64,000 nt of DNA from an uncultured delta proteobacterium (GTDB lineage: Bacteria > Myxococcota_A > Polyangia > Fen-1088): the NCBI GenBank assembly GCA_963737265.1, contig CAVTRY010000015.1, forward strand, positions 96,001 to 160,000, written 5' to 3'. Position numbers and translations under genes: made by a program. The notes under the pieces are model-generated. The model searched no databases. It saw nothing but the letters and a program-made list of their open reading frames with translations, and had not been told where the DNA came from. Shown here one piece after another: positions 1 to 64,000 of this stretch; the stretch's first letter is position 1; each line of letters opens with the position of its first letter.

Positions 1-1473
1 GAGACGACTCCGCCTATCGACTTGTCAGCCAGACTGGAGCTCCCTCCGGCCCCCGTCAATCCATGGTTCGTTCGTCCTCCGTTCGTCCTTACCGCCGGCG
101 CTTCGTCCGACTGGAAATTGACCATCTACGGATTCGCCGAGGCCGACGGGATGTGGGACTCCACCCGGAGCTTCAACGACGGATTGAACAACGGCGTCAT
201 TGCGCACTCCTTGACGCAGGCCTATGAAAACCCGCGCCTCCAAACCACTATCCGAAACAGCCGCCTTGGATTCAAAGCACAGGCTCCAGCCGTCCAGCGC
301 ATTCGCACCGCGGGTCTGCTCGAGCTCGACTTGTTCGGCAATCAGCCGAGCATCAATAGCGGCGGAGGATCGCCCGGGGTGGCCTCTGGCGCCGGCGCCA
401 CGACCGAGGCCGCGTATTTCAACAATGCAGCCCTCCGGGTTCGGCACGCCTATGTGAAGATCGAGGACGACATCGTCGACGTCTTAGTGGGGCAGACGTA
501 CTATTTGCTGGGGTGGCAGAACTACTTCTTCGGCGCCTCGTGCGGTTTCCTCGGACTTCCCAATGAATTATTCAATCGAACCGTGCAGCTTCGCCTGAGC
601 CACACCTTCGAGTCGAGGCCAGTCAGCTTGGAAATCGCGGCCGGGGCGTTCCGCCCGGGTCAGCGCGATTCCGCGGTGCCGGATGCCCAAGGCGGGCTCC
701 GCCTCGCCATCAACCGCTGGAAGGGGATCACGACCCCGGGCAGCGGAGGAACCGATGCGCTGCCCGCCGCCCTCGGTGTGTCGGGGATGGTCCGCCAGTT
801 CAAGGTCGACCCGCACGCACCGCTGCCGGCGCCGCCCATACCGCTCATCGGGTGGGCACTCGCATTCAACCTGCTCATTCCGGTCATCCCGGCAAAGGAC
901 GGCACGGATCGGGGAAACGCGCTAACGCTGACGGGGGAGTTCGTGACTGGTACCGGTAATGCCGACCAATACACCGGGATGACCGCGGGCGCGACCATGC
1001 CCAATGTGTATCCTCTACCCCCCGATACCAATATCACCTATGCGGGAGTGGCGAGGCCCCAGGACACCAACGGCGCAGCACCTCTCATGGGCCTCCCTTA
1101 CACGCCCAATGTGGACCCGGGACTCGTGGCGTTCGATGGATTTGAGACTCTTCACACCATCAATTGGCAGACATTCATTGTGGGCATCCAGTACTACCTG
1201 CCTCCGAGGGGGCGCGTCTTCGTCACCGGGAACTACAGTCAGGGAAAGTCCAGCAACATCGCGAGCCTCTTTCATCCCATTTCGCCACGGCAGCCGTGGG
1301 TCAATCCCTTGGGGGTATTCCAGTCTTCGCGCTACTACGACGGAAACATCTTTTTCGACCTGACGCCCGCTGTTCGGACGGGCCTTTCCTATCAATATGT
1401 CGAGCAGAAACTGGTCGACGACACGACCGTTCACAACAATCGTTTCGAGCTGACCTTTCTCTATTTTCTCTAG
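1..1473 (+). CDS. Outer-membrane beta-barrel porin (DcaP-like), 5' end probably outside the window
   Basis: Frame open from base 1; porin-type motifs (IYGFAEAD, SRLGF, LRVRHAY, LVGQT); C-terminal aromatic barrel signature (RFELTFLYFL). Confidence 0.7.
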   Translation, partial: ETTPPIDLSARLELPPAPVNPWFVRPPFVLTAGASSDWKLTIYGFAEADGMWDSTRSFNDGLNNGVIAHSLTQAYENPRLQTTIRNSRLGFKAQAPAVQRIRTAGLLELDLFGNQPSINSGGGSPGVASGAGATTEAAYFNNAALRVRHAYVKIEDDIVDVLVGQTYYLLGWQNYFFGASCGFLGLPNELFNRTVQLRLSHTFESRPVSLEIAAGAFRPGQRDSAVPDAQGGLRLAINRWKGITTPGSGGTDALPAALGVSGMVRQFKVDPHAPLPAPPIPLIGWALAFNLLIPVIPAKDGTDRGNALTLTGEFVTGTGNADQYTGMTAGATMPNVYPLPPDTNITYAGVARPQDTNGAAPLMGLPYTPNVDPGLVAFDGFETLHTINWQTFIVGIQYYLPPRGRVFVTGNYSQGKSSNIASLFHPISPRQPWVNPLGVFQSSRYYDGNIFFDLTPAVRTGLSYQYVEQKLVDDTTVHNNRFELTFLYFL

Positions 1474-1502
1474 CCGCCCCGGTTGCTCCGAGAGGCCGAA
1501 TC

Positions 1503-1919
1503 ATGCAAGCACATACGAACCATCTACGATCCTCAGTCATTCTTGGCGTCGCGGCATTGCTCGCGACCGCCTCCGGCTTGTCGTGCTACGAGCGCCCCAA
1601 CTCGTTTCAACCCATCACCGCCGGCGCCAAACCGTGGAATCCCCCCGCGGGTTGGGATCCCGAGCCGGCCTGCGCGACCGGGTATTACGTCACCATCGAC
1701 ACTTGCGAAGGCTGCAAAGCTCTCTCGTACGCTCTTTGTACCGGGACCGCCTTTACCCAGTGCGTGTGCGGAGGTCCCTTTTGGCCCGGCGCGACTTGCC
1801 CACAAACGTTTGTCTGCGCTACCGACGATTTTCCGCCGTTCAACTGGGTCGAGTTCACGGACTACGCCGGCCCCGGCTGGGCCGGCCTCAGCCAGCTCGG
1901 GGACGCGGGCAGCCCTTGA
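1503..1919 (+). CDS. Small Cys-rich lipoprotein, unknown function
   Basis: Hydrophobic signal ending GLSC (lipobox-like); many Cys; starts 30 bp after the porin stop. Confidence 0.65.
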   Translation: MQAHTNHLRSSVILGVAALLATASGLSCYERPNSFQPITAGAKPWNPPAGWDPEPACATGYYVTIDTCEGCKALSYALCTGTAFTQCVCGGPFWPGATCPQTFVCATDDFPPFNWVEFTDYAGPGWAGLSQLGDAGSP

Positions 1920-1970
1920 GCAGTGGCTCCGAGATTCTGCGCGTGCGGGCGAAGCCTGCGCCATGAGGTG

Positions 1971-2441
1971 CTAGTTATTCTGCGCGCCCTCTTGGATCCA
2001 ATTGTAAATGAGCTGCTGTTGATCCGCGGAAAGCGCGTTTCCAGAGAATTTTGAGACTCCCTGGGTCAACATCGTCTGAATATCCGCCGGCATTTGGTTC
2101 CCGCACTTTTGCGGTGGCTGCGAGAGGACCTTCAAGTACATGATGCTAGCTTCCGGCTGGCCTGGAACCACCCGCGTTCCATTCCCCGCGCAAACAGCCC
2201 CCATGCATGGCGTGCCGACGAGGCTCCAGTACGCGAATACCTGCGAGCTCATGTCGAGGGCGCTGAATTTTATCCCCACGTAGTTGTAGTGGCAGTAGTC
2301 GTTGCTGCAGGTCGGCTTGATGATCTCGGCGTAGACCTTGGTGAACGAGTTAGGGGACGCCGGTGCGTTCGCGCCACATCCAAGGCCGAGAGCCGCGGAG
2401 GCCGAGATTGCGAACAACGTTCCTAGAACCGTGTGTCTCAT
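1971..2441 (-). CDS. Lipoprotein with CxxxxCH cytochrome c-like domain
   Basis: Lipobox LGLGC; CSNDYCH; RVVPGQPEASIMY..K, MP and IYNWIQEGA motifs typical of myxobacterial/planctomycete cytochrome c-like domains. Confidence 0.65.
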   Translation of the reverse strand: MRHTVLGTLFAISASAALGLGCGANAPASPNSFTKVYAEIIKPTCSNDYCHYNYVGIKFSALDMSSQVFAYWSLVGTPCMGAVCAGNGTRVVPGQPEASIMYLKVLSQPPQKCGNQMPADIQTMLTQGVSKFSGNALSADQQQLIYNWIQEGAQNN

Positions 2442-2680
2442 CGATTTCTCCACTAGTCCATGTCGCCGGGGGAGCTTCAACGGCTCTCCTCCTGGGGAAC
2501 CGCGATTATAGTCTATTGCTGGCGCCCGGGGGCAACACTGTCAAACAGATTTCTGCACAAATCGGAGGCGCCCGCCCCTGACGCGGTAGTCGAATCGTCG
2601 CGACTAGAACTGGTGGAAGTTGCGCACGGGTCTTAAGGAGATCGCATCTACGACCGATAAAGTAGGACAGAAAAAGTGCC

Positions 2681-3646
2681 ATGAGTGTCGCGCCGCAACA
2701 AGCAGCCCGATCGTGCATCATTACCGTCGGTGGCGGTAAGGGTGGCGTGGGCAAGAGTATCGTCGCGCTCAACCTCGCCGCCGCGCTGGCGCAAGACGGT
2801 CATCGTGTGGTGATCGCCGATATGGATCTCGGCGCCGCCAACCAGCATCTGCTGCTCGGTCTGCTCAACCCGGCCAAGGGACTTCAGGACCTGCTCGACA
2901 AGTCGGTGAAGGAAGCCAGGAACTGCTTAACCGAGACCCGAGTGCCCAACCTTCGGTTGCTGGCCGGTACGAGTGGCGTGCTGGGTGCCGCCAACATCAC
3001 CCATGCCCAGAAGGTTCGATTGCTGCGCAAGCTGCGCTCCCTGGAGGCGGACATCGTCGTCGTCGATGTCGGTGCGGGCGTCGGATACAACGCGCTCGAT
3101 TTCTTCGATCTCGGCGTGCGCAAGGTGCTCGTGACCACGCCCCAGGTCACCGCCCTTCACGATGCCTACGCGTTTCTCAAGAGCGCGGTGCTGCGCCTGC
3201 TACGGCACAACGTGGAGGAAGCCGTCGATGCAGCCCTGCTCGAGCCGGCCACGCTGAGCACGAGCAATGAAAAGGTGGTGCAGATCTTGGCCAACCTACG
3301 CGAGACGCGTCCGCTATTGGCCGACAAGGTGTTCGCCAAGATTGAAGGCTTTGGTGCGTGCATGGTCGGCAACCAGGTCTTCAAGGACGCGCATGCCGGC
3401 GTCTTCGGGGCGGTGTCGCATACCATGCACGACTACCTTGGGCTGAACGTTCCCATCCTTGGGTGGCTGCGCACATCGACCGTGATTCATGAATCCGTCA
3501 ACCGCCGGCGGCCACTGGCGCTTGACCCGGGCACCAAGGACAACACAGCCTTTCGCAGCCTGGCCCGGGCACTGCTTGCGACCCTACCAGCCGATGGCAT
3601 CGTCGAAGAGGTGGCCATCGACGAGCCATCTGCGTCCTGCGGCTAG
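2681..3646 (+). CDS. MinD/FlhG/ParA-family P-loop ATPase
   Basis: Deviant Walker A GGKGGVGKS, DMDLGAAN, VVDVGAG. Confidence 0.85.
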   Translation: MSVAPQQAARSCIITVGGGKGGVGKSIVALNLAAALAQDGHRVVIADMDLGAANQHLLLGLLNPAKGLQDLLDKSVKEARNCLTETRVPNLRLLAGTSGVLGAANITHAQKVRLLRKLRSLEADIVVVDVGAGVGYNALDFFDLGVRKVLVTTPQVTALHDAYAFLKSAVLRLLRHNVEEAVDAALLEPATLSTSNEKVVQILANLRETRPLLADKVFAKIEGFGACMVGNQVFKDAHAGVFGAVSHTMHDYLGLNVPILGWLRTSTVIHESVNRRRPLALDPGTKDNTAFRSLARALLATLPADGIVEEVAIDEPSASCG

Positions 3647-3651
3647 TCTAG

Positions 3652-5277
3652 CTAGGAGCCTGTCGCGGAGCGACTGCTGCGGCCAGGCTGGACGGCGGAA
3701 ATGAACTTGATGCTCCGGTTTTCCTCTTCGGCGCGGCGAAGCAGCCACTCGGTCTCGAACAGCACCAGTGGCCGGCCTTCAACGTCGATGACACAGCTCT
3801 GCCGGCCGGGCAGCTCCAGCTTGTCGAAATCGAGGCCGGTGCCTTCGATCCAGCGAGCAAAGCGATAGGGCAGGCGGTCGAGGCCGATGGGCACGCGGTA
3901 CTCCGACATCAAGCGGTGCTCGATGACTTCGAATTGCAGCACGCCCACGGCGCCCAGGATCGGATCGCGCTCCATGCGCTGGCGGTCGAAGAAAAGTTGC
4001 ACGGCGCCTTCCTCGGAAAGCTGATCGAGACCTTTCTTGAGCTGCTTGCGCTTCAAGGGATCGTCGAGGCGCACGCGCACGAAATGCTCGGGCGAAAAAC
4101 GCGGGATGCCCTCGAATTCCACCGGCTCGCCCTCGCACAGACTGTCGCCGATACGCAGGATGCCGGGATCCCACAGGCCCACGATGTCGCCCGAATAGGC
4201 TTCGTCCACCACGGTGCGCGTCTGGGCCATGAACTGCACCGAGCGTGTGAGTGATAGCGTCTTGCCGGTGCGCACGTGCTTGACGTCCATGCCGCGGGCG
4301 AAGCGGCCCGAGCAGATGCGCACGAAGGCGATGCGGTCGCGGTGCTGCGGATCCATGTTGGCTTGGATCTTGAATACGAAGCCGGAGAAGCTCGGGTAAT
4401 CGGGTTCGAGGGATCCGGTCGAGGTCAATCGCATGCGCGGTGGCGGCGCCAGCTCGACGAAGCGATCGAGCAGCGGATCGAGCCCGCAGTTGGTCATGGC
4501 GCTGCCGAAAAAGACCGGCGTCATATGGCCGGCGAGGAATCGTTCCTCGTTGAACGCCGTGCCCGCGGTTTCCAGCAACTCGAGCTCGTCGCGCACCTTC
4601 GCTATTTCGTTCGCACCGACGGCCCCCTGCAGCTCGGGGTCGTCCCAACCGGTCCTGTGCATGCCCACGCGGCGCGCGCGCGAGCCGCCCTCGAAGAGCA
4701 ACACGGATTTGCCCCAGCGATCGTAGACGGCCGCAAACGTCGGCCCCGATCCGATGGGCCAGTTGGCCGGGCTGCACGGAATGCCCAGCACGCGTTCGAT
4801 CTCGTCGAGCAATTCGAACGGTTCTTTTCCGCTGCGGTCCATCTTGTTGACGAAGGTCACGATGGGAATTCCGCGCATGCGGCAGACTTGGAACAGCTTG
4901 ATGGTCTGCGGCTCCACGCCCTTGACACAATCGATGAGCATGATGGCGGTGTCGGCGGCAGACAGCGTCCGGTAGGTGTCCTCGGAAAAATCGTTGTGGC
5001 CAGGGGTGTCGAGCAAATTCATATGCCGGCCGGCGTAGTCGAACTGAAGCACGCTGCTCGACACTGAGATGCCGCGCTGGCGTTCGATGTCCATCCAGTC
5101 GCTGGTCGTTTGGCGACCGTCGCCCTTGGTCCGCACGGCTCCGGCCACGTGCAGCGCGCCGCCATAGAGGAGCAGTTTTTCCGTCAGCGTGGTCTTGCCT
5201 GCGTCAGGGTGGGAGATGATGGCGAAGGTCCGCCGGTTCGCGACCTCCGCGCGCAATCGTTTGAGCTGCTCGTCCAT
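3652..5277 (-). CDS. prfC: Peptide chain release factor 3
   Basis: RRTFAIISHPDAGKTTLTEKLLL, DTPGH.DFSEDTYR, FVFKIQANMDP.HRDR, GAVGVLQFEV. Confidence 0.97.
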   Translation of the reverse strand: MDEQLKRLRAEVANRRTFAIISHPDAGKTTLTEKLLLYGGALHVAGAVRTKGDGRQTTSDWMDIERQRGISVSSSVLQFDYAGRHMNLLDTPGHNDFSEDTYRTLSAADTAIMLIDCVKGVEPQTIKLFQVCRMRGIPIVTFVNKMDRSGKEPFELLDEIERVLGIPCSPANWPIGSGPTFAAVYDRWGKSVLLFEGGSRARRVGMHRTGWDDPELQGAVGANEIAKVRDELELLETAGTAFNEERFLAGHMTPVFFGSAMTNCGLDPLLDRFVELAPPPRMRLTSTGSLEPDYPSFSGFVFKIQANMDPQHRDRIAFVRICSGRFARGMDVKHVRTGKTLSLTRSVQFMAQTRTVVDEAYSGDIVGLWDPGILRIGDSLCEGEPVEFEGIPRFSPEHFVRVRLDDPLKRKQLKKGLDQLSEEGAVQLFFDRQRMERDPILGAVGVLQFEVIEHRLMSEYRVPIGLDRLPYRFARWIEGTGLDFDKLELPGRQSCVIDVEGRPLVLFETEWLLRRAEEENRSIKFISAVQPGRSSRSATGS

Positions 5278-5353
5278 CGATGGAGCTGCGTAAGGTAGCA
5301 GGTGCGTCCGCGTTTCGGGCGCGATTTATTACCGCGCGGGGCCTAAGTGCGGC

Positions 5354-6406
5354 TTAGTAGCCTTGGCCATCCGGCGCGGGCTTCACCTTGCCGCGGTGGA
5401 TTTTGAACAGAAATACGAAATACAAGAGCGCGATGGGAAAGCCCAAGAACCACCACTTGGCGCCCGTGCGCAGCCCGTGTGGACTGACGGCGGCGTTGTA
5501 CGCGGTCAGGCTCCAGGCGGGATCGAGGCTGGATTTGAGCATGACCGGAAACACACACGCTGCGGTGGCGGCAAGCAGGCCGACGATGAAAGCGGCGCTG
5601 CCCACGAAGGCGAGCAAGTAGCGGCGGCGCGACTGGCCCCAAAAAACGGTGGCAAGCCCCAACATGAAAATCAGCGTACCGATCCAGGCCAGGGGCGCGC
5701 TTGGCAGATTCTTGTAGATGTCAGGATTGACGTGCGCTGTGGCGATGGTGGCCAGTCCGCCAACGACCGCGGTCAACACCCACAGCGGCAGGGCGACCTT
5801 GCGCGCGCGCTCGTGCACGGAGCCCTCGGTCTTCCACGCCAGGAACAAAGCGCCGTGGCTGGCGATGGTCACGAGAACGAACACGCCCATGAGGACTGTG
5901 TACCAGTCCAAGATTCCCACCGGGTTTTGCGTTCCGAAATGGGTGAAGAGCGGAATGTTGAAATACCCCGAATCGTCGACGGGCACGCCGCGGACCACGT
6001 TGCCGAGAGCGGCGCCGAGCAGCACGGGCATGAGCACGCTGGCAAAGGTGAACACGAAGTCCCAGAAACCTCGCCACATCCGATCGGCGACGTGGCTGCG
6101 GAATTCGATGGAGATGCAGCGCAGGATAAGCGTCCACACCACCATGAACATGGCCAGGTAGAAGCCGGAAAACCCCGAGGCCAGCACCTTGGGAAAGGCG
6201 AGAAAAAGGCTCCCGCCGCCGGCCAGCAGCCAAACCTCATTGCCATCCCAATAAGGACCGATGGCGCCCAGGACTTGGCGGCGCTCGGTATCAGTGCGCG
6301 CGACGAAGTGATGCAAGATGCCCGCGCCGAAATCGAAACCGTCCGCCACGGCGTAGAGGGCGATCATCACGCTCACGAGCCAAAACCAAAGCATTTCCAT
6401 GGTCAT
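5354..6406 (-). CDS. cydB: Cytochrome bd ubiquinol oxidase subunit II
   Basis: DGFDFGAG, IGPYWDGNEVWL motifs; multi-TM; directly downstream of cydA. Confidence 0.95.
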   Translation of the reverse strand: MTMEMLWFWLVSVMIALYAVADGFDFGAGILHHFVARTDTERRQVLGAIGPYWDGNEVWLLAGGGSLFLAFPKVLASGFSGFYLAMFMVVWTLILRCISIEFRSHVADRMWRGFWDFVFTFASVLMPVLLGAALGNVVRGVPVDDSGYFNIPLFTHFGTQNPVGILDWYTVLMGVFVLVTIASHGALFLAWKTEGSVHERARKVALPLWVLTAVVGGLATIATAHVNPDIYKNLPSAPLAWIGTLIFMLGLATVFWGQSRRRYLLAFVGSAAFIVGLLAATAACVFPVMLKSSLDPAWSLTAYNAAVSPHGLRTGAKWWFLGFPIALLYFVFLFKIHRGKVKPAPDGQGY

Positions 6407-6409
6407 CTC

Positions 6410-7750
6410 CTAGTGTGACGCCGGCGTGCCGTGGGGAGCCGGACCATGGGCGATTTCGCGCATGATGAGGAAGAGAAATAGAAACCCGAGAATGACGAAA
6501 AGGCCGGCAAAACCCAGCGCGGTGAAGACGGTCTCGCCACTATGCACAAGGTGGCTCGTTCCCTCGCGCGTGCGCACAAGCCCGTAAAGCAACCAGGGCT
6601 GCCGGCCGAGCTCCGCCGTCATCCAGCCCGCCGTGGTGGCGATGTATGGGAAGGGAAAGGCCAGCATCAGGATCCAAAGCAGCCAGCGTGACTTGATCAA
6701 GGCGCCGCGCCAGAGCTGCAAAGCGGCCAGGGCCATGATCGCGATGAAGATGGTTCCGAGCCCTGCCATGATGTGAAAGCTGTAGTAGAGCAGCTCGATG
6801 TTCGGCGGCCACTGTTCGGGTGGGAACTCGCTAAGCCCCTTCACGTTGCTTTCGAACGATCCGTAGGCGATGAAGCTGAGAATGCCAGGCATGCGCACGG
6901 GGTTGTCCAGGCGCTGGTGTTGCACGTCCGGCTGCCCGATGAAATTGATCTCGGCCCAGTTGCCGCTGTTCCAGCGACCTTCCATCGCCGCCAGAGCCGC
7001 GGGCTGATGCGCGGCCACCATTTTGCCCTGCCTGTCCCCGGTGGGGAAGGCCACGAGCAGGCTGGCAAGTAGCCCGACGATGATGCCGGTGCGAAGGAAG
7101 ATACTCGCCTGCGCCCGGTGCTCGTCGCGCAGGGTGTAGTAGGCGCCCACCGCGCACACCACGAACGAGGCGGTCACCACGGCGGCGATCATGTTGTGCG
7201 CGTATTCGACAAGCGCCCAGGGATTGAGTAAAAATGCGCCCAGGCTTGCGATCTGAAAGGTGCCGTCGCGAGCGATGCTGTGACCTGCGGGGTGCTGCAT
7301 GAACGCGTTGGTGACGATGATGAAGTAGCCGCTCAGCCACGAGCCCAAGAACAGCGCCCACGCGGCGAGGTCGTGGATCTTGCGGCCGACCTTCTCTTCG
7401 CCCCACAGCAGGAGGCCGAGGAAGCTCGATTCCAGGAAGAAGGCGAACAGGCCCTCCATCGCCAGGGTCTGGCCGATCACGCCGCCCGCCCGCTGGCTGA
7501 ATTGCGCCCAGTTGGTTCCGAACTGGAATTCCATGGGAATGCCGGTGACGACGCCGACCGCGAAGTTGATGCCGAAGATTCGGATCCAGAAGCGCGCGGC
7601 GTCCTGGTACTTCTCGCCGCCGGCACGACGAGCGAGCATCTTGAACAACACGATGAACAGCGCCAGCCCCATGGTGAGCTGGGGGAAGAGATAGTGGTAG
7701 GTGGCGGTGAAGCCAAACTGGAGGCGGTGCCAGAACACGGGATCGCTCAT
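6410..7750 (-). CDS. cydA: Cytochrome bd ubiquinol oxidase subunit I (short Q-loop type)
   Basis: RLQFGFT..YHYLF, FAVGVVTGIPMEFQFGTNW, QPAALAAMEG, GWMTAELGRQPW. Confidence 0.95.
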   Translation of the reverse strand: MSDPVFWHRLQFGFTATYHYLFPQLTMGLALFIVLFKMLARRAGGEKYQDAARFWIRIFGINFAVGVVTGIPMEFQFGTNWAQFSQRAGGVIGQTLAMEGLFAFFLESSFLGLLLWGEEKVGRKIHDLAAWALFLGSWLSGYFIIVTNAFMQHPAGHSIARDGTFQIASLGAFLLNPWALVEYAHNMIAAVVTASFVVCAVGAYYTLRDEHRAQASIFLRTGIIVGLLASLLVAFPTGDRQGKMVAAHQPAALAAMEGRWNSGNWAEINFIGQPDVQHQRLDNPVRMPGILSFIAYGSFESNVKGLSEFPPEQWPPNIELLYYSFHIMAGLGTIFIAIMALAALQLWRGALIKSRWLLWILMLAFPFPYIATTAGWMTAELGRQPWLLYGLVRTREGTSHLVHSGETVFTALGFAGLFVILGFLFLFLIMREIAHGPAPHGTPASH

Positions 7751-7792
7751 GAGATGTCTCCTTACCGCGGATTTTGCTCGCTGGGCTTACAA

Positions 7793-9160
7793 TCATGCAA
7801 TGGGCGCAGGCGGCACGCGCGCGCTTACCAACCAACCGTCAACCCACTTGTCCGCTTCCTTGCGCAACGTGACCTCGCGGATGGACGGGCCGACAATACC
7901 CACGTCGTGAAGAATATGTCGAAGATACTCGATGGTGTGGCTGTAACGGCCGTGAGGATTCAGCCGGTAGCCGCCAGGCGCATCCGCAGGCTCCGCGCGT
8001 TCCACGGTGAAGATTAGCGCGCCATCGGGCAGAAGTGCCTTGGCGGCGGCGGCGGCGAAATCGGCGAGATCGCCAAAGTACACGAGCGTGTCGGCCGACG
8101 CGATGAGGTCGCTAGATCGCGGGTGCTGGCGCAGGAACGCGGTCAGCTCTTCGAGCACCAGGGCATCGTAAACCTTGCGCTCGCGCGCCAATTCGAGCAT
8201 GGCCGGCGAGAGATCCACGCCAATGAGGAAGCGGGCGGCCGGGCGCAAGAGGGGGCCGCACAAGCCAGTGCCGCAGCCGGCATCGAGCACGGCTAGCCGC
8301 GCGTCGGGATCGCCGAAGACCTGGGTGACCGCTTCGGCGACGAGCGCGGGTGCGCGGTATTCCAATCGCGCCAAGGACTCGTCGAAGCAGGAAGCGAAAC
8401 CGTCGAATTCGCTGCGCAGGTACTCATCCGAAGCGCGCTCGGGAACACCGTTTCCCGAGCAAGCGGCGGACATGTGGCGGGCTCGCGGGTCGTTCGGAAA
8501 CAGCGCCAGCCAACGGCGATAGATCTCGGTGGCTTCCTCGATACGTCCGGTGGCGTACAACACAGCGCCGAGGTAGCGGTACGAATCGGGCGATTGTGGC
8601 GCCAACCGCGCCGCCTCGCGATGCGCCTCCAGGGCTTCTTCCACGCGGTTCAGCCCGCTCAGGGCATTGCCGAGGTTCTGCCAGGCCCCCGCATGATCCG
8701 GTTTAAGCGCGATGACTTCGCGGAACGTCGCGACCGCGCCTTCCAGATCCCCCCGTTCCCGGCGCACGGTGCCGAGGTTGTTGAGGGCGTTCGCATCCTT
8801 GGGGCGCAACTCCAGGGCACGCCGGTAATCCACTTCAGCCTCGTCGAGGCGGCGCAGATGCTTGAGCACATTGCCCCGGTTATTTAACGCGTCTGCGTGG
8901 TCAGGTATCAGCTCCAGCGCCCGTCCGATGAGCTCCAGAGCCTTTTCGTTGTGGCCTAACTGATGCTCGGCCACGCCGAGGAAGTGCAGAGCATCTGCCT
9001 GGTCAGGCGAAACGGCCAAGATTGAACGGTAGATTTTTGCCGCGTCCTCGGTTCGGCCCGCCTGGTGCTTGTGGATTGCCGCGGCCAATTCGTCGCGCAC
9101 CGACATGCGGCGGGCGTGACGGCTCCTTTTCTTCTTGCCGCGTCTCGCTTTGAACGACAT
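7793..9160 (-). CDS. TPR-repeat protein with C-terminal class I SAM methyltransferase
   Basis: Several TPRs (ADALNNRGNVL, ANALNNLGTV); VLDAGCGTGLCG, GVDLSPAML, ADTLVYFGDL. Confidence 0.9.
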   Translation of the reverse strand: MSFKARRGKKKRSRHARRMSVRDELAAAIHKHQAGRTEDAAKIYRSILAVSPDQADALHFLGVAEHQLGHNEKALELIGRALELIPDHADALNNRGNVLKHLRRLDEAEVDYRRALELRPKDANALNNLGTVRRERGDLEGAVATFREVIALKPDHAGAWQNLGNALSGLNRVEEALEAHREAARLAPQSPDSYRYLGAVLYATGRIEEATEIYRRWLALFPNDPRARHMSAACSGNGVPERASDEYLRSEFDGFASCFDESLARLEYRAPALVAEAVTQVFGDPDARLAVLDAGCGTGLCGPLLRPAARFLIGVDLSPAMLELARERKVYDALVLEELTAFLRQHPRSSDLIASADTLVYFGDLADFAAAAAKALLPDGALIFTVERAEPADAPGGYRLNPHGRYSHTIEYLRHILHDVGIVGPSIREVTLRKEADKWVDGWLVSARVPPAPIA

Positions 9161-9269
9161 CCGGGACTCCGAGGTGGAAAGATCGCAGCGTGGGGCAGAG
9201 GCGTCAACCCCGGTTCCCCTGCTCGGACGCCAGCGCCTTCAGTCGAGCGCACGAGAGTTACCAGGTGGT

Positions 9270-9420
9270 AGATGTAGTTATATGTATATAAAGGTAATAT
9301 TATTCATCACTTGTGGTCAAGAATTCTATTCACAGGAAAAAGCAAATAACTACAAAGTGATAGAATTTTGCCACGCCGTTTTATGGCTGATAGCATCTTG
9401 GGAAAAAGGGCGCTGGAAAG
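9270..9420. promoter_or_regulatory. AT-rich intergenic segment with two opposed DnaA-box-like 9-mers (oriC-like or strong divergent promoter)
   Basis: Sharp AT enrichment; TGTGGTCAA 9312-9320 and CTATTCACA 9326-9334 next to a TATATGTATATA-containing tract. Confidence 0.35.
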
Positions 9421-9435
9421 GACGATTTCTCCCGG

Positions 9436-10227
9436 ATGGCTACACACATCAACTCGCCGAGACAACCGCGGTCGCAGATCCCCGGGCGAGGCGCGACCGC
9501 GCCATCGGGCGAACGATCGGAACGTCCGGAACGTCCGGAACGTCCAGTCGAAGAGCTGCGGCTTGAGCACGGACTGTCCACCTATCTTCCGCCGGGAAAA
9601 ATGCTGGGGCTGCAGTTGACCGAAAACCGATACACCATCATCTCGGTACGGCGTGGACAGGATGCCTATCGAGTGCGCGTGCATCGGATGTTCGCTAGCG
9701 CGGAGCCCCGGCTCGTGCGCGCGTTGGCACGGTTCGTAGTGCACAACGACCAGCGCGCATCATCGCAGCTCGGCGAATTTATCGAACGCAACCAACATCT
9801 AATCAAACAGCAGCCCAAGCGGCGGCAGCCAATGGTTCTGCGCCCGCGCGGCCGCGTGCACGACCTCGCTGCTATCTTCGACCGGCTTAACCGATGCCAT
9901 TTTGACGGCAAGCACGATGCACGGATTACCTGGGGATCGGCGCCAAGGCGCGCCCAGCAGCGGTCAATCAAGGTGGGGAGCTTTTCCGTGGAAGACCGCC
10001 TGATCCGCATTCATCCCGCACTGGATCAGGACCTGGTTCCTCGCTTTTTCGTGGAGTGGATCGTTTTTCACGAAATGCTGCACGGCAAGCATGCGATCCG
10101 CCGGGTGCGCGGGCGACGCAGTTTCCACCCCGCCGAATTTTCGCATGAGGAGCGGCAATTTCCCGATTACGGGCGTGCCCGCCTGTGGGAGCGGGACAAT
10201 ATGGACTGCCTGCTCGGGGGCAGCTGA
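9436..10227 (+). CDS. SprT-like/zincin HEXXH metalloprotease
   Basis: FHEMLH motif, IRIHPALD, H..EF; start codon uncertain. Confidence 0.75.
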   Translation: MATHINSPRQPRSQIPGRGATAPSGERSERPERPERPVEELRLEHGLSTYLPPGKMLGLQLTENRYTIISVRRGQDAYRVRVHRMFASAEPRLVRALARFVVHNDQRASSQLGEFIERNQHLIKQQPKRRQPMVLRPRGRVHDLAAIFDRLNRCHFDGKHDARITWGSAPRRAQQRSIKVGSFSVEDRLIRIHPALDQDLVPRFFVEWIVFHEMLHGKHAIRRVRGRRSFHPAEFSHEERQFPDYGRARLWERDNMDCLLGGS

Positions 10228-10397
10228 AGAACTGTCCAAAGTTGGATAGCTATTCATGGACACGTCTTGACATCTTGGCAAGGCGTGCGGTCGATCTGCG
10301 CCAGGAAAGCGCGGAGCCCGCGTCGCACGGGTGGTTTCTCCACAAGGCAAGGGGCTTTCTTCATGGAACGATTGATGCTAGTTCCCTGACGAGGAAG

Positions 10398-10892
10398 ATG
10401 AAGACGGCCAAACTCGCCACGCTTTGGGTGCTGCTCGTGACCGCGGGCCTCGGCTGTGCGCACGGGCGTTACTTGCCCGGCACGACCATCGTCGCGACCG
10501 ACACCAACCGGGAAATCCTCAATACCATCGAAGAATACCGCACGAAGCTCATGGAGAGGGACGTCGACGGTCTTCTCCTTCTGGCATCCGAAAGGTATTT
10601 CGAAGACGGCGGCACGCCCCAGGCCAACGACGACTATGGGCTAGCCGGTCTCGCTGCCATCTTGCGCGGACGGTTGCAGCGCGTGGAATCCATCCGCTAC
10701 GAGATCCAGTACAAGAGCGTCAGGTTGAGCAGCGACGGCCGTGCGGAGGTCGAGGCCTTTCTCACCGGCGCATTCGAATTGCAGGGCGAGACCGGCGAAC
10801 GCTATCGGCGCATCAGCGACTTCCACCGCTTTTTGCTCGAGCGCTCGACGGGCGGCGGGTCGGCGAAGTGGAAGTTCCTTTCCGGCATGTAA
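10398..10892 (+). CDS. NTF2/SnoaL-like fold lipoprotein
   Basis: Lipobox LGC; helix-helix-sheet pattern ending WKFLSGM; GAGG upstream of the ATG. Confidence 0.7.
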   Translation: MKTAKLATLWVLLVTAGLGCAHGRYLPGTTIVATDTNREILNTIEEYRTKLMERDVDGLLLLASERYFEDGGTPQANDDYGLAGLAAILRGRLQRVESIRYEIQYKSVRLSSDGRAEVEAFLTGAFELQGETGERYRRISDFHRFLLERSTGGGSAKWKFLSGM

Positions 10893-10910
10893 AAGGTCGG
10901 GCTCGGGCGG

Positions 10911-12053
10911 TCACAGCTCGAAGACCAGCAGGCGCGTTTCGATGGGGCCGTTGAAAAGGCGGTGCGAGATCGTCGCTCGACGTTTTAGTATTTTGGAGAA
11001 GGCTGGATTTCCGGAGAGGCACACCGCGCGCCAGCCGGCCATGCGTTCGAACGAACGCGCCATGGTGGCATAGAGGCGTTCGACGTCGGAGCCCGATGCC
11101 GGGGCTTCCAGCCGCTCGCCGTAGGGCGGGTTGGTGCACAGGGTTCCGGCCGGCGCCTGCGCGGTCAAGCCGGCAACGTCGGCAACCTCGAACGTGATAT
11201 CGGACAGAACACCCGCGGCTTCGGCATTTCTTCGCGCCGCCGCAACGGCATCTTTGTCGATGTCGCGCGCGCGGATGGGGCAGGGTGCGGCCGCGAGGAT
11301 CTTCTCGCGCGCGCCTTTGCGGAGGCTCTCCCATATCTTGCGCTGGTCGCTCGTCGCCCAGCGCTCAAAGCCGAAGCGCCGCTGCAGTCCGGGCGCGATT
11401 CCGCGCGCCACCATGGCGTGCTCGATGGCCAGCGTGCCCGAGCCGGCCATGGGGTCGATAAATGGCCTATCGGTCGCGACGCCGCCGAGGCTGAGCACGG
11501 CCGCGCCAAGCGATTCCTTGAGTGGGGCGTCGACCATGGCCACGCGGTAGCCCCGGCGATGCAGCGGCTCGCCCGCTAGGTCGACGAACAGGCGCGCCTC
11601 GCTGCCGCGAACGTGCAGCACGACGGAAACGTCGGGATCGCGCGGGTTCACGTCGGGGCGCCGGCCACTGCGATCGCGAAGCATGTCGACGATGGCGTCC
11701 TTCACTTTGAGCGCGGAAAAGCCCGAGTGCCGCAGGTTGGGGTTGTCCTGTGTCGTCGCGCTCACCGCGATGGTCAGGCCCCGACCGACGAAATCGGTCC
11801 AGTCGATCGCGTGCGCGCCCGCGTAGAGCGCGTCGGCATCGCGTGCCTCGAAGGCGCCAACCTCCAGCAGCACGCGCATGGCAACGCGAGAATGGAGGCA
11901 CACCTTCATGCCGTCCATCAGGGTGCCGGCGAAGGAAACCCCACCTGTGGCACCCGAGGGCCCGTGAATCCGAAGAGCCACTAGCTCGCGCCGAAGCCCG
12001 CCCTCGGTCCCCTTGGCACACGTCACGAAAAAATTGCAATTGGAGGCGTTCAA
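10911..12053 (-). CDS. THUMP-domain rRNA methyltransferase (RlmL-like)
   Basis: LHRRGYR, APLKESL, DPMAGSGT, NPPYGERL; start codon uncertain. Confidence 0.88.
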   Translation of the reverse strand: MNASNCNFFVTCAKGTEGGLRRELVALRIHGPSGATGGVSFAGTLMDGMKVCLHSRVAMRVLLEVGAFEARDADALYAGAHAIDWTDFVGRGLTIAVSATTQDNPNLRHSGFSALKVKDAIVDMLRDRSGRRPDVNPRDPDVSVVLHVRGSEARLFVDLAGEPLHRRGYRVAMVDAPLKESLGAAVLSLGGVATDRPFIDPMAGSGTLAIEHAMVARGIAPGLQRRFGFERWATSDQRKIWESLRKGAREKILAAAPCPIRARDIDKDAVAAARRNAEAAGVLSDITFEVADVAGLTAQAPAGTLCTNPPYGERLEAPASGSDVERLYATMARSFERMAGWRAVCLSGNPAFSKILKRRATISHRLFNGPIETRLLVFEL

Positions 12054-12194
12054 ATGGAGCTGTCCCGGCCCGCTCGGCGCCCACACCATGCGATGCAAAG
12101 CTGGGCCAAGCAAGCGCAATCCGCCGTGATAAGGTCGGCCGGTTGTTTGTCGTTCCTTTGTCACGACCACGAATCCAGAAATCTAGGAGGAACC

Positions 12195-12963
12195 ATGAAG
12201 ACTGCGCGAGCCTCGAAGCAACACCACCTCCGGGGATGGATCCCGGACTACCCCGATCAACGCGATTTTCTCTACGCCGATCTGCGCCGGGCGGTGGCGC
12301 CGCCGCCCCCGTCCGTCGATCTTCGAGCCGAGATGTCCCCAGTTGAAGATCAGGGCCAACTCGGAAGCTGCACCGCCAACGCGCTGGCTGGCGCGCTGGA
12401 GTTCCTGGAAATCAAGAACGGACAGCCGTACGTCGATCTCAGCCGTCTGTTCATCTACTACGACGAGCGCGTGATCGAACACACCGTCGCCACCGATTCG
12501 GGTGCCATGATTCGCGACGGGGTCAAGACCCTGGCGGCGCAGGGCGTGTGCTCGGAGAAGAAGTGGCCGTACGTCATTTCGACCTTCACCAAAAAGCCCA
12601 CCCCGGCGTGCTACGCCGAGGCCAAGAAGCACATGATTCGTACCTATCACCGCATTCTGACCCTCGACGAAATGCGCGGATGTCTGGCCGACGGTTTCCC
12701 TTTTGTCTTCGGTTTCACCGTCTACGAAAGCTTCGAAATCCGCGGCCGTGGCAAAAACCGGCGTAGTCAATATGCCGAAGCCGCGCGAAAAGACGCTGGG
12801 TGGACACGCGGTGTGCGCGGTTGGTTACGACGACAAGACCAAGCGCGTGCTCGTGCGCAACTCCTGGGGAACCTCGTGGGGAATGCAGGGCTATTTCACC
12901 ATACCCTACGACTACGTCGCGGATCGCAACCTGTCCGACGATTTCTGGACGATCCGCGCATAG
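12195..12963 (+). CDS. Papain-like C1 cysteine protease (one extra A near 12737 splits the frame)
   Basis: DQGQLGSCTANA in the first frame; GGHAVCAVGY and RNSWGTSWG in the second; removing one A restores YESFESAAVAK; strong RBS AGGAGG. Confidence 0.88.
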
Positions 12964-13033
12964 GCCGCGCATTCGCCTCAATCCACTCCCTTCCAAGAAA
13001 CGGGCTCGGGCTCGGGAACCGCGCGCGACCGGT

Positions 13034-13910
13034 ATGTGCGGCATCGACGAGGTCCGGGGCGTCGTGACGGGCATTACGACCAATCTTGGGACGACGGCCC
13101 TTCAGTCGTTGGTTTATGACTACGATGCCAACCTGAACGTGAAGAGTCGAACTGATTCCGTGGCGGGCGTGCTCGAGCAGTTCCACTACGACTCCCTCGA
13201 TCGGATTCACGACTGGCAAGAGGTGGGCTCCTATGGCTGGGGTGTGACCCATAGCCACGACGACATCGGAAACCTGACCGGGCGATCGTTGCTGGGCGGC
13301 AAGGGGGAAACCGAGGCGCTCACGTTCGAGCACAGCGGCGTAAACGCTGGGCCGCACGCCGTGACGACGTCGGCCTGGGGAACCTACGGCTACGATGGGA
13401 AAGGCAATCAGACGTCGTCGCCCGAGGGGACGATTGCGTACACGTATTTCAACTTGCCGAAGAGCATCGTTGGCACGGACACGTCCACCTTCAAGTACGA
13501 CGCGTCAGGCGCCAGGGTTCTGAAGTCGGCCGGCGCTACCGGAACGACGATCTACGCCGGGGGGACGTACGAACGCCGAACCGTCGCGGGCTCCAAGACC
13601 CATGTGTTCTATTTGAACACATCCGGGCGACAGATTGGGCAGATCCTGCGCAAGGAAAGCGACCAGAGCGAGACCGTCCTCTACATCCACAGCGATTCGC
13701 TCGGCTCGTCCGAGGTGGTTACGGACGCCAACGGACAAGTGGTTGGGGAGCGCCGGAAGTACGATCCCTTCGGTGCGCCCACGGACATCACCCTGCCCAA
13801 GGCATTCCCCGGTGGCAGCCTGATGAGTACCGACGTTCACATCGGCTTCACCGGGCACGAGGAAGATTCGGAAACTGGGCTGATCAACATGCGCGGGAGA
13901 ATCTACAACC
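13034..13910 (+). pseudogene. Rhs/YD-repeat fragment with truncated Rhs core
   Basis: YD repeats (YDYDANLN, YDSLDR, YGYDGKGN), H.D.LGS, YDPFG, GFTGHEEDSETGLINMRGRIYNP; no N-terminus and no normal core end or toxin tip. Confidence 0.85.
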
Positions 13911-13911
13911 C

Positions 13912-14286
13912 TCTGTCTTTCGGGCAAGCGGACCCGATTTTTTACCGGAAGCCGCTGAACGTTTTTCGGGAGTGTCATTCTCTCGCAAGAGCGAGCGCGG
14001 CAGCGTTGCCACGATGGGACGTTATCGGGGCCAACCAATTCCGTACGCCGCCGCCGAACTCATTGGCCCCGAGAGCAGCACGGATCTTCAGGTTCCAGAT
14101 GCTCCCTTTTTTGCAGCCATCGAAAGAGTCGCACCTGACTGTTCGGCCGCTGGAGCTACGCTGATGCTCTTTCACATGGACGTGGCATTCCGCGAGCAAT
14201 GCAACATTGAGCTGAGCCATGAGTTCGTGTCGGCTTTGGCTCAACTTGGAATCGGGATTACCATGTCTTGTTTTGAGGTGGCCTGA
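13912..14286 (+). pseudogene. Probable Rhs-associated immunity protein (DUF4279-like), N-terminus lost
   Basis: Frame open from ~13912 (SVFRASGPDFLPEAAERFSG...GRYRGQPIPY...CNIELSHEFVSALAQLGIGITMSCF); position within a toxin locus. Confidence 0.5.
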
Positions 14287-14362
14287 TTGAGAGCCCTGTT
14301 CGTCTGAAAAAAAGAGATGTCAAGGACCCAACAATTCATCCCGCCCAGATTCCGGTCTGAGC

Positions 14363-14689
14363 ATGAGCATGAAGTTTGATGGGGTCGCAAGCGCGATATT
14401 TGACCGAGCGTGCCCCGTACATGCCGGCGCGGGGGTGGTGCCGCGGGTGGGTAACCCCCAGTGGCGCGACGCCGGCAACTTCAATTGCGGATTCATTGGA
14501 ACCGCTCTTGGATACAGTCCGCAGATCTTACACTTCATGGCTGGAGCGCTGCAGATAGCTATGGGACATTCTGAGTTTCCTTGGGGCATGCCTGGCGAAC
14601 CTTTTTCACCGGGCAGCGATGGCCCTGTTGACTACTTCTGGATCGAACAAGGCATTGCGCTTGGCAATGCAGCTCGCGCAATGCCATGA
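14363..14689 (+). pseudogene. Orphan polymorphic-toxin tip, Ntox44-like (partial)
   Basis: DAGNFNCGFIGTALGYS..L...AGALQ and D.P.D.FWI.QG resemble the Ntox44 pattern. Confidence 0.6.
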
Positions 14690-15108
14690 AAGCATCGGTT
14701 TCCTTTCTTGGAGGGCTTGGGATGTGTCTTGTGGGGACAATCTTTGGCAGTTGTCGTCAGGGGCTGCTCTGCAATTCTACGGTTACGTCAGAAGTTCCCT
14801 CACCGAACGGTGCGTTCATTGCGGCCACGGTAGTCGAGTCATGTGGTGGCGCAGCTGGTAGTATTGGTACTTTGGTGGAGGTCAGGACGAGGGAAGGTTT
14901 CTGGGCACCATGGAATTGGAGCGTATTCAGGCTTGGGTGTGTGGGAACGCCAAGACTCCGATGGCGGCACAACCATCTTGCCATTGGGCTCACCAGAGCG
15001 CTGGCCGAGTGCGTCGTGCGAAGGGACTATGAGTGGAACGGAATCCCGGTGACCTACGACGACCTAGGCGGTGAGCCTGCCCCATCCTTACCACCGTTTG
15101 GCCTTTAG
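14686..15108 (+). CDS. Putative cognate immunity protein, membrane-anchored
   Basis: ATGA overlap with the toxin tip; N-terminal hydrophobic segment, SPNG..A.....CGGA motif. Confidence 0.55.
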   Translation: MKASVSFLGGLGMCLVGTIFGSCRQGLLCNSTVTSEVPSPNGAFIAATVVESCGGAAGSIGTLVEVRTREGFWAPWNWSVFRLGCVGTPRLRWRHNHLAIGLTRALAECVVRRDYEWNGIPVTYDDLGGEPAPSLPPFGL

Positions 15109-16232
15109 TGGGGAGCAATAGCCATGGTTACATCGGTCTCTGCGCAGACAGATCCCGTTCCGAGGGTAGTGTCCCAGATCCCCTTCCGAGGGTCATTCGG
15201 TCCCACAGCGGTCCGGAGAGTCGTTTCTGCATTTTGTTTTCCACCTGGCAACGGCATTTGCTTCAGCTCCGATTCGGCCCCCGGCGGCAGGCTGATTCTG
15301 GTTGACGGAGACCGCGCGCGGTGATCAGGCCGCGGTGGCCGCTTTGGGCTCGCTGGCGCCGGTGGCCTGGCTGGCCGCCGTGGCCACGGCTGCCGCAACC
15401 CCGACAACCTCATGCAGATCCTGTATTTCTCATGCTGCCACTGACCCTCGACGGAAGCTCACCCGAAAGCGTGATGGGCGCGAAAACTCCAGAAGCAATA
15501 CGGTCGGCACCTGTCCGGTTCGGTCTCTACCTTCTGGGGAGACGGACGACAAGTCCTCTTCCCATTGCGAAAAGTCCGTGCACACCCGTTCAAGATGGGC
15601 TGGCTAAAGAAACCTGACTTTGTGCCCAAAATCTTTGGAGAGCCCGGTGCACTCGAAAGTCTGAGCGAGTAAGGTTCAACGCTCCCGGGTACACGCGCAC
15701 ATAGTCGACGACCACGGACCACTACACCAGACCCCGAGTCTCTCCCACGTCGAGAATCCACAGGTCCGACTCCATGTGGCCTCGCTCGGCCCAGCGCTTT
15801 CTCAGCCGGTCGACAGGTTCCCGAATCGGTTCGCTGCTGAGGTTGAAAGTGCCCCAGTGCATGGCCACGAAACGACGAGCGCCTAGCATCTCATATGCGT
15901 CGACCGCCTCTACAGGATCCATGTGCTGGGCCTGCATGAACCAGCGAGGCGAATACGCGCCGATAGGAAGGATGGCGATATCGATGCTCGGAAACCGGGA
16001 TCGGACGGCCTGAAAAACCGCGGCTTGCAGGGCACTGTCGCCAGCGAAGTAGACGGTCACGCCGTCCGCCTGAAAGACCAACCCGCCCCAAAGGGTGCGA
16101 TTCCGGCTCGATAGGTTGCGCATCCCCCAGTGGTGGGCGGGGGTCAAGGTCATGCGAAGCCCTTGTCGATCAACGCTTTGCCACCAGTCAAGCTCGGTTG
16201 CTGGGCGGGGCAGGTGGCGGCCCATCTGCAAG

Positions 16233-17661
16233 CATAGGCATTAACCCAAAAACTTGCGATTTCTCCAAGAACGCCCGCATATGCTCGGGATGGACAACAT
16301 AGCGAAGGACAGCACCACGGGCGACTGGCCAATGATTGCGGCGCAGCTTCCATCCGGATGGGAGGATCTGGCGGTCGAGATGGGCGTGGTCTACACGAAG
16401 TTTCCGGCGCACATGGGCACGAAGGTGACCGAGGCGGCACATTTGCTGCAGCCGATTCTGTACCAGGTGGCGACGAACTCGTCGCTGGCCGTGACGGTGG
16501 CGATGGCGGCGGCGGCCGGGGTGATCAAGATGTCGGCAGTCGGGCTGCACAAGCGAATGAGAACCATTGGTCCCTACCTGGCGCGACTGGTGACGCTGAT
16601 GACGGATGCCGAGGCTTCGTTCGCAGCGGAGCGATGGGCGGGCTACGACGTGGTGATCGTGGACGGCTCTTCGGTGTCGCGGCCAGGAGCCGAGGGCACC
16701 ACGGCTCGCGTTCACTATGCGCTGCGCTTGAGCACGTTGCGGCCTGTGCAAATCGAGGTCACGGATGACAAGGGCGGCGAGACGTTCAGAAACTTCGATG
16801 CCGAGGCGGGACAACTGTGGATGGGCGACCGCGGCTACTCGAACCCGCCTGGCATAGCGGCGATCATGGCGGCGGATGCCGACGTACTGGTCCGATACAA
16901 CCGTGGCTCGCTTCCTCTGTACGGCATGAACGGGCAGCTACTCGACGTTCAGCGAATGCTGGCTCGCCTCAAGCATCCGGGGGTTGCACGCGAATGGTAC
17001 GCAGAGGTCCATCCGCAGGGTGGCAAGGCGATCGCTGGCCGGCTGTGCGCGTTGCTCTTGCCGCCCGACAAAGCAGAGGAGGCTCGGCAGCGCGCGCGAC
17101 GGGAACAAGGTCCGTCTGTGACTGAGGAAACCCTTGCGGCCGCGCAGTACGTGGTGGTGTTCACGACCGTACCGAGGTCGCGGCTGACCGCCGCCCTGGT
17201 CATGGAACTATACGGCCTCCGCTGGCAAATCGAGCTTCACATCAAGCGGGACAAATCCATCGCAGGGCTCGAACCGACTGCCCAACTTTCGCAACGACAC
17301 TGTCTATTCCTGGATTTGCGCCAAGATGCTGCTTACCCAGATCGCCCGCAAACTTGCTACACCCAACGTGGCTATTCCCCCCTGTGGAGAACTCGACTGG
17401 TTCGGCATCCGACGAGCCGCAGAAAGGCGTCAGGGCCGGACTCAGGCGATCAAAGCACCGGGTCGTAGCCGAGCCATGGCGTCTCATGACCGTCCTCTGG
17501 CAAACCGTATGCGCGGCGCTCACGCCGATCAGCGCCAGTCGGTTTCCCGATTTCTTGCAGGCATTCCTTGACCACCTTCAACTCCAAGTCCCGCGCAAGC
17601 GTCTACGCAGCGCCGTTAAGTTCCAGCAACATCTTGCGGAGGAATTGGGTTAATGCCTATG
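16233..17661 (+). mobile_element. IS4-family insertion sequence
   Basis: Perfect 17-bp terminal IR CATAGGCATTAACCCAA; 11-bp target duplication CCATCTGCAAG at 16222-16232 and 17662-17672. Confidence 0.93.
16281..17653 (+). CDS. IS4-family DDE transposase (frameshift near 17273)
   Basis: VIVDGS, MGDRGY, YGLRWQIE..IKRDKS (YREK motif); C-terminal extent uncertain. Confidence 0.85.
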
Positions 17662-18154
17662 CCATCTGCAAGGGCGCAACGATCTCTGGCTCGCCTTTGA
17701 GCTTGGCCAAACTGGGAAGGTCGAGGTGATCGAAGTGATCGTGAGAGAGAGCCACCAGGTCGATGAGAGGCAGTTGCTCAGGCGAAAGCCCGGGCGGCAC
17801 GTGGCGCCAGAGGGTTCCAGCCGGATGGCCGAACACCGGGTCGGTCAGAATCCAGCGGCCGCCCATGCGCAAGAGAAACGTGCAATGCCCTATCCAAGTC
17901 AGATGGGGCGCCTGGGGCGCCAGCGCGGCTGCTTGGTCGAGTCGGCACGGAGGCCTCCAGGATTTTCGCCGCCGAAAGAGATCGGCGAGGGCGGTCGCGC
18001 TCTGGCGCAACTCATCCGGCAATCGGCTCATGACCGCCCAGCGCAGGACTGCCAGTCCGCCCTTGTCGGGAGTTGTACCGTCCAGGTTCACGAATCGCCC
18101 ATCGACGGCCGGGGACCGGGTGCTCGCCGTGACGTCCGCCATGACCGCCGAAGC

Positions 18155-21100
18155 CTACTCCAGTCCAGGCGCCAGGACACGGCTGATGGCATCGGGATTG
18201 ACGATCCCCCTCTCGCTCATCCAGGCCCTTGCCGCGTTCGGGTCCAGATCGGCTGGCCCGCCTGCTAGATGCCGCCCGCCGGCGACGCGGGCGGCATGTG
18301 CCAGCAGCCAGAGGTTGTTCTGCTGCAACTCCCTCACGGCCGCGACCAGGCTAGGCTTGACGGCATGGGCGCGACCCTCCACCTCGGCCAGGCCGCTCGC
18401 GGTCACGAGCGCCAGTGCGACAGCCCACCTATCGGGCTGTCGCTGCATGCGTGCGATGAGCTGACGGGTTGCCTTGAGGTATCTTGGCCTCTCCTTGCCA
18501 CTCGACTGTTGCGCGGCGGCCAGGGCCGCGCGTGCTCGCAGATGGAGAGCCGCGATGCGCGTGTGTTGGATATGGAATACGCCCGAGCGACGCAGCTCGG
18601 CCCACCGGGCCCCTATCAAGTCGTACGCCGCGGGGCCATGGCCCAGGTACAGCTCCGTCTGAACCATCGCGATCAGGTTGTACCAATGTTGGACGTGGAA
18701 GCCTTGACGAGACCATCGCTCGATGGCCTGGTCGGTCTCGATCCTGGACCGAACAGGATCGTTCCGCATCAGCCAGACGAAGTTGGCGAGGCCGGTGCGG
18801 AAGTTGGTCGCGGCGTAGAGCGATCCGCGGTCGGTCGCCTGTCGCAGCCCGATGGAGATGAGTTGCTGGAAGGAGACGAGATCGCCCAGGTAGTACAGAT
18901 CCTCCATGAGGAACTGCCGGACGGTATCGAGTTCCCAGACCGCGCCGGCGCACTTCTGGGTGAACACCTTTTCCGCCACCTCCAGCTGTTCGCGGCTGCG
19001 CCCAAAATCGCCAACCAGGTGGGCGATCACCCCGGCCATCAGCAAGGTCACGCCGCGGGCGTAGGGATCGCCCAGCTTCTCAGCGATGCTCGATGCCTCA
19101 GCCAGCAGGCGATGGGCGCGCGCCAAGCCTGCCTGACCACGGCCCACGCACCACGCGGCCTCACCCGCCAGGCCCCGACTCACGCGAGGCAAGTCCTCCG
19201 CCTGCAACGCCAACAGTAGGCTGAGGGCTTGGAAGTACGCTCCCTTGATGGGATCAATGAGTCCGATGCCAGAAGACAGGGACCAGCAGAGGTCGATGCG
19301 TGCAGCCGTTTCCGCAGCCGGTGGTGCCGACGCCCCCGATCGACAGCGCAAGCCCCGCCAGCGCAGGCGCGCCCGCACCCACGCGAGGTTCGGCAAGGGG
19401 TGCCTGGGCATCTTCATGTGGGCCGCTGCCAGGGCGGTGCGCGCTACATCCATCCCCTTGTCGAAGTGACCGCTGCGCAAGAGCTCGCCGCTGGCCTTGC
19501 GGTGCAGCTCCAGCGACAAGGCTGCGTCGGCGCCCTGCGCGGCGGCAGCCAAGTACTGTTGCGCCGCCGCGAAGCCACGACCCGCGCAAGCCAGCGCATT
19601 GGCCAATTGGACCAGCAGATTCCCTCTTTGCTTGACGTCCCAGGTGCCGACCTTGAGTGCCATCTCAAAATGCTCGGCCGCGCGGTCAAAGGCCAACGCC
19701 TTCATCGCACGTTCGCCAGTGGCCACCAAATGACTAGCCGCCTTGCTGTCGTGCCCTGCCTCCAACCACAGCTCAGCCACCTGCGCAGGATCGCCATCGG
19801 CTCGGAAAGCGAAGGCCAAGCGCTCGGCCAGAACGCGCCGCCTGCTTGGGTCGAGTCCGCTCGACAACCAGACCCGCAATTGCTCGTGGCACAGCTCGAT
19901 TCGTTCCCGCCCCAGATCCCCGCTGGCATGGAGCAGACGCTCACGCAGCAGTTCCGCAACCAGTCGACTGAAGATCCTGGGCTCGATCTCGCTGGCTGTC
20001 TGCACGACGAGTTCCGGCACCGGCGCGCCCACCGTGGCGACCAGATCGAGGACAATGCGTGCTTCCGTTCCCGCCCGCTCCACGCGATCACGCAGCAGAT
20101 CGCTCAGGTTCAGACGCGAGGTTTTCAGGTCATGCGCCAGGGCGTAGCGGGCCAGCTCCTTGACAAACAGGGCATTGCCCTGCGTTGTCTCAGCCAGCGG
20201 CTCAAGTTCCAGCGTAGCCTGGCGCTCAAGCGAGAAGACCGACTGCAGCAGGGCCAACGTGGCGTCCCGATCAAGAGGGGGAAGCTCAATCCGAATCTGG
20301 CGGACAGATGGATCCAGCCAATCCGCGCTCGCCCGCCCGGATCCACGACAGGTTCCGAGAAACAGCATCCGGGGCAGTCGGCTGTCGGCTAGCAAAGCGG
20401 AGAACATGGCCAGGCTGTCGGCATCGGCCCACTGCAGATCGTCGACGAAGATGACCATCGGGCTGGCGCCGGTGATCGCGGCCAGAGCCTCGCGCAGCCC
20501 ATCGAGCAGGCGGCTGCGCAGCTCGTGAGGGTCCGACGGGATCTCGACCGCACTTGCGACGGTGACTTCGGGTATCTGCTCCAGAGCTGGAAACAAGTGG
20601 CGCAGCAGCGGTGCGATTGCCGGAACCAGAACCGCGCGCGCGCCGGGGGACATTTGGCCCACCTGGTGGGCAAGTTGGTCGATGACACCGTCGAGGGCCT
20701 TGAAGGGCAGGAACTCGCGCTCGTGGCAACGAGACGCAACCACGGTGGCCCCCTGTTCTGTCGCCAACGCGTCGAGAAACTGTCGGCATAGCTCGGTCTT
20801 TCCGATGCCGGGCTCGCCGGTGACCAGCAGGGCGACTCGGTCTCCGCCAACCGCGTCCGAAAACGCCGAGCGCAAGGTCGCCGTCGGGCCAGATCGCCCG
20901 AACAGAGGGCTGGTCCCTGCCCGTGCTTGGCGCGCCCCCCACGCGGGGTCGCCCGGCGCGCCCAGGGCCTGCAGGATCGAGCTGGGATCGGGTCTCATGT
21001 CGGGTTCCCTCGCCAGCAGGATCTCGCACAGCTCGGCCAGCTCCGGCGGTACTTCCGGATCTCGCTGGCAAACGGGCACGGCAACTTCGTGCTGCTTCTT

Positions 21101-21871
21101 GTATAGAATCTCGAACGCATGGCCATCAAAGGGCAGCACCCCGGTCAGGGCCTCATACAAGATCACGCCAAAGCTGTACCAATCGGCCGCGGGCGTCGGC
21201 GGTTCGAACAAGGCCTGTTCTGGCGCCATGTAGGCGGGCGTGCCGGCTCCGAGAAACGTCGTCCGAGCCTCTCCCTCTGTCGCTAGGCCGAAGTCGAGAA
21301 TGACGACCCGACCCTCGGGTGTGACCAGTACGTTGGTCGGCTTGATGTCTCGGTGAACCTGGCCCGCGTTGTGGATGGCGGCCAGACCCTGGGCGAGTTG
21401 CGAGAACGTCTCACGCACGCAAGGCTCGTCGAGGGTACCGCGATCCTGGGGCGGTCTGTCCGGAACGGCCTGTCTGGGGCCTCGCATGGTTGCACCGTCT
21501 CGGTCGGGCCGACCAACCGACGGCACGTGCGCCGCACCCGCGATTCCACGCACGTGCGAAAGCAAATCCACGCCATGGACAAGCTCCATCGTGAAAAACC
21601 AACGCTCACCATCAGAAAAAAGATCCCCGAAACGCACGACGTTGGGATGGCGGATATTGGCCGCTGCACGGAACTCTTTCTTGAACCGGCGAAGAAGGTC
21701 GGGCTGCAGCCCGGGAAGCAGCTTGAGCGCTACGCGAAGGCCTAGCTCGCTGTCCTCCGCCTCGTAAACCACTCCCATGCTTCCTTGTCCGAGCAGACGA
21801 ACCAGGTGGAAACGCTCAGTCCCACGAAAACGGACCGCTCGGACTTCGCTAGGAACCTCACTTCGAAGCAT
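18155..21871 (-). CDS. Ser/Thr protein kinase fused to AAA ATPase and helical/TPR region
   Basis: LGQGSMGVVY, VALK, HRDIKPTNV, DFG, GTPAYMAPE; Walker A GEPGIGKT, Walker B IFVDDLQWAD. Confidence 0.92.
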   Translation of the reverse strand: MLRSEVPSEVRAVRFRGTERFHLVRLLGQGSMGVVYEAEDSELGLRVALKLLPGLQPDLLRRFKKEFRAAANIRHPNVVRFGDLFSDGERWFFTMELVHGVDLLSHVRGIAGAAHVPSVGRPDRDGATMRGPRQAVPDRPPQDRGTLDEPCVRETFSQLAQGLAAIHNAGQVHRDIKPTNVLVTPEGRVVILDFGLATEGEARTTFLGAGTPAYMAPEQALFEPPTPAADWYSFGVILYEALTGVLPFDGHAFEILYKKQHEVAVPVCQRDPEVPPELAELCEILLAREPDMRPDPSSILQALGAPGDPAWGARQARAGTSPLFGRSGPTATLRSAFSDAVGGDRVALLVTGEPGIGKTELCRQFLDALATEQGATVVASRCHEREFLPFKALDGVIDQLAHQVGQMSPGARAVLVPAIAPLLRHLFPALEQIPEVTVASAVEIPSDPHELRSRLLDGLREALAAITGASPMVIFVDDLQWADADSLAMFSALLADSRLPRMLFLGTCRGSGRASADWLDPSVRQIRIELPPLDRDATLALLQSVFSLERQATLELEPLAETTQGNALFVKELARYALAHDLKTSRLNLSDLLRDRVERAGTEARIVLDLVATVGAPVPELVVQTASEIEPRIFSRLVAELLRERLLHASGDLGRERIELCHEQLRVWLSSGLDPSRRRVLAERLAFAFRADGDPAQVAELWLEAGHDSKAASHLVATGERAMKALAFDRAAEHFEMALKVGTWDVKQRGNLLVQLANALACAGRGFAAAQQYLAAAAQGADAALSLELHRKASGELLRSGHFDKGMDVARTALAAAHMKMPRHPLPNLAWVRARLRWRGLRCRSGASAPPAAETAARIDLCWSLSSGIGLIDPIKGAYFQALSLLLALQAEDLPRVSRGLAGEAAWCVGRGQAGLARAHRLLAEASSIAEKLGDPYARGVTLLMAGVIAHLVGDFGRSREQLEVAEKVFTQKCAGAVWELDTVRQFLMEDLYYLGDLVSFQQLISIGLRQATDRGSLYAATNFRTGLANFVWLMRNDPVRSRIETDQAIERWSRQGFHVQHWYNLIAMVQTELYLGHGPAAYDLIGARWAELRRSGVFHIQHTRIAALHLRARAALAAAQQSSGKERPRYLKATRQLIARMQRQPDRWAVALALVTASGLAEVEGRAHAVKPSLVAAVRELQQNNLWLLAHAARVAGGRHLAGGPADLDPNAARAWMSERGIVNPDAISRVLAPGLE

Positions 21872-21937
21872 GGACTTCCTATGCCGGGTTGGGATCTCGC
21901 CGCTGGATCCAACTAGGGATCAATGCGCAGCTGTCGT

Positions 21938-22570
21938 TCACGTATCCGCAGCCGTGAGCCGCCCACGCAGCTCGAGCTGTTGGCCATTGATTAGATCGGC
22001 GGGTGAGGCGTAACACGGCAACTCAGGGGCCAGCGGAAAACCAGCCTTTCGGTAAGCCTCGGCCACCAGCTCCGAACAGAACCAGCGCTCGGGTTGCCTG
22101 AACGGCCGCCGCAAGCAAAAAATCACGGCAAGGGCAAACCGCACCAGACCAATCATGTCGTACGGGAGCGACAGTTGTTGGAATCCAAAGTCAATCGCCG
22201 TCTCGCGGGCCGGTTCGGATGCCGCCAGACCGCAGTAGAAGATGCCGTCCGGGTAGTGATCGAGCAGCCGCGATACAGGAGCCAGCCGCACCCCCTTGCC
22301 CACGGCCTCAAGACAGTAGACACGGTCGTGATAGCGATACAGGATTCCCGCGTGCGAGTACTCGCTGTGCGTGAAATTCCGGATGAGCCAGCTCAACAGA
22401 CCGCAGCCGCAAAACAAAAGCACGTCCCCGCTGCGCATCGAGGCGCGGATTCCTTTCGCCTGTCCCGCGAAGTGCTCAAGGGGCTTCTCACCCGCGCTCG
22501 CGATGAGCGCACGTGCCTGCTTCCCAGCCTCGCGTCGAAGCCTTCGACGTTCCCTGAGTCCACCTTGCAT
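21938..22570 (-). CDS. Permuted papain-like NlpC/P60 enzyme (YiiX/YebB-like)
   Basis: GDVLLF, YSHAGI (His before Cys), EAV, PYD, WFCSELVAEAY, SPADL. Confidence 0.85.
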   Translation of the reverse strand: MQGGLRERRRLRREAGKQARALIASAGEKPLEHFAGQAKGIRASMRSGDVLLFCGCGLLSWLIRNFTHSEYSHAGILYRYHDRVYCLEAVGKGVRLAPVSRLLDHYPDGIFYCGLAASEPARETAIDFGFQQLSLPYDMIGLVRFALAVIFCLRRPFRQPERWFCSELVAEAYRKAGFPLAPELPCYASPADLINGQQLELRGRLTAADT

Positions 22571-22744
22571 GCGCGAAACCTACCGCTGTCCTGGCCCGGT
22601 GTGAAGCCCCTTCATTTTCCACCCGTGGTGTCCGGAAAGTTATCGCTGAACCCCGCGCCATGGACATCATGACGCGACAACAAGGCCGTTGGGCGCGGAG
22701 AGCCATTAGCGAATGGCGAAGAGTAGCGGCATGGTCAGGAACCG

Positions 22745-22951
22745 TCAGCCGGCGAGTAGCAGGCGCCGCGGCTCGGGTTTCGCGTCGGAGGTGTGGGCCG
22801 CGGTCAGAAGCCCGAGCGCGGCGTCGAAGTGGTGGCGCGTGATGGCGACGCCATCGTTCGCTTCGCCAGTGCCAACAGCGTCCTTGACGCAACACATGGC
22901 GGCTCGCTGGCAGAAATACGCGATGTCCGCGCCGGTCATGCCCTGGACCAT
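22745..22951 (-). pseudogene. C-terminal lid fragment of an AAA+ ATPase (Cdc48/FtsH-type)
   Basis: GMTGADIAYFCQRAAM...ITRHHFDAAL; no Walker motifs upstream. Confidence 0.65.
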
Positions 22952-23209
22952 CTGGCCTCGGATTCAGACTACCAGCACCGGTTTTGCAAAAATTTCTCTT
23001 GCAATTCTCTCGGTTTCGATCCACGAAGCCCTGCTGCCGGTCTGTCGGTCTATGAGAGTGGTTTGCTCTTCCTGAACGGCGGGGCCGCGGCACCGAAGGT
23101 CGGCGAAGCTGCCGACGATGGAAGAATCTATTCGGTGGTCGAGCCCTTGGAGAAGGGCATCGTCTTCTACGAGACGAACTAGCGAGGTGTCCCTCCACCC
23201 ACGCGCAGC

Positions 23210-24379
23210 CTAGCTAACAAAGGCGCGCGGTAACGCCAGGGCATACTCGATCGCGGGGGGAATCTTCTCGGGGGGAAGGCCGCGCCAGTAGACGTGCCAG
23301 TCGGGGAAGCGAACCAGACCGTCGCATTGTTTGGCGTACCAGGGGACGATGGGGTTGGTCGGGCGGGCGCGCCAGAAGAAGACGGGGAAGTCGCGCTCGA
23401 TCATCGACCAGAGCTCTCCGCCGATGCCTTCGCCTTGCGCCGGGCGCTCGACGGCGAACTTGCTCAAATAGGGCGCGACGTCGGTGTTGGCGAGCAGGGC
23501 GGCGCCGCGGTAGTTCTCTTCCAGGTAGACGTGCTCGGCCTGGGCCGCGACCAGGCCGCCGTCCTCCAAGGCGCCCGGCATGAGCGCGCGGCCGAAGGCA
23601 GATTCGAGCAGGTCGTTCAGGCGCTTGCGGTCGACCGCGCCGAGGCCGCCGAGCTTGTCGATGCGCGATCCCTTGCGAATGAGCGTGCCGGCGCCGTTCA
23701 CGGTGAAGAGCTCGCGCAGCAGATGCAGCGGGTTGGCCACGGCCACGCTCATGCGTTGGGGCACTTGATCGAGCAACGTCTTCACGTGGCGCAGGAGCGA
23801 AGCATGGCGGCGGGGCAGGTCGCTGGTGGCGAGCAAGCGCTCGTAGTCAGTGGTCAAGTTCACCAGCGAGATGCGCGGCGCCCCTTCGCGTTCGATGCCC
23901 GAGCTGGTGGAAAGAAAAATCACCTTGCGGGTTTCGAGGCTGGTGGCGAGCGAGCGCAGCAGGCGAAAGCGGTCGTCGATGGCCAGCTCCTTGGCGGCGT
24001 CGAGCGACACGATGGGAATAGTGTTTTCCTCCAGCGTCTGGCGCACGCTGGTTTGGATTTCTTGCGGCAGATCCGTTCCCGAACCAATGACCTTGGCGGG
24101 GACTTGGTCTTCGAGCAGCCATTCCAGGATGTGCTGCGACTGCTTGTCGGCGTCGCGCGCGTCGAGCAGACCGACCAGGACCACGGGGTAGAGGCCAAGC
24201 CCGGCCAGGATGCGCAGGTCGAAGTGAAAGGGATCGAGCGCGGCGCGGACGATTTGCGCGTCGGCCACGATGATGGCGAAGCTCTCCTTGCGCTGCGAGC
24301 GGAAGAGCTTGAGGTAGAGATCGACGTCGGCTTTCTGGCCGACGCTTTCGAGGAAGCGTTGGAGGATTTCGGGATCCAT
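23210..24379 (-). CDS. N-acetylglutamate synthase/kinase-like protein (AAK domain + DUF619 NAT domain)
   Basis: LLRELFT..GAGTLIRKG, YLSKFAV...AQGEGIG, FWRAR..NP; coupled to argE. Confidence 0.85.
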   Translation of the reverse strand: MDPEILQRFLESVGQKADVDLYLKLFRSQRKESFAIIVADAQIVRAALDPFHFDLRILAGLGLYPVVLVGLLDARDADKQSQHILEWLLEDQVPAKVIGSGTDLPQEIQTSVRQTLEENTIPIVSLDAAKELAIDDRFRLLRSLATSLETRKVIFLSTSSGIEREGAPRISLVNLTTDYERLLATSDLPRRHASLLRHVKTLLDQVPQRMSVAVANPLHLLRELFTVNGAGTLIRKGSRIDKLGGLGAVDRKRLNDLLESAFGRALMPGALEDGGLVAAQAEHVYLEENYRGAALLANTDVAPYLSKFAVERPAQGEGIGGELWSMIERDFPVFFWRARPTNPIVPWYAKQCDGLVRFPDWHVYWRGLPPEKIPPAIEYALALPRAFVS

Positions 24380-25488
24380 CAGGTCATTACCTGAAGAAAC
24401 ATTCGCACAGCATCCTCGAGCTCGTCGAGATCAACATATTCGTCCGCCTTGTGGGCCTGTTCGATGTGGCCGGGACCGAATACCACGGCGTCGATGCCGT
24501 TTTCCACGAACTGGCCGGCCTCGGTGCCGAAGGGAAGATCGACGGTGGTCTGCGCGCGTTCGCCCAGCAGCGAGACGAAAGGCGAAATGTCGCGGGTTTC
24601 AAAGGCAGGATTGAAGGCGATGGTCTCCCACTCGGTGGCCAGCGGCGCCGCCGCCCCGCGAACCACCTCTTCCGCGCGCGATAGAATCGCGCGGTGGTCG
24701 ACGCCGGGCGCGGGACGGATGGAAAAAGTCAGTGTGGCCCGCGCGGGAATGATGTTGAAGGCCATGCCGCCGTCGAGCGCGGCCACGTTCATGCAAAGCC
24801 CGCGCAAGCCCTCGGGACCGAGCTCGCGCAGTAGGCCTCCCAATTCGTCGAGGGCAACCGCCGCGCGCGCCAGAGCCGCGAGTGGATTGGGCACGCTGTC
24901 GGCAAGCGACGAATGTCCGCCGGGGGCGCTCGCGCTGATGCGTGCGGCGTTGACGCCGCGATGGCGGACGCCGACGTGGCAGCCGGTGGGCTCGCACACT
25001 ATGGCGCGCGCGAGCCCGCGGGTTCGCGCGCTGGCCAGGAAATCGCGGATGCACGCGCCGCCGAGCTCTTCGTCGCCCGAGAACAACACGGCGAGATTGG
25101 GCGGCGTCTGTCCTGCGGCTTTCCGCCGCGCGAGCGCCTCGATGATGGCCGCGATGGCGCCCTTGGTGTCGGCGCTGCCGAGACCGTGCAGCCGTCGGCC
25201 GCGTCGGACGAGCGTGAGCGGATCGGTGCTGTAGCCGGCGTTGACGGGCACGGTGTCGATGTGGGCGTTCAGGAGTAGGGCCGGCGCGTCGGTCGCGAAC
25301 CGCGCGAACGTGGACCAGTGTCCGGCCGCGGAAAATGTCTCGACCGAGCGGGCGCCGACGCGGGCCAGCTCGCGCGCAAGCTCTTCCGCCAGCGGGCGTT
25401 CGTTTCCGCTCGGGTTGCGCGTGTCGAAGGCAACCAGCTCGGCCAGACGTCGTTCAACGCGGTCGCTGTCGTGCATGCGCAATTGCAT
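24379..25488 (-). CDS. argE: Acetylornithine deacetylase (M20 family)
   Basis: NAHIDTVP, GLGSADTKG, DEE, CEPT, GTEAG, AHKADE; next to an arginine-pathway gene. Confidence 0.85.
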   Translation of the reverse strand: MQLRMHDSDRVERRLAELVAFDTRNPSGNERPLAEELARELARVGARSVETFSAAGHWSTFARFATDAPALLLNAHIDTVPVNAGYSTDPLTLVRRGRRLHGLGSADTKGAIAAIIEALARRKAAGQTPPNLAVLFSGDEELGGACIRDFLASARTRGLARAIVCEPTGCHVGVRHRGVNAARISASAPGGHSSLADSVPNPLAALARAAVALDELGGLLRELGPEGLRGLCMNVAALDGGMAFNIIPARATLTFSIRPAPGVDHRAILSRAEEVVRGAAAPLATEWETIAFNPAFETRDISPFVSLLGERAQTTVDLPFGTEAGQFVENGIDAVVFGPGHIEQAHKADEYVDLDELEDAVRMFLQVMT

Positions 25489-25767
25489 TTACCACGGTCT
25501 TGACCACGGTGGTCGCGCGGTTCATGCTTTTCCCTGGGCCTTCTGCACGGTTCGACACCCGGACGAAGTTTCTTTTCCCTACAAGCAAAAAATTGGGAGC
25601 CGCCTCCGACCGATGGAATGAGCACGCCCGCTAGAGTCGGGAAGCCCGATGCGGTCAATCAAGTGGTTCCCCCCTACCATGGTAGGGGTCAGGACTCATC
25701 CGAACGGCCGAGGCGGAAGGTCCGCTATTCATAGCGCGTGCTTCGCCCGCAACCCAGCCGCTGACAT

Positions 25768-26949
25768 CTAGAAGGCCGGTTGATAGAAGGCGGAGGCGGG
25801 GCGCGCGAAGAGGAAGCCCTGGAAGAGATCGCAGCCGAGCTCGCAAAGGACGTCGCGCTCGGCGACGGTTTCCACACCCTCGGCCACCAGAAGCATTTCC
25901 ATTTCGCGACACAGGGAGGTCACCGACGCGACCAGGCGGCGCTTGACCGCGCTGCCCTCGATGCCGCGCACGAGGTTCATGTCGAGCTTCACGATGTCGG
26001 GATCGAGGATGGCGAAGCTGGTGAGGCCTGCATAGCCCGCGCCGAGATCGTCGACGGCAATGCGGAAGCCGAACTGGCGCAGCTCCGCCACGCGCTCGCG
26101 CACCTCCTCCAGGCTGGACAGCGGCGCGCGTTCGGTGATTTCGAGCACCACCCGATCGGCCATGGCCATGAGGGGCGAGTCAGGATCGGTGAGCTCGGGA
26201 TCGAGCAAATCGTAGGGATGCAGGTTGACGAAGAGCAACCATTCCTGGTTCATAAGAATGCGCCGATGAGCGGCGAAGGCGCGTACCGCACGGCCCAGCT
26301 TGCGGGTGGCACCCAAACGCTCGGCCGCGTCGATCATGTCGGTTGGGTTGGGAAGCGTGGGCTCGGAGCTGCGCAGCAATGCCTCGTAGCCCAAGATGGA
26401 CTTCGCGGACAGCGAGACGATGGGCTGGAATGCCATGCCAAACGAAGCGAGCGCCCGCGCAAAGCTGGCCTCGAGCCCGGCTCGGTCCGAAGGCCCCGGG
26501 ATACCGCCAATGCTGAGTGCCTCGCGTTTGAGACGCGCCAAGCGGTAAAGCTGCGTGGCCTGAACAACCGTTTCGCGCAGTCCATTGAGCTCGAAGGGTT
26601 TGGTCAGATAGCGAAACACTCCGTATTCGATGGCCTCGGCCGCGCCTTCCCAAGACGGCTGCCCGGTGACGAGCAGGACGGGAAGATCGGCGTCGTACTC
26701 GCGGATCGCGCGCAAAAGCTCGAGCCCCGTCATACCCGGCATGTTGATGTCGCTGATCACCGCCGCGAATCCGCCCTGCTGGATCTCCGCCACGGCCTCC
26801 GCGCCGCTGGAACAGGCGATAACATCGAACGACTCTCCGAGCACGCGGGCGAGCAAGCCCAAAACGACGGGCTCGTCGTCCACCACCAAAATTGCCGTCC
26901 GCCGTCCCGCTTCCCCGAGTGCGCCGACCACATCGATTTTCTGACCCAT
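25768..26949 (-). CDS. Response regulator with EAL c-di-GMP phosphodiesterase domain
   Basis: VVDDE, DINMPGMTG, KP; YEALLR, FVN, EITE, DDLGAGY, KLD, AEGVET, QGFLF. Confidence 0.92.
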   Translation of the reverse strand: MGQKIDVVGALGEAGRRTAILVVDDEPVVLGLLARVLGESFDVIACSSGAEAVAEIQQGGFAAVISDINMPGMTGLELLRAIREYDADLPVLLVTGQPSWEGAAEAIEYGVFRYLTKPFELNGLRETVVQATQLYRLARLKREALSIGGIPGPSDRAGLEASFARALASFGMAFQPIVSLSAKSILGYEALLRSSEPTLPNPTDMIDAAERLGATRKLGRAVRAFAAHRRILMNQEWLLFVNLHPYDLLDPELTDPDSPLMAMADRVVLEITERAPLSSLEEVRERVAELRQFGFRIAVDDLGAGYAGLTSFAILDPDIVKLDMNLVRGIEGSAVKRRLVASVTSLCREMEMLLVAEGVETVAERDVLCELGCDLFQGFLFARPASAFYQPAF

Positions 26950-27139
26950 GCATTCACCCAGACAGGACCGCGCCCGTTTCTTTTCGATGGTTAAGTGTGT
27001 GCATGGATCGGCGACATCGCCAGCGGCAAGAGCGATGCGACTGCGCGTCACGCCCAATCGGTGACGCGGCCGCGAGTCGATTTTTTTGAGGGCTCGCAGT
27101 ACATCCGGGGATCGCGATGTGCCCAGCTTGGAACCGACG

Positions 27140-27314
27140 AGGTGTGGCGATAGGCGCGCAGAAAAGATTCCTGCGCCAAATCCTCGGCCGTCGGGCCGGC
27201 GAAGCCCAGCAGTCCCAGGAAACGAAACACCGGGCGTTCGTGCCGCAGGACCAGAAGGCGAAAGGCATCGCGATTTCCCGCAAGCGTCTGGCGTATGAGG
27301 AAGGCGTCATCCAT
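27140..27314 (-). pseudogene. ECF sigma factor N-terminal (region 2) fragment
   Basis: MDDAFLIRQTLAGNRDAFRLLV.RH...AEDLAQESFLRAYR, then similarity stops. Confidence 0.7.
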
Positions 27315-27429
27315 CGCAGTCTGTCTTGTTATACCGGCCAGCACGCGAAAGGTTCCCCAAGCGGTCGCACAGGCGAGCAGTTCGGTTCTCGCCTTGCCCG
27401 TGCTAGGACTGGCCTGTCTGGGATTCCCC

Positions 27430-27912
27430 ATGCGCAAGATTCGAGTCTCCTCGGTGCTGCCGGTCTCGTATCGCAACGAGCTGGAGCGAATTGTGTTCTT
27501 CAACCAGGAGCAGAATCTGGTCGCCGCGCCGCTGGTCGATTCCGTTCACCGCTACGGCGTGCCGACGATTGTCGGCGAGAACGGCTGCCTGCGCTTCCGC
27601 GTGAGCGCCTTTGGCCGACTGCAGAGCCTCTACGCGTTCGACGACATGACCGCGCCGGCGCGACTCGTCGGCGTGGCCATGTTCGTCCGGGATGCGCCCC
27701 CGAGCATCGTCGTTCTCCACCTGGCGGCCCATGAAGACTACACCGCCCGCGGCAAATGGGCGCACGCATCGGTGGTGGTCCAACTCCTCGCCGCGATTCG
27801 CAGCGCCTGCCTGTGTACGCGCGGAATCGAGACTCTCACAGTCCTTTATCCGCACGAGATCAGGTTGCGACTACGGTCGACGGTTCCCGCGTCCGCTGCC
27901 GTCGGCGGATGA
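27430..27912 (+). CDS. Hypothetical protein (possible GNAT-like fold)
   Basis: Coding-like ORF; alpha/beta pattern with LHLAAHEDY..RG; fold guess is weak. Confidence 0.5.
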   Translation: MRKIRVSSVLPVSYRNELERIVFFNQEQNLVAAPLVDSVHRYGVPTIVGENGCLRFRVSAFGRLQSLYAFDDMTAPARLVGVAMFVRDAPPSIVVLHLAAHEDYTARGKWAHASVVVQLLAAIRSACLCTRGIETLTVLYPHEIRLRLRSTVPASAAVGG

Positions 27913-27930
27913 ACGAAACAGCAACTTTTC

Positions 27931-27971
27931 TTGACACGTGACAGATGTTCCGTACCATACGTATGTTCAGT
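27931..27971 (+). promoter_or_regulatory. sigma70-type lexA promoter with candidate LexA box
   Basis: TTGACA (27931)-N16-TACCAT (27953); CCATACGTATGTTCAG (27955-27970) resembles the Myxococcus LexA consensus CTRHAMRYBYGTTCAGS. Confidence 0.6.
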
Positions 27972-27991
27972 AACTGAGCATAGGAGCAGGC

Positions 27992-28642
27992 ATGGGCCAG
28001 TTGACCATCGTGCGTGACGAAGAATCAGCCAGCGAGCTCACGGACAGGCAGCGTGAGGTGCTGGACTTCATCAGCGAATCCATCAAAATGAGTGGCTACC
28101 CGCCAACCCTGCGCGAGATCGGCAGCCATTTCGGCATTCGATCGACCAACGGGGTGAACGATCACCTGCGCGCGCTGGAAAAGAAGGGCTACCTGCATCG
28201 CGAGGACCTAAAGTCGCGCGCCCTGCGCCCGCTGTTCACCGAGGACAATGTGGTCGAGGTGCCGGTGCTTGGGCGGGTTGCGGCAGGGCAGCCCATGCTG
28301 GCCGTGCCCAACTACGAGGACACGGTCAAGATCGATCGTTTCTTCATCGGCCAGAACCGCGAGGTGTTTGCGCTGCGGGTGAAGGGCGAATCGATGATCG
28401 AGGCTGGCATCTTTGACGGCGACTATGTTTTCGTTCGCAAGCAGCTGAAGGCGGCGTCGGGCGAGGTGGTGGTGGCCATGATCGAGGACGAAGCCACGGT
28501 CAAGCGCTACTACCCGGAAGGCGACACCATCCGCTTTCAGCCCGCCAACGCCGCCATGAAACCCATCCTGGTGCGCAAGCGCGATTTCCGTAGTGTGGAT
28601 TTGCTAGGCGTCGTCATCGGCGTCTATCGCAAGCTCGGGTAG
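27992..28642 (+). CDS. lexA: LexA repressor
   Basis: [28 protein letters not shown] cleavage site, GESM, ATVKR. Confidence 0.96.
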
Positions 28643-29389
28643 CGGGCGCGCCGAAATTTCGTCGCCGCCTGGCGTGCGCGATTCGCCCATGTGAAAGTGG
28701 CGATGGAAAACCGAGTGCCCGAGGTAGATGAGCGGCGTCAGGAGGACCGCCATGACCAGCTTGCCGACGTAGTTGTCGGCCGCGTTGGACAGAATGAACC
28801 CGAGCGGCCGGGTGCCGACCAGGAAGACGAAGCTCACCGACACGCTGTCGATGGCTTGCGAGACCACGGTCGATCCGGTCGAGCGCAACCATAGCAACTT
28901 GTGGCCAGTCAGCCGGCGCAGAACCTGGAAGATAGAAATGTCGAGCAGCTGACCAATGATGTAGGCAGTCAGGGAGGCAACATAAAGTCGGGACGAGGTC
29001 CCGAACGCGCCTCGAAAGACGGTGTCGGAGATAGGGGAATCGGCGACGGTCGGCAGGGCCAGCGCCAAGTTGATAACGGCCCACACGAAGACCGCCGCCA
29101 CCAGCCCAGCATAGGTCAGGCGGCGCGCCCCCTGCGTGCCGTAGAACTCGTTGACCACGTCGGTAAGGACGAAGGTCAGCGGAAACGGAATGATGCCTGC
29201 TGAAAAGCTGCGGCCAGCGAACACGAAGAACTTACCGCCGACAAAATCCCCGGCCACAAGGGCCGCGACGAAGAGGGCCGTGAGGAAGATGTAAACGCGT
29301 TGTTTTCGGTCCAAACCAACCTCGAAGTTGGCGTCGGGCTTCGGTTGATCCGGCGCCGTCGTCCCAACTCTGTCCCCAAATCGGGACAA
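28604..29389 (-). CDS. Queuosine precursor transporter (YhhQ/VUT family)
   Basis: [46 protein letters not shown]; start uncertain; overlaps the lexA 3' end convergently. Confidence 0.85.
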
Positions 29390-29402
29390 ACGCCAGCCGC
29401 TT

Positions 29403-32400
29403 TCAGGCGCCTTCGACGAGCGACCAGTATTCTTCCGAAAGCATGAACGCGACCAATTCGCACAGGGCGGGGGACGCGCGCAATTGTTCCTGCCGGCGTG
29501 CCAGCGTCGCTTCCTCGCCGGAGACTGGGCTATCCACCTTGAGCAGTCCCGCCAGCGCACGCAGGGCCGCAAGCGGCCGGCCGCACGCGAGGAGACCCAC
29601 GCGATCCGCGGTGTAGCGGCATCCGCGAATGTAGTTGTCGAGCTCGGGCGGATTGGCGAGTGCGCGGCTCGCGTTTTCGATGAGCTCGTCCTTGGCCTTG
29701 TCCAAGGGAATCAGCGCCGCAATCTCCGGCTTGCGCAGGCGTTCGGTCCACAGTGCCGTCGCTTGTTCGGCGGACTCCTCGTCGATTTCAAAGGGCGCAC
29801 CGGGCGCCCCTGCCACGCGAAGTACCGCGCGCAGCATGCCGCGCAGGTTGCGCTGGGACATGCGCAGCACCGCGAGCGTTCCGGCGCGCGCCTGTTCGAG
29901 GGCGCGCGCGGTGAAGAAGCGCAGGTCGGCGGCAGGCAAGGCCTCCGCCTGGCGCCCAATGCGTATGCACAGGGGTTGGGTCGCGGCGAAGGTCACGTCT
30001 GCGCCCTCGCCGTGGGCGACAAAGGGGATCGGCGGCACGGCCAACTTGGCTCGCAGATTCTCGCACAGGGCGATGGTTTCGGGCCGAAGCTCGGCGCCTG
30101 GCGCCGGTGCTACCGCCGGCTCGCCCACGTTGGCAAACGCAGGCGCGAGATCTTGCAGCACCTTGCGCAAGGGGCCGTGACAGAGCGGATGCACGGCGAT
30201 TCCTGGCGCGAAAGCCTGCGCACGAGGCGCCGTCTCTTCGCCGAGAGCCGCCAAGCGGCCGTCCGCACCGATGCCCGGATCGATGAAATGCGCCAGGCTG
30301 TACGCGGCCCGGGCCAGCGAGACCTGGCCTCGTCGGTCGAGGATGCGCGCTAGCACCATGGCCTGTCCGGCGTCGCCGGGATCGTTCAGCACCCCGCGCA
30401 GGGCAGCCCCGCGCAGCTCCAGCTCGAAGTCGGGAGGCGCGGACGCCAGGACGCACTTCATGGCGGCGTCGAGCGAGTGCAGCGCACCGCGATCGACTCT
30501 CGCGATGAGCTCGCCCAAACGAATCGCCGCGAGGTCCGGGCGCAGCGGGAATCCCAGGAGCGGCGATTCCAGGGCCGTCTTGGCCAGCGCCTCGTCGTTG
30601 CGCGCGAGCAGCGCGGCCATCGCCACCAGCAACCCCATGTCCTCCTGATCGACCTTGGGTACCGGCGCCGCGTGCACGAGATCCGCCCCGACGTCGGCCA
30701 GATTTGCCAGCTCGGCTTTGGCCCAGTGATAGGACACGAGACGCGCCAGCGTGGGGGCAGAGCTCGGATCGAGGTCGGACGCGCGCAAGTAAGCATCGTG
30801 CGCGCCTTCGGTATCGGCAAGTGTTGCGCGCAGAATCTCGCCCTTGCGAAAGAGTGCCTCCGCCTTCCTGGCAGGGTCGCCGAGAATGCGCGACAAGCGC
30901 TCGCACGTCGCCGCGGCTTCCTTGTGCAAGCCGAGGCGTTGATAGGTCGTGATGGTCAGTTCCAGGGTCGATGCCCGATCGGGATCGCTGGCCAGCGCAA
31001 GCTCCAGATTTTGCCGCGCGGCCGGCAGGTCGCCGAGCCCGAGATACACTTGCCCCAAGCGCTGGCGGGCGAGGGTGAGCCCCTCGACCGACTCCTTGGG
31101 TAGATGACGCATGGCTTCTTGCAGGTGGAGCGCTGCCTCGGCGAAATCGCCGCGCGCAAGCGCGAATCCCGCCAATGCCTCGCGCGCACCCTCGTTGTGC
31201 GGATCCAAGGCCACGGCTTCCCGATACGCGGCTTCCGCCTCGCTGTGATCCCCGAACATCTCGGCCAGCTCCGCCCGACGGGAGGCGAGTGTCTCGGCCG
31301 AGACGACGGCGGCGGCGCCCGGCACCGCTGCCAATCGGTTGTAGGTCGTGCGTGCCTTGTCCCATTCCTGCGAGCGGTAGGCCAATTCCCCCACCAACGC
31401 GAGCGCGCCCGCCGAATCTGGATTTAGGCCAAGAGCTTCCTCCAACTCGGCCTCGGCCTCGGCGATTTCCCCGCGCGCGACCAGCAAGCGCACATGCGCC
31501 ACGAGCCACGCCACACGCGAATCCGGCGAGCGGTCGAGCGCCGCGGCCGCGACCAACCTTTGCTCCGCGTTGTGCAGATCGCCCGCGCTTTCCGCCGCTT
31601 CCGCAAGCGCCACCTGCAAGCGTGCGCGGTAGAGATCGGGCAGGGTCGGCGCCTTGGCGAGCAAGTCCCGCCACGCGCGATTGCGTGCCGCCAGGTCATC
31701 GAGGCGACCGTAGGCGTCGAAGAGGGCCTTGGCCACGAGCAGGTTGTCGGGCACTTCGGCGCGTAGTTTTTCCAGAGCCGAGATGGCGACCTCCGTCGCC
31801 GTTTCGGTCTGCGATGCTAGATCTACCAGCCGGCGGGTTAGGCCGGACTGGTCTTCGTCCGCAGCGCGCAGGCGCTGGTGGCCCAAGCACGCGAGGGCGT
31901 CGGCCACATCCCCGGCTCTCTCGGCCAGATCCGCGCGCAGCGTGAGGACGTCTTCGTCGAGCTTGTCGCCGGCGATGGCTTGCAGCAACGACAGGGCCGG
32001 TCGCAGCCCTTGCGGCTGTGCCAGGCAAAGACGCGACCGTGCCAGCAACAGCGCGGAAATTCCCTGTTCGGGTGTGACGGCAAGGCGCTCGGCGAAAACC
32101 TTGCTTGCTTCGTCGAAGGCGTTGCGTTCGACCAGCAGCGCGTGGAGCGCATCGAGAACCGCCGGCGCGGTCGGTGCCAGCGGCGCGATCTCGGCGAGGC
32201 GGCGCAGAATCGATTCCGCGCCCGACTTGCCGGCGGGGTCGCGCGCCAGCAGCGTCGCAAGATCGCTGCCCACCGCCACGCGATCGATGGGCCTTGCCGA
32301 CGGATCCTGGCTTTCCACCGCCGCCCACAGCTTGCCGAGCCAGTGGCGAAGATCGTCCGGGCGCGACTGGCGCTTGCACAGCGACGCTAGACAATCGATG

Positions 32401-34832
32401 ATCTCGATGTCATGGGGACGCTCGGCGTGCAACGCCCGATAGCGCGCTTCGGCGAGGGCGAGATCGCCCTGGCGCTCCGCGGCCTGAGCCAAGAAACGCT
32501 TGATTCGCTGCCGATCTTCGCCCTCGGGCAACGCCGATTCCCTGCCGGCTAGCAGCGTGAGCAGGCGCTCCTCGTGGCCGAGCTCGCGCAAGGCTTCGAT
32601 CAGCACCACCACCCGCGCGCCCTCGGGTTCGGATTGCAGACCCTTTTCCAAGTGCTGGCGAGCCGTGCCGCTATTGTCATCGACGCCATCGGCGACCGAC
32701 AGCTGCGCCAGTCGGAGATGGGCTTCGGCCACCTTGGGCCACGCCAAGACCGATGTGTCGGCGATTCTTCGGTAACTCGTGGCGGCGCTCTTGCGGTCGC
32801 CCGCATCCCAGGTCAGGCGCGCGGAATAGAAGATGGCTTCGTCGTCGTCGGGAGAGAGCTCGAGCAGAACCCGAAACGCCTCCTTGGCCTCGGCCGGCTG
32901 GTTGGTCCTTTCGACCAGCAGGCGACCGAGGGCGCGCAAGACCCCCTTACCATCGTCCGGACGGAGCATGCTCAAGTGTTGCCGTAGCATGGCGGTGACC
33001 GGCGTCCAGTCGCCAGTCGTGTGGCCCAGATTTTCGAGCGCCGACAGCACGGCCGGCAGCGTAGTCTGATCGGCGCGCGACAGCTCGAGCGCTCGATCGA
33101 GCAGGGCGGCCGCGCCGTCCGCCGAGCGCAAATCGCGTAAGGTCATCGCCGCGGCGTCGAGCAGGTGCCTGACCCTTTCGGTCGCCCCCTCGGGGTTGCG
33201 CGTGTCGCCGGCCCATCCCGCCAGTGCCTGGGCCACGCCCGCGCGATCCTGCCGGCGTGACAGCAAGTCCACCAACGCTCGCCAAGCCGCACCAACGATG
33301 GCCCCGGGTGCATCTCCTTCGATGCTGGTCGCGAACCAGTGCGACGCCGCCTGGTCATCACCCAAGCTCAGGCGCACGAGCCCCAGATGGTAGGCGGCCT
33401 CGCCACGCGATAAGGATGCGTCCGGCCACTCTGCACGCAAAAGAATCGACTCAAGAGCGTCCGCTGCCTGGGCGACCAGCGCCGTGTCCTTGCAAAGCTC
33501 ACCCTGGCGGGCGAGCTCCATCGCCTGCGCCACTTCGTCGCGCACGTCGGGCTCGGAGGTGCGCGACTCCTCACCGATCGCACGTGCGAGCTCGCCCCAA
33601 CGCCCTTCCGTCGCCTTTTTCATGATTTTGGCGCGTGCCAACGGACGCAGCGCTGGGCGATAGAGGAGCGAGTGTTCGAGGGTGGCAAGGGCTTGCTCGG
33701 GTTGGCCGGCGCCGGCCCACTGACGAGCAGCCGCCAGGAGCGCGCAGCTTTCATCCTCGCCCCGTCCTTTTGCGGCGGAGAGCTGCGCGACCCTCTCAAA
33801 CAGCTCGGCCGCCTCGTCGGCCTGACCCCGCTCGGCCGCCACGACGGCGAGTGCGAGCAAGCCGGGAACGAAGTCGGACCAGCGCGTGAGCGCGGCCTGG
33901 GCCAGCTCACCCGCCTCGGTCAACGTGGCTGAGCCGCCGAGAAGAAGTTGAAGCAAGCGCGTAGTGGCGACGCGATCGTCGCTGTTGAGCGGAGCAAAGG
34001 CGCGCAACTGCGCCACAGCCGAGGCGACATCGCCTCTGGCGAGCGCGCCTTCCATGGGGGCACAGCGGATGGTGAATTCACGAAACTCGTACGTCTCGGG
34101 ATTGTCATCCAAGAGCGGATCCGCTGGCGTGGGTGCATCCGCGAGCGAAAATACGAGAGGCACGCGCGTAGCGTGGGCGGCCCCGCCCGCCACACGAACT
34201 TGCACCTGGCCACGCTCGGGCAACCGCCAGCCGTGCATCGGCAGGATGGCCAGCATCACCAGATCGCACACCTCCAGGCGGACGTCCGCCGCACCGCGAA
34301 TGTGCAGCAGGGGCGGCAGGGCGTCGGGCGCACGGTCGAGACGGGCGGGCGATTCGGCGCCGAGAGCGGAGAAAAGCGCCATCACCACCAGCGGCGCGGG
34401 CAGCGGCAGAAAACCATACGCGCACACATCGTACACACAGAGCGAGGCGCCGCGCGGGGGAAGGGCGGTAAGCGCGGCCAGCGCCGTCATCTCCACCTCG
34501 CGGCCGCCAAGCACCACGCGGGCGCAAAGGGTAAGGCGCGTTCCCTCGATGGTCACGCGCGGATCGAAGATGCCAAAATCTCCGAGCGGCGCGCGTGCCA
34601 GGAATCCCGTCATTTCCGCCGCGCCGATAGAGAGCGACAGCTCGCGCAGACGTAGGCGCCGGTTCTTGAAGCGCGCCACCCCGCCCGACATGTCGAAGGG
34701 AAAGTGCAGATTCGGGATCTCGAGCTCCAGCCGATCGACCCGGCCCAGGTTTTCGAAGTCCCGGCCCGCGAGGCTCAGCAGTCCTCTCCCTTGTACGAAC
34801 GTCAGACGAAACGCGCCTTCAGTCTCGGCCAT
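29403..34832 (-). CDS. Giant TPR-repeat protein (1809 aa), myxobacterial type
   Basis: Long Ala/Leu/Glu-rich helical repeats; C-terminal ADRVGLLACG...LVAFMLSEEY motif seen in myxobacterial TPR proteins. Confidence 0.8.
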   Translation of the reverse strand: MAETEGAFRLTFVQGRGLLSLAGRDFENLGRVDRLELEIPNLHFPFDMSGGVARFKNRRLRLRELSLSIGAAEMTGFLARAPLGDFGIFDPRVTIEGTRLTLCARVVLGGREVEMTALAALTALPPRGASLCVYDVCAYGFLPLPAPLVVMALFSALGAESPARLDRAPDALPPLLHIRGAADVRLEVCDLVMLAILPMHGWRLPERGQVQVRVAGGAAHATRVPLVFSLADAPTPADPLLDDNPETYEFREFTIRCAPMEGALARGDVASAVAQLRAFAPLNSDDRVATTRLLQLLLGGSATLTEAGELAQAALTRWSDFVPGLLALAVVAAERGQADEAAELFERVAQLSAAKGRGEDESCALLAAARQWAGAGQPEQALATLEHSLLYRPALRPLARAKIMKKATEGRWGELARAIGEESRTSEPDVRDEVAQAMELARQGELCKDTALVAQAADALESILLRAEWPDASLSRGEAAYHLGLVRLSLGDDQAASHWFATSIEGDAPGAIVGAAWRALVDLLSRRQDRAGVAQALAGWAGDTRNPEGATERVRHLLDAAAMTLRDLRSADGAAALLDRALELSRADQTTLPAVLSALENLGHTTGDWTPVTAMLRQHLSMLRPDDGKGVLRALGRLLVERTNQPAEAKEAFRVLLELSPDDDEAIFYSARLTWDAGDRKSAATSYRRIADTSVLAWPKVAEAHLRLAQLSVADGVDDNSGTARQHLEKGLQSEPEGARVVVLIEALRELGHEERLLTLLAGRESALPEGEDRQRIKRFLAQAAERQGDLALAEARYRALHAERPHDIEIIDCLASLCKRQSRPDDLRHWLGKLWAAVESQDPSARPIDRVAVGSDLATLLARDPAGKSGAESILRRLAEIAPLAPTAPAVLDALHALLVERNAFDEASKVFAERLAVTPEQGISALLLARSRLCLAQPQGLRPALSLLQAIAGDKLDEDVLTLRADLAERAGDVADALACLGHQRLRAADEDQSGLTRRLVDLASQTETATEVAISALEKLRAEVPDNLLVAKALFDAYGRLDDLAARNRAWRDLLAKAPTLPDLYRARLQVALAEAAESAGDLHNAEQRLVAAAALDRSPDSRVAWLVAHVRLLVARGEIAEAEAELEEALGLNPDSAGALALVGELAYRSQEWDKARTTYNRLAAVPGAAAVVSAETLASRRAELAEMFGDHSEAEAAYREAVALDPHNEGAREALAGFALARGDFAEAALHLQEAMRHLPKESVEGLTLARQRLGQVYLGLGDLPAARQNLELALASDPDRASTLELTITTYQRLGLHKEAAATCERLSRILGDPARKAEALFRKGEILRATLADTEGAHDAYLRASDLDPSSAPTLARLVSYHWAKAELANLADVGADLVHAAPVPKVDQEDMGLLVAMAALLARNDEALAKTALESPLLGFPLRPDLAAIRLGELIARVDRGALHSLDAAMKCVLASAPPDFELELRGAALRGVLNDPGDAGQAMVLARILDRRGQVSLARAAYSLAHFIDPGIGADGRLAALGEETAPRAQAFAPGIAVHPLCHGPLRKVLQDLAPAFANVGEPAVAPAPGAELRPETIALCENLRAKLAVPPIPFVAHGEGADVTFAATQPLCIRIGRQAEALPAADLRFFTARALEQARAGTLAVLRMSQRNLRGMLRAVLRVAGAPGAPFEIDEESAEQATALWTERLRKPEIAALIPLDKAKDELIENASRALANPPELDNYIRGCRYTADRVGLLACGRPLAALRALAGLLKVDSPVSGEEATLARRQEQLRASPALCELVAFMLSEEYWSLVEGA

Positions 34833-34835
34833 GGT

Positions 34836-35501
34836 CTATCTCGGCTGATTGTAAAACGTCCGCGCTCGGCGACCAGCGAAGTATGCCAGCAGGATCAAAC
34901 TGAAGACCGCGCCGAGAGCGCTGATCATGAGGGGAACATCGAGAAGGAACAAGCGCGCCTGTTCGGCCACGGACTCCAGCGGAAGCACGGCACGTCCGGC
35001 GCGCGCGGCATCTTGCACGAGCTCTTGGGACAAGCCGGGCAAGATCCACGGTAGGCTCGGGCGCACCACCAGGACCAAGAACAAGGCGTTGCCTGCGCTC
35101 ACAGCGATGCCGACCCAGCCCGCCAGAAGGGAAGCTCGACGTCCGCGCGGATCGCGAGAAGACACGGCGGCGACCGCAAACAGGTACACCAGCCCAAGCC
35201 CGAGTCTAGCCAGCGAATGAGCTAGAAGGGGCGCAGGCCGATACCGGGAAAGCGCGTTGGCAAGCACCACCTGGCCGCGCAGCAGGGCTTCTTGCTGAGC
35301 GTCCAGGCCTCCGTCGAGACTCAGCACCTCCGGCTGCCCCGTGACCAGCCTGCGCAGGTCGGTCACGCTGCTGAAGAACATGCGCCCGCCAGCGAGCAAC
35401 ATCAGCAGGGTGAGAAAGGTCATCCAGCGCGGTCGGCGCGGCCTGCCCTCGGCAAACAATCGACGATCCGGCCCTTTCCGCCCGTCACGGCCGCCGGTCA
35501 T
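34836..35501 (-). CDS. Hypothetical membrane protein (~4 TM)
   Basis: Four hydrophobic segments; 3 bp upstream of the TPR gene. Confidence 0.65.
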   Translation of the reverse strand: MTGGRDGRKGPDRRLFAEGRPRRPRWMTFLTLLMLLAGGRMFFSSVTDLRRLVTGQPEVLSLDGGLDAQQEALLRGQVVLANALSRYRPAPLLAHSLARLGLGLVYLFAVAAVSSRDPRGRRASLLAGWVGIAVSAGNALFLVLVVRPSLPWILPGLSQELVQDAARAGRAVLPLESVAEQARLFLLDVPLMISALGAVFSLILLAYFAGRRARTFYNQPR

Positions 35502-35560
35502 GATGGACTAACCGCGTGGGACGCCCGCCGGCCCTCGGACCACCGCACGCCCTGCCCATC

Positions 35561-37210
35561 TTAGAACAGCGGCGGCGAGCAGGGTTCGTACGAAATCACA
35601 CCCTCGGGTCCACCCTCGTAGCGGAGCAGGTCCGGGTTGACTGCGATTTGCTTGGCATCGCGCGCCTCGCGGCACCGGCGCAACGCCCACTCCATGACGA
35701 CGGCGCCGCCTTTGCGGCGTGCGGCCTCTTCCACAAAGCCGACCCGGTTCTTCTCGAACTCGGCCAGGTCGGGTTGCTTGCGTTCCTTGAGCTTGACCAC
35801 GATGAAACTTCCCAGCTCTTCCACGGGCCCAGCGACGGGCGCGTCGGTCGTCAGCGCGAAGATGGCCTTGGCCAGCGTCGGCGCCTGACCGATCGTCGCC
35901 ACGGTGGAACCGCGACGCGAGAACAGGCCAGTCGTCTCGGCCTGAACCGTCTTGGCCTTGGCGGCAGCGTCGTCGCTTTCGGCGGGCGCGGGGAACAGCT
36001 CTTTGAGCTCCTTGTCCGGTGCCGCCTTGATCTTGGCCAATGCTGCCTCGGCGTCCGCCTTGGCGCGCGCCTTGCTTTTTTCCTCGCGCAGCTTGCTTTC
36101 CGCCAGCTCCAACTTGGCGTCGTCGAAGGCAATATTCCCTTCGCGACTCGCCTCGGCCACCACCAGGAAATAGCCGCTGGCGGTCTTGATCGGGCCCACC
36201 AACTCGCCGTCTTTGGCCACGGCGACCTTGGCGTCCAGCGCTGGATCGAGGGTGGTCCCTCCCACCCGCTGCCATCCTAGATCTCCACCGCGCGGCTTGG
36301 TGCGATCGTCGTCGGAAGCAGCCTTGGCCACCTTGGCGAACGGCTCACCCTTGCGAATGCGCGCGGCCAGATCGTCCGCCTTCTTCTTGGCCGCGGTCTC
36401 GTCCGCGGGCGTGGGTTCGGACTTAACCTTCACGAGAAGCTGGCGAAGGTGGCGCTGTTTCGGCTGCTTCTCGTAAAGCGCCGCCTTGCGCTCGTCGTAC
36501 AGCTTCTTGAGCGAGTCTTGATTGGCAGCCGCGAACTTGGCGATCTCGTCCGGGCGCAGCTCGAACTCGGATTCGTAGCGGTGGGTGGGGAAGCGCAGGT
36601 ATTCCACGTCCACTTGGTCGGCTTGCCTGGTCCAGTCTTCCTTGACCTCGGCGGCCGACACCGCCACTCCAGCGCGAAGTGCGTCGCGCATGCGGTTGGC
36701 CAGCAACTCGCGCCGCTGCTCGTCGATGAAACCCCGCGGGGTCATGCCCATTTGGTACTGCACGAACTTGCGGAAATTCTCGTAGGAGAACTTTCCGTCC
36801 TGCTCGAAGGCGCCGGCCTTCTGTTCACGCCCGAGTCCGATGATCTTGCCCTCGGCGATGAAGTCTTCCACTTCCTCGTCGCTGACGCGGAATCCGGCTC
36901 GTTCGGCCTCGCTGGCCAGGATCTCGCGATCGATCAGCATGTCCATCACGGCCTCATGCACGCGCATCATCTTCGCCCGCTGGGGCGGAAAATTCTGGGC
37001 GCCGACCATCATCAGTCCGTACATGTAATCCTGCCGGGAGAGCAGATGGCCCTTCACCTTCGCACCCTCCACGGTCGACCGGGCCTCGCGACCGCGGTTG
37101 CAGCCACCCGGCGACTGCGGGCCGAAGTTGATGATGAAGACCGCGATTACGATGCCGAACAGCACGTAGATGAGGAGCGACCGTGACTGTTGACGCATCT
37201 GCTCGAGCAT
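35561..37210 (-). CDS. PpiD/SurA-like periplasmic foldase (parvulin PPIase)
   Basis: N-terminal TM LFGIVIAVFIINFG, SurA-N domain, FAKVAKAASDD...GGDLGW, GPIKTASGY. Confidence 0.88.
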   Translation of the reverse strand: MLEQMRQQSRSLLIYVLFGIVIAVFIINFGPQSPGGCNRGREARSTVEGAKVKGHLLSRQDYMYGLMMVGAQNFPPQRAKMMRVHEAVMDMLIDREILASEAERAGFRVSDEEVEDFIAEGKIIGLGREQKAGAFEQDGKFSYENFRKFVQYQMGMTPRGFIDEQRRELLANRMRDALRAGVAVSAAEVKEDWTRQADQVDVEYLRFPTHRYESEFELRPDEIAKFAAANQDSLKKLYDERKAALYEKQPKQRHLRQLLVKVKSEPTPADETAAKKKADDLAARIRKGEPFAKVAKAASDDDRTKPRGGDLGWQRVGGTTLDPALDAKVAVAKDGELVGPIKTASGYFLVVAEASREGNIAFDDAKLELAESKLREEKSKARAKADAEAALAKIKAAPDKELKELFPAPAESDDAAAKAKTVQAETTGLFSRRGSTVATIGQAPTLAKAIFALTTDAPVAGPVEELGSFIVVKLKERKQPDLAEFEKNRVGFVEEAARRKGGAVVMEWALRRCREARDAKQIAVNPDLLRYEGGPEGVISYEPCSPPLF

Positions 37211-37488
37211 GGAACTAAACCCTCCGTTGGCGTTTCTCGATAAAAGGTGCGGCAATCTATCACGGACCCGGGAAGAAGCGGAGGGCGGAAAGCCTGAACC
37301 CGCGATAGCCGCAGAGGGTCGTGGCCGCAGACGCGGCCGTGGTCGTGGCCGGAGAGATCAGTCGTCCACGTCCACGTCCACGCAGACACAGCGATTCTTC
37401 ACCCTTGCCATCATTATTAGATTCTCGGACCACATCGGGCGTAGCGGTTCACCCGCGGGTGTGATATCAAGGGCTGCTTGCCTCGTAA

Positions 37489-38556
<1,068 letters not shown>

Positions 38557-38595
38557 CGGTGGCTTGAGCAGGGCGAAAATCGTTCGTCTCGAAGG

Positions 38596-39498
38596 ATGTT
38601 TCCCACCGGCCACAGGCAGAAGGTCCGCGAAGTCGTGATCGTCACGACGGCCTTCGTGTTGTCGCTGTTCTTGCTCCGGCAAAGCGCTCGTTCGCCGGAG
38701 TATTTGTCGCCGCTCGACCGCGGAATTCTCACCCTGGTCTCGCCCATCCAATCGGCCTTCGCCACCCTGGCACGCAGCATCGGCCACGCCGCTGGTCGCT
38801 ACGTCGACTTGGTGCACGTACGCGCCGAAAACGAAGCCCTGCGCGACACCAACGGCCGCCTGCGGGCCGAGCTGCTCGAGGCCAAACGTGGCGCGGCCGA
38901 GAGCGTCCGTTTCCAGCGCCTGCTGGGTCTGCGCAACGCCGTTGCCGCCGACACCCTGGTTGCGCGCGTGATCTCCATCGACGTCTCGCCCTATTTTCGC
39001 GTGGCCCGCATCCAGCTGGACCGTGGCGAAGGCCTGGTTCAGCGCGGGATGCCGGTGATTACGCCCGAGGGTGTCGTGGGTCGCATCAACCGCAGCTCAG
39101 GCGAGACCTCGGACATCATGCTGTCTGTCGATCCACGCTCCGCCATCGACGTCGTTCTTCCGCGTACCGGCGGTCGCGGCATCCTCAAGGGCAAGCCGGG
39201 CGAAAACGGATATCGCTGCGCCATCGAATACCTCATGCAAGGCGAACAGGCCAAGGAAGGCGATCTCGTCGTCACGAGCGGGCTCGGCGGTTTTCCGCGC
39301 GACCTGCCAGTCGGCAAGATTAGCAAGATCGTCAAGAACTCCGCTGGGCTCAACCAGGAGATCGAAATCACGCCCGACGTGGACTTCGCGCGCCTGTCCG
39401 AGGTGCTGGTGGTCGTGGCCCCTGCTCCACCTGCCGATCCCGAGGCCGGCCCCAAGAAGCCCCTGGCACCCGCGCACGGACTGGCGGTGTATCGCTAA
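38596..39498 (+). CDS. mreC: Rod shape-determining protein MreC
   Basis: TM + coiled coil (ENEALR), GMPVITPEGVVGRI, GDLVVTSGLGG; operon position. Confidence 0.93.
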   Translation: MFPTGHRQKVREVVIVTTAFVLSLFLLRQSARSPEYLSPLDRGILTLVSPIQSAFATLARSIGHAAGRYVDLVHVRAENEALRDTNGRLRAELLEAKRGAAESVRFQRLLGLRNAVAADTLVARVISIDVSPYFRVARIQLDRGEGLVQRGMPVITPEGVVGRINRSSGETSDIMLSVDPRSAIDVVLPRTGGRGILKGKPGENGYRCAIEYLMQGEQAKEGDLVVTSGLGGFPRDLPVGKISKIVKNSAGLNQEIEITPDVDFARLSEVLVVVAPAPPADPEAGPKKPLAPAHGLAVYR

Positions 39499-40052
39499 TG
39501 CGCTCGGCAGTGACCATCGCCGTCGGCCTTCTCCTTCTGCTCTTGCAGTCGACGGTCATGGAATTCGCCCCCATGCACCTGGTGACGCCGAGCCTCGGGC
39601 TGCTGGTCGTGGTCTACGTCGGCATGGCCCCGCTCAAGTGGTCTCCTGGCTCGGCTGTCGTGGTCGGCTTCGGCATGGGCTATCTCTTCGATCTCGTCTC
39701 CGGCGCGCCTCGTGGCGTGCACGCCTTCGTGTTCGTCACCATCGCGCTCATCGCCCGCGTGCTGGCCTGGCGCTTGGCGGTGCGTGGCATCGTGCTCAAG
39801 GCAGCCACGGCGTTCGTGGCCAGCATGATCACAGCGTTTCTCATTGTCGTGGTGCGCGCCCAGATCAGCCCGGAGAGCGGCTACGGTGGACTTCGCCAGG
39901 CACCGCTCGAAGCGTTGCTGACCGCGGCCTTCGGACCGCCCGTGCTGTGGCTGCTGGCTCGCCTCGATGGGCGTCTCGATCCGGCGCTGTTGCGGGTCGG
40001 CCTCGCTCGCCGCCGCGCCCGCGCCCTCGGCCAGGACAGGCCGCGTCTCTAG
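39498..40052 (+). CDS. mreD: Rod shape-determining protein MreD
   Basis: Hydrophobic, GYLFDL.SG motif; between mreC and mrdA. Confidence 0.85.
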   Translation: MRSAVTIAVGLLLLLLQSTVMEFAPMHLVTPSLGLLVVVYVGMAPLKWSPGSAVVVGFGMGYLFDLVSGAPRGVHAFVFVTIALIARVLAWRLAVRGIVLKAATAFVASMITAFLIVVVRAQISPESGYGGLRQAPLEALLTAAFGPPVLWLLARLDGRLDPALLRVGLARRRARALGQDRPRL

Positions 40053-40064
40053 GCTTTCTCGCCA

Positions 40065-42075
40065 ATGGATATCGCAGGGCAGGACGCAGAACTTCCTGAA
40101 ATACGGCATCGCAGCCAGGTGCTGTCGCTCGTCGTGACCTTGGTATTCCTGGCCCTTGGCGCGCGCCTGTTCTATTTGCAGGTGGTCGAGGGCGACAACT
40201 TCTATCGGATGACGGCGGAGAACATCATCCGCACCGTTGCCCTGCCGGCGACCCGCGGCCAGATCCGCGATCGCAAGGGCCGCGTGCTGGCCACCATGAT
40301 TCCGTCCTACGACATCGAGATACTGCCGTCGCAAGTCACGCGCGAGTCGTACGACCACCTGCGCGCCCTCCTCGGCACCGAGGTTGAACGTCTGCCCACC
40401 TGGGATGCCGTCCAGACCGAAGCCACCCAGGGCAAGGACCGCACCTTGGTGGCGGCCGAGAACGTCAGCCGCGACGTCATGGCGCAACTTGAGACCGCGC
40501 TCGACAAGCCGGGCATTCGTGTGGTGGCCGTGCAGCGGCGCCACTACCCCTACGGCGCCCTGGCGGCGCACGCCATCGGCTATCTCAACGAGGTGTCGGC
40601 GGAAGAGCTCAAGACTCGCAAGGACGAAGGCTACCAGGCGGGCGATTCCATCGGGCGCACCGGCATCGAGCGGCAGTGGGAGCCCTACCTGCGCGGCCAC
40701 AAGGGATTCGAAAAGGTCGTGGTCAACCGGCGAGGTTTGCGCCGCACCGACGTGCGCATTGCCGACCTGGTCACCGACGGGCCGGTCAGCCAATCGCCGT
40801 CGCCGGGCAACAACGTGATTCTCACCATCGATCTCGATCTGCAGCGCATCGTCGAGCGTGCCCTGCGCGGCGTGCGCTCGGCGGCGGCTGTGGTAGTGGA
40901 TTTGGAAACCGGGCGCATTCTCGCCATCGCGTCCAAGCCCGCCTTCGACCCCAACATGATGTCGAGCGGACTTTCGCCCGAGAGCGTCTCGCGCGTCTTG
41001 AGCGACCGCCTGCGCCCCTTCCGCGACAAGGCGCTGTCCGATACCTTCAATCCCGGCTCGACCTTCAAGGTCATCACCGCGCTGGCGGGCCTCGAAGAAA
41101 AGGTCATCGTCCCCGAGGACAAGGTCAAGTGCAACGGTTTCATCCAAGTGGGCCGGCGCCGCTTCCGCTGCACCAAAGCGCACAAGGTCGTGAATCTGTA
41201 CGACGCCATCGTGCAGAGTTGCAACGTGTTCTTCTACGACTTGGGCGGCCGCCCGGGCATGATGAATCGCATGGCCAAGTACGCCGCGGATTTCGGGCTG
41301 GGCGCCCCCACCGGGCTCGGCCTCAACGGCGAGCAGGCGGGCTTCATTCCCACCGAGGAATGGCACCGCGCCCAGGCGACGCCCGACGGGAAGAACGAAG
41401 GCTTCGTGGTCGGACACGCGCTCAACACCGCCATCGGCGAAGGCGCTACGCGCGCCACTGTGTTGCAGATGGCGATGCTGTACGCGACCATCGCCGCCGA
41501 CGGCAAGCTGTGGCTGCCCCAGATTGTTGAACGGGTCGAATCGCCCACCGGGCAAGTCATCGAGGAGTTTCCCCCGCGCGTGCGCCGCGAGGTCTCGGTG
41601 TCACCGGAATCGCTGGCGTTCTTGCGCCGGGCGCTCTACGGCGTGGTCTTCGAATCCAAGGGCACGGCCTACAAGGCCCGCGGGCGCCATATCGAAATCG
41701 CGGGCAAGACCGGCACCGCGCAGGTCTTCCAGGGCGGCCGCCGCGGCGGCGACGAGCCGCCGCTGCCTTACGAGCGCGTGGACCACGCTTGGTTCGCCGG
41801 CTTCGCCCCCGCGGCCAAGCCCCGCATCGCCTTCGCCGTCCTGGTCGAACACGGCGGTCACGGCGGATTCGGTCGCCGCGCCCGTCGCGGTGGAAATCGT
41901 CGAGAGCTACTTCGACACCGTGGTCCCGCCAAGCGAGCGCAATCCACCGCACCTGGTCCGGCGGGGCGAGCGCCGCCTGAGCGCCACGGCGGACAAGCCC
42001 CCGGCCGAAGCGTCCGCGACGAAAACCGAAGCCGCGGCTGCCGTCCCCACAACCGGCGTGGGTGGGAGCGAGTAA
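40065..42075 (+). CDS. mrdA: Penicillin-binding protein 2 (extra T near 41868 shifts the frame)
   Basis: RGQIRDR, PGSTFK (SxxK), SCN, KTGTAQ; true tail EHGGHGGSVAAPVA lies in the frame ending at 42075. Confidence 0.93.
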
Positions 42076-43175
42076 TGGCCCGGGTCGTTTCGTGGCGCAA
42101 ATTGAGATTCCGCTTCGACTGGACCCTGTCCGTCGCGGCTGCGGTGTGTATTGCGCTCGGCTTGCTCAACCTGTGGAGCGCCGTGCGCGAGCGCCAGTTT
42201 CACCTGTTCGCGCAACAGCTGTCGTGGCTGGCTGGCGGCGCGCTTCTCTTCTTGGCCGTCGCCAGCTTCGATTACCGCATCATCTCGCGCATTGGCTATA
42301 TCTTGTACGGCTTCGGCATTGTGTTGCTGGTGGCGGTGCTCGTGCACGGCAAGGTGGTGAGCGGCTCCCGTCGCTGGTTCGACCTCGGCGCATTTCACCT
42401 TCAGCCGTCCGAATTGATGAAGGTACTGACCATCATTGCGCTTGCCAAGTACATCCACGACACCCCGGCGCTCGATGGCCGCACTTTGCGCCACATCCTC
42501 GTGCCACTCTTTCTCGCCGGCCTGCCCGTGCTTCTCATCGCCGCGCAGCCCGACCTCGGCACGGCGCTTATCATCGGACTCATCTCGGCCACCGTGGTCC
42601 TCATCGCGCGCCTGCGCATGAAAACCCTGGGTGGCATCATCGTCGCCGGTGCGCTAGCCCTGGCTCCCTTGTGGGAATACGCGCTTCACGATTACCAGCG
42701 CAACCGCGTGCTGGCCTTCATCAATCCCGCCCTCGATCCCGCCACCGCCTGGCAACCGCGCCAGGCCATGAACGCCGTCGGCTCGGGTCGCTTCATCGGC
42801 AAGGGCTTCTTGCAAGGCACCCAGATCCGTCTGCGTTCATTGCCCGCCTTGTGGACCGATTTCCCCTTTGCCGTGTGGGCCGAGGAATGGGGCTTCATCG
42901 GCTGCGCCGCCGTTCTGATTGCCTACGCGCTCCTTGCACTTTGGGTATTGAAGATCGGCCGTGAGGCGCGCGACCGCTTCGGCATCACCGTGTGCGTGGG
43001 TGTGGCTTCCATGCTGTTCTGGCAGGTGGCCGTCAACATCGGCATGGTGACTGGCCTTTTGCCCGTGGTCGGCGTGACCCTGCCGTTGTTTAGTTATGGC
43101 GGTTCGAGCGCGCTAACGGTCATGCTGGCGCTTGGCCTCGTGATGAACGTCTCGGTACGGCGATTCGCGTATTGA
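42075..43175 (+). CDS. rodA: SEDS peptidoglycan polymerase RodA
   Basis: RRWFDLG, QPSELMK, QPDLGTA, TDF, LLPVVGVTLPLFSYGGSS; TAATG coupling to mrdA. Confidence 0.95.
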   Translation: MARVVSWRKLRFRFDWTLSVAAAVCIALGLLNLWSAVRERQFHLFAQQLSWLAGGALLFLAVASFDYRIISRIGYILYGFGIVLLVAVLVHGKVVSGSRRWFDLGAFHLQPSELMKVLTIIALAKYIHDTPALDGRTLRHILVPLFLAGLPVLLIAAQPDLGTALIIGLISATVVLIARLRMKTLGGIIVAGALALAPLWEYALHDYQRNRVLAFINPALDPATAWQPRQAMNAVGSGRFIGKGFLQGTQIRLRSLPALWTDFPFAVWAEEWGFIGCAAVLIAYALLALWVLKIGREARDRFGITVCVGVASMLFWQVAVNIGMVTGLLPVVGVTLPLFSYGGSSALTVMLALGLVMNVSVRRFAY

Positions 43176-43383
43176 TCGGCTATCGGCCGTCTACCTCCGA
43201 GATTCTTCGCGTGGCGCCTTCCCTAAACCCAGCGCTTCGCCAGCCTCGATGCGCCCAGGCTCGTTGCGCTAGAGCCTCTCCGAGTATCGCAAGATCCCGC
43301 TTGTTTCGCCTACGCGTCGCAGGAGGCACCCGGTCCACCAGCTAGCTAGGGCACACGACCTTGCGCATCCCGTGCGATGATTC
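42706..43383 (+). repeat. Direct repeat copy 1 (rodA 3' end + ~210 bp downstream)
   Basis: Aligns with 51232-51908, about a dozen substitutions by eye. Confidence 0.95.
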
Positions 43384-43608
43384 TTCATCGGACATTTTGC
43401 AGATGCAATTCGGCCATGGCAAAACGGCGTCCGGAACGGCTATCCTCGCCGTGTGCCTGTGCCATCTCCATCGCAGTGTGAAGATTCGTCACCTAGTGTT
43501 GAGCGGTGCGGAGGATTTGAGGAGTATTCCAAGGCTCGTTGCTGGCCTCTGCCTTGCAGAACGCAGCAGGCGATGTTCGCTCTTGCTCTCTAACCTGGAG
43601 GAATCAAA

Positions 43609-44295
43609 ATGAAGAAGATCGCATTCGCGTCGTGTTTCATCCCCCTGCTCGCCAGCGGAGCCTCCGCTATCGCCGCTGAAGTCGGCATCTGCAACATTCA
43701 AGTCAGCGGTGACGCCACCATGAGCACGGAGATGTCCCAGACCGACCGTTCGATGAACGAGGATCCAAGTCGAAGGGTCATAGCGATGGCGGCGACAGAC
43801 TACTGGCGCAGCGATGCCCTTATCCGCAACATTCTGAAGACATTGGCCGAGGTCACTTCATCGTTCGGCAACAAGGACAAGGCAACCAAGGCGGCGGAGG
43901 TCGAACGCACGGTAAATGAGAAGATGAAGAAAGACCCCCGCGTGCACATCCTGACGATCAACTGCATGAACTCCGCAGTCAATCTCAACCTGGAGCCGCG
44001 GGATGGCTCCAAATACGCGAATGTGCCCTTCAAAGCCAATCGCTACGCTATCGCACCGATGGCTTCGGCGAAGCCCGGTGACTTCAGTGCTGGTGTCTAT
44101 CTGAAGGAGGGAGGACACTCGTCACTCTTCGCCGTGTCGGGCGCTGGTCAGATCGACATCACAAAATTCGATGCCCAAGGTGTGCAAGGGAAGTTTTCTT
44201 TTCCTGCGCGCCAGAGTATTGGCGGAAGCCGGAAGATTACCGTTAACGGGACGTTTTCCTTCAAATGCACGGGCGCTGACCGATGCAAGCCGTAG
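43609..44295 (+). CDS. Secreted hypothetical protein
   Basis: Sec signal MKKIAF...ASAIAA; RBS GGAGG; beta-rich C-terminus. Confidence 0.75.
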   Translation: MKKIAFASCFIPLLASGASAIAAEVGICNIQVSGDATMSTEMSQTDRSMNEDPSRRVIAMAATDYWRSDALIRNILKTLAEVTSSFGNKDKATKAAEVERTVNEKMKKDPRVHILTINCMNSAVNLNLEPRDGSKYANVPFKANRYAIAPMASAKPGDFSAGVYLKEGGHSSLFAVSGAGQIDITKFDAQGVQGKFSFPARQSIGGSRKITVNGTFSFKCTGADRCKP

Positions 44296-44329
44296 TGGGC
44301 GCGACCCGAGGGCCAAGCCTGCGATACAT

Positions 44330-44545
44330 GCAACTCGGCTTCGCTCATTGTTCTCTTGAGGCCGAGCAACAGCCGGTCGTTGAAGTGCGCGGGGTCGTAG
44401 ATTCCATCCTCGTCGAGAATCAAGGTGTCGGTCAGTGCGCAGATCTTCGAGCAATCGGTGCCAGTCAGTGGAGTTGCGTGCGAGGCGAGATACCTCCAAA
44501 CTAAGCACGATACCGGCGCGGCCCATCCCGACCTCGGCCACGGGA
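44330..44545 (-). pseudogene. Internal fragment of a large serine recombinase
   Basis: VAEVGMGRAGIVLSLEVSRLARNSTDWHRLLE / ICALTDTLILDEDGIYDP..FNDRLLLGLK.TMSEAELH; both ends missing. Confidence 0.85.
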
Positions 44546-44553
44546 CCATCCAC

Positions 44554-46365
44554 GTCGGGCGTACCGCTCCGCACGCAACTTATTCCGCAACCTGACCGAC
44601 ACGATCAACGGTGCATTCCTCAGCGCCGTTGCCCACGTCTGCCCTGGGCGCACAGGTGGCAAAGCCCTGGCGTCGAGGGCCTCGTCTATTCGCGCAGGCA
44701 ACCCGAGCTGGGCACTCTCCATCGGGTGGTGCGTGAAAACATTCGGACGCTCTACGCCGCCGCCGAGGACGGCTTCGCCGGGGCCAGGCTGCCCGAGTTC
44801 GTGCGCCAGGAGTTTGCAGGGTACTTGGATTGCGGCCTGCTATGCCGAGGCTTTGCAGCGCTCCGATGCGAGGACTGCGGCGAGCACATGGTCGTGGCGT
44901 GGAGCTGCAAGTCGCGCGGATTTTGCCCCTCGTGTACGGGTAGAAGAATGGCACAGACCGCGACGAATTGGCTCGAACACGTGCTGCCAGCAACTCCCCT
45001 GCGACAGTTCGTGGTGACATTTCCCTCGAGCTTCGCCAGCGTCTGGCCTACGATGGCAAGACCCTCCGCGCGGTCGGCAGGATCTTCATGGACTCGGTTC
45101 TTGGATGGTATCGACGCCGAATGCGCGACGAAGGCATTCGCGACGGCCGCAGCGGTGCGGTCATGGTCGCGCAGCGGAACAACGCCGACGTGAAGCTTAA
45201 CCCGCACCTGCACGCCATTTTCGTCGATGGTGTCTTTGCGACCGTGCCCGACGGCAAGCCGGTCTTCCACGCCCTGCCACGCCTCTCGACCGAGGAGGTC
45301 GGCGATCTCTTGCAGGTGGTGCGTGCCCGCGTCCTCGCACACCTCGTCCGCCGTGGCATCATCGAGCCTGGCTCCGACCTGACCGTGCTCGACGACGGCT
45401 TCGCCGAGCGCGAGCCGGCCCTGGCCCAGTTGGCCGCTGCCGCCGTGTCTGGCCTGCCGCCTGCTGGCCCCGAGTTGCGCCGCCGCCCCGAACCCGTGAT
45501 GCTGCGCGGCCACCCCGGCGTCGAAGTGACAGCGCCCCTTTCCGTCACCGAGTTCGGGTTCTCCCTGCATGCTGCCACCCGCGCTGGCGCCGAAGACGCT
45601 CGTGGCCGCGAAGCCCTGTGCAAGTACGTGCTTCGCCCGCCCCTGGCCCAAGAGCGCCTGAGCCTCCTGCCAGACGGTCTGGTCCGCATCACGCTCCGCA
45701 AGCCTTTCCGAGACGGCACCTACGCCGTCGACATGGATCCGCTCTCGTTGCTTTGCCGTCTTGCCACCACGATTCCTCCGCCAAGGTTGCATGGGGTGCG
45801 CTACTCCGGTGTTCTCGCCCCCGCCGCTAAGCTCCGCCCTCTGATCGTGCCGCTACCCCCGCCTCCGCCCCAGGGCGATGCCGCCAAACCCGCAAGCAAA
45901 CCCCCTACCCATCGCTGCGCCTACATCCCGTGGGCCATCCTCGCCAAGAAAACCTTCAAGGAAGACATCGACCGTTGCCCGAAGTGCGGGGGCAAGATGA
46001 AGCTCAAATCGCTGGTGCAGGAGCCCGAGAACATCGCCAGGTTCCTGCGCCACCTGGGAGAGCCGACCGAGCCACCACCCCTGGCCCCGGCGAGGGCGCC
46101 GCCCTACTGGAAGGTTCGCGAGCTGCGCCGCAAGCCCCATGCTCAGACCGATATGTTCCACGCCTAGCCCAAGCAGCCCGTAGACCGCGCCGCCCGGGCC
46201 GCCGTCTGCCCGAAGACGCCATTGCCGCTTTATGCTGCCGCCCAAGGTGACCAAAACCCTGTCCTCGTCCCCTCCTTCTTGAGCTCCCACCCCGGGCTGG
46301 CAACCCCGTCCAGGCCCTTCTCACCCGGTTTTCGAACCCTGGCCCCCGCTTGTTTCCCTTACGCG
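44554..46365 (+). mobile_element. IS91/ISCR-like rolling-circle element (ends inferred)
   Basis: Y2 HUH transposase followed ~180 bp downstream by oriIS-like CCCGCTTGTTTCCCTTACGC; left end tentative. Confidence 0.65.
44670..46167 (+). CDS. IS91-family (Y2/HUH) transposase, frameshift near 45026
   Basis: Zn-binding CEDCG...SCKSRGFCPSC, NPHLHAI..DG (HUH), GFSLHA, LCKYVLRP, RYSGVLAP, CPKCGG; start approximate. Confidence 0.9.
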
Positions 46366-46378
46366 TCGGAGAGAGTAA

Positions 46379-47668
46379 GGTGCCGTCAAGAAATAAACTT
46401 TACATGAGCGTCTGCCGCAGTACCATTTGAGCCGATTGGACCCGACACAAAGTCTCAAAGGGAAGTTCCGTCTGGTGTGGCCACACTTGAGTGAGCGTGC
46501 TCGGCGTATGCTTGCGGCGGCGGAGGCCACCAATATTGGCTATGGCGGCGTGAGTCTCGTGAGTCGCGCATGCGGCCTGTCACGGGTGACCATTACGAAG
46601 GGCGTGAAGGAACTGCGACAGAAACCTCTGCATGGAGAGCGAGTTCGACGGAAGGGAGCCGGACGCCCGAAACTGGTGACATACGATCCCGAGCTGCCGC
46701 GGCTGCTTGAGTCGCTGGTGGAGCCGCTTACCCTCGGCGATCCGGAATCGCCGCTTCGGTGGACATGCAAGAGCACTCGGGCCCTCGCTCTGGAGTTGAC
46801 TGCGCGCCGCCACCCAATAAGCCACGAGAAGGTTGCCCAACTTCTACGAGACATGGACTATAGCTTGCAGGGGAACAGGAAGACCGAAGAGGGGGAGGAT
46901 CATCCGGATCGCGATGCCCAGTTTCGGCACATCAATCGAGAGGTGCGACGTACGATGGCGGAGATGTGCCCTGTGATTTCGGTGGACACCAAGAAGAAAG
47001 AACTCGTCGGAAACTATCGAAACGCCGGACAGCAGTGGCGACTCAACGGGACTGCCGACGTGGTGAACGGCCACGACTTCCCGGATCCGTCAGTGCCCCG
47101 CGCGTACCCATATGGCATCTACGACATGGCACGCAACACGGGATTCGTGAATGTCGGAACCGACCACGACACGGCGGCGTTCGCGGTAGCGTCGATACGC
47201 GGATGGTGGCAGCACGAAGGAAGGCACTTGTATCCTCAGTCCACCCAGCTGCTGGTCACGGCTGACTCTGGCGGCAGCAACGGCTACAGGCTGCGCTTGT
47301 GGAAGGTCGAACTGCAGCGACTTTCCGATCAGACCGGTCTATCGATCAAGGTGTGCCACTTTCCGCCAGGAACGAGCAAATGGAACAAGGTCGAGCACCG
47401 GCTCTTTTCATTCATCTCGTCGAACTGGCGGGGTGAGCCGTTACGTGACTACGAGACAATCGTGGGCCTGATTGCAGGAACGACCACAGCAAAGGGACTC
47501 GCAGTCCAGTGTCGTCTCGATCGGCGCAAGTACCCAGTCGGCCGACGGATCACTGACGAGGAATTGGCGGAACTCAGTATCACCCGGTTGCCGTTCCACG
47601 GTGAATGGAACTACACAATCCATCCCAGGCGAGCACGTAAGCTGTAAATGTTAATTCTTGACGGCGCC
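46379..47668 (+). mobile_element. ISAzo13-family insertion sequence
   Basis: Imperfect ~26-bp IRs (GGTGCCGTCAAGAAATAAACTTTACA vs GGCGCCGTCAAGAATTAACATTTACA); 3-bp TAA duplication. Confidence 0.9.
46427..47647 (+). CDS. ISAzo13-family transposase
   Basis: GDPESPLRWTCKS, HPDRDAQF, ISVDTKKKELVG, PPGTSKWNKVEHRLFS, FHGEWNYTI. Confidence 0.95.
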   Translation: MSRLDPTQSLKGKFRLVWPHLSERARRMLAAAEATNIGYGGVSLVSRACGLSRVTITKGVKELRQKPLHGERVRRKGAGRPKLVTYDPELPRLLESLVEPLTLGDPESPLRWTCKSTRALALELTARRHPISHEKVAQLLRDMDYSLQGNRKTEEGEDHPDRDAQFRHINREVRRTMAEMCPVISVDTKKKELVGNYRNAGQQWRLNGTADVVNGHDFPDPSVPRAYPYGIYDMARNTGFVNVGTDHDTAAFAVASIRGWWQHEGRHLYPQSTQLLVTADSGGSNGYRLRLWKVELQRLSDQTGLSIKVCHFPPGTSKWNKVEHRLFSFISSNWRGEPLRDYETIVGLIAGTTTAKGLAVQCRLDRRKYPVGRRITDEELAELSITRLPFHGEWNYTIHPRRARKL

Positions 47669-47833
47669 TAAGGGCCACTGCGAGGAGCTTCAAGGCCGAC
47701 GAACGAAGAAGAGTGATTTTCACGCTGTACCTCCGAGTTCCTCCTTAGCAACTGCCACGACATCTGGTGTGACCGTCGCGTGACAATTGGATTGGCTTCG
47801 ACATTTTCTGAATCCTTTCGGCTCGGCCGAAAT

Positions 47834-47982
47834 CACAAGCACACAAGCACACAAGCACACAAGCACACAAGCACACAAGCACACAAGCACACAGGCACAC
47901 AGGCACACAGGCACACAGGCACACAGGCACACAGGCACACAGGCACACAGGCACACAGGCACACAGGCACACAGGCACACAG
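47834..47982 (+). repeat. 8-bp tandem repeat: (ACACAAGC)x6 plus a partial unit, then (ACACAGGC)x11 plus a partial unit
   Basis: Counted directly. Confidence 0.97.
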
Positions 47983-48460
47983 CGCCAAAGTCTGAGCGTG
48001 AATTGACACAAGGTTCATGGATTAACATGGTTGGATTCCGCAGTGTGGGCTTGCCTGCGAGGCGGTTTGTTGTTGCTCTGTCTCCGTCGTCAGGCACTCG
48101 CAGGCGGGCCGGTTTGCAAGGTAGTGCGTCCAGCACATCGCTCGATCACCGTGCGGGACCTCCGCGTTTGTGGACCAGCGACGCCTCGCCGCCCCGCTGG
48201 TCAGACGTGTTCGAAGTCATGGCAAGGAAGCAAGGAGACATTGATGCATAGCCTCGCGCTCGCCGGGTACAGGGACAATTTGGGCAAGATCGACGTGTAG
48301 GCCGATGTAGTTGACGTTTCTTATCGGAGATTCCTAACAGATACGATTCGGTGAAAAGAAAATGGGGCTTGTGCCGACTATCCACACATTCTGGGTATCC
48401 ACCGGCATCGTATGCAAGATTATTGCAACATCCGAGGAACGACCAAGAGGGCTTCGAACC

Positions 48461-50242
48461 ATGAATCACTTACCATTTGCTATTGCATACATCGCGGTCT
48501 TTTTGAGTGCCGAGGCTTGTTCGTCGAGTTCGAGCAACCCCAATGCTCTTGAAGGCGGTAGTGGTGGCGCCCCCACCGGTGGCTTCCGGGACGCGGGTGC
48601 TGACGTTGCCGCCGCGACCTCGCAGCCATGCGGCTCGTTTGAGCTCTCCTCTGGGGGCTACTTCAAGAGTGGGAGCTGGCACGGCCAAGCGTGGACGAAT
48701 GTCAGCTCGGGGACTACTATTTCCCCTTCAAATTTCAGCGATCTTACTCCGGGCGCTCCGCTGTGTGTTCAGGGCACGGTCAACGCGCGAACCCAGGGTG
48801 GCGCGTGGGCAATTCTCGGCATTGGTGTTGACGGAGTTGCTCGACAAAATGCGGTGGCGGACGCGGGGCTTGATGCATCCACAGGCGCTGCCATCGAAGA
48901 ATTCAACTCCTTGGTTCCGGTGAGCGACGGCTTGATCGTGAATATAAACAACAGGGCCGACTCACCGCTCAGGCTATGCGTGCAAGCCGCCGACGGCGAC
49001 CAATGGTGCGCGCCGCTCGGCCAGTCCAATTTCTTCCCCTGGAATAGCTTTCAAGACATAACAGGCTCCGGCGTGGCCTATGCAAACGAACCGCTGATCA
49101 GCATTCAAGTCACCGCTACCGATTCAGACTCCTCAGGTTCGACGCCATTCGACTTCTGCCTCAATAGTATGGTGGAGGTGGCGAGTTGGTGCGGATGCAA
49201 CGGCGGTGCATGCTCATGCCCTGCCGGAATGACCTCTTGCGACGGCGTCTGCGTCACGGACACTTCCCTCAACCCCAACAACTGCGGAACGTGTGGCATT
49301 GTTTGCCAAGCTACGTCCGCCTGCAGCGCCGGGCAATGCAGTGACTCGAGCTTCGTCGGTTTGAATAACCCGTTCGCGCTCGTGACCGACGGAGCCTACC
49401 TATATATGACGGATTCGATTGCCGGTTCGGTGCTCAAGGCGTCGTTGAATGGCGGCGTCCCCGTTGCGCTCGCGTCAGGGCAAGTTAATCCGCAACTCCT
49501 TGCCCTCGACAGCGGCCACGTCTATTGGGTCAATGCGGGCACCTCGGTCAATGATTACGCGGACGGGTCGATCATGAAGACTGGCATTGACGGCTCTGCG
49601 TTGACCACGCTAGCGTCGAATCAGAATACTCCTTCGGCAATTGCCGTCGATGCCACGAGCGTGTACTGGGTCAACGCAGGGACCTCCGCCAGGCAGTACG
49701 CCGACGGCACGGTCATGAGTATCGCCGTTGACGGGGGGACACCGACCCTACTTGCCTCGGGTCAAATCAGCCCTTCGGCAATTGCCGTCGATGGCACGAA
49801 TGTATATTGGACCAACCTTGGAACCTCGCACTATGGTTTTCTCGTCGACGACGGCTCGGTAATGAAGATGGCCCTGATTGGCGGCATGGTGACGACCTTG
49901 GCCAGCGGACAGTCTGCTCCTGGGACGGTCACGGTTGATGCAGACTTCGTCTACTGGGCTAACTCTGGATCGGTGTCGAAAGTGCCGATTGCCGGTGGAA
50001 CCGCGACCGTTTTGGCCACGGCACAAAGTCAGCCATTTCAAATCGTCGTATCCGGCGAAGACCTCTATTGGACCAACCTCTACGCCGGGTCGGTGCTCAC
50101 TGTGGCAGTCAACGGCGGCGCCGTAACAACACTTGCAACGGGGCAGAACTACGCCCTTGGCATCGCTATTGTCGCCAATGACGTGTATTGGGTAACCTAC
50201 GACGGGATCGTCGCCGGTAGCATACTTCGGCACGCAAAGTAG
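48461..50242 (+). CDS. Lipoprotein with Cys-rich repeat and C-terminal beta-propeller
   Basis: Lipobox-like EAC; CPAGMTSCDGVCV...NCGTCG..C (myxobacterial Cys repeat); repeated IAVD.T.VYW blades. Confidence 0.8.
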   Translation: MNHLPFAIAYIAVFLSAEACSSSSSNPNALEGGSGGAPTGGFRDAGADVAAATSQPCGSFELSSGGYFKSGSWHGQAWTNVSSGTTISPSNFSDLTPGAPLCVQGTVNARTQGGAWAILGIGVDGVARQNAVADAGLDASTGAAIEEFNSLVPVSDGLIVNINNRADSPLRLCVQAADGDQWCAPLGQSNFFPWNSFQDITGSGVAYANEPLISIQVTATDSDSSGSTPFDFCLNSMVEVASWCGCNGGACSCPAGMTSCDGVCVTDTSLNPNNCGTCGIVCQATSACSAGQCSDSSFVGLNNPFALVTDGAYLYMTDSIAGSVLKASLNGGVPVALASGQVNPQLLALDSGHVYWVNAGTSVNDYADGSIMKTGIDGSALTTLASNQNTPSAIAVDATSVYWVNAGTSARQYADGTVMSIAVDGGTPTLLASGQISPSAIAVDGTNVYWTNLGTSHYGFLVDDGSVMKMALIGGMVTTLASGQSAPGTVTVDADFVYWANSGSVSKVPIAGGTATVLATAQSQPFQIVVSGEDLYWTNLYAGSVLTVAVNGGAVTTLATGQNYALGIAIVANDVYWVTYDGIVAGSILRHAK

Positions 50243-50289
50243 CCCCACGCCCGGAGCTGTGGCTCGCCAAAACTCCATCGCGATCACCA

Positions 50290-50412
50290 TGCGCACCGTC
50301 GGTGGCAGAGCGGGCCCGATGCTCCTTCCCCGTCCTGTGCAGACTGGATGAAGTGGCTGGCTCGATTCGCGTAGGGCTGACGAGGTACCGTTGGCCAATC
50401 CAAACGCGGGAA
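50290..50412 (+). ncRNA. Candidate IS110 bridge/seek RNA in the 5' non-coding end
   Basis: Small 5' hairpin plus two stems with internal loops directly upstream of the IS110 RBS; folded by eye only. Confidence 0.45.
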
Positions 50413-50434
50413 CCCCGTGTGAAGGAGGTCAGCC

Positions 50435-51231
50435 ATGGACCACGTTGCAATCGATCTTGGGAGCAGAAAATCGCAAGTATGCGTGCGCAGCAGCGACGGA
50501 AGGATTGTCGAGGAGAAGCGCCTGAATACCGCGAAGCTCAAGGCGTTTCTCGAGAAGAAGGAAAAGAGTCGGGTAATACTCGAGACATGTGCCGAGGCGT
50601 TTGGGGTGGCGGACGTTGCACTGAAATTGGGGCACGAAGCGCGCGTTGTCCCCGCAACTTTGGTTCGGACACTCGGGGTTGGGGCCAGACGGACCAAGAC
50701 AGCCCAAAGGGGTGCGCAGGTGCTGAGCGAGGTGTCGTGTCGGATCGATCTGCCATCGGTGCATATTCCGAGCGAGGTCTCCCGGCGTCGGAAGACTCTG
50801 TGCGGGATGCGGGAAGCGCTGGTGGGGACTCGAACGATGCTGATGGTTAGAGGGTGGCTCAGAGGTCAGGGTGTACACCTGAGGACCGGCAGGGCATCGA
50901 CCTTCGGCGACCGCGTGCGGGCGATGAGGGGCAATGGGTTGCCCGCCCACGTAGTGCGGCAGCTGACCGCAATCGACGCGATCACCGTGGAGATAGCGGA
51001 GGCCGACAGAGACATCGCGCAGGAAGCAGAGCAGGACGAGGTATGCCGGAGGCTGATGACCGTGCCGGGAATCGGTGCCGTAACCGCAATTCGCTTTGCT
51101 GCGGCTTTGGACGGCGTGGACCGATTTGCCGATGCCCACAAGGTGGAGCCCTACCTTGGATTGGTGCCCGGCGAGAACTCGAGTTCGGAGCACCAGTACA
51201 GGCTATCGATAACCAAGGCGGGGCCTGCGGG
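50435..51231 (+). pseudogene. IS110-family recombinase, degenerate and 3'-truncated
   Basis: AIDLG (DEDD RuvC), LET, TVPGIG, YLGLVP.E.SS, ITKAG; KTDxxDA altered to KTAQRGA; breaks into the rodA copy. Confidence 0.88.
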
Positions 51232-51908
51232 GCGTGCTGGCCTTCATCAATCCCGCCCTCGATCCCGCCACCGCCTGGCAACCGCGCCAGGCCATGAACG
51301 CCGTCGGCTCGGGTCGCTTCATCGGCAAGGGCTTCTTGCAAGGCACCCAGATCCGTCTGCGTTCATTGCCTGCCTTGTGGACCGATTTCCCCTTTGCCGT
51401 GTGGGCCGAGGAATGGGGCGTCATCGGCTGCGCCGCCGTTCTGATTGCCTACGCGCTCCTTGCACTTTGCGTATTGAAGATCGGCCGCGAGGCGCGCGAC
51501 CGCTTCGGCATCACCGTGTGCGTGGGTGTGGCTTCCATGCTGTTCTGGCAGGTGGCCGTCAACATCGGCATGGTGACTGGCCTTTTGCCCGTGGTCGGCG
51601 TGACCCTGCCGCTGTTTAGCTATGGCGGTTCGAGCGCGCTAACGGTCATGCTGGCGCTTGGCCTCGTGATGAACGTCTCGGCACGGCGATTCGCGTATTG
51701 ATCGGCGATCGGCCGTCTACCTCCGAGATTCTTCGCGTGGCGCCTTCCCTAAACCCAGCGCTTCGCCAGCCTTGATGCGCCCAGGCTCGTTGCGCTAGAG
51801 CCTCTCCGAATATCGCAAGATCCCGCTTGTTTCGCCTATGCGTCGCAGGAGGCACCCGGTCCACCAGCTAGCTAGGGCACATGACCTTGCGCATCCTGTG
51901 CACGATTC
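51232..51908 (+). repeat. Direct repeat copy 2, including a partial rodA pseudogene (51232-51701)
   Basis: Near-identical to 42706-43383; F>V, W>C and V>A changes relative to rodA. Confidence 0.95.
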
Positions 51909-51923
51909 GTATAATCACGCAAA

Positions 51924-52657
51924 TGGCGGAAGCAACCACGGGGGGAAGCAACTCCAACATCGAAGAGGTGCACTTCTACCCGGGCGGCAAGGTGCTCGTC
52001 TTTTTCGTGGATGGGAAGATCAAGCTCATGGCGGATGCCTGGGGAGGCCCTCCCCAAAAGCTGAGCCGCGAGGCAGGCGGCGGTATGGCGCAGGAGCCTA
52101 CTCATCCCGGCGCGTTCGTCATCGATCGCATCGAGGCATACCATACCGAGACCTGGTTCTGGTCCAAGATACCGTGGGGCACGCCAATCCGTCCGAGCAG
52201 AATCACTGCGGGGAAGGTCGAGTACTTGGCATCACCCGGCAAATGGCGTCCCCTGCAAATTCGGGGACGGTGGGTGGATGCCAAAATGATCAAAGACAGG
52301 TACGGGTACCTTTACCACACCACCGCCAACCACTTTCCGGACACCTGGATCTTCAACGATTTTGGTCCGAGCGCCGTCCGCTACTACGAAGACCGGAACA
52401 GGAATAGCCGGCGCGACGCCAACGAGCCGCTCAAAGGCGAGATGATTCATACGACCCCTGAAAACGAAGCGGAGACGCGGATGTGGAACGAGGATCGCAA
52501 CAAGGTTCGCTTGTTCATTTCTCACGGCTGCATCCACATCCGTCCTGCCGCCCTCAGGGTCTTCCGTGAGGCGGGTGCTTTTCAACAGGGCATGAGCCTC
52601 ATCATCCACCGCTATGATGAGGTCTTCGACGAAACCAAATACAAGAGAATCCGATGA
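51924..52657 (+). CDS. L,D-transpeptidase (YkuD)-like protein without signal peptide
   Basis: MIH...SHGCIHI catalytic motif; start could instead be 51881. Confidence 0.7.
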
Positions 52658-53766
52658 GCTGGCTGAAGCTGTTCTTGATTGTTGCCACTGAGCTTTCACC
52701 CATTCATGGCGCACGCGCGCTTGAGGGCCCAACACTTTCATGGCGGATTGATGGTGAATACCTCGACCCGACGTCGAAGCTCGTGCAGATGGCGGACGGA
52801 TGGTTGGCTTTGATCGCCGTGAACAGCAAGGTGCAGTTTCGTTCGCCCACGGGGAAATGGTCCAGGGTCATCGACTTTCCTATCCAGGAGGTCGAGGCAA
52901 GTGCCGCGGCTGGCGCCGCTGTTCTGGTGGCTGGCGAAGGGCCCGGCCCCCACCGGCTTTGGCAGAGGGTGGTTCTACTGATTGGAATCGATGGGTCAGT
53001 GAACGGGCAATGGGAAATACCGGACCTCAGAGTGCAGTCGCTCGCAGCCTGGCAGAATAGTCGCTGGGCCACGGGGTACGCAGGGTTTATGGGACACCAT
53101 GGACCCAAGGTGCTGTGGGCGCTACTGCCGGGTGGCAAGGTCGAGACTCGCGACGAGATCCCAACCATCGTCGAAGACGGGGAGGCAGTCGTGCCTTGGA
53201 GGGTGTTCCTCTACCTGGGCCCGTCCGGAGAGAAGGTCTTCTGCGTTCCGGAAACGTGTGAGCACGATCTGCCTTGCCACTATGCCCTTTGCTACCGACG
53301 CGACAAGGTCGTGTGGGAGGCGTACGGCAAATGGCTCGGCCGCCCCGTCTTGTGCAGTGATTACTTGCTCGAACAGGAAGTCCCCGTGCCCTGGGACCCT
53401 CATCTGCACCACGTCCATAGTCGGACCGTGGTTCGTCGGATCTCGGACGGGGTGAAGGTCGCCTCGGTCGGGACTGGACCGAACGCGGTCATTGCATGTG
53501 CCACTCCGGACACCTTCGTAGCAGCCGACACTTCGGTCGTGGCCATGTCGCTTGCGACCGGGCGTCGGCGGTGGTCGGTGCCGGTTCGTGCCGGGCGTGC
53601 CGTCGCAGTTGCGCAGGCCGGTGAATGCACGATCGCCCTGACCAACCGTGACGAGATGATGAGCATTTGTCCCGGCAACGGCAACCCAGTCGTCACAACT
53701 ACGGGGACGAAGCTTAGCGGCAAGGCTTCCACGGCGAATCGGCGACCCGGCGTCGTCAAGCCGTGA
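52654..53766 (+). CDS. Secreted beta-propeller-like protein
   Basis: ATGA overlap with the upstream gene; signal-like N-terminus ending ARA; LATGRRRWSV PQQ-like blade. Confidence 0.65.
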   Translation: MSWLKLFLIVATELSPIHGARALEGPTLSWRIDGEYLDPTSKLVQMADGWLALIAVNSKVQFRSPTGKWSRVIDFPIQEVEASAAAGAAVLVAGEGPGPHRLWQRVVLLIGIDGSVNGQWEIPDLRVQSLAAWQNSRWATGYAGFMGHHGPKVLWALLPGGKVETRDEIPTIVEDGEAVVPWRVFLYLGPSGEKVFCVPETCEHDLPCHYALCYRRDKVVWEAYGKWLGRPVLCSDYLLEQEVPVPWDPHLHHVHSRTVVRRISDGVKVASVGTGPNAVIACATPDTFVAADTSVVAMSLATGRRRWSVPVRAGRAVAVAQAGECTIALTNRDEMMSICPGNGNPVVTTTGTKLSGKASTANRRPGVVKP

Positions 53767-54811
53767 AGCCCAGCTCCTATTTGGAGTTATAGGTGTTCCG
53801 AGGCGGTGTGAGTGCGGCTGAGCGGCGGGAGATTGTGCTCCCTCCGTGATGGCATCGGTTGGACAATCGCCATCATTCCCGTCGTGGAAATGTTCATGGC
53901 GGCTTGCAGTTGCTGAGCGACAATTACATCTCCCCAAAGACGACAGCTACGTCGCCCCGCTTTGAGGCGCGACGGTGACCGTGAGGTAGACCTCCAAGCC
54001 CGCAAGCGGGCAGGAGGCACCTTTGAAGCCGGTCACCGACGCCCAAGTGAGGCGTTTGATGGAAGAGATGAGCAAGATTGGAAAAGTAGGCCAGGCCGCC
54101 ATGAAGGCGGGCATGGACCGGAAGACAGGGCGGCGATACATCGCCGCGGGCAAGCTACCGTCGGAGCTACGGCAGCCGCGGTGGTGGCGGACGCGCCCTG
54201 ACGCGTTCGCCGAGGACTGGCCAGCCGTGGCCAAGTTGCTGGAGGAAACGCCTGGGCTGGAGGCTCAGACGGTGCTGGAGCTGCTGGAGGCGAAGCAGCC
54301 AGGGCGGTACAACGAGAGCCATCTTCGGACAATGCAGCGGCGAATCCGTCGCTGGCGGGCCGAGCATGGTCCTGCGCGTGAGATTTGGTTCACGCAGGCG
54401 CATCGGCCCGGTGAAGCCGCGCAAACCGACTTCACGTCGACGGCGGAGCTTGGTGTGACGATCGTGGGCCAGCTATTTGTGCACCTTTTGTGCGTGACGG
54501 TGCTGCCGTACTCGAACTGGCAATGGGCGACCGCGTGTCTGTCGGAGTCTCTGGCAGCGCTTCGGCGAGGGATCCAGTCGGCGCTGTTTGAAGTGGACCC
54601 CTTTGGTAGGACCAGAAATGGCCCGAGCTAAGAGAGAGTCCGCGTGGGTTTGTTTGTAGATCCGGGTGAGCCTCGCCGGCAAGGAAATTGTTGAGAGCGG
54701 AGGCATGCTGATGGCTGCTGTCCACGGATGCAATGCGCGCACGGCCCCACAGAAGCAGGTGAACGCGTTGCAGTTGTGGGCAGCGTGCCATCAGCATGAT
54801 GCAGCGGCGAT

Positions 54812-55648
54812 TTAGGCGGCCTCTTTCATCGCCGACTTCTTTAGTTCGAATTCGTAAAACGCTACGGGTGTCTGAAATCCAAGGGTTTGGTGAGGCCGCC
54901 TGTGGTTGTACTTGTCCAGGTAGATCGCGATGCCACTGCGGGCGTCGGCCACGTCTCGGTAGTCGTTCAAGTAGACCTCCTCGCATTTGACAGACCGCCA
55001 TAGACGCTCGACGAAGATGTTGTCCATGAATCGGCCGCGACCGTCCATGCTGACCTTTACGCCCTTGTCCAGCAAAACCGATGTGAAGTTGTCGTCGGTA
55101 AACTGCGACCCCTGGTCGGTGTTGAAGATCTCCGGCAAGCCGAAGTTCGCAAGAGCTTCTTCCACGACCTCGATGCAAAAACGGCTGTCCATCGTGTTTG
55201 AAATGCGCCAGGACAGAACCCGGCGCGTGTACCAATCCATCACGGCGACCAGGTAGCAATGCCCCTGTCTCGTCGGGATGTACGTGATATCCGAGGCCCA
55301 CACCTGATTGGGCCGAATGATCGCGAGATGGCGCAGCAAGTACGGGAATTTCGTATGTTCCGGCGCGGGGACGGTCGTCCGTGGTTTGGGCGCCAGCGCT
55401 TCGATGCCCATGATTCGCATCAGTCTCTGCACCCGTTTGCGATTCACCGTCTGCCCCTGTGCCTTTAGCAACCGTGACAGCTTCCGGCTGCCGAATGCTG
55501 GCAATTCGAGATGCAGCTTGTCCAGCTCCTTGCAGATGGCCAGATCTTCCTCTGCCATCGGCATCGGCTCCCAGTAGATGCCCGATCTCGCAAGATTCAG
55601 CAGCTCGCACTGCCGACGGACAGATAGGTCGTTGTGGGGCTCGATCAT
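54812..55648 (-). CDS. IS3 OrfB (DDE integrase core)
   Basis: WASDITY, NTDQGSQFT, DNIFVERLWRSVK.E. Confidence 0.92.
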   Translation of the reverse strand: MIEPHNDLSVRRQCELLNLARSGIYWEPMPMAEEDLAICKELDKLHLELPAFGSRKLSRLLKAQGQTVNRKRVQRLMRIMGIEALAPKPRTTVPAPEHTKFPYLLRHLAIIRPNQVWASDITYIPTRQGHCYLVAVMDWYTRRVLSWRISNTMDSRFCIEVVEEALANFGLPEIFNTDQGSQFTDDNFTSVLLDKGVKVSMDGRGRFMDNIFVERLWRSVKCEEVYLNDYRDVADARSGIAIYLDKYNHRRPHQTLGFQTPVAFYEFELKKSAMKEAA

Positions 55649-55662
55649 GGCGCGCTTCTCCG

Positions 55663-55956
55663 TCAGCGAATGCGCGCGAGCCCGCGTGCTAAAAAATCAT
55701 TCTCCAGCGTCAGCTGCCCCACCTTGCGCAGCAATTCCGATTCGCGTTCGGCGTTCGCCGATTCCTCTGCATTTGCATGGCCTGGTTCGAAAACCATGGC
55801 CAGCCGTGTGACGGCTTCCTTCTTCCACTTGTGAACCAGGTTCGGGTTGATCTTGTATCGGCGCCCGATCTCCACAACCGTTGCCTGCTCCCGCATGGCT
55901 TCGAGAGCTACCTGCGCCTTGAAGAGTGCTGTGTGCTTTTGGCGGTTCGTTTTCAT
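55663..55956 (-). CDS. IS3 OrfA (HTH)
   Basis: FKAQVALEA, WKK, KVGQLTLENDFL with a T-run slippery site for -1 frameshifting. Confidence 0.9.
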   Translation of the reverse strand: MKTNRQKHTALFKAQVALEAMREQATVVEIGRRYKINPNLVHKWKKEAVTRLAMVFEPGHANAEESANAERESELLRKVGQLTLENDFLARGLARIR

Positions 55957-56957
55957 CGTGTCCTGCCTCGTTGTTGAGGCGGACTACACCTTAGCTCCTG
56001 GTCCCATTTTTGGGGTCCACTTCAGTTCCAGCTTGGGCGGGTGCCGCGATACCACCAAACCGACCACTCGACGGCGGCGACACATCAGATCGCTCGCGAT
56101 GCGGAAGATCGCACTTTCAACGATGAATACAAGGCGGTCATGCGGCACCTCGGAATGGAGCCACGAACTACAGCCGTCGGGGCCAAGGAACAAAACGGCG
56201 ATGTGGAGGCCAGCAACGGCGCGCTCAAGCGTCGGCTTGAACAAGCGTTGCTGGTGCGTGGCAGCCGCGACTTCGCGGACCAAGACGACTACGAACGCTT
56301 CGTAGCCAAGGTGGTCCGCAAAGCCAACGCTTCGCGAGGCCCGCGCGTCGCCGAGGAGATCGAAGCCATGCGGCCGCTGGTGGTGGAGCGTTTGCCGGAG
56401 TACGCAGAAATGACGGCACCTGTGGCGTCGACGAGCACCATCCGGGTCAAGTCGTGCGCCTACTCGGTGCCGTCGAGGCTGATCGGCGCACGGGTGAGAG
56501 TCCGCGTGTTCGAGCACCGAATCGAGGTGTACTACGCCGACAACTTGGAATTGGCCTGCGACAGGCTGCGAGGCAAGACCGCGCGCATCGACTACCGGCA
56601 CGTCATCTGGTCTTTGGTGCGCAAGCCGGGCGCGTTTTCTCGCTACGTCTACCGAGAAGAGCTGTTTCCAAGCGTGACTTTCAGGCGGGCATACGACGCG
56701 ATCCAGGCGACCAAGCCTGGAATCAAAGGCGACGTTGAATACCTGCGCATTCTTCACCTGGCCGCCAGCACGATGGAAGCCGATGTCGAGCAAGCGCTCA
56801 CGACTCTGCTTGCCGATGGGACCATCTTGACGGCGGATGCAACCAAGAAGAGATGCACACAGGCGACGGACAGTACCTATCCACCGAGCGTCCCCGCGCT
56901 CGAAGCACCGCTGGTCGATCTCGCGTCCTACGACCTGCTCCTCGAACAGGTGGCATC

Positions 56958-57806
56958 ATGACCAACGTCTCCGTAGACACGGTCAAGCCGAGCGCGCTCG
57001 ACGCTCTGCTGGTGCTTCTGCGCGCGCTCAAGCTGCCTGCCTTCACCCGGCACGCCGAGGAGATCGCGATCAAGGCCAGCCGCGAGGGGTGGACCTTCAG
57101 CCAATACCTCCAGCACCTGGCCGAACTGGAAATCGAAGAGCGCCGAACCCGTCGCATCGATCGCGCGCTTCGCGATTCGGACCTTCCCACGGAGAAAACC
57201 CTGGCCACCCTGGAACGTGGTCGGCTGTCACCCAAGGTGATGAAGCAGATGGCGAGCCTGTGTGAGGGTGGCTTTGTCGAACGTGGGGAGAACCTGCTCG
57301 TCTTCGGACTGCCCGGCCGAGGCAAAAGTCACGTTGTGGCTGCCATCGGCCACGAACTCATCCGGCGCGGCTACCGGGTCCTCTTCACGCCGACCTTCGC
57401 GCTTGTCCAGAGGCTGCTGGCCGCCAAGCGCGACCTTCGCCTGGAACGAGAACTGGCCGCGCTCAACATCTATCACGCCGTGATCCTCGACGACATCGGC
57501 TACGTCCAGCAGAGCCGCGATGAAATGGAGGTCCTTTTCACCTTCCTGGCCGAGCGGTACGAACGCAAGAGCGTCCTCATCACCAGCAACCTGGTCTTCA
57601 GCGATTGGATCCGCATTTTCAAGGATCCCATGACCACCGCCGCCGCCATCGACCGACTGGTCCACCACGCGGTCATCCTTGAGATGACCGGCCCCAGCTA
57701 CCGCAGCGAAGAAGCACGAAAGAGAGGCGTCACCACCCCAGCGACAACTACGACAACTACCGATCAACCAACGACAACTACCCCCGACAACAATGGGGCG
57801 ATGTAA
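56958..57806 (+). CDS. istB: IS21 helper ATPase IstB
   Basis: GLPGRGKSH, ILDDIGY, ITSNL.FS.W, AAIDRLVHH. Confidence 0.93.
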   Translation: MTNVSVDTVKPSALDALLVLLRALKLPAFTRHAEEIAIKASREGWTFSQYLQHLAELEIEERRTRRIDRALRDSDLPTEKTLATLERGRLSPKVMKQMASLCEGGFVERGENLLVFGLPGRGKSHVVAAIGHELIRRGYRVLFTPTFALVQRLLAAKRDLRLERELAALNIYHAVILDDIGYVQQSRDEMEVLFTFLAERYERKSVLITSNLVFSDWIRIFKDPMTTAAAIDRLVHHAVILEMTGPSYRSEEARKRGVTTPATTTTTTDQPTTTTPDNNGAM

Positions 57807-57842
57807 TTGACGTCACCGGGTGAATGTAGTTGACGTCCAGCA

Positions 57843-58324
57843 GTCTTGGGATCATCGGGCACGGGCTGCGCTCAAGACAGTTTTGGGGACCGCCAGGACC
57901 GGGGCAAGTGCCCAAGATGGTCTTGCTGCTCGTCCGTCGCTTTCTCTGCAAGTGCGGCGCCGTGCTCACCGTGGTTCCTTGCGAAACGATACCGGGACGG
58001 CTTTACACCTCGTCTGCGGTCGGGTGGGCGTTGGCCTTGTTCGGGGTGCAGAAATTGTCTATTGCGGAAGTGCGGCGACAGACGAGTCCGCGGACGATCA
58101 TCGGCGAGACCGCCATCACCGGTTGGGCCACGTTGCGGCGCTGGATTCGCGCCATTCGTGCGGGCACGCTGCTGTCCGGACTGCGCGCTTCGCCGTCGGA
58201 TTTCACCGCACGGCAGGCGGCTGAGCGGGCGGCGTTGGGACTCGCTTCACTCGGGCCGCCGCCCTCGAACGAGGCGTCTGTGGCAACCCGGGCTTTCCAA
58301 GGAGCGACGCTCGCTATGCGATGA
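57843..58324 (+). pseudogene. 5'-truncated Zn-finger/HTH accessory ORF (DUF6431-like)
   Basis: GHGLRSR, RRFLCKCGAVLTVVP, W.TLRRW; begins at the IS21 end. Confidence 0.6.
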
Positions 58325-58441
58325 CCATCAGACTTTTCCCGTCGCTGGGACTTCGCCCACCCGCGAAGATCCCTGCCAGGCGTGGCCGGAATGAAGCATG
58401 GCTTTACCTGCATCGCACACCGCGATTGCAGAAGGGACACC

Positions 58442-59806
58442 ATGACCGACCTACAAAGCCTGAAGCCCAAGGACCATGCCGAGGAGGTAGCCATCTTTCG
58501 CAGCGAGATCGTCGGCGCACTCACCCGGCGAGATCTCGACCACGGAGAGTTGGCGGCGACGCTGAAAGATCTGGCCGCCGAGCGCTACCGGCCGCCGGGA
58601 GCGGACAGCACGCGCAGATTCTCCATTCCGACGCTGGAGCGTTGGTACTACGCCTACAAAGCTGGAAGCCTAGATGCCCTGCGCCCCGAACCACGCAGCG
58701 ATAGTGGACGCGCGCAGGAGCTGACAGCGGAGCAGCGCACGCTTCTGTGCGACATCCGGCGCGAGCACCCCTCGGCTTCGGTGCCCTTGATCCTTCGCAC
58801 CCTGACCCTCGACGGACGATTGAGCAAGGACGCGGTGTCGGCCTCGACGGTGCGGCGGCTTTTCGCCGACGAGGGACTGGACCGCATTCCCATGCGCGAT
58901 AGCAAGGGGCCGAAGACCAGGCTGCGCTGGGAAGCCGAGCGGCCTGGGGCGCTCTGGCACGGTGATGTCTGTTACGGCCCGGCGATTTCGGTCGACGGCA
59001 AAAACATGCCGGTGCGAATTCACGGACTTCTCGACGATGCCTCTCGCTTCATCATCGCGCTGGAAGCGCACCACACCGAGCGCGAGGTGGATATGCTCGG
59101 CATGTTTGTGCGCGCCCTGCGCAGGCATGGGCCACCCGATGCCTTGTACCTCGACAACGGCAGCACCTATCGCGGCGACATCTTGTCCACGGCTTGTGCG
59201 CGCATGGGCGTCTCCCTGTTGCACGCGCGTCCCTACGACCCGCAGGCACGTGGAAAAATGGAGCGCTTCTGGCGCACCCTGCGCCAGGGATGTCTCGACT
59301 TTCTTGGCCAGGTGTCGTCGTTACACGACATCAACGTGCGACTGTGGGCCTTTCTCGACGAGCACTACCACAAGGCGCCGCACGCGTCGCTGCTCGGCCG
59401 CGCGCCCGCGCGCGTGTACGAGGCAGCCGAACGTCCCACCGACCGCTTTGACGAGCACAAGCTGCGCGAGGCGCTGACCGTGCGCGTGCGCCGCCGCGTA
59501 CGCCGAGATACCACGCTGCCACTGGAGGGTACGGACTGGGAGCTTGACCAGGGCTTCCTCGCAGGGCGACTGGTCATGGTGGCCCGTTGCCTCGTCGACA
59601 TGAACGAAGCTCCGTGGGTCGAGCACGAGGGAAAGGCGCTGCCTCTTCATCCCGTCGACCCTGCTAAGAACGCCCGCCGAAAGCGCTCAAATCGTGGCGG
59701 GGGACATGCGACAAAAGCCTCGCGACCGGTGCCCTTCGATCCGCCCTCCGTGCTGCTCGACCGAGCCGTCGGCCGAAACCCTTCGCCACAAGGAGGTGAC
59801 CGATGA
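58442..59806 (+). CDS. DDE transposase/integrase (Mu/TnsB-like with HTH)
   Basis: TLERW HTH, LWHGD, LDDASR, YLDNGS, GKMERFWRT. Confidence 0.92.
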   Translation: MTDLQSLKPKDHAEEVAIFRSEIVGALTRRDLDHGELAATLKDLAAERYRPPGADSTRRFSIPTLERWYYAYKAGSLDALRPEPRSDSGRAQELTAEQRTLLCDIRREHPSASVPLILRTLTLDGRLSKDAVSASTVRRLFADEGLDRIPMRDSKGPKTRLRWEAERPGALWHGDVCYGPAISVDGKNMPVRIHGLLDDASRFIIALEAHHTEREVDMLGMFVRALRRHGPPDALYLDNGSTYRGDILSTACARMGVSLLHARPYDPQARGKMERFWRTLRQGCLDFLGQVSSLHDINVRLWAFLDEHYHKAPHASLLGRAPARVYEAAERPTDRFDEHKLREALTVRVRRRVRRDTTLPLEGTDWELDQGFLAGRLVMVARCLVDMNEAPWVEHEGKALPLHPVDPAKNARRKRSNRGGGHATKASRPVPFDPPSVLLDRAVGRNPSPQGGDR

Positions 59807-60618
59807 CGCCTGCCTATCTCGGCCACTTCGCCCTCGAACGCGCCCCCTTCTCCAAGGAGATTGCCGACGTCGACCTGTGGATGCCGCCTTCCAAGGAGGC
59901 CCTGGTACACGAGCTGTGCGAGGCGCTCCATGAGCGTGCGTCCATTATCCTCACTGGCGATCCCGGCGCCGGCAAAACCTGCGTCCTGCGTGCCTTGCGC
60001 CACAGGCTGCCGCAAACTGGTTTCCGTCTGACCTACTGCCACAACGCCACTCTCGGCCGCCGCGATTTCTATCGCCAGCTTTGTCTCGCCTTGGGGCTCG
60101 CGCCTTCCGCCGCCGCCGCGGCTCTCTTCTTCGCCGTCTCCTCCCACGTCGAAGATCTTGGCCGCGAGCGTGTTCACCCGGTCTTCCTCTTGGATGAGGC
60201 CCACCTGCTCCACCAAGACATGCTGGATCATCTGCACATTTTGCTGAACTACCAGTGGGACAGTAGGGCGCTCCTGTCCCTCGTCCTCGTCGGCCTGCCA
60301 GAACTTTCCGACAGGCTCGTCCTCCGTCGCAATCGATCCTTGTACTCGCGCATTTACACCCGGCTCAATGTCGCGCCCCTGACCCCGGACGACACCGCCG
60401 ACTACATTCGCTCCAGACTCAAACAATCAGGCTGCGACCGCGAGCTTGTCACGGCCGACGCCTTGGCCATGCTCCACGAAGCCGCCGCCGGATCTTTGCG
60501 CGACCTCGACCGGCTCGCCACCGCCGCCCTTCGCGACGCCGCCCGCAGAAAGCGAAAACTCGTCGAGCGCGATGCCATCACCCGTATCGTCGACTCCGAA
60601 CCCAGGGATCCAGCATGA
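59803..60618 (+). CDS. ExeA/TnsC-like AAA ATPase
   Basis: HFAL...PF, GDPGAGKT, LLDEAHLL, LVGLPEL; ATGA overlap. Confidence 0.9.
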   Translation: MTPAYLGHFALERAPFSKEIADVDLWMPPSKEALVHELCEALHERASIILTGDPGAGKTCVLRALRHRLPQTGFRLTYCHNATLGRRDFYRQLCLALGLAPSAAAAALFFAVSSHVEDLGRERVHPVFLLDEAHLLHQDMLDHLHILLNYQWDSRALLSLVLVGLPELSDRLVLRRNRSLYSRIYTRLNVAPLTPDDTADYIRSRLKQSGCDRELVTADALAMLHEAAAGSLRDLDRLATAALRDAARRKRKLVERDAITRIVDSEPRDPA

Positions 60619-60839
60619 GGCGCCCACCGCCACCACACGCCCAGATCCATCTGCCTCCAATGGACGCATCGTATGCCCTGACCATCGTCGACGTGTTCGA
60701 GCGGGCCATCGCAGCCATCTGGCGTGCCCATGGCGATGCCATCGCCGACCTGCAGGCGTTGCGCGGGATCGAAACACCCAGGCCCCCTGACGCCGTCTGG
60801 GAATCTGTCCCCGACGGCCCTCACGACGACTGCTTCTGA
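60615..60839 (+). CDS. Small conserved-looking ORF of the transposon
   Basis: ATGA overlap with the ATPase; amphipathic helix FERAIAAIWRAHG; acidic tail. Confidence 0.6.
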   Translation: MRRPPPPHAQIHLPPMDASYALTIVDVFERAIAAIWRAHGDAIADLQALRGIETPRPPDAVWESVPDGPHDDCF

Positions 60840-60851
60840 ACCGACCCAATG

Positions 60852-60901
60852 ATGGGCATCACGGAAGTGACAGGCACCCTGTCACCTTCGCGATGCCCAT
60901 C
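60852..60901 (+). terminator. Long GC hairpin after the transposon operon
   Basis: ATGGGCATC...GTGACAG pairs with CTGTCAC...GATGCCCAT; lies between convergent genes. Confidence 0.5.
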
Positions 60902-60973
60902 TGCTATCTGGACCGCAAACCCATCAGCCTGTTTGCGTGGCAACAATAGGACACTTCGAGCCTCGGTGGAACG

Positions 60974-62365
60974 TTAGAGTCCCCCTAGAGTGACGATGGA
61001 CCAGGGGTTCGACCCTGTTGCGACCGTGCTCAGCGTGGCCGTGAGCGCCCCATCGACGCCGACGGTGAATTGCGAGATGTTGCCCTGTCCGCCGTTCGTC
61101 ACGTAGGCGTACTTGCCCGAGGGATCGACGGCGATGGCTACGGGTGACACACCCGCCGCGACCGTGGCCGTGGACATGGCGGCGAGCGCCCCGCTATTCG
61201 GGTCGATGGTGAACTGAGAGACGTTGTTGCCGTTCGAGTTTGGCACGTAGGCGTATTTGCCCGAGGGATGGACCGTGATGGTGAAGGGCTGCGGCCCCGC
61301 CGTGACCGAGGCCATGGTCGTGAGCGCCCCGGTAGTCTGGTCGATCGTGTACTGGGAGATGGTTCCGAAATCGAAGCACGCCACGTAGGCGTACTTGCCC
61401 GAGGGGTGGATCGTGACCTGCCGGGGACCCGAGCCCGCCGGGACCGAGGCCGGGGTCATCGCCTGGAGGGTTCCATTCGCGCCGATCGTGTACTGATAGA
61501 CGATGTAGTCATTTCGCTGGGACGTCACGTAGGCGTACTTGCCCGAGGGGTGGACGGCAATGGAGGAGAGCATTTCGTTCCCCACCGGGTAGGGCCCGGA
61601 CAGGGATGAAAGCGCCCCATTCGTGCCGATCGTGTACGAAATGACGTTGCCATAGCTGGGCGCCAGCGAGTTCACCACGTAGGCGTAGCTGCCCGAGGGA
61701 TCGACCGCGACGGAGCTCGGCCATGGGGTCCCTGGCCCTGTCGCGACCGCGGCCGGGCTCATGGGTGCGAGCGCCCCATTCGCGCCGATCGTGTACTGGG
61801 ATACGGTTCCATCTTGGTTATTCCCTACGTAGACGTGCTTACCCGAGGGAGCGATGGCGATTGATATGGGTTCGCTGCCCGCCGCGACGGTGGCCGGACT
61901 CATGGGTGTGAGCGCCCCGTTCGGGCCGATGGTGTACTGAGAGATGGTTTGGCCCATTTGATTCGTCGCATAAGCATAGCCCGCGCTCCACAAGGCGTAG
62001 AGGGTGATGCTTGCCGTGCCCATCTGGAAGGTCTGGCCCGGCGCGTAGGTCGTGCCGGATCCGTCAGCCATCGTCTGCCATCCCACGAAAGAATACCCGG
62101 CATACGCGAGGCTGCCTGGATTCGCGAGCGCCGTGACGGTCTGCCCTTGCGCATAGGTGCCTGGGTCGACCGGGACGATGCCGGCGGTCGCGCCGTTACC
62201 GATGTAGCTCACGGTATATGTGCCGGCGCTGCCGCCGACCCCGCCACCACCGCCGCCCGTCCCGGCACCACCACCACCTGCTCCGCCCCCGCCGCTTCCT
62301 CCGCAAGCGGCAAGGACAATCGATGATGCGAGAAGCGCGACCAGTGACTGGATAGTTCTCTTCAT
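60974..62365 (-). CDS. Lipoprotein with InlB B-repeat and lactonase-like 7-bladed beta-propeller
   Basis: Lipobox LAAC, Gly linker, YTVSY.GNG...GYSFVGW...TLYALW, repeated HPSGKYAYV blades. Confidence 0.85.
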   Translation of the reverse strand: MKRTIQSLVALLASSIVLAACGGSGGGGAGGGGAGTGGGGGGVGGSAGTYTVSYIGNGATAGIVPVDPGTYAQGQTVTALANPGSLAYAGYSFVGWQTMADGSGTTYAPGQTFQMGTASITLYALWSAGYAYATNQMGQTISQYTIGPNGALTPMSPATVAAGSEPISIAIAPSGKHVYVGNNQDGTVSQYTIGANGALAPMSPAAVATGPGTPWPSSVAVDPSGSYAYVVNSLAPSYGNVISYTIGTNGALSSLSGPYPVGNEMLSSIAVHPSGKYAYVTSQRNDYIVYQYTIGANGTLQAMTPASVPAGSGPRQVTIHPSGKYAYVACFDFGTISQYTIDQTTGALTTMASVTAGPQPFTITVHPSGKYAYVPNSNGNNVSQFTIDPNSGALAAMSTATVAAGVSPVAIAVDPSGKYAYVTNGGQGNISQFTVGVDGALTATLSTVATGSNPWSIVTLGGL

Positions 62366-62519
62366 TTCCTTCTGTCTCCTTCGGTGCATTTCACGATAAA
62401 AGGGGACCACCCTGCGAGCCAGACGCGAGTGCCCACGTCCATCCTAGCAGGCCGTGGTGAAAACGGTTTCGTGACTCACGGCCGCCGCGAGCACACACAC
62501 GCCACCACTTCGACTCCGC

Positions 62520-62740
62520 CCTCCATCTTCTGGCTCCGGCAGGCGAATCATTCCCCTCCGGTGCAGACGGCCCATGAGCAAACGGCACGAGGTGATCGCC
62601 AGCGCACCGTCGGCGCTTCGCCATCCGAAGCGCTGGCACACGGCTTCCGCCATCTCCACGTACGAGTGGTGATGCAGGCCGCCGACTTGAAGGCGTTGCG
62701 ATATCTGCGTCTCGGCGTCTCGGAGTGTGACTTGACGCAA
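62520..62740 (-). pseudogene. Fragment resembling the N-terminus of DUF4338/DruA-type mobile-element proteins
   Basis: [16 protein letters not shown]...SCR..M.RL.RRG.I.LP.P motif; rest absent. Confidence 0.55.
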
Positions 62741-62761
62741 ACGTTTGGCTATATTGCCGTC

Positions 62762-63181
62762 GTGACATCGTCGGGCGCAAGCCAAGGTCAATCGGCATCG
62801 GAGCTCATCTCGAAAAGAATCGCCGAGCTCGGCGACTGGCGCGGGGATACCCTGGGCAGAATGCGTGAGCTCGTCAAGCAAGCAGACCCGGACGTCGTCG
62901 AAGAGTGGAAGTGGATGGGCACTCCGACTTGGTCGCACGCCGGCATCATCTGCACCGGCGAATCCTACAAGAAGGTCGTGAAGCTAACCTTCGCCAAGGG
63001 CGCGTCCTTGAAGGATCCGGCCCGTCTCTTCAACTCGAGTCTCGACGGAAACGTACGCCGAGCGATCGACATCCACGAAGGAGAAGAAGTTGACGAGTCC
63101 GCCTTCAAAGCGCTCGTTCGCCAAGCGGTCGCCCTCAACAGTTCTCGCAAGACGAAACCTTCGAAGGAGGCGCAGTCCTGA
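62762..63181 (+). CDS. DUF1801 (YdhG-like) protein
   Basis: LGDWRG.TL.RMR.L...ADP..VEEWKW.GTP.WSH.GIICTGE.YK..VKLTF.KGA. Confidence 0.88.
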
Positions 63182-63248
63182 GGGTCCCCTGCGCGCCGGG
63201 CACGGCCGACTCGATGCAGCCCGGCTTGCGTGTTACACCAGAGCAGCG

Positions 63249-64000
63249 ATGCCGGAAATCAACGAGCCAACGATTGCACTCGCCGATGTGCTGCGCCCGA
63301 CCGTGCTTCACGTCGACTTGGCTCGGCTGACCGCGAATTACGAGTCGCTCTGCCGGCACGCTGGCGTGCCGGTGTTGGTGGTGCTCAAGGCCAACGCCTA
63401 TGGCCATGGGCTCATCGAAGTAGGCCGCCACTTCGACCTCTTGGGAGCGCCGTGCTTGGGCGTCGCATATCTTGAGGAAGGGCTGCGGCTTCGTCACGCA
63501 GGGGTACGCGCCCCCATCCTCGTGCTGGGCGGCATCGTGGGCGAGCAGATCCCGCTGTTTCTAAAGAACGAGCTGACGCTGACGGCATCGTCGCTGGACA
63601 AGCTCCGCGCCATCGAGACCTGCGCGGCGGCGCTCGGCTACACGGCGCACGTCCACTTGAAGATCGATACCGGGATGGAGCGCATCGGCGTGCATTGGTA
63701 TAGCGCCGGCAAACTGCTGGAGGCGTCGCTGCGCTCTCCTCACGTGAAAGTCGACGGTGTATTTTCGCACTTCGCCAGCGCCGATGCCGAAGACCTAACC
63801 CATGCCCGTCTGCAGTTGGAGCGTTTCCTGGAGGTGCTCGAACTTCTACCGCGTCCGATCGCTGCCGCCGCCAACCCGCCACATGGCCAGCTCGGGCGCG
63901 GTACTAAAGCTGCCGGAAGCTCGCCTCGACATGGTTCGGCCGGGCGTGCTGCTCTACGGCGCCTATCCCGCGCCGCACCTTGCGCGCTCCATTACCGTCC
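63249..64000 (+). CDS. alr: Alanine racemase (runs off the window; extra A near 63842)
   Basis: RPTVLHVDL, VLKANAYGHG, HLKIDTGMERIG, FSHFASAD, then HMASSG and DMVRPG.LLYG in the shifted frame. Confidence 0.93.
   Translation, partial: MPEINEPTIALADVLRPTVLHVDLARLTANYESLCRHAGVPVLVVLKANAYGHGLIEVGRHFDLLGAPCLGVAYLEEGLRLRHAGVRAPILVLGGIVGEQIPLFLKNELTLTASSLDKLRAIETCAAALGYTAHVHLKIDTGMERIGVHWYSAGKLLEASLRSPHVKVDGVFSHFASADAEDLTHARLQLERFLEVLELLPRPIAAAANPPHGQLGRGTKAAGSSPRHGSAGRAALRRLSRAAPCALHYR

Follow-up and report, generated by a model that had tools for sequence, protein, structure and literature searches.

Conserved linkage between genes for a kinase-STAND-TPR protein and a permuted NlpC/P60 (C92) enzyme in one family of Polyangia

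The mycobacterial kinase PknK has a kinase-ATPase-TPR architecture. Kinase-STAND-TPR proteins are abundant in myxobacteria, where, to our knowledge, no ligand is known for any of them, and the logic of a kinase working with an FHA activator is known in Myxococcus. For the STAND protein MalT, ligand-triggered oligomerisation has been described, and two enzymes, MalY and Aes, keep its activity in check or adjust it (PMC10427625, partial text). In the PknK-VirS-mymA system, the kinase phosphorylates the neighbouring regulator and operon enzymes, and proteins of the mymA operon have been proposed as PknK substrates (PMC3544749, partial text). The permuted papain-like enzymes of the YaeF/YiiX (C92) family, in turn, are represented by the structures of BcPPNE (PDB 3kw0) and Escherichia coli YiiX (2if6), which have in common a permuted His...Cys order together with Glu and Tyr; a role as lipid-amide amidases has been proposed for them (PMC3142127, partial text).

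We analysed a 64,000-nucleotide stretch of DNA (the window) from an uncultured delta proteobacterium of the Polyangia (genome G000), whose nearest relatives with names are Myxococcales MAGs. As the original prediction, made from the letters alone, had described, it contains three co-oriented genes with gaps of 66 bp and 12 bp, all on the minus strand (Table 1). The families named there (permuted NlpC/P60, kinase-AAA-TPR and NAPE-PLD-like) agree with Pfam, profile and fold matches; the heading of that prediction did not say that the third gene is interrupted here. The three-gene block, flanked by a C1 peptidase gene and an N-acetylglutamate synthase-like gene, had also been assigned to an accessory region with gene debris, and the comparison with relatives bears this out: in 4/4 same-genus genomes fetched the flanks are kept, the content of 12967-23200 is absent with nothing between these positions in common, and a vWA-domain gene occupies the corresponding site. 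We looked for this vWA-domain gene in G000 and did not find it. The debris includes an Ntox44-like ORF (14363-14689), whose score falls short of the Pfam cut-off, and another, small ORF (14686-15108) without an assigned family; together with the Rhs-core fragment, and with the small ORF as a possible immunity gene, it has the appearance of the remains of a polymorphic toxin cassette. The nearby insertion-sequence remnant we take to be ISL3-like. Two further observations concern the surroundings. The C1 papain-like peptidase gene (12054-13067) is seemingly frameshifted relative to the same-genus copies, possibly through an assembly error, and a 6S RNA gene lies at 25537-25723.

Table 1. Features of the three-gene block and its immediate surroundings (positions in the window).
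Feature	Position	Strand	Basis
Debris with a piece of an Rhs core, an Ntox44-like ORF and a small ORF without family assignment	12967..15108	+	ORF list, Pfam, same-genus comparison
Remnant (107 bp, one end) of a second insertion sequence, 1.5 kb long and multicopy	15379..15486		
NAPE-PLD-like gene, 3' part including target duplication copy 16222-16232	15722..16232	-	
IS4-family insertion sequence splitting the hydrolase gene	16233..17661	+	
NAPE-PLD-like MBL-fold gene, 5' part including target duplication copy 17662-17672	17662..18142	-	
Ser/Thr kinase + STAND NTPase + TPR-like sensor, 1238 aa	18155..21871	-	Pfam, model, motifs
Permuted papain-like NlpC/P60 enzyme, YaeF/YiiX (C92) family, 210 aa	21938..22570	-	Pfam, alignment, fold
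Promoter-like 40-bp motif immediately upstream of the C92 gene	22571..22610	-	Kept in 8/8 clade-A upstream regions aligned, two identical

The middle gene encodes a kinase domain (residues 21-301) in which the Gly loop, Lys, HRD, DFG and APE motifs of Hanks-type kinases are all present, an AAA_16 STAND domain (residues 322-504; 88.5 bits against a cut-off of 32.6) with intact Walker A and B motifs and, after these, a helical-repeat region; no transmembrane segment was found in the protein. With a predicted model of the STAND-TPR part (pLDDT 88.5), the top fold match was the TPR-sensor STAND 6mfv (E 4e-11), followed by matches that include Avs3, Avs4 and Apaf-1 and, lower in the list, MalT-MalY (8bob). 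Among the 150 best kinase representatives, none is fused to a C92 enzyme or to the hydrolase.

The product of the first gene matches Peptidase_C92 (E 8e-12; 46 bits against a Pfam gathering cut-off of 27), and an Atlas search returned the same family membership and nothing further. His73, Glu88, Tyr137 and Cys165 correspond to the C92 catalytic set and are invariant across 36 aligned sequences; His and Cys are retained in the kinase-linked C92s displayed. Profiles matched 3kw0 with E 2e-20 and 2if6 with E 9e-11, the TM-score to 3kw0 being about 0.7, and the NCBIfam scores lie below the cut-offs for a YaeF or YiiX equivalog (61.9 against 279 and 37 against 216). No signal peptide is evident, and a hydrophobic helix spans residues ~135-153. 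The LRAT/PLAAT acyltransferases belong to the same permuted fold superfamily, are expected to have a hydrophobic acyl pocket and carry an NCEHF-type signature motif; the window enzyme instead carries FCSEL, gave no LRAT family match at E 0.05 and folds like 3kw0 and 2if6, so that the caveat of the original prediction, YiiX-like rather than PLAAT-like, was well placed. The enzyme could still be an N-acyltransferase, because LnsA is a bacterial permuted enzyme that acts in this way (PMC13559823, partial text). By analogy with its relatives, the small C92 enzyme probably acts on lipids. As a separate observation, a TerB-like domain is fused to C92 in one genus of another Polyangia family (L232:6954-8543, L235:6679-8268, L237:3017-4612).

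We found that the first two genes are linked well beyond the window. The window kinase falls into a single clade (26 tree rows, SH-aLRT 95), and a C92 gene lies within 12 kb on the same contig for 20 of the 28 kinases of this clade, compared with 0 of 65 other kinase-STAND-TPR loci, fragments at one place having been merged for this count. The 28 comprise the kinases of 25 genomes from the tree and three frameshifted copies assigned by synteny. The eight misses are four loci cut by contig ends, G011 and G064, where C92 (in G011 a remnant) lies on another contig beside the kinase 5' end, and two genomes (G101 and G107) without a neighbouring C92. The pair occurs in five genera and in four gene orders: C92 co-oriented upstream of the kinase (G000 and genus g11), upstream with an activator gene between (g16), divergent (g2), and downstream after an activator gene (G020). 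The positive cases come mostly from one genus and are not independent; since the C92 loci fetched from other families of the class gave no STAND or TPR match, they probably reflect two or three independent pairings, not twenty. One further lineage is represented by four metagenome contigs, in which a distant kinase-STAND-TPR gene (26-31% identical) is followed directly by C92; a search for this distant clade-D kinase in the genomes gave no locus.

Viewed from the enzyme, the linkage is less strict. A genome search with PF05708 was too insensitive (6/89) and was replaced by one with alignment A3 (33/89), which contains kinase-adjacent C92s and is therefore biased toward them. Among the 46 C92 loci of the family, 26 lack a clade kinase on their contig within 12 kb, in part because the contig ends. 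The closest C92 relatives, from Acidobacteria and other Polyangia, stand alone. For the class outside this family, 23 C92 loci were fetched, and neither these nor the acidobacterial sister loci gave a STAND or TPR match. A second, related stand-alone kinase (40-44% identical mutually) adjoins C92s of three clades at L120, L209 and L227.

The C92 partners themselves fall into clade A (the window), clade B (g2) and clade C (g9 and g11), and represent at least two subfamilies. In quick trees of 59/131 sequences, with groups named after the first tree seen, AU tests rejected the monophyly of A+B+C (p 0.0003) and of A+C (p 0.003), and did not reject that of B+C (0.16) or of A+D. Because the kinases form one clade and their C92 partners do not, these results suggest that the C92 partner has been replaced in place.

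Such a pattern bears on the possibility that C92 came to lie next to the kinase in one or two events and has simply been inherited along with it, with the kinase signalling through FHA-sigma54 activators only and the three genes functionally independent. In favour of this possibility, G000 has as many as 61 kinase loci, msrAB and a GH8 gene keep their place in the g2 neighbourhood as steadily as C92 does, and C92 has been lost from G101 and G107 and survives in G011 as a remnant. Nevertheless, the linkage has outlasted several rearrangements, at ~40% kinase identity and with different C92 subfamilies, and none of the 65 paralogous kinases has a C92 neighbour. We regard mere hitch-hiking as rather unlikely.

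The sequence upstream of C92 is also conserved in clade A. The 40-bp motif before C92 (Table 1) resembles, judging by its letters, a -35/-10 promoter of the sigma70 type from which a leaderless mRNA would start; a scan for strict consensus promoters before C92 found none. TTGACA precedes the kinase in 4/4 clade-A relatives shown and is absent in the window, and because the window kinase lacks it, read-through from the putative C92 promoter into the kinase is plausible. In contigs assembled from sequencing runs, long RNA pieces were found on the insertion sequence only, and the IS-free joint was not seen. A sigma54 site before the C92 gene was also considered and rejected, with a single weak match among 20 upstream regions.

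For the pair, then, we observe the two architectures, intact catalytic motifs and conserved gene linkage. Our main reading, to which we give a probability of about one half, is that a MalT-like STAND receptor kinase is coupled to a C92 enzyme in this one family of soil myxobacteria. If it works as MalT-type STANDs do, a ligand at the TPR sensor would bring about ADP/ATP exchange and STAND oligomerisation and so turn the kinase on. The C92 protein, to judge from YiiX and BcPPNE, would be a cytoplasmic, membrane-associated acyl-amide hydrolase or acyltransferase, and it could meet the kinase in one of three ways: it may make or remove an acylated ligand and thereby set its level; it may control the STAND protein directly, as Aes and MalY do with MalT; or it may be a phosphorylated output of the kinase. 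The FHA-sigma54 activator encoded beside the kinase in relatives would be the likely transcriptional output, and the NAPE-PLD-like gene would be a widespread hydrolase gene that, in a single small clade, came to rest downstream of the kinase, and that was inactivated here. All components belong to known families, and their pairing is apparently undescribed: we found no account of a kinase-C92 pair in the literature searched (main texts, few subscription journals) or in the available part of PMC8195603. For YaeF/YiiX enzymes, structures exist and the substrates are proposals; the conserved pairing supplies a testable partner both for these enzymes and for the myxobacterial kinases and, if true, would connect an NLR-like receptor with the chemistry of acyl lipids. 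A more ambitious version, in which an NLR-like kinase receptor repeatedly recruited permuted papains for an acyl-lipid switch or membrane attack and one sub-lineage added the hydrolase for N-acyl-lipid turnover, seems to us doubtful.

It is less probable still that the pair serves in NLR-like defence, with the TPR region sensing an invader, the STAND domain oligomerising and the kinase activating C92 as a membrane-damaging phospholipase. The presence of Avs3 and Avs4 among the fold matches would fit such a role, as would the finding that Tox-Act1, a permuted NlpC/P60 toxin, is a phospholipase (PMC12994826, partial text). The kinase clade is patchy in g1 and g16, the window site is variable and holds Rhs debris, toxin-antitoxin genes flank three loci, and in P0218 a g2-type C92 (57% identical, catalytic Cys lost) is fused to a TIR_2 domain. 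That fusion, however, was a singleton in the searches made, with no genome locus found; the g2 neighbourhood is stable and metabolic; and the kinase family is common, occurring in 277 of 401 genomes of the class (class tallies, this one included, count two unpublished genomes, on which none of our conclusions rests). PADLOC returned only the generic kinase domain and matched neither C92 nor the two hydrolase pieces, and most of the neighbouring genes scanned are not defence genes. We see little sign of the membrane attack upon phage sensing that the original prediction had offered as its second option.

In the window the hydrolase gene (Lactamase_B_2) is present as two ORF pieces (17657-18142 and 15722-16231) on either side of an IS4-family element with 15-bp terminal inverted repeats, an 11-bp target duplication and 10 full-length copies in the genome; once the element is removed, the frame is open for 326 aa. 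One extra base (17272) breaks the transposase frame of this copy; it is also present in one other genome copy, missing from eight, and absent in the contigs of four sequencing runs. The HxHxDH and downstream metal motifs of NAPE-PLD-like enzymes are kept, and an intact relative of the hydrolase aligns with human NAPE-PLD over its full length (E 2e-49); the bacterial relatives are presumably RomA-like hydrolases. All but one of the 89 family genomes (88) carry a homologue, and further homologues are spread over many phyla. At most loci scanned in genus g2, the sister hydrolase has a gene for an aminoacyl-PG-synthase C-terminal domain on one side and an efflux system on the other, a hint that the hydrolase family deals with lipids, though not that it is linked to C92. 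At L337, L338, L340, L344 and L348, we noted a conserved order in which the gene for the aminoacyl-PG synthase C-terminal domain is followed by a small kinase gene (optional), the hydrolase and then outer-membrane efflux genes; this may point to aminoacyl-lipid turnover.

Conservation of the trio, which the original prediction had named as its own test, failed: the three genes are contiguous in 1 of 89 family genomes (G000 only) and lie within 14 kb of one another in 3 of 89 (G000, G082 and G077), plus the metagenome locus L121. In G082, G077 and L121, C92 is separated from the kinase by an opposite-strand FHA-sigma54 activator gene, usually with a STAS gene, and by up to several kb more. An orthologue of this activator is absent in G000, where the best match is 48% over the ATPase part, and the contiguity in the window may or may not reflect a recent deletion of the activator: C92 lies directly before the kinase in G011 and genus g11 too, while the activator is present at L122, a clade-A locus that branches deeply. 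The hydrolase comes after the kinase in 4 of 28 clade members (G000, G082, G077 and G083), and in G011 its orthologue lies on another contig from the kinase. There, the gene after the kinase, in the place of the hydrolase, is a weak nucleotide-cyclase-like ORF (L018:1572-2561). Across the 80 best hydrolase loci outside the family, no C92, STAND-TPR protein or kinase was found within 8 kb, and at 20 family loci no C92 lies beside the hydrolase, with another kinase nearby in five and an AAA_16 protein in two. Where the clade kinase is present (29 genomes), 23 genomes also have a close hydrolase somewhere, compared with 16 of the 60 genomes that lack the kinase, a difference to be read with the fact that 18 of those 23 belong to one genus and that g9 and g11, whose kinase-C92 genomes have no hydrolase in the top group, break the pattern. 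Of the three-gene link, therefore, the kinase-C92 part stands, and more widely than had been noted, whereas the part that concerns the hydrolase does not: its association with the kinase is confined to a single small clade, and it never adjoins C92 at the loci examined elsewhere. The best reading is that the hydrolase gene is a passenger, a recently added neighbour of the pair. An operon under the control of the kinase, with C92 producing N-acyl-PE and the hydrolase freeing an N-acylethanolamine messenger from it, would matter more, yet it is not supported and we hold it to be very improbable: the kept NAPE-PLD-like motifs, the four loci with all three genes within 14 kb, the plausible read-through and the genome-wide co-occurrence are outweighed by the single contiguous case, the absence of C92 from hydrolase loci, the placing of the hydrolase in another conserved locus in g2, its broken state here, and a C92 enzyme with FCSEL and no LRAT match.

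We return, finally, to the coupling of a receptor kinase to C92 and to the systems it most resembles. The hydrolase has its motifs in common with human NAPE-PLD (4qn9), and its gene is IS-broken in the window. With the antiviral Avs STANDs the window kinase shares the STAND and TPR layout; it matches no PADLOC model beyond the kinase domain, and the neighbours scanned form no defence-island context. The C92 enzyme differs from BcPPNE in that the lysine-binding acidic pair Glu67/Asp68 is not conserved in the alignment, and it adjoins a kinase-STAND gene, whereas the available part of PMC3142127 mentions no kinase or STAND partner for BcPPNE or YiiX. The PknK system, likened here by description rather than by sequence comparison, belongs to another phylum and has other partners. 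With MalT and the PH0952-type STANDs, the window protein has in common a STAND core and a TPR-like sensor, and it differs from MalT in its output, which is an N-terminal Ser/Thr kinase in place of a DNA-binding domain.
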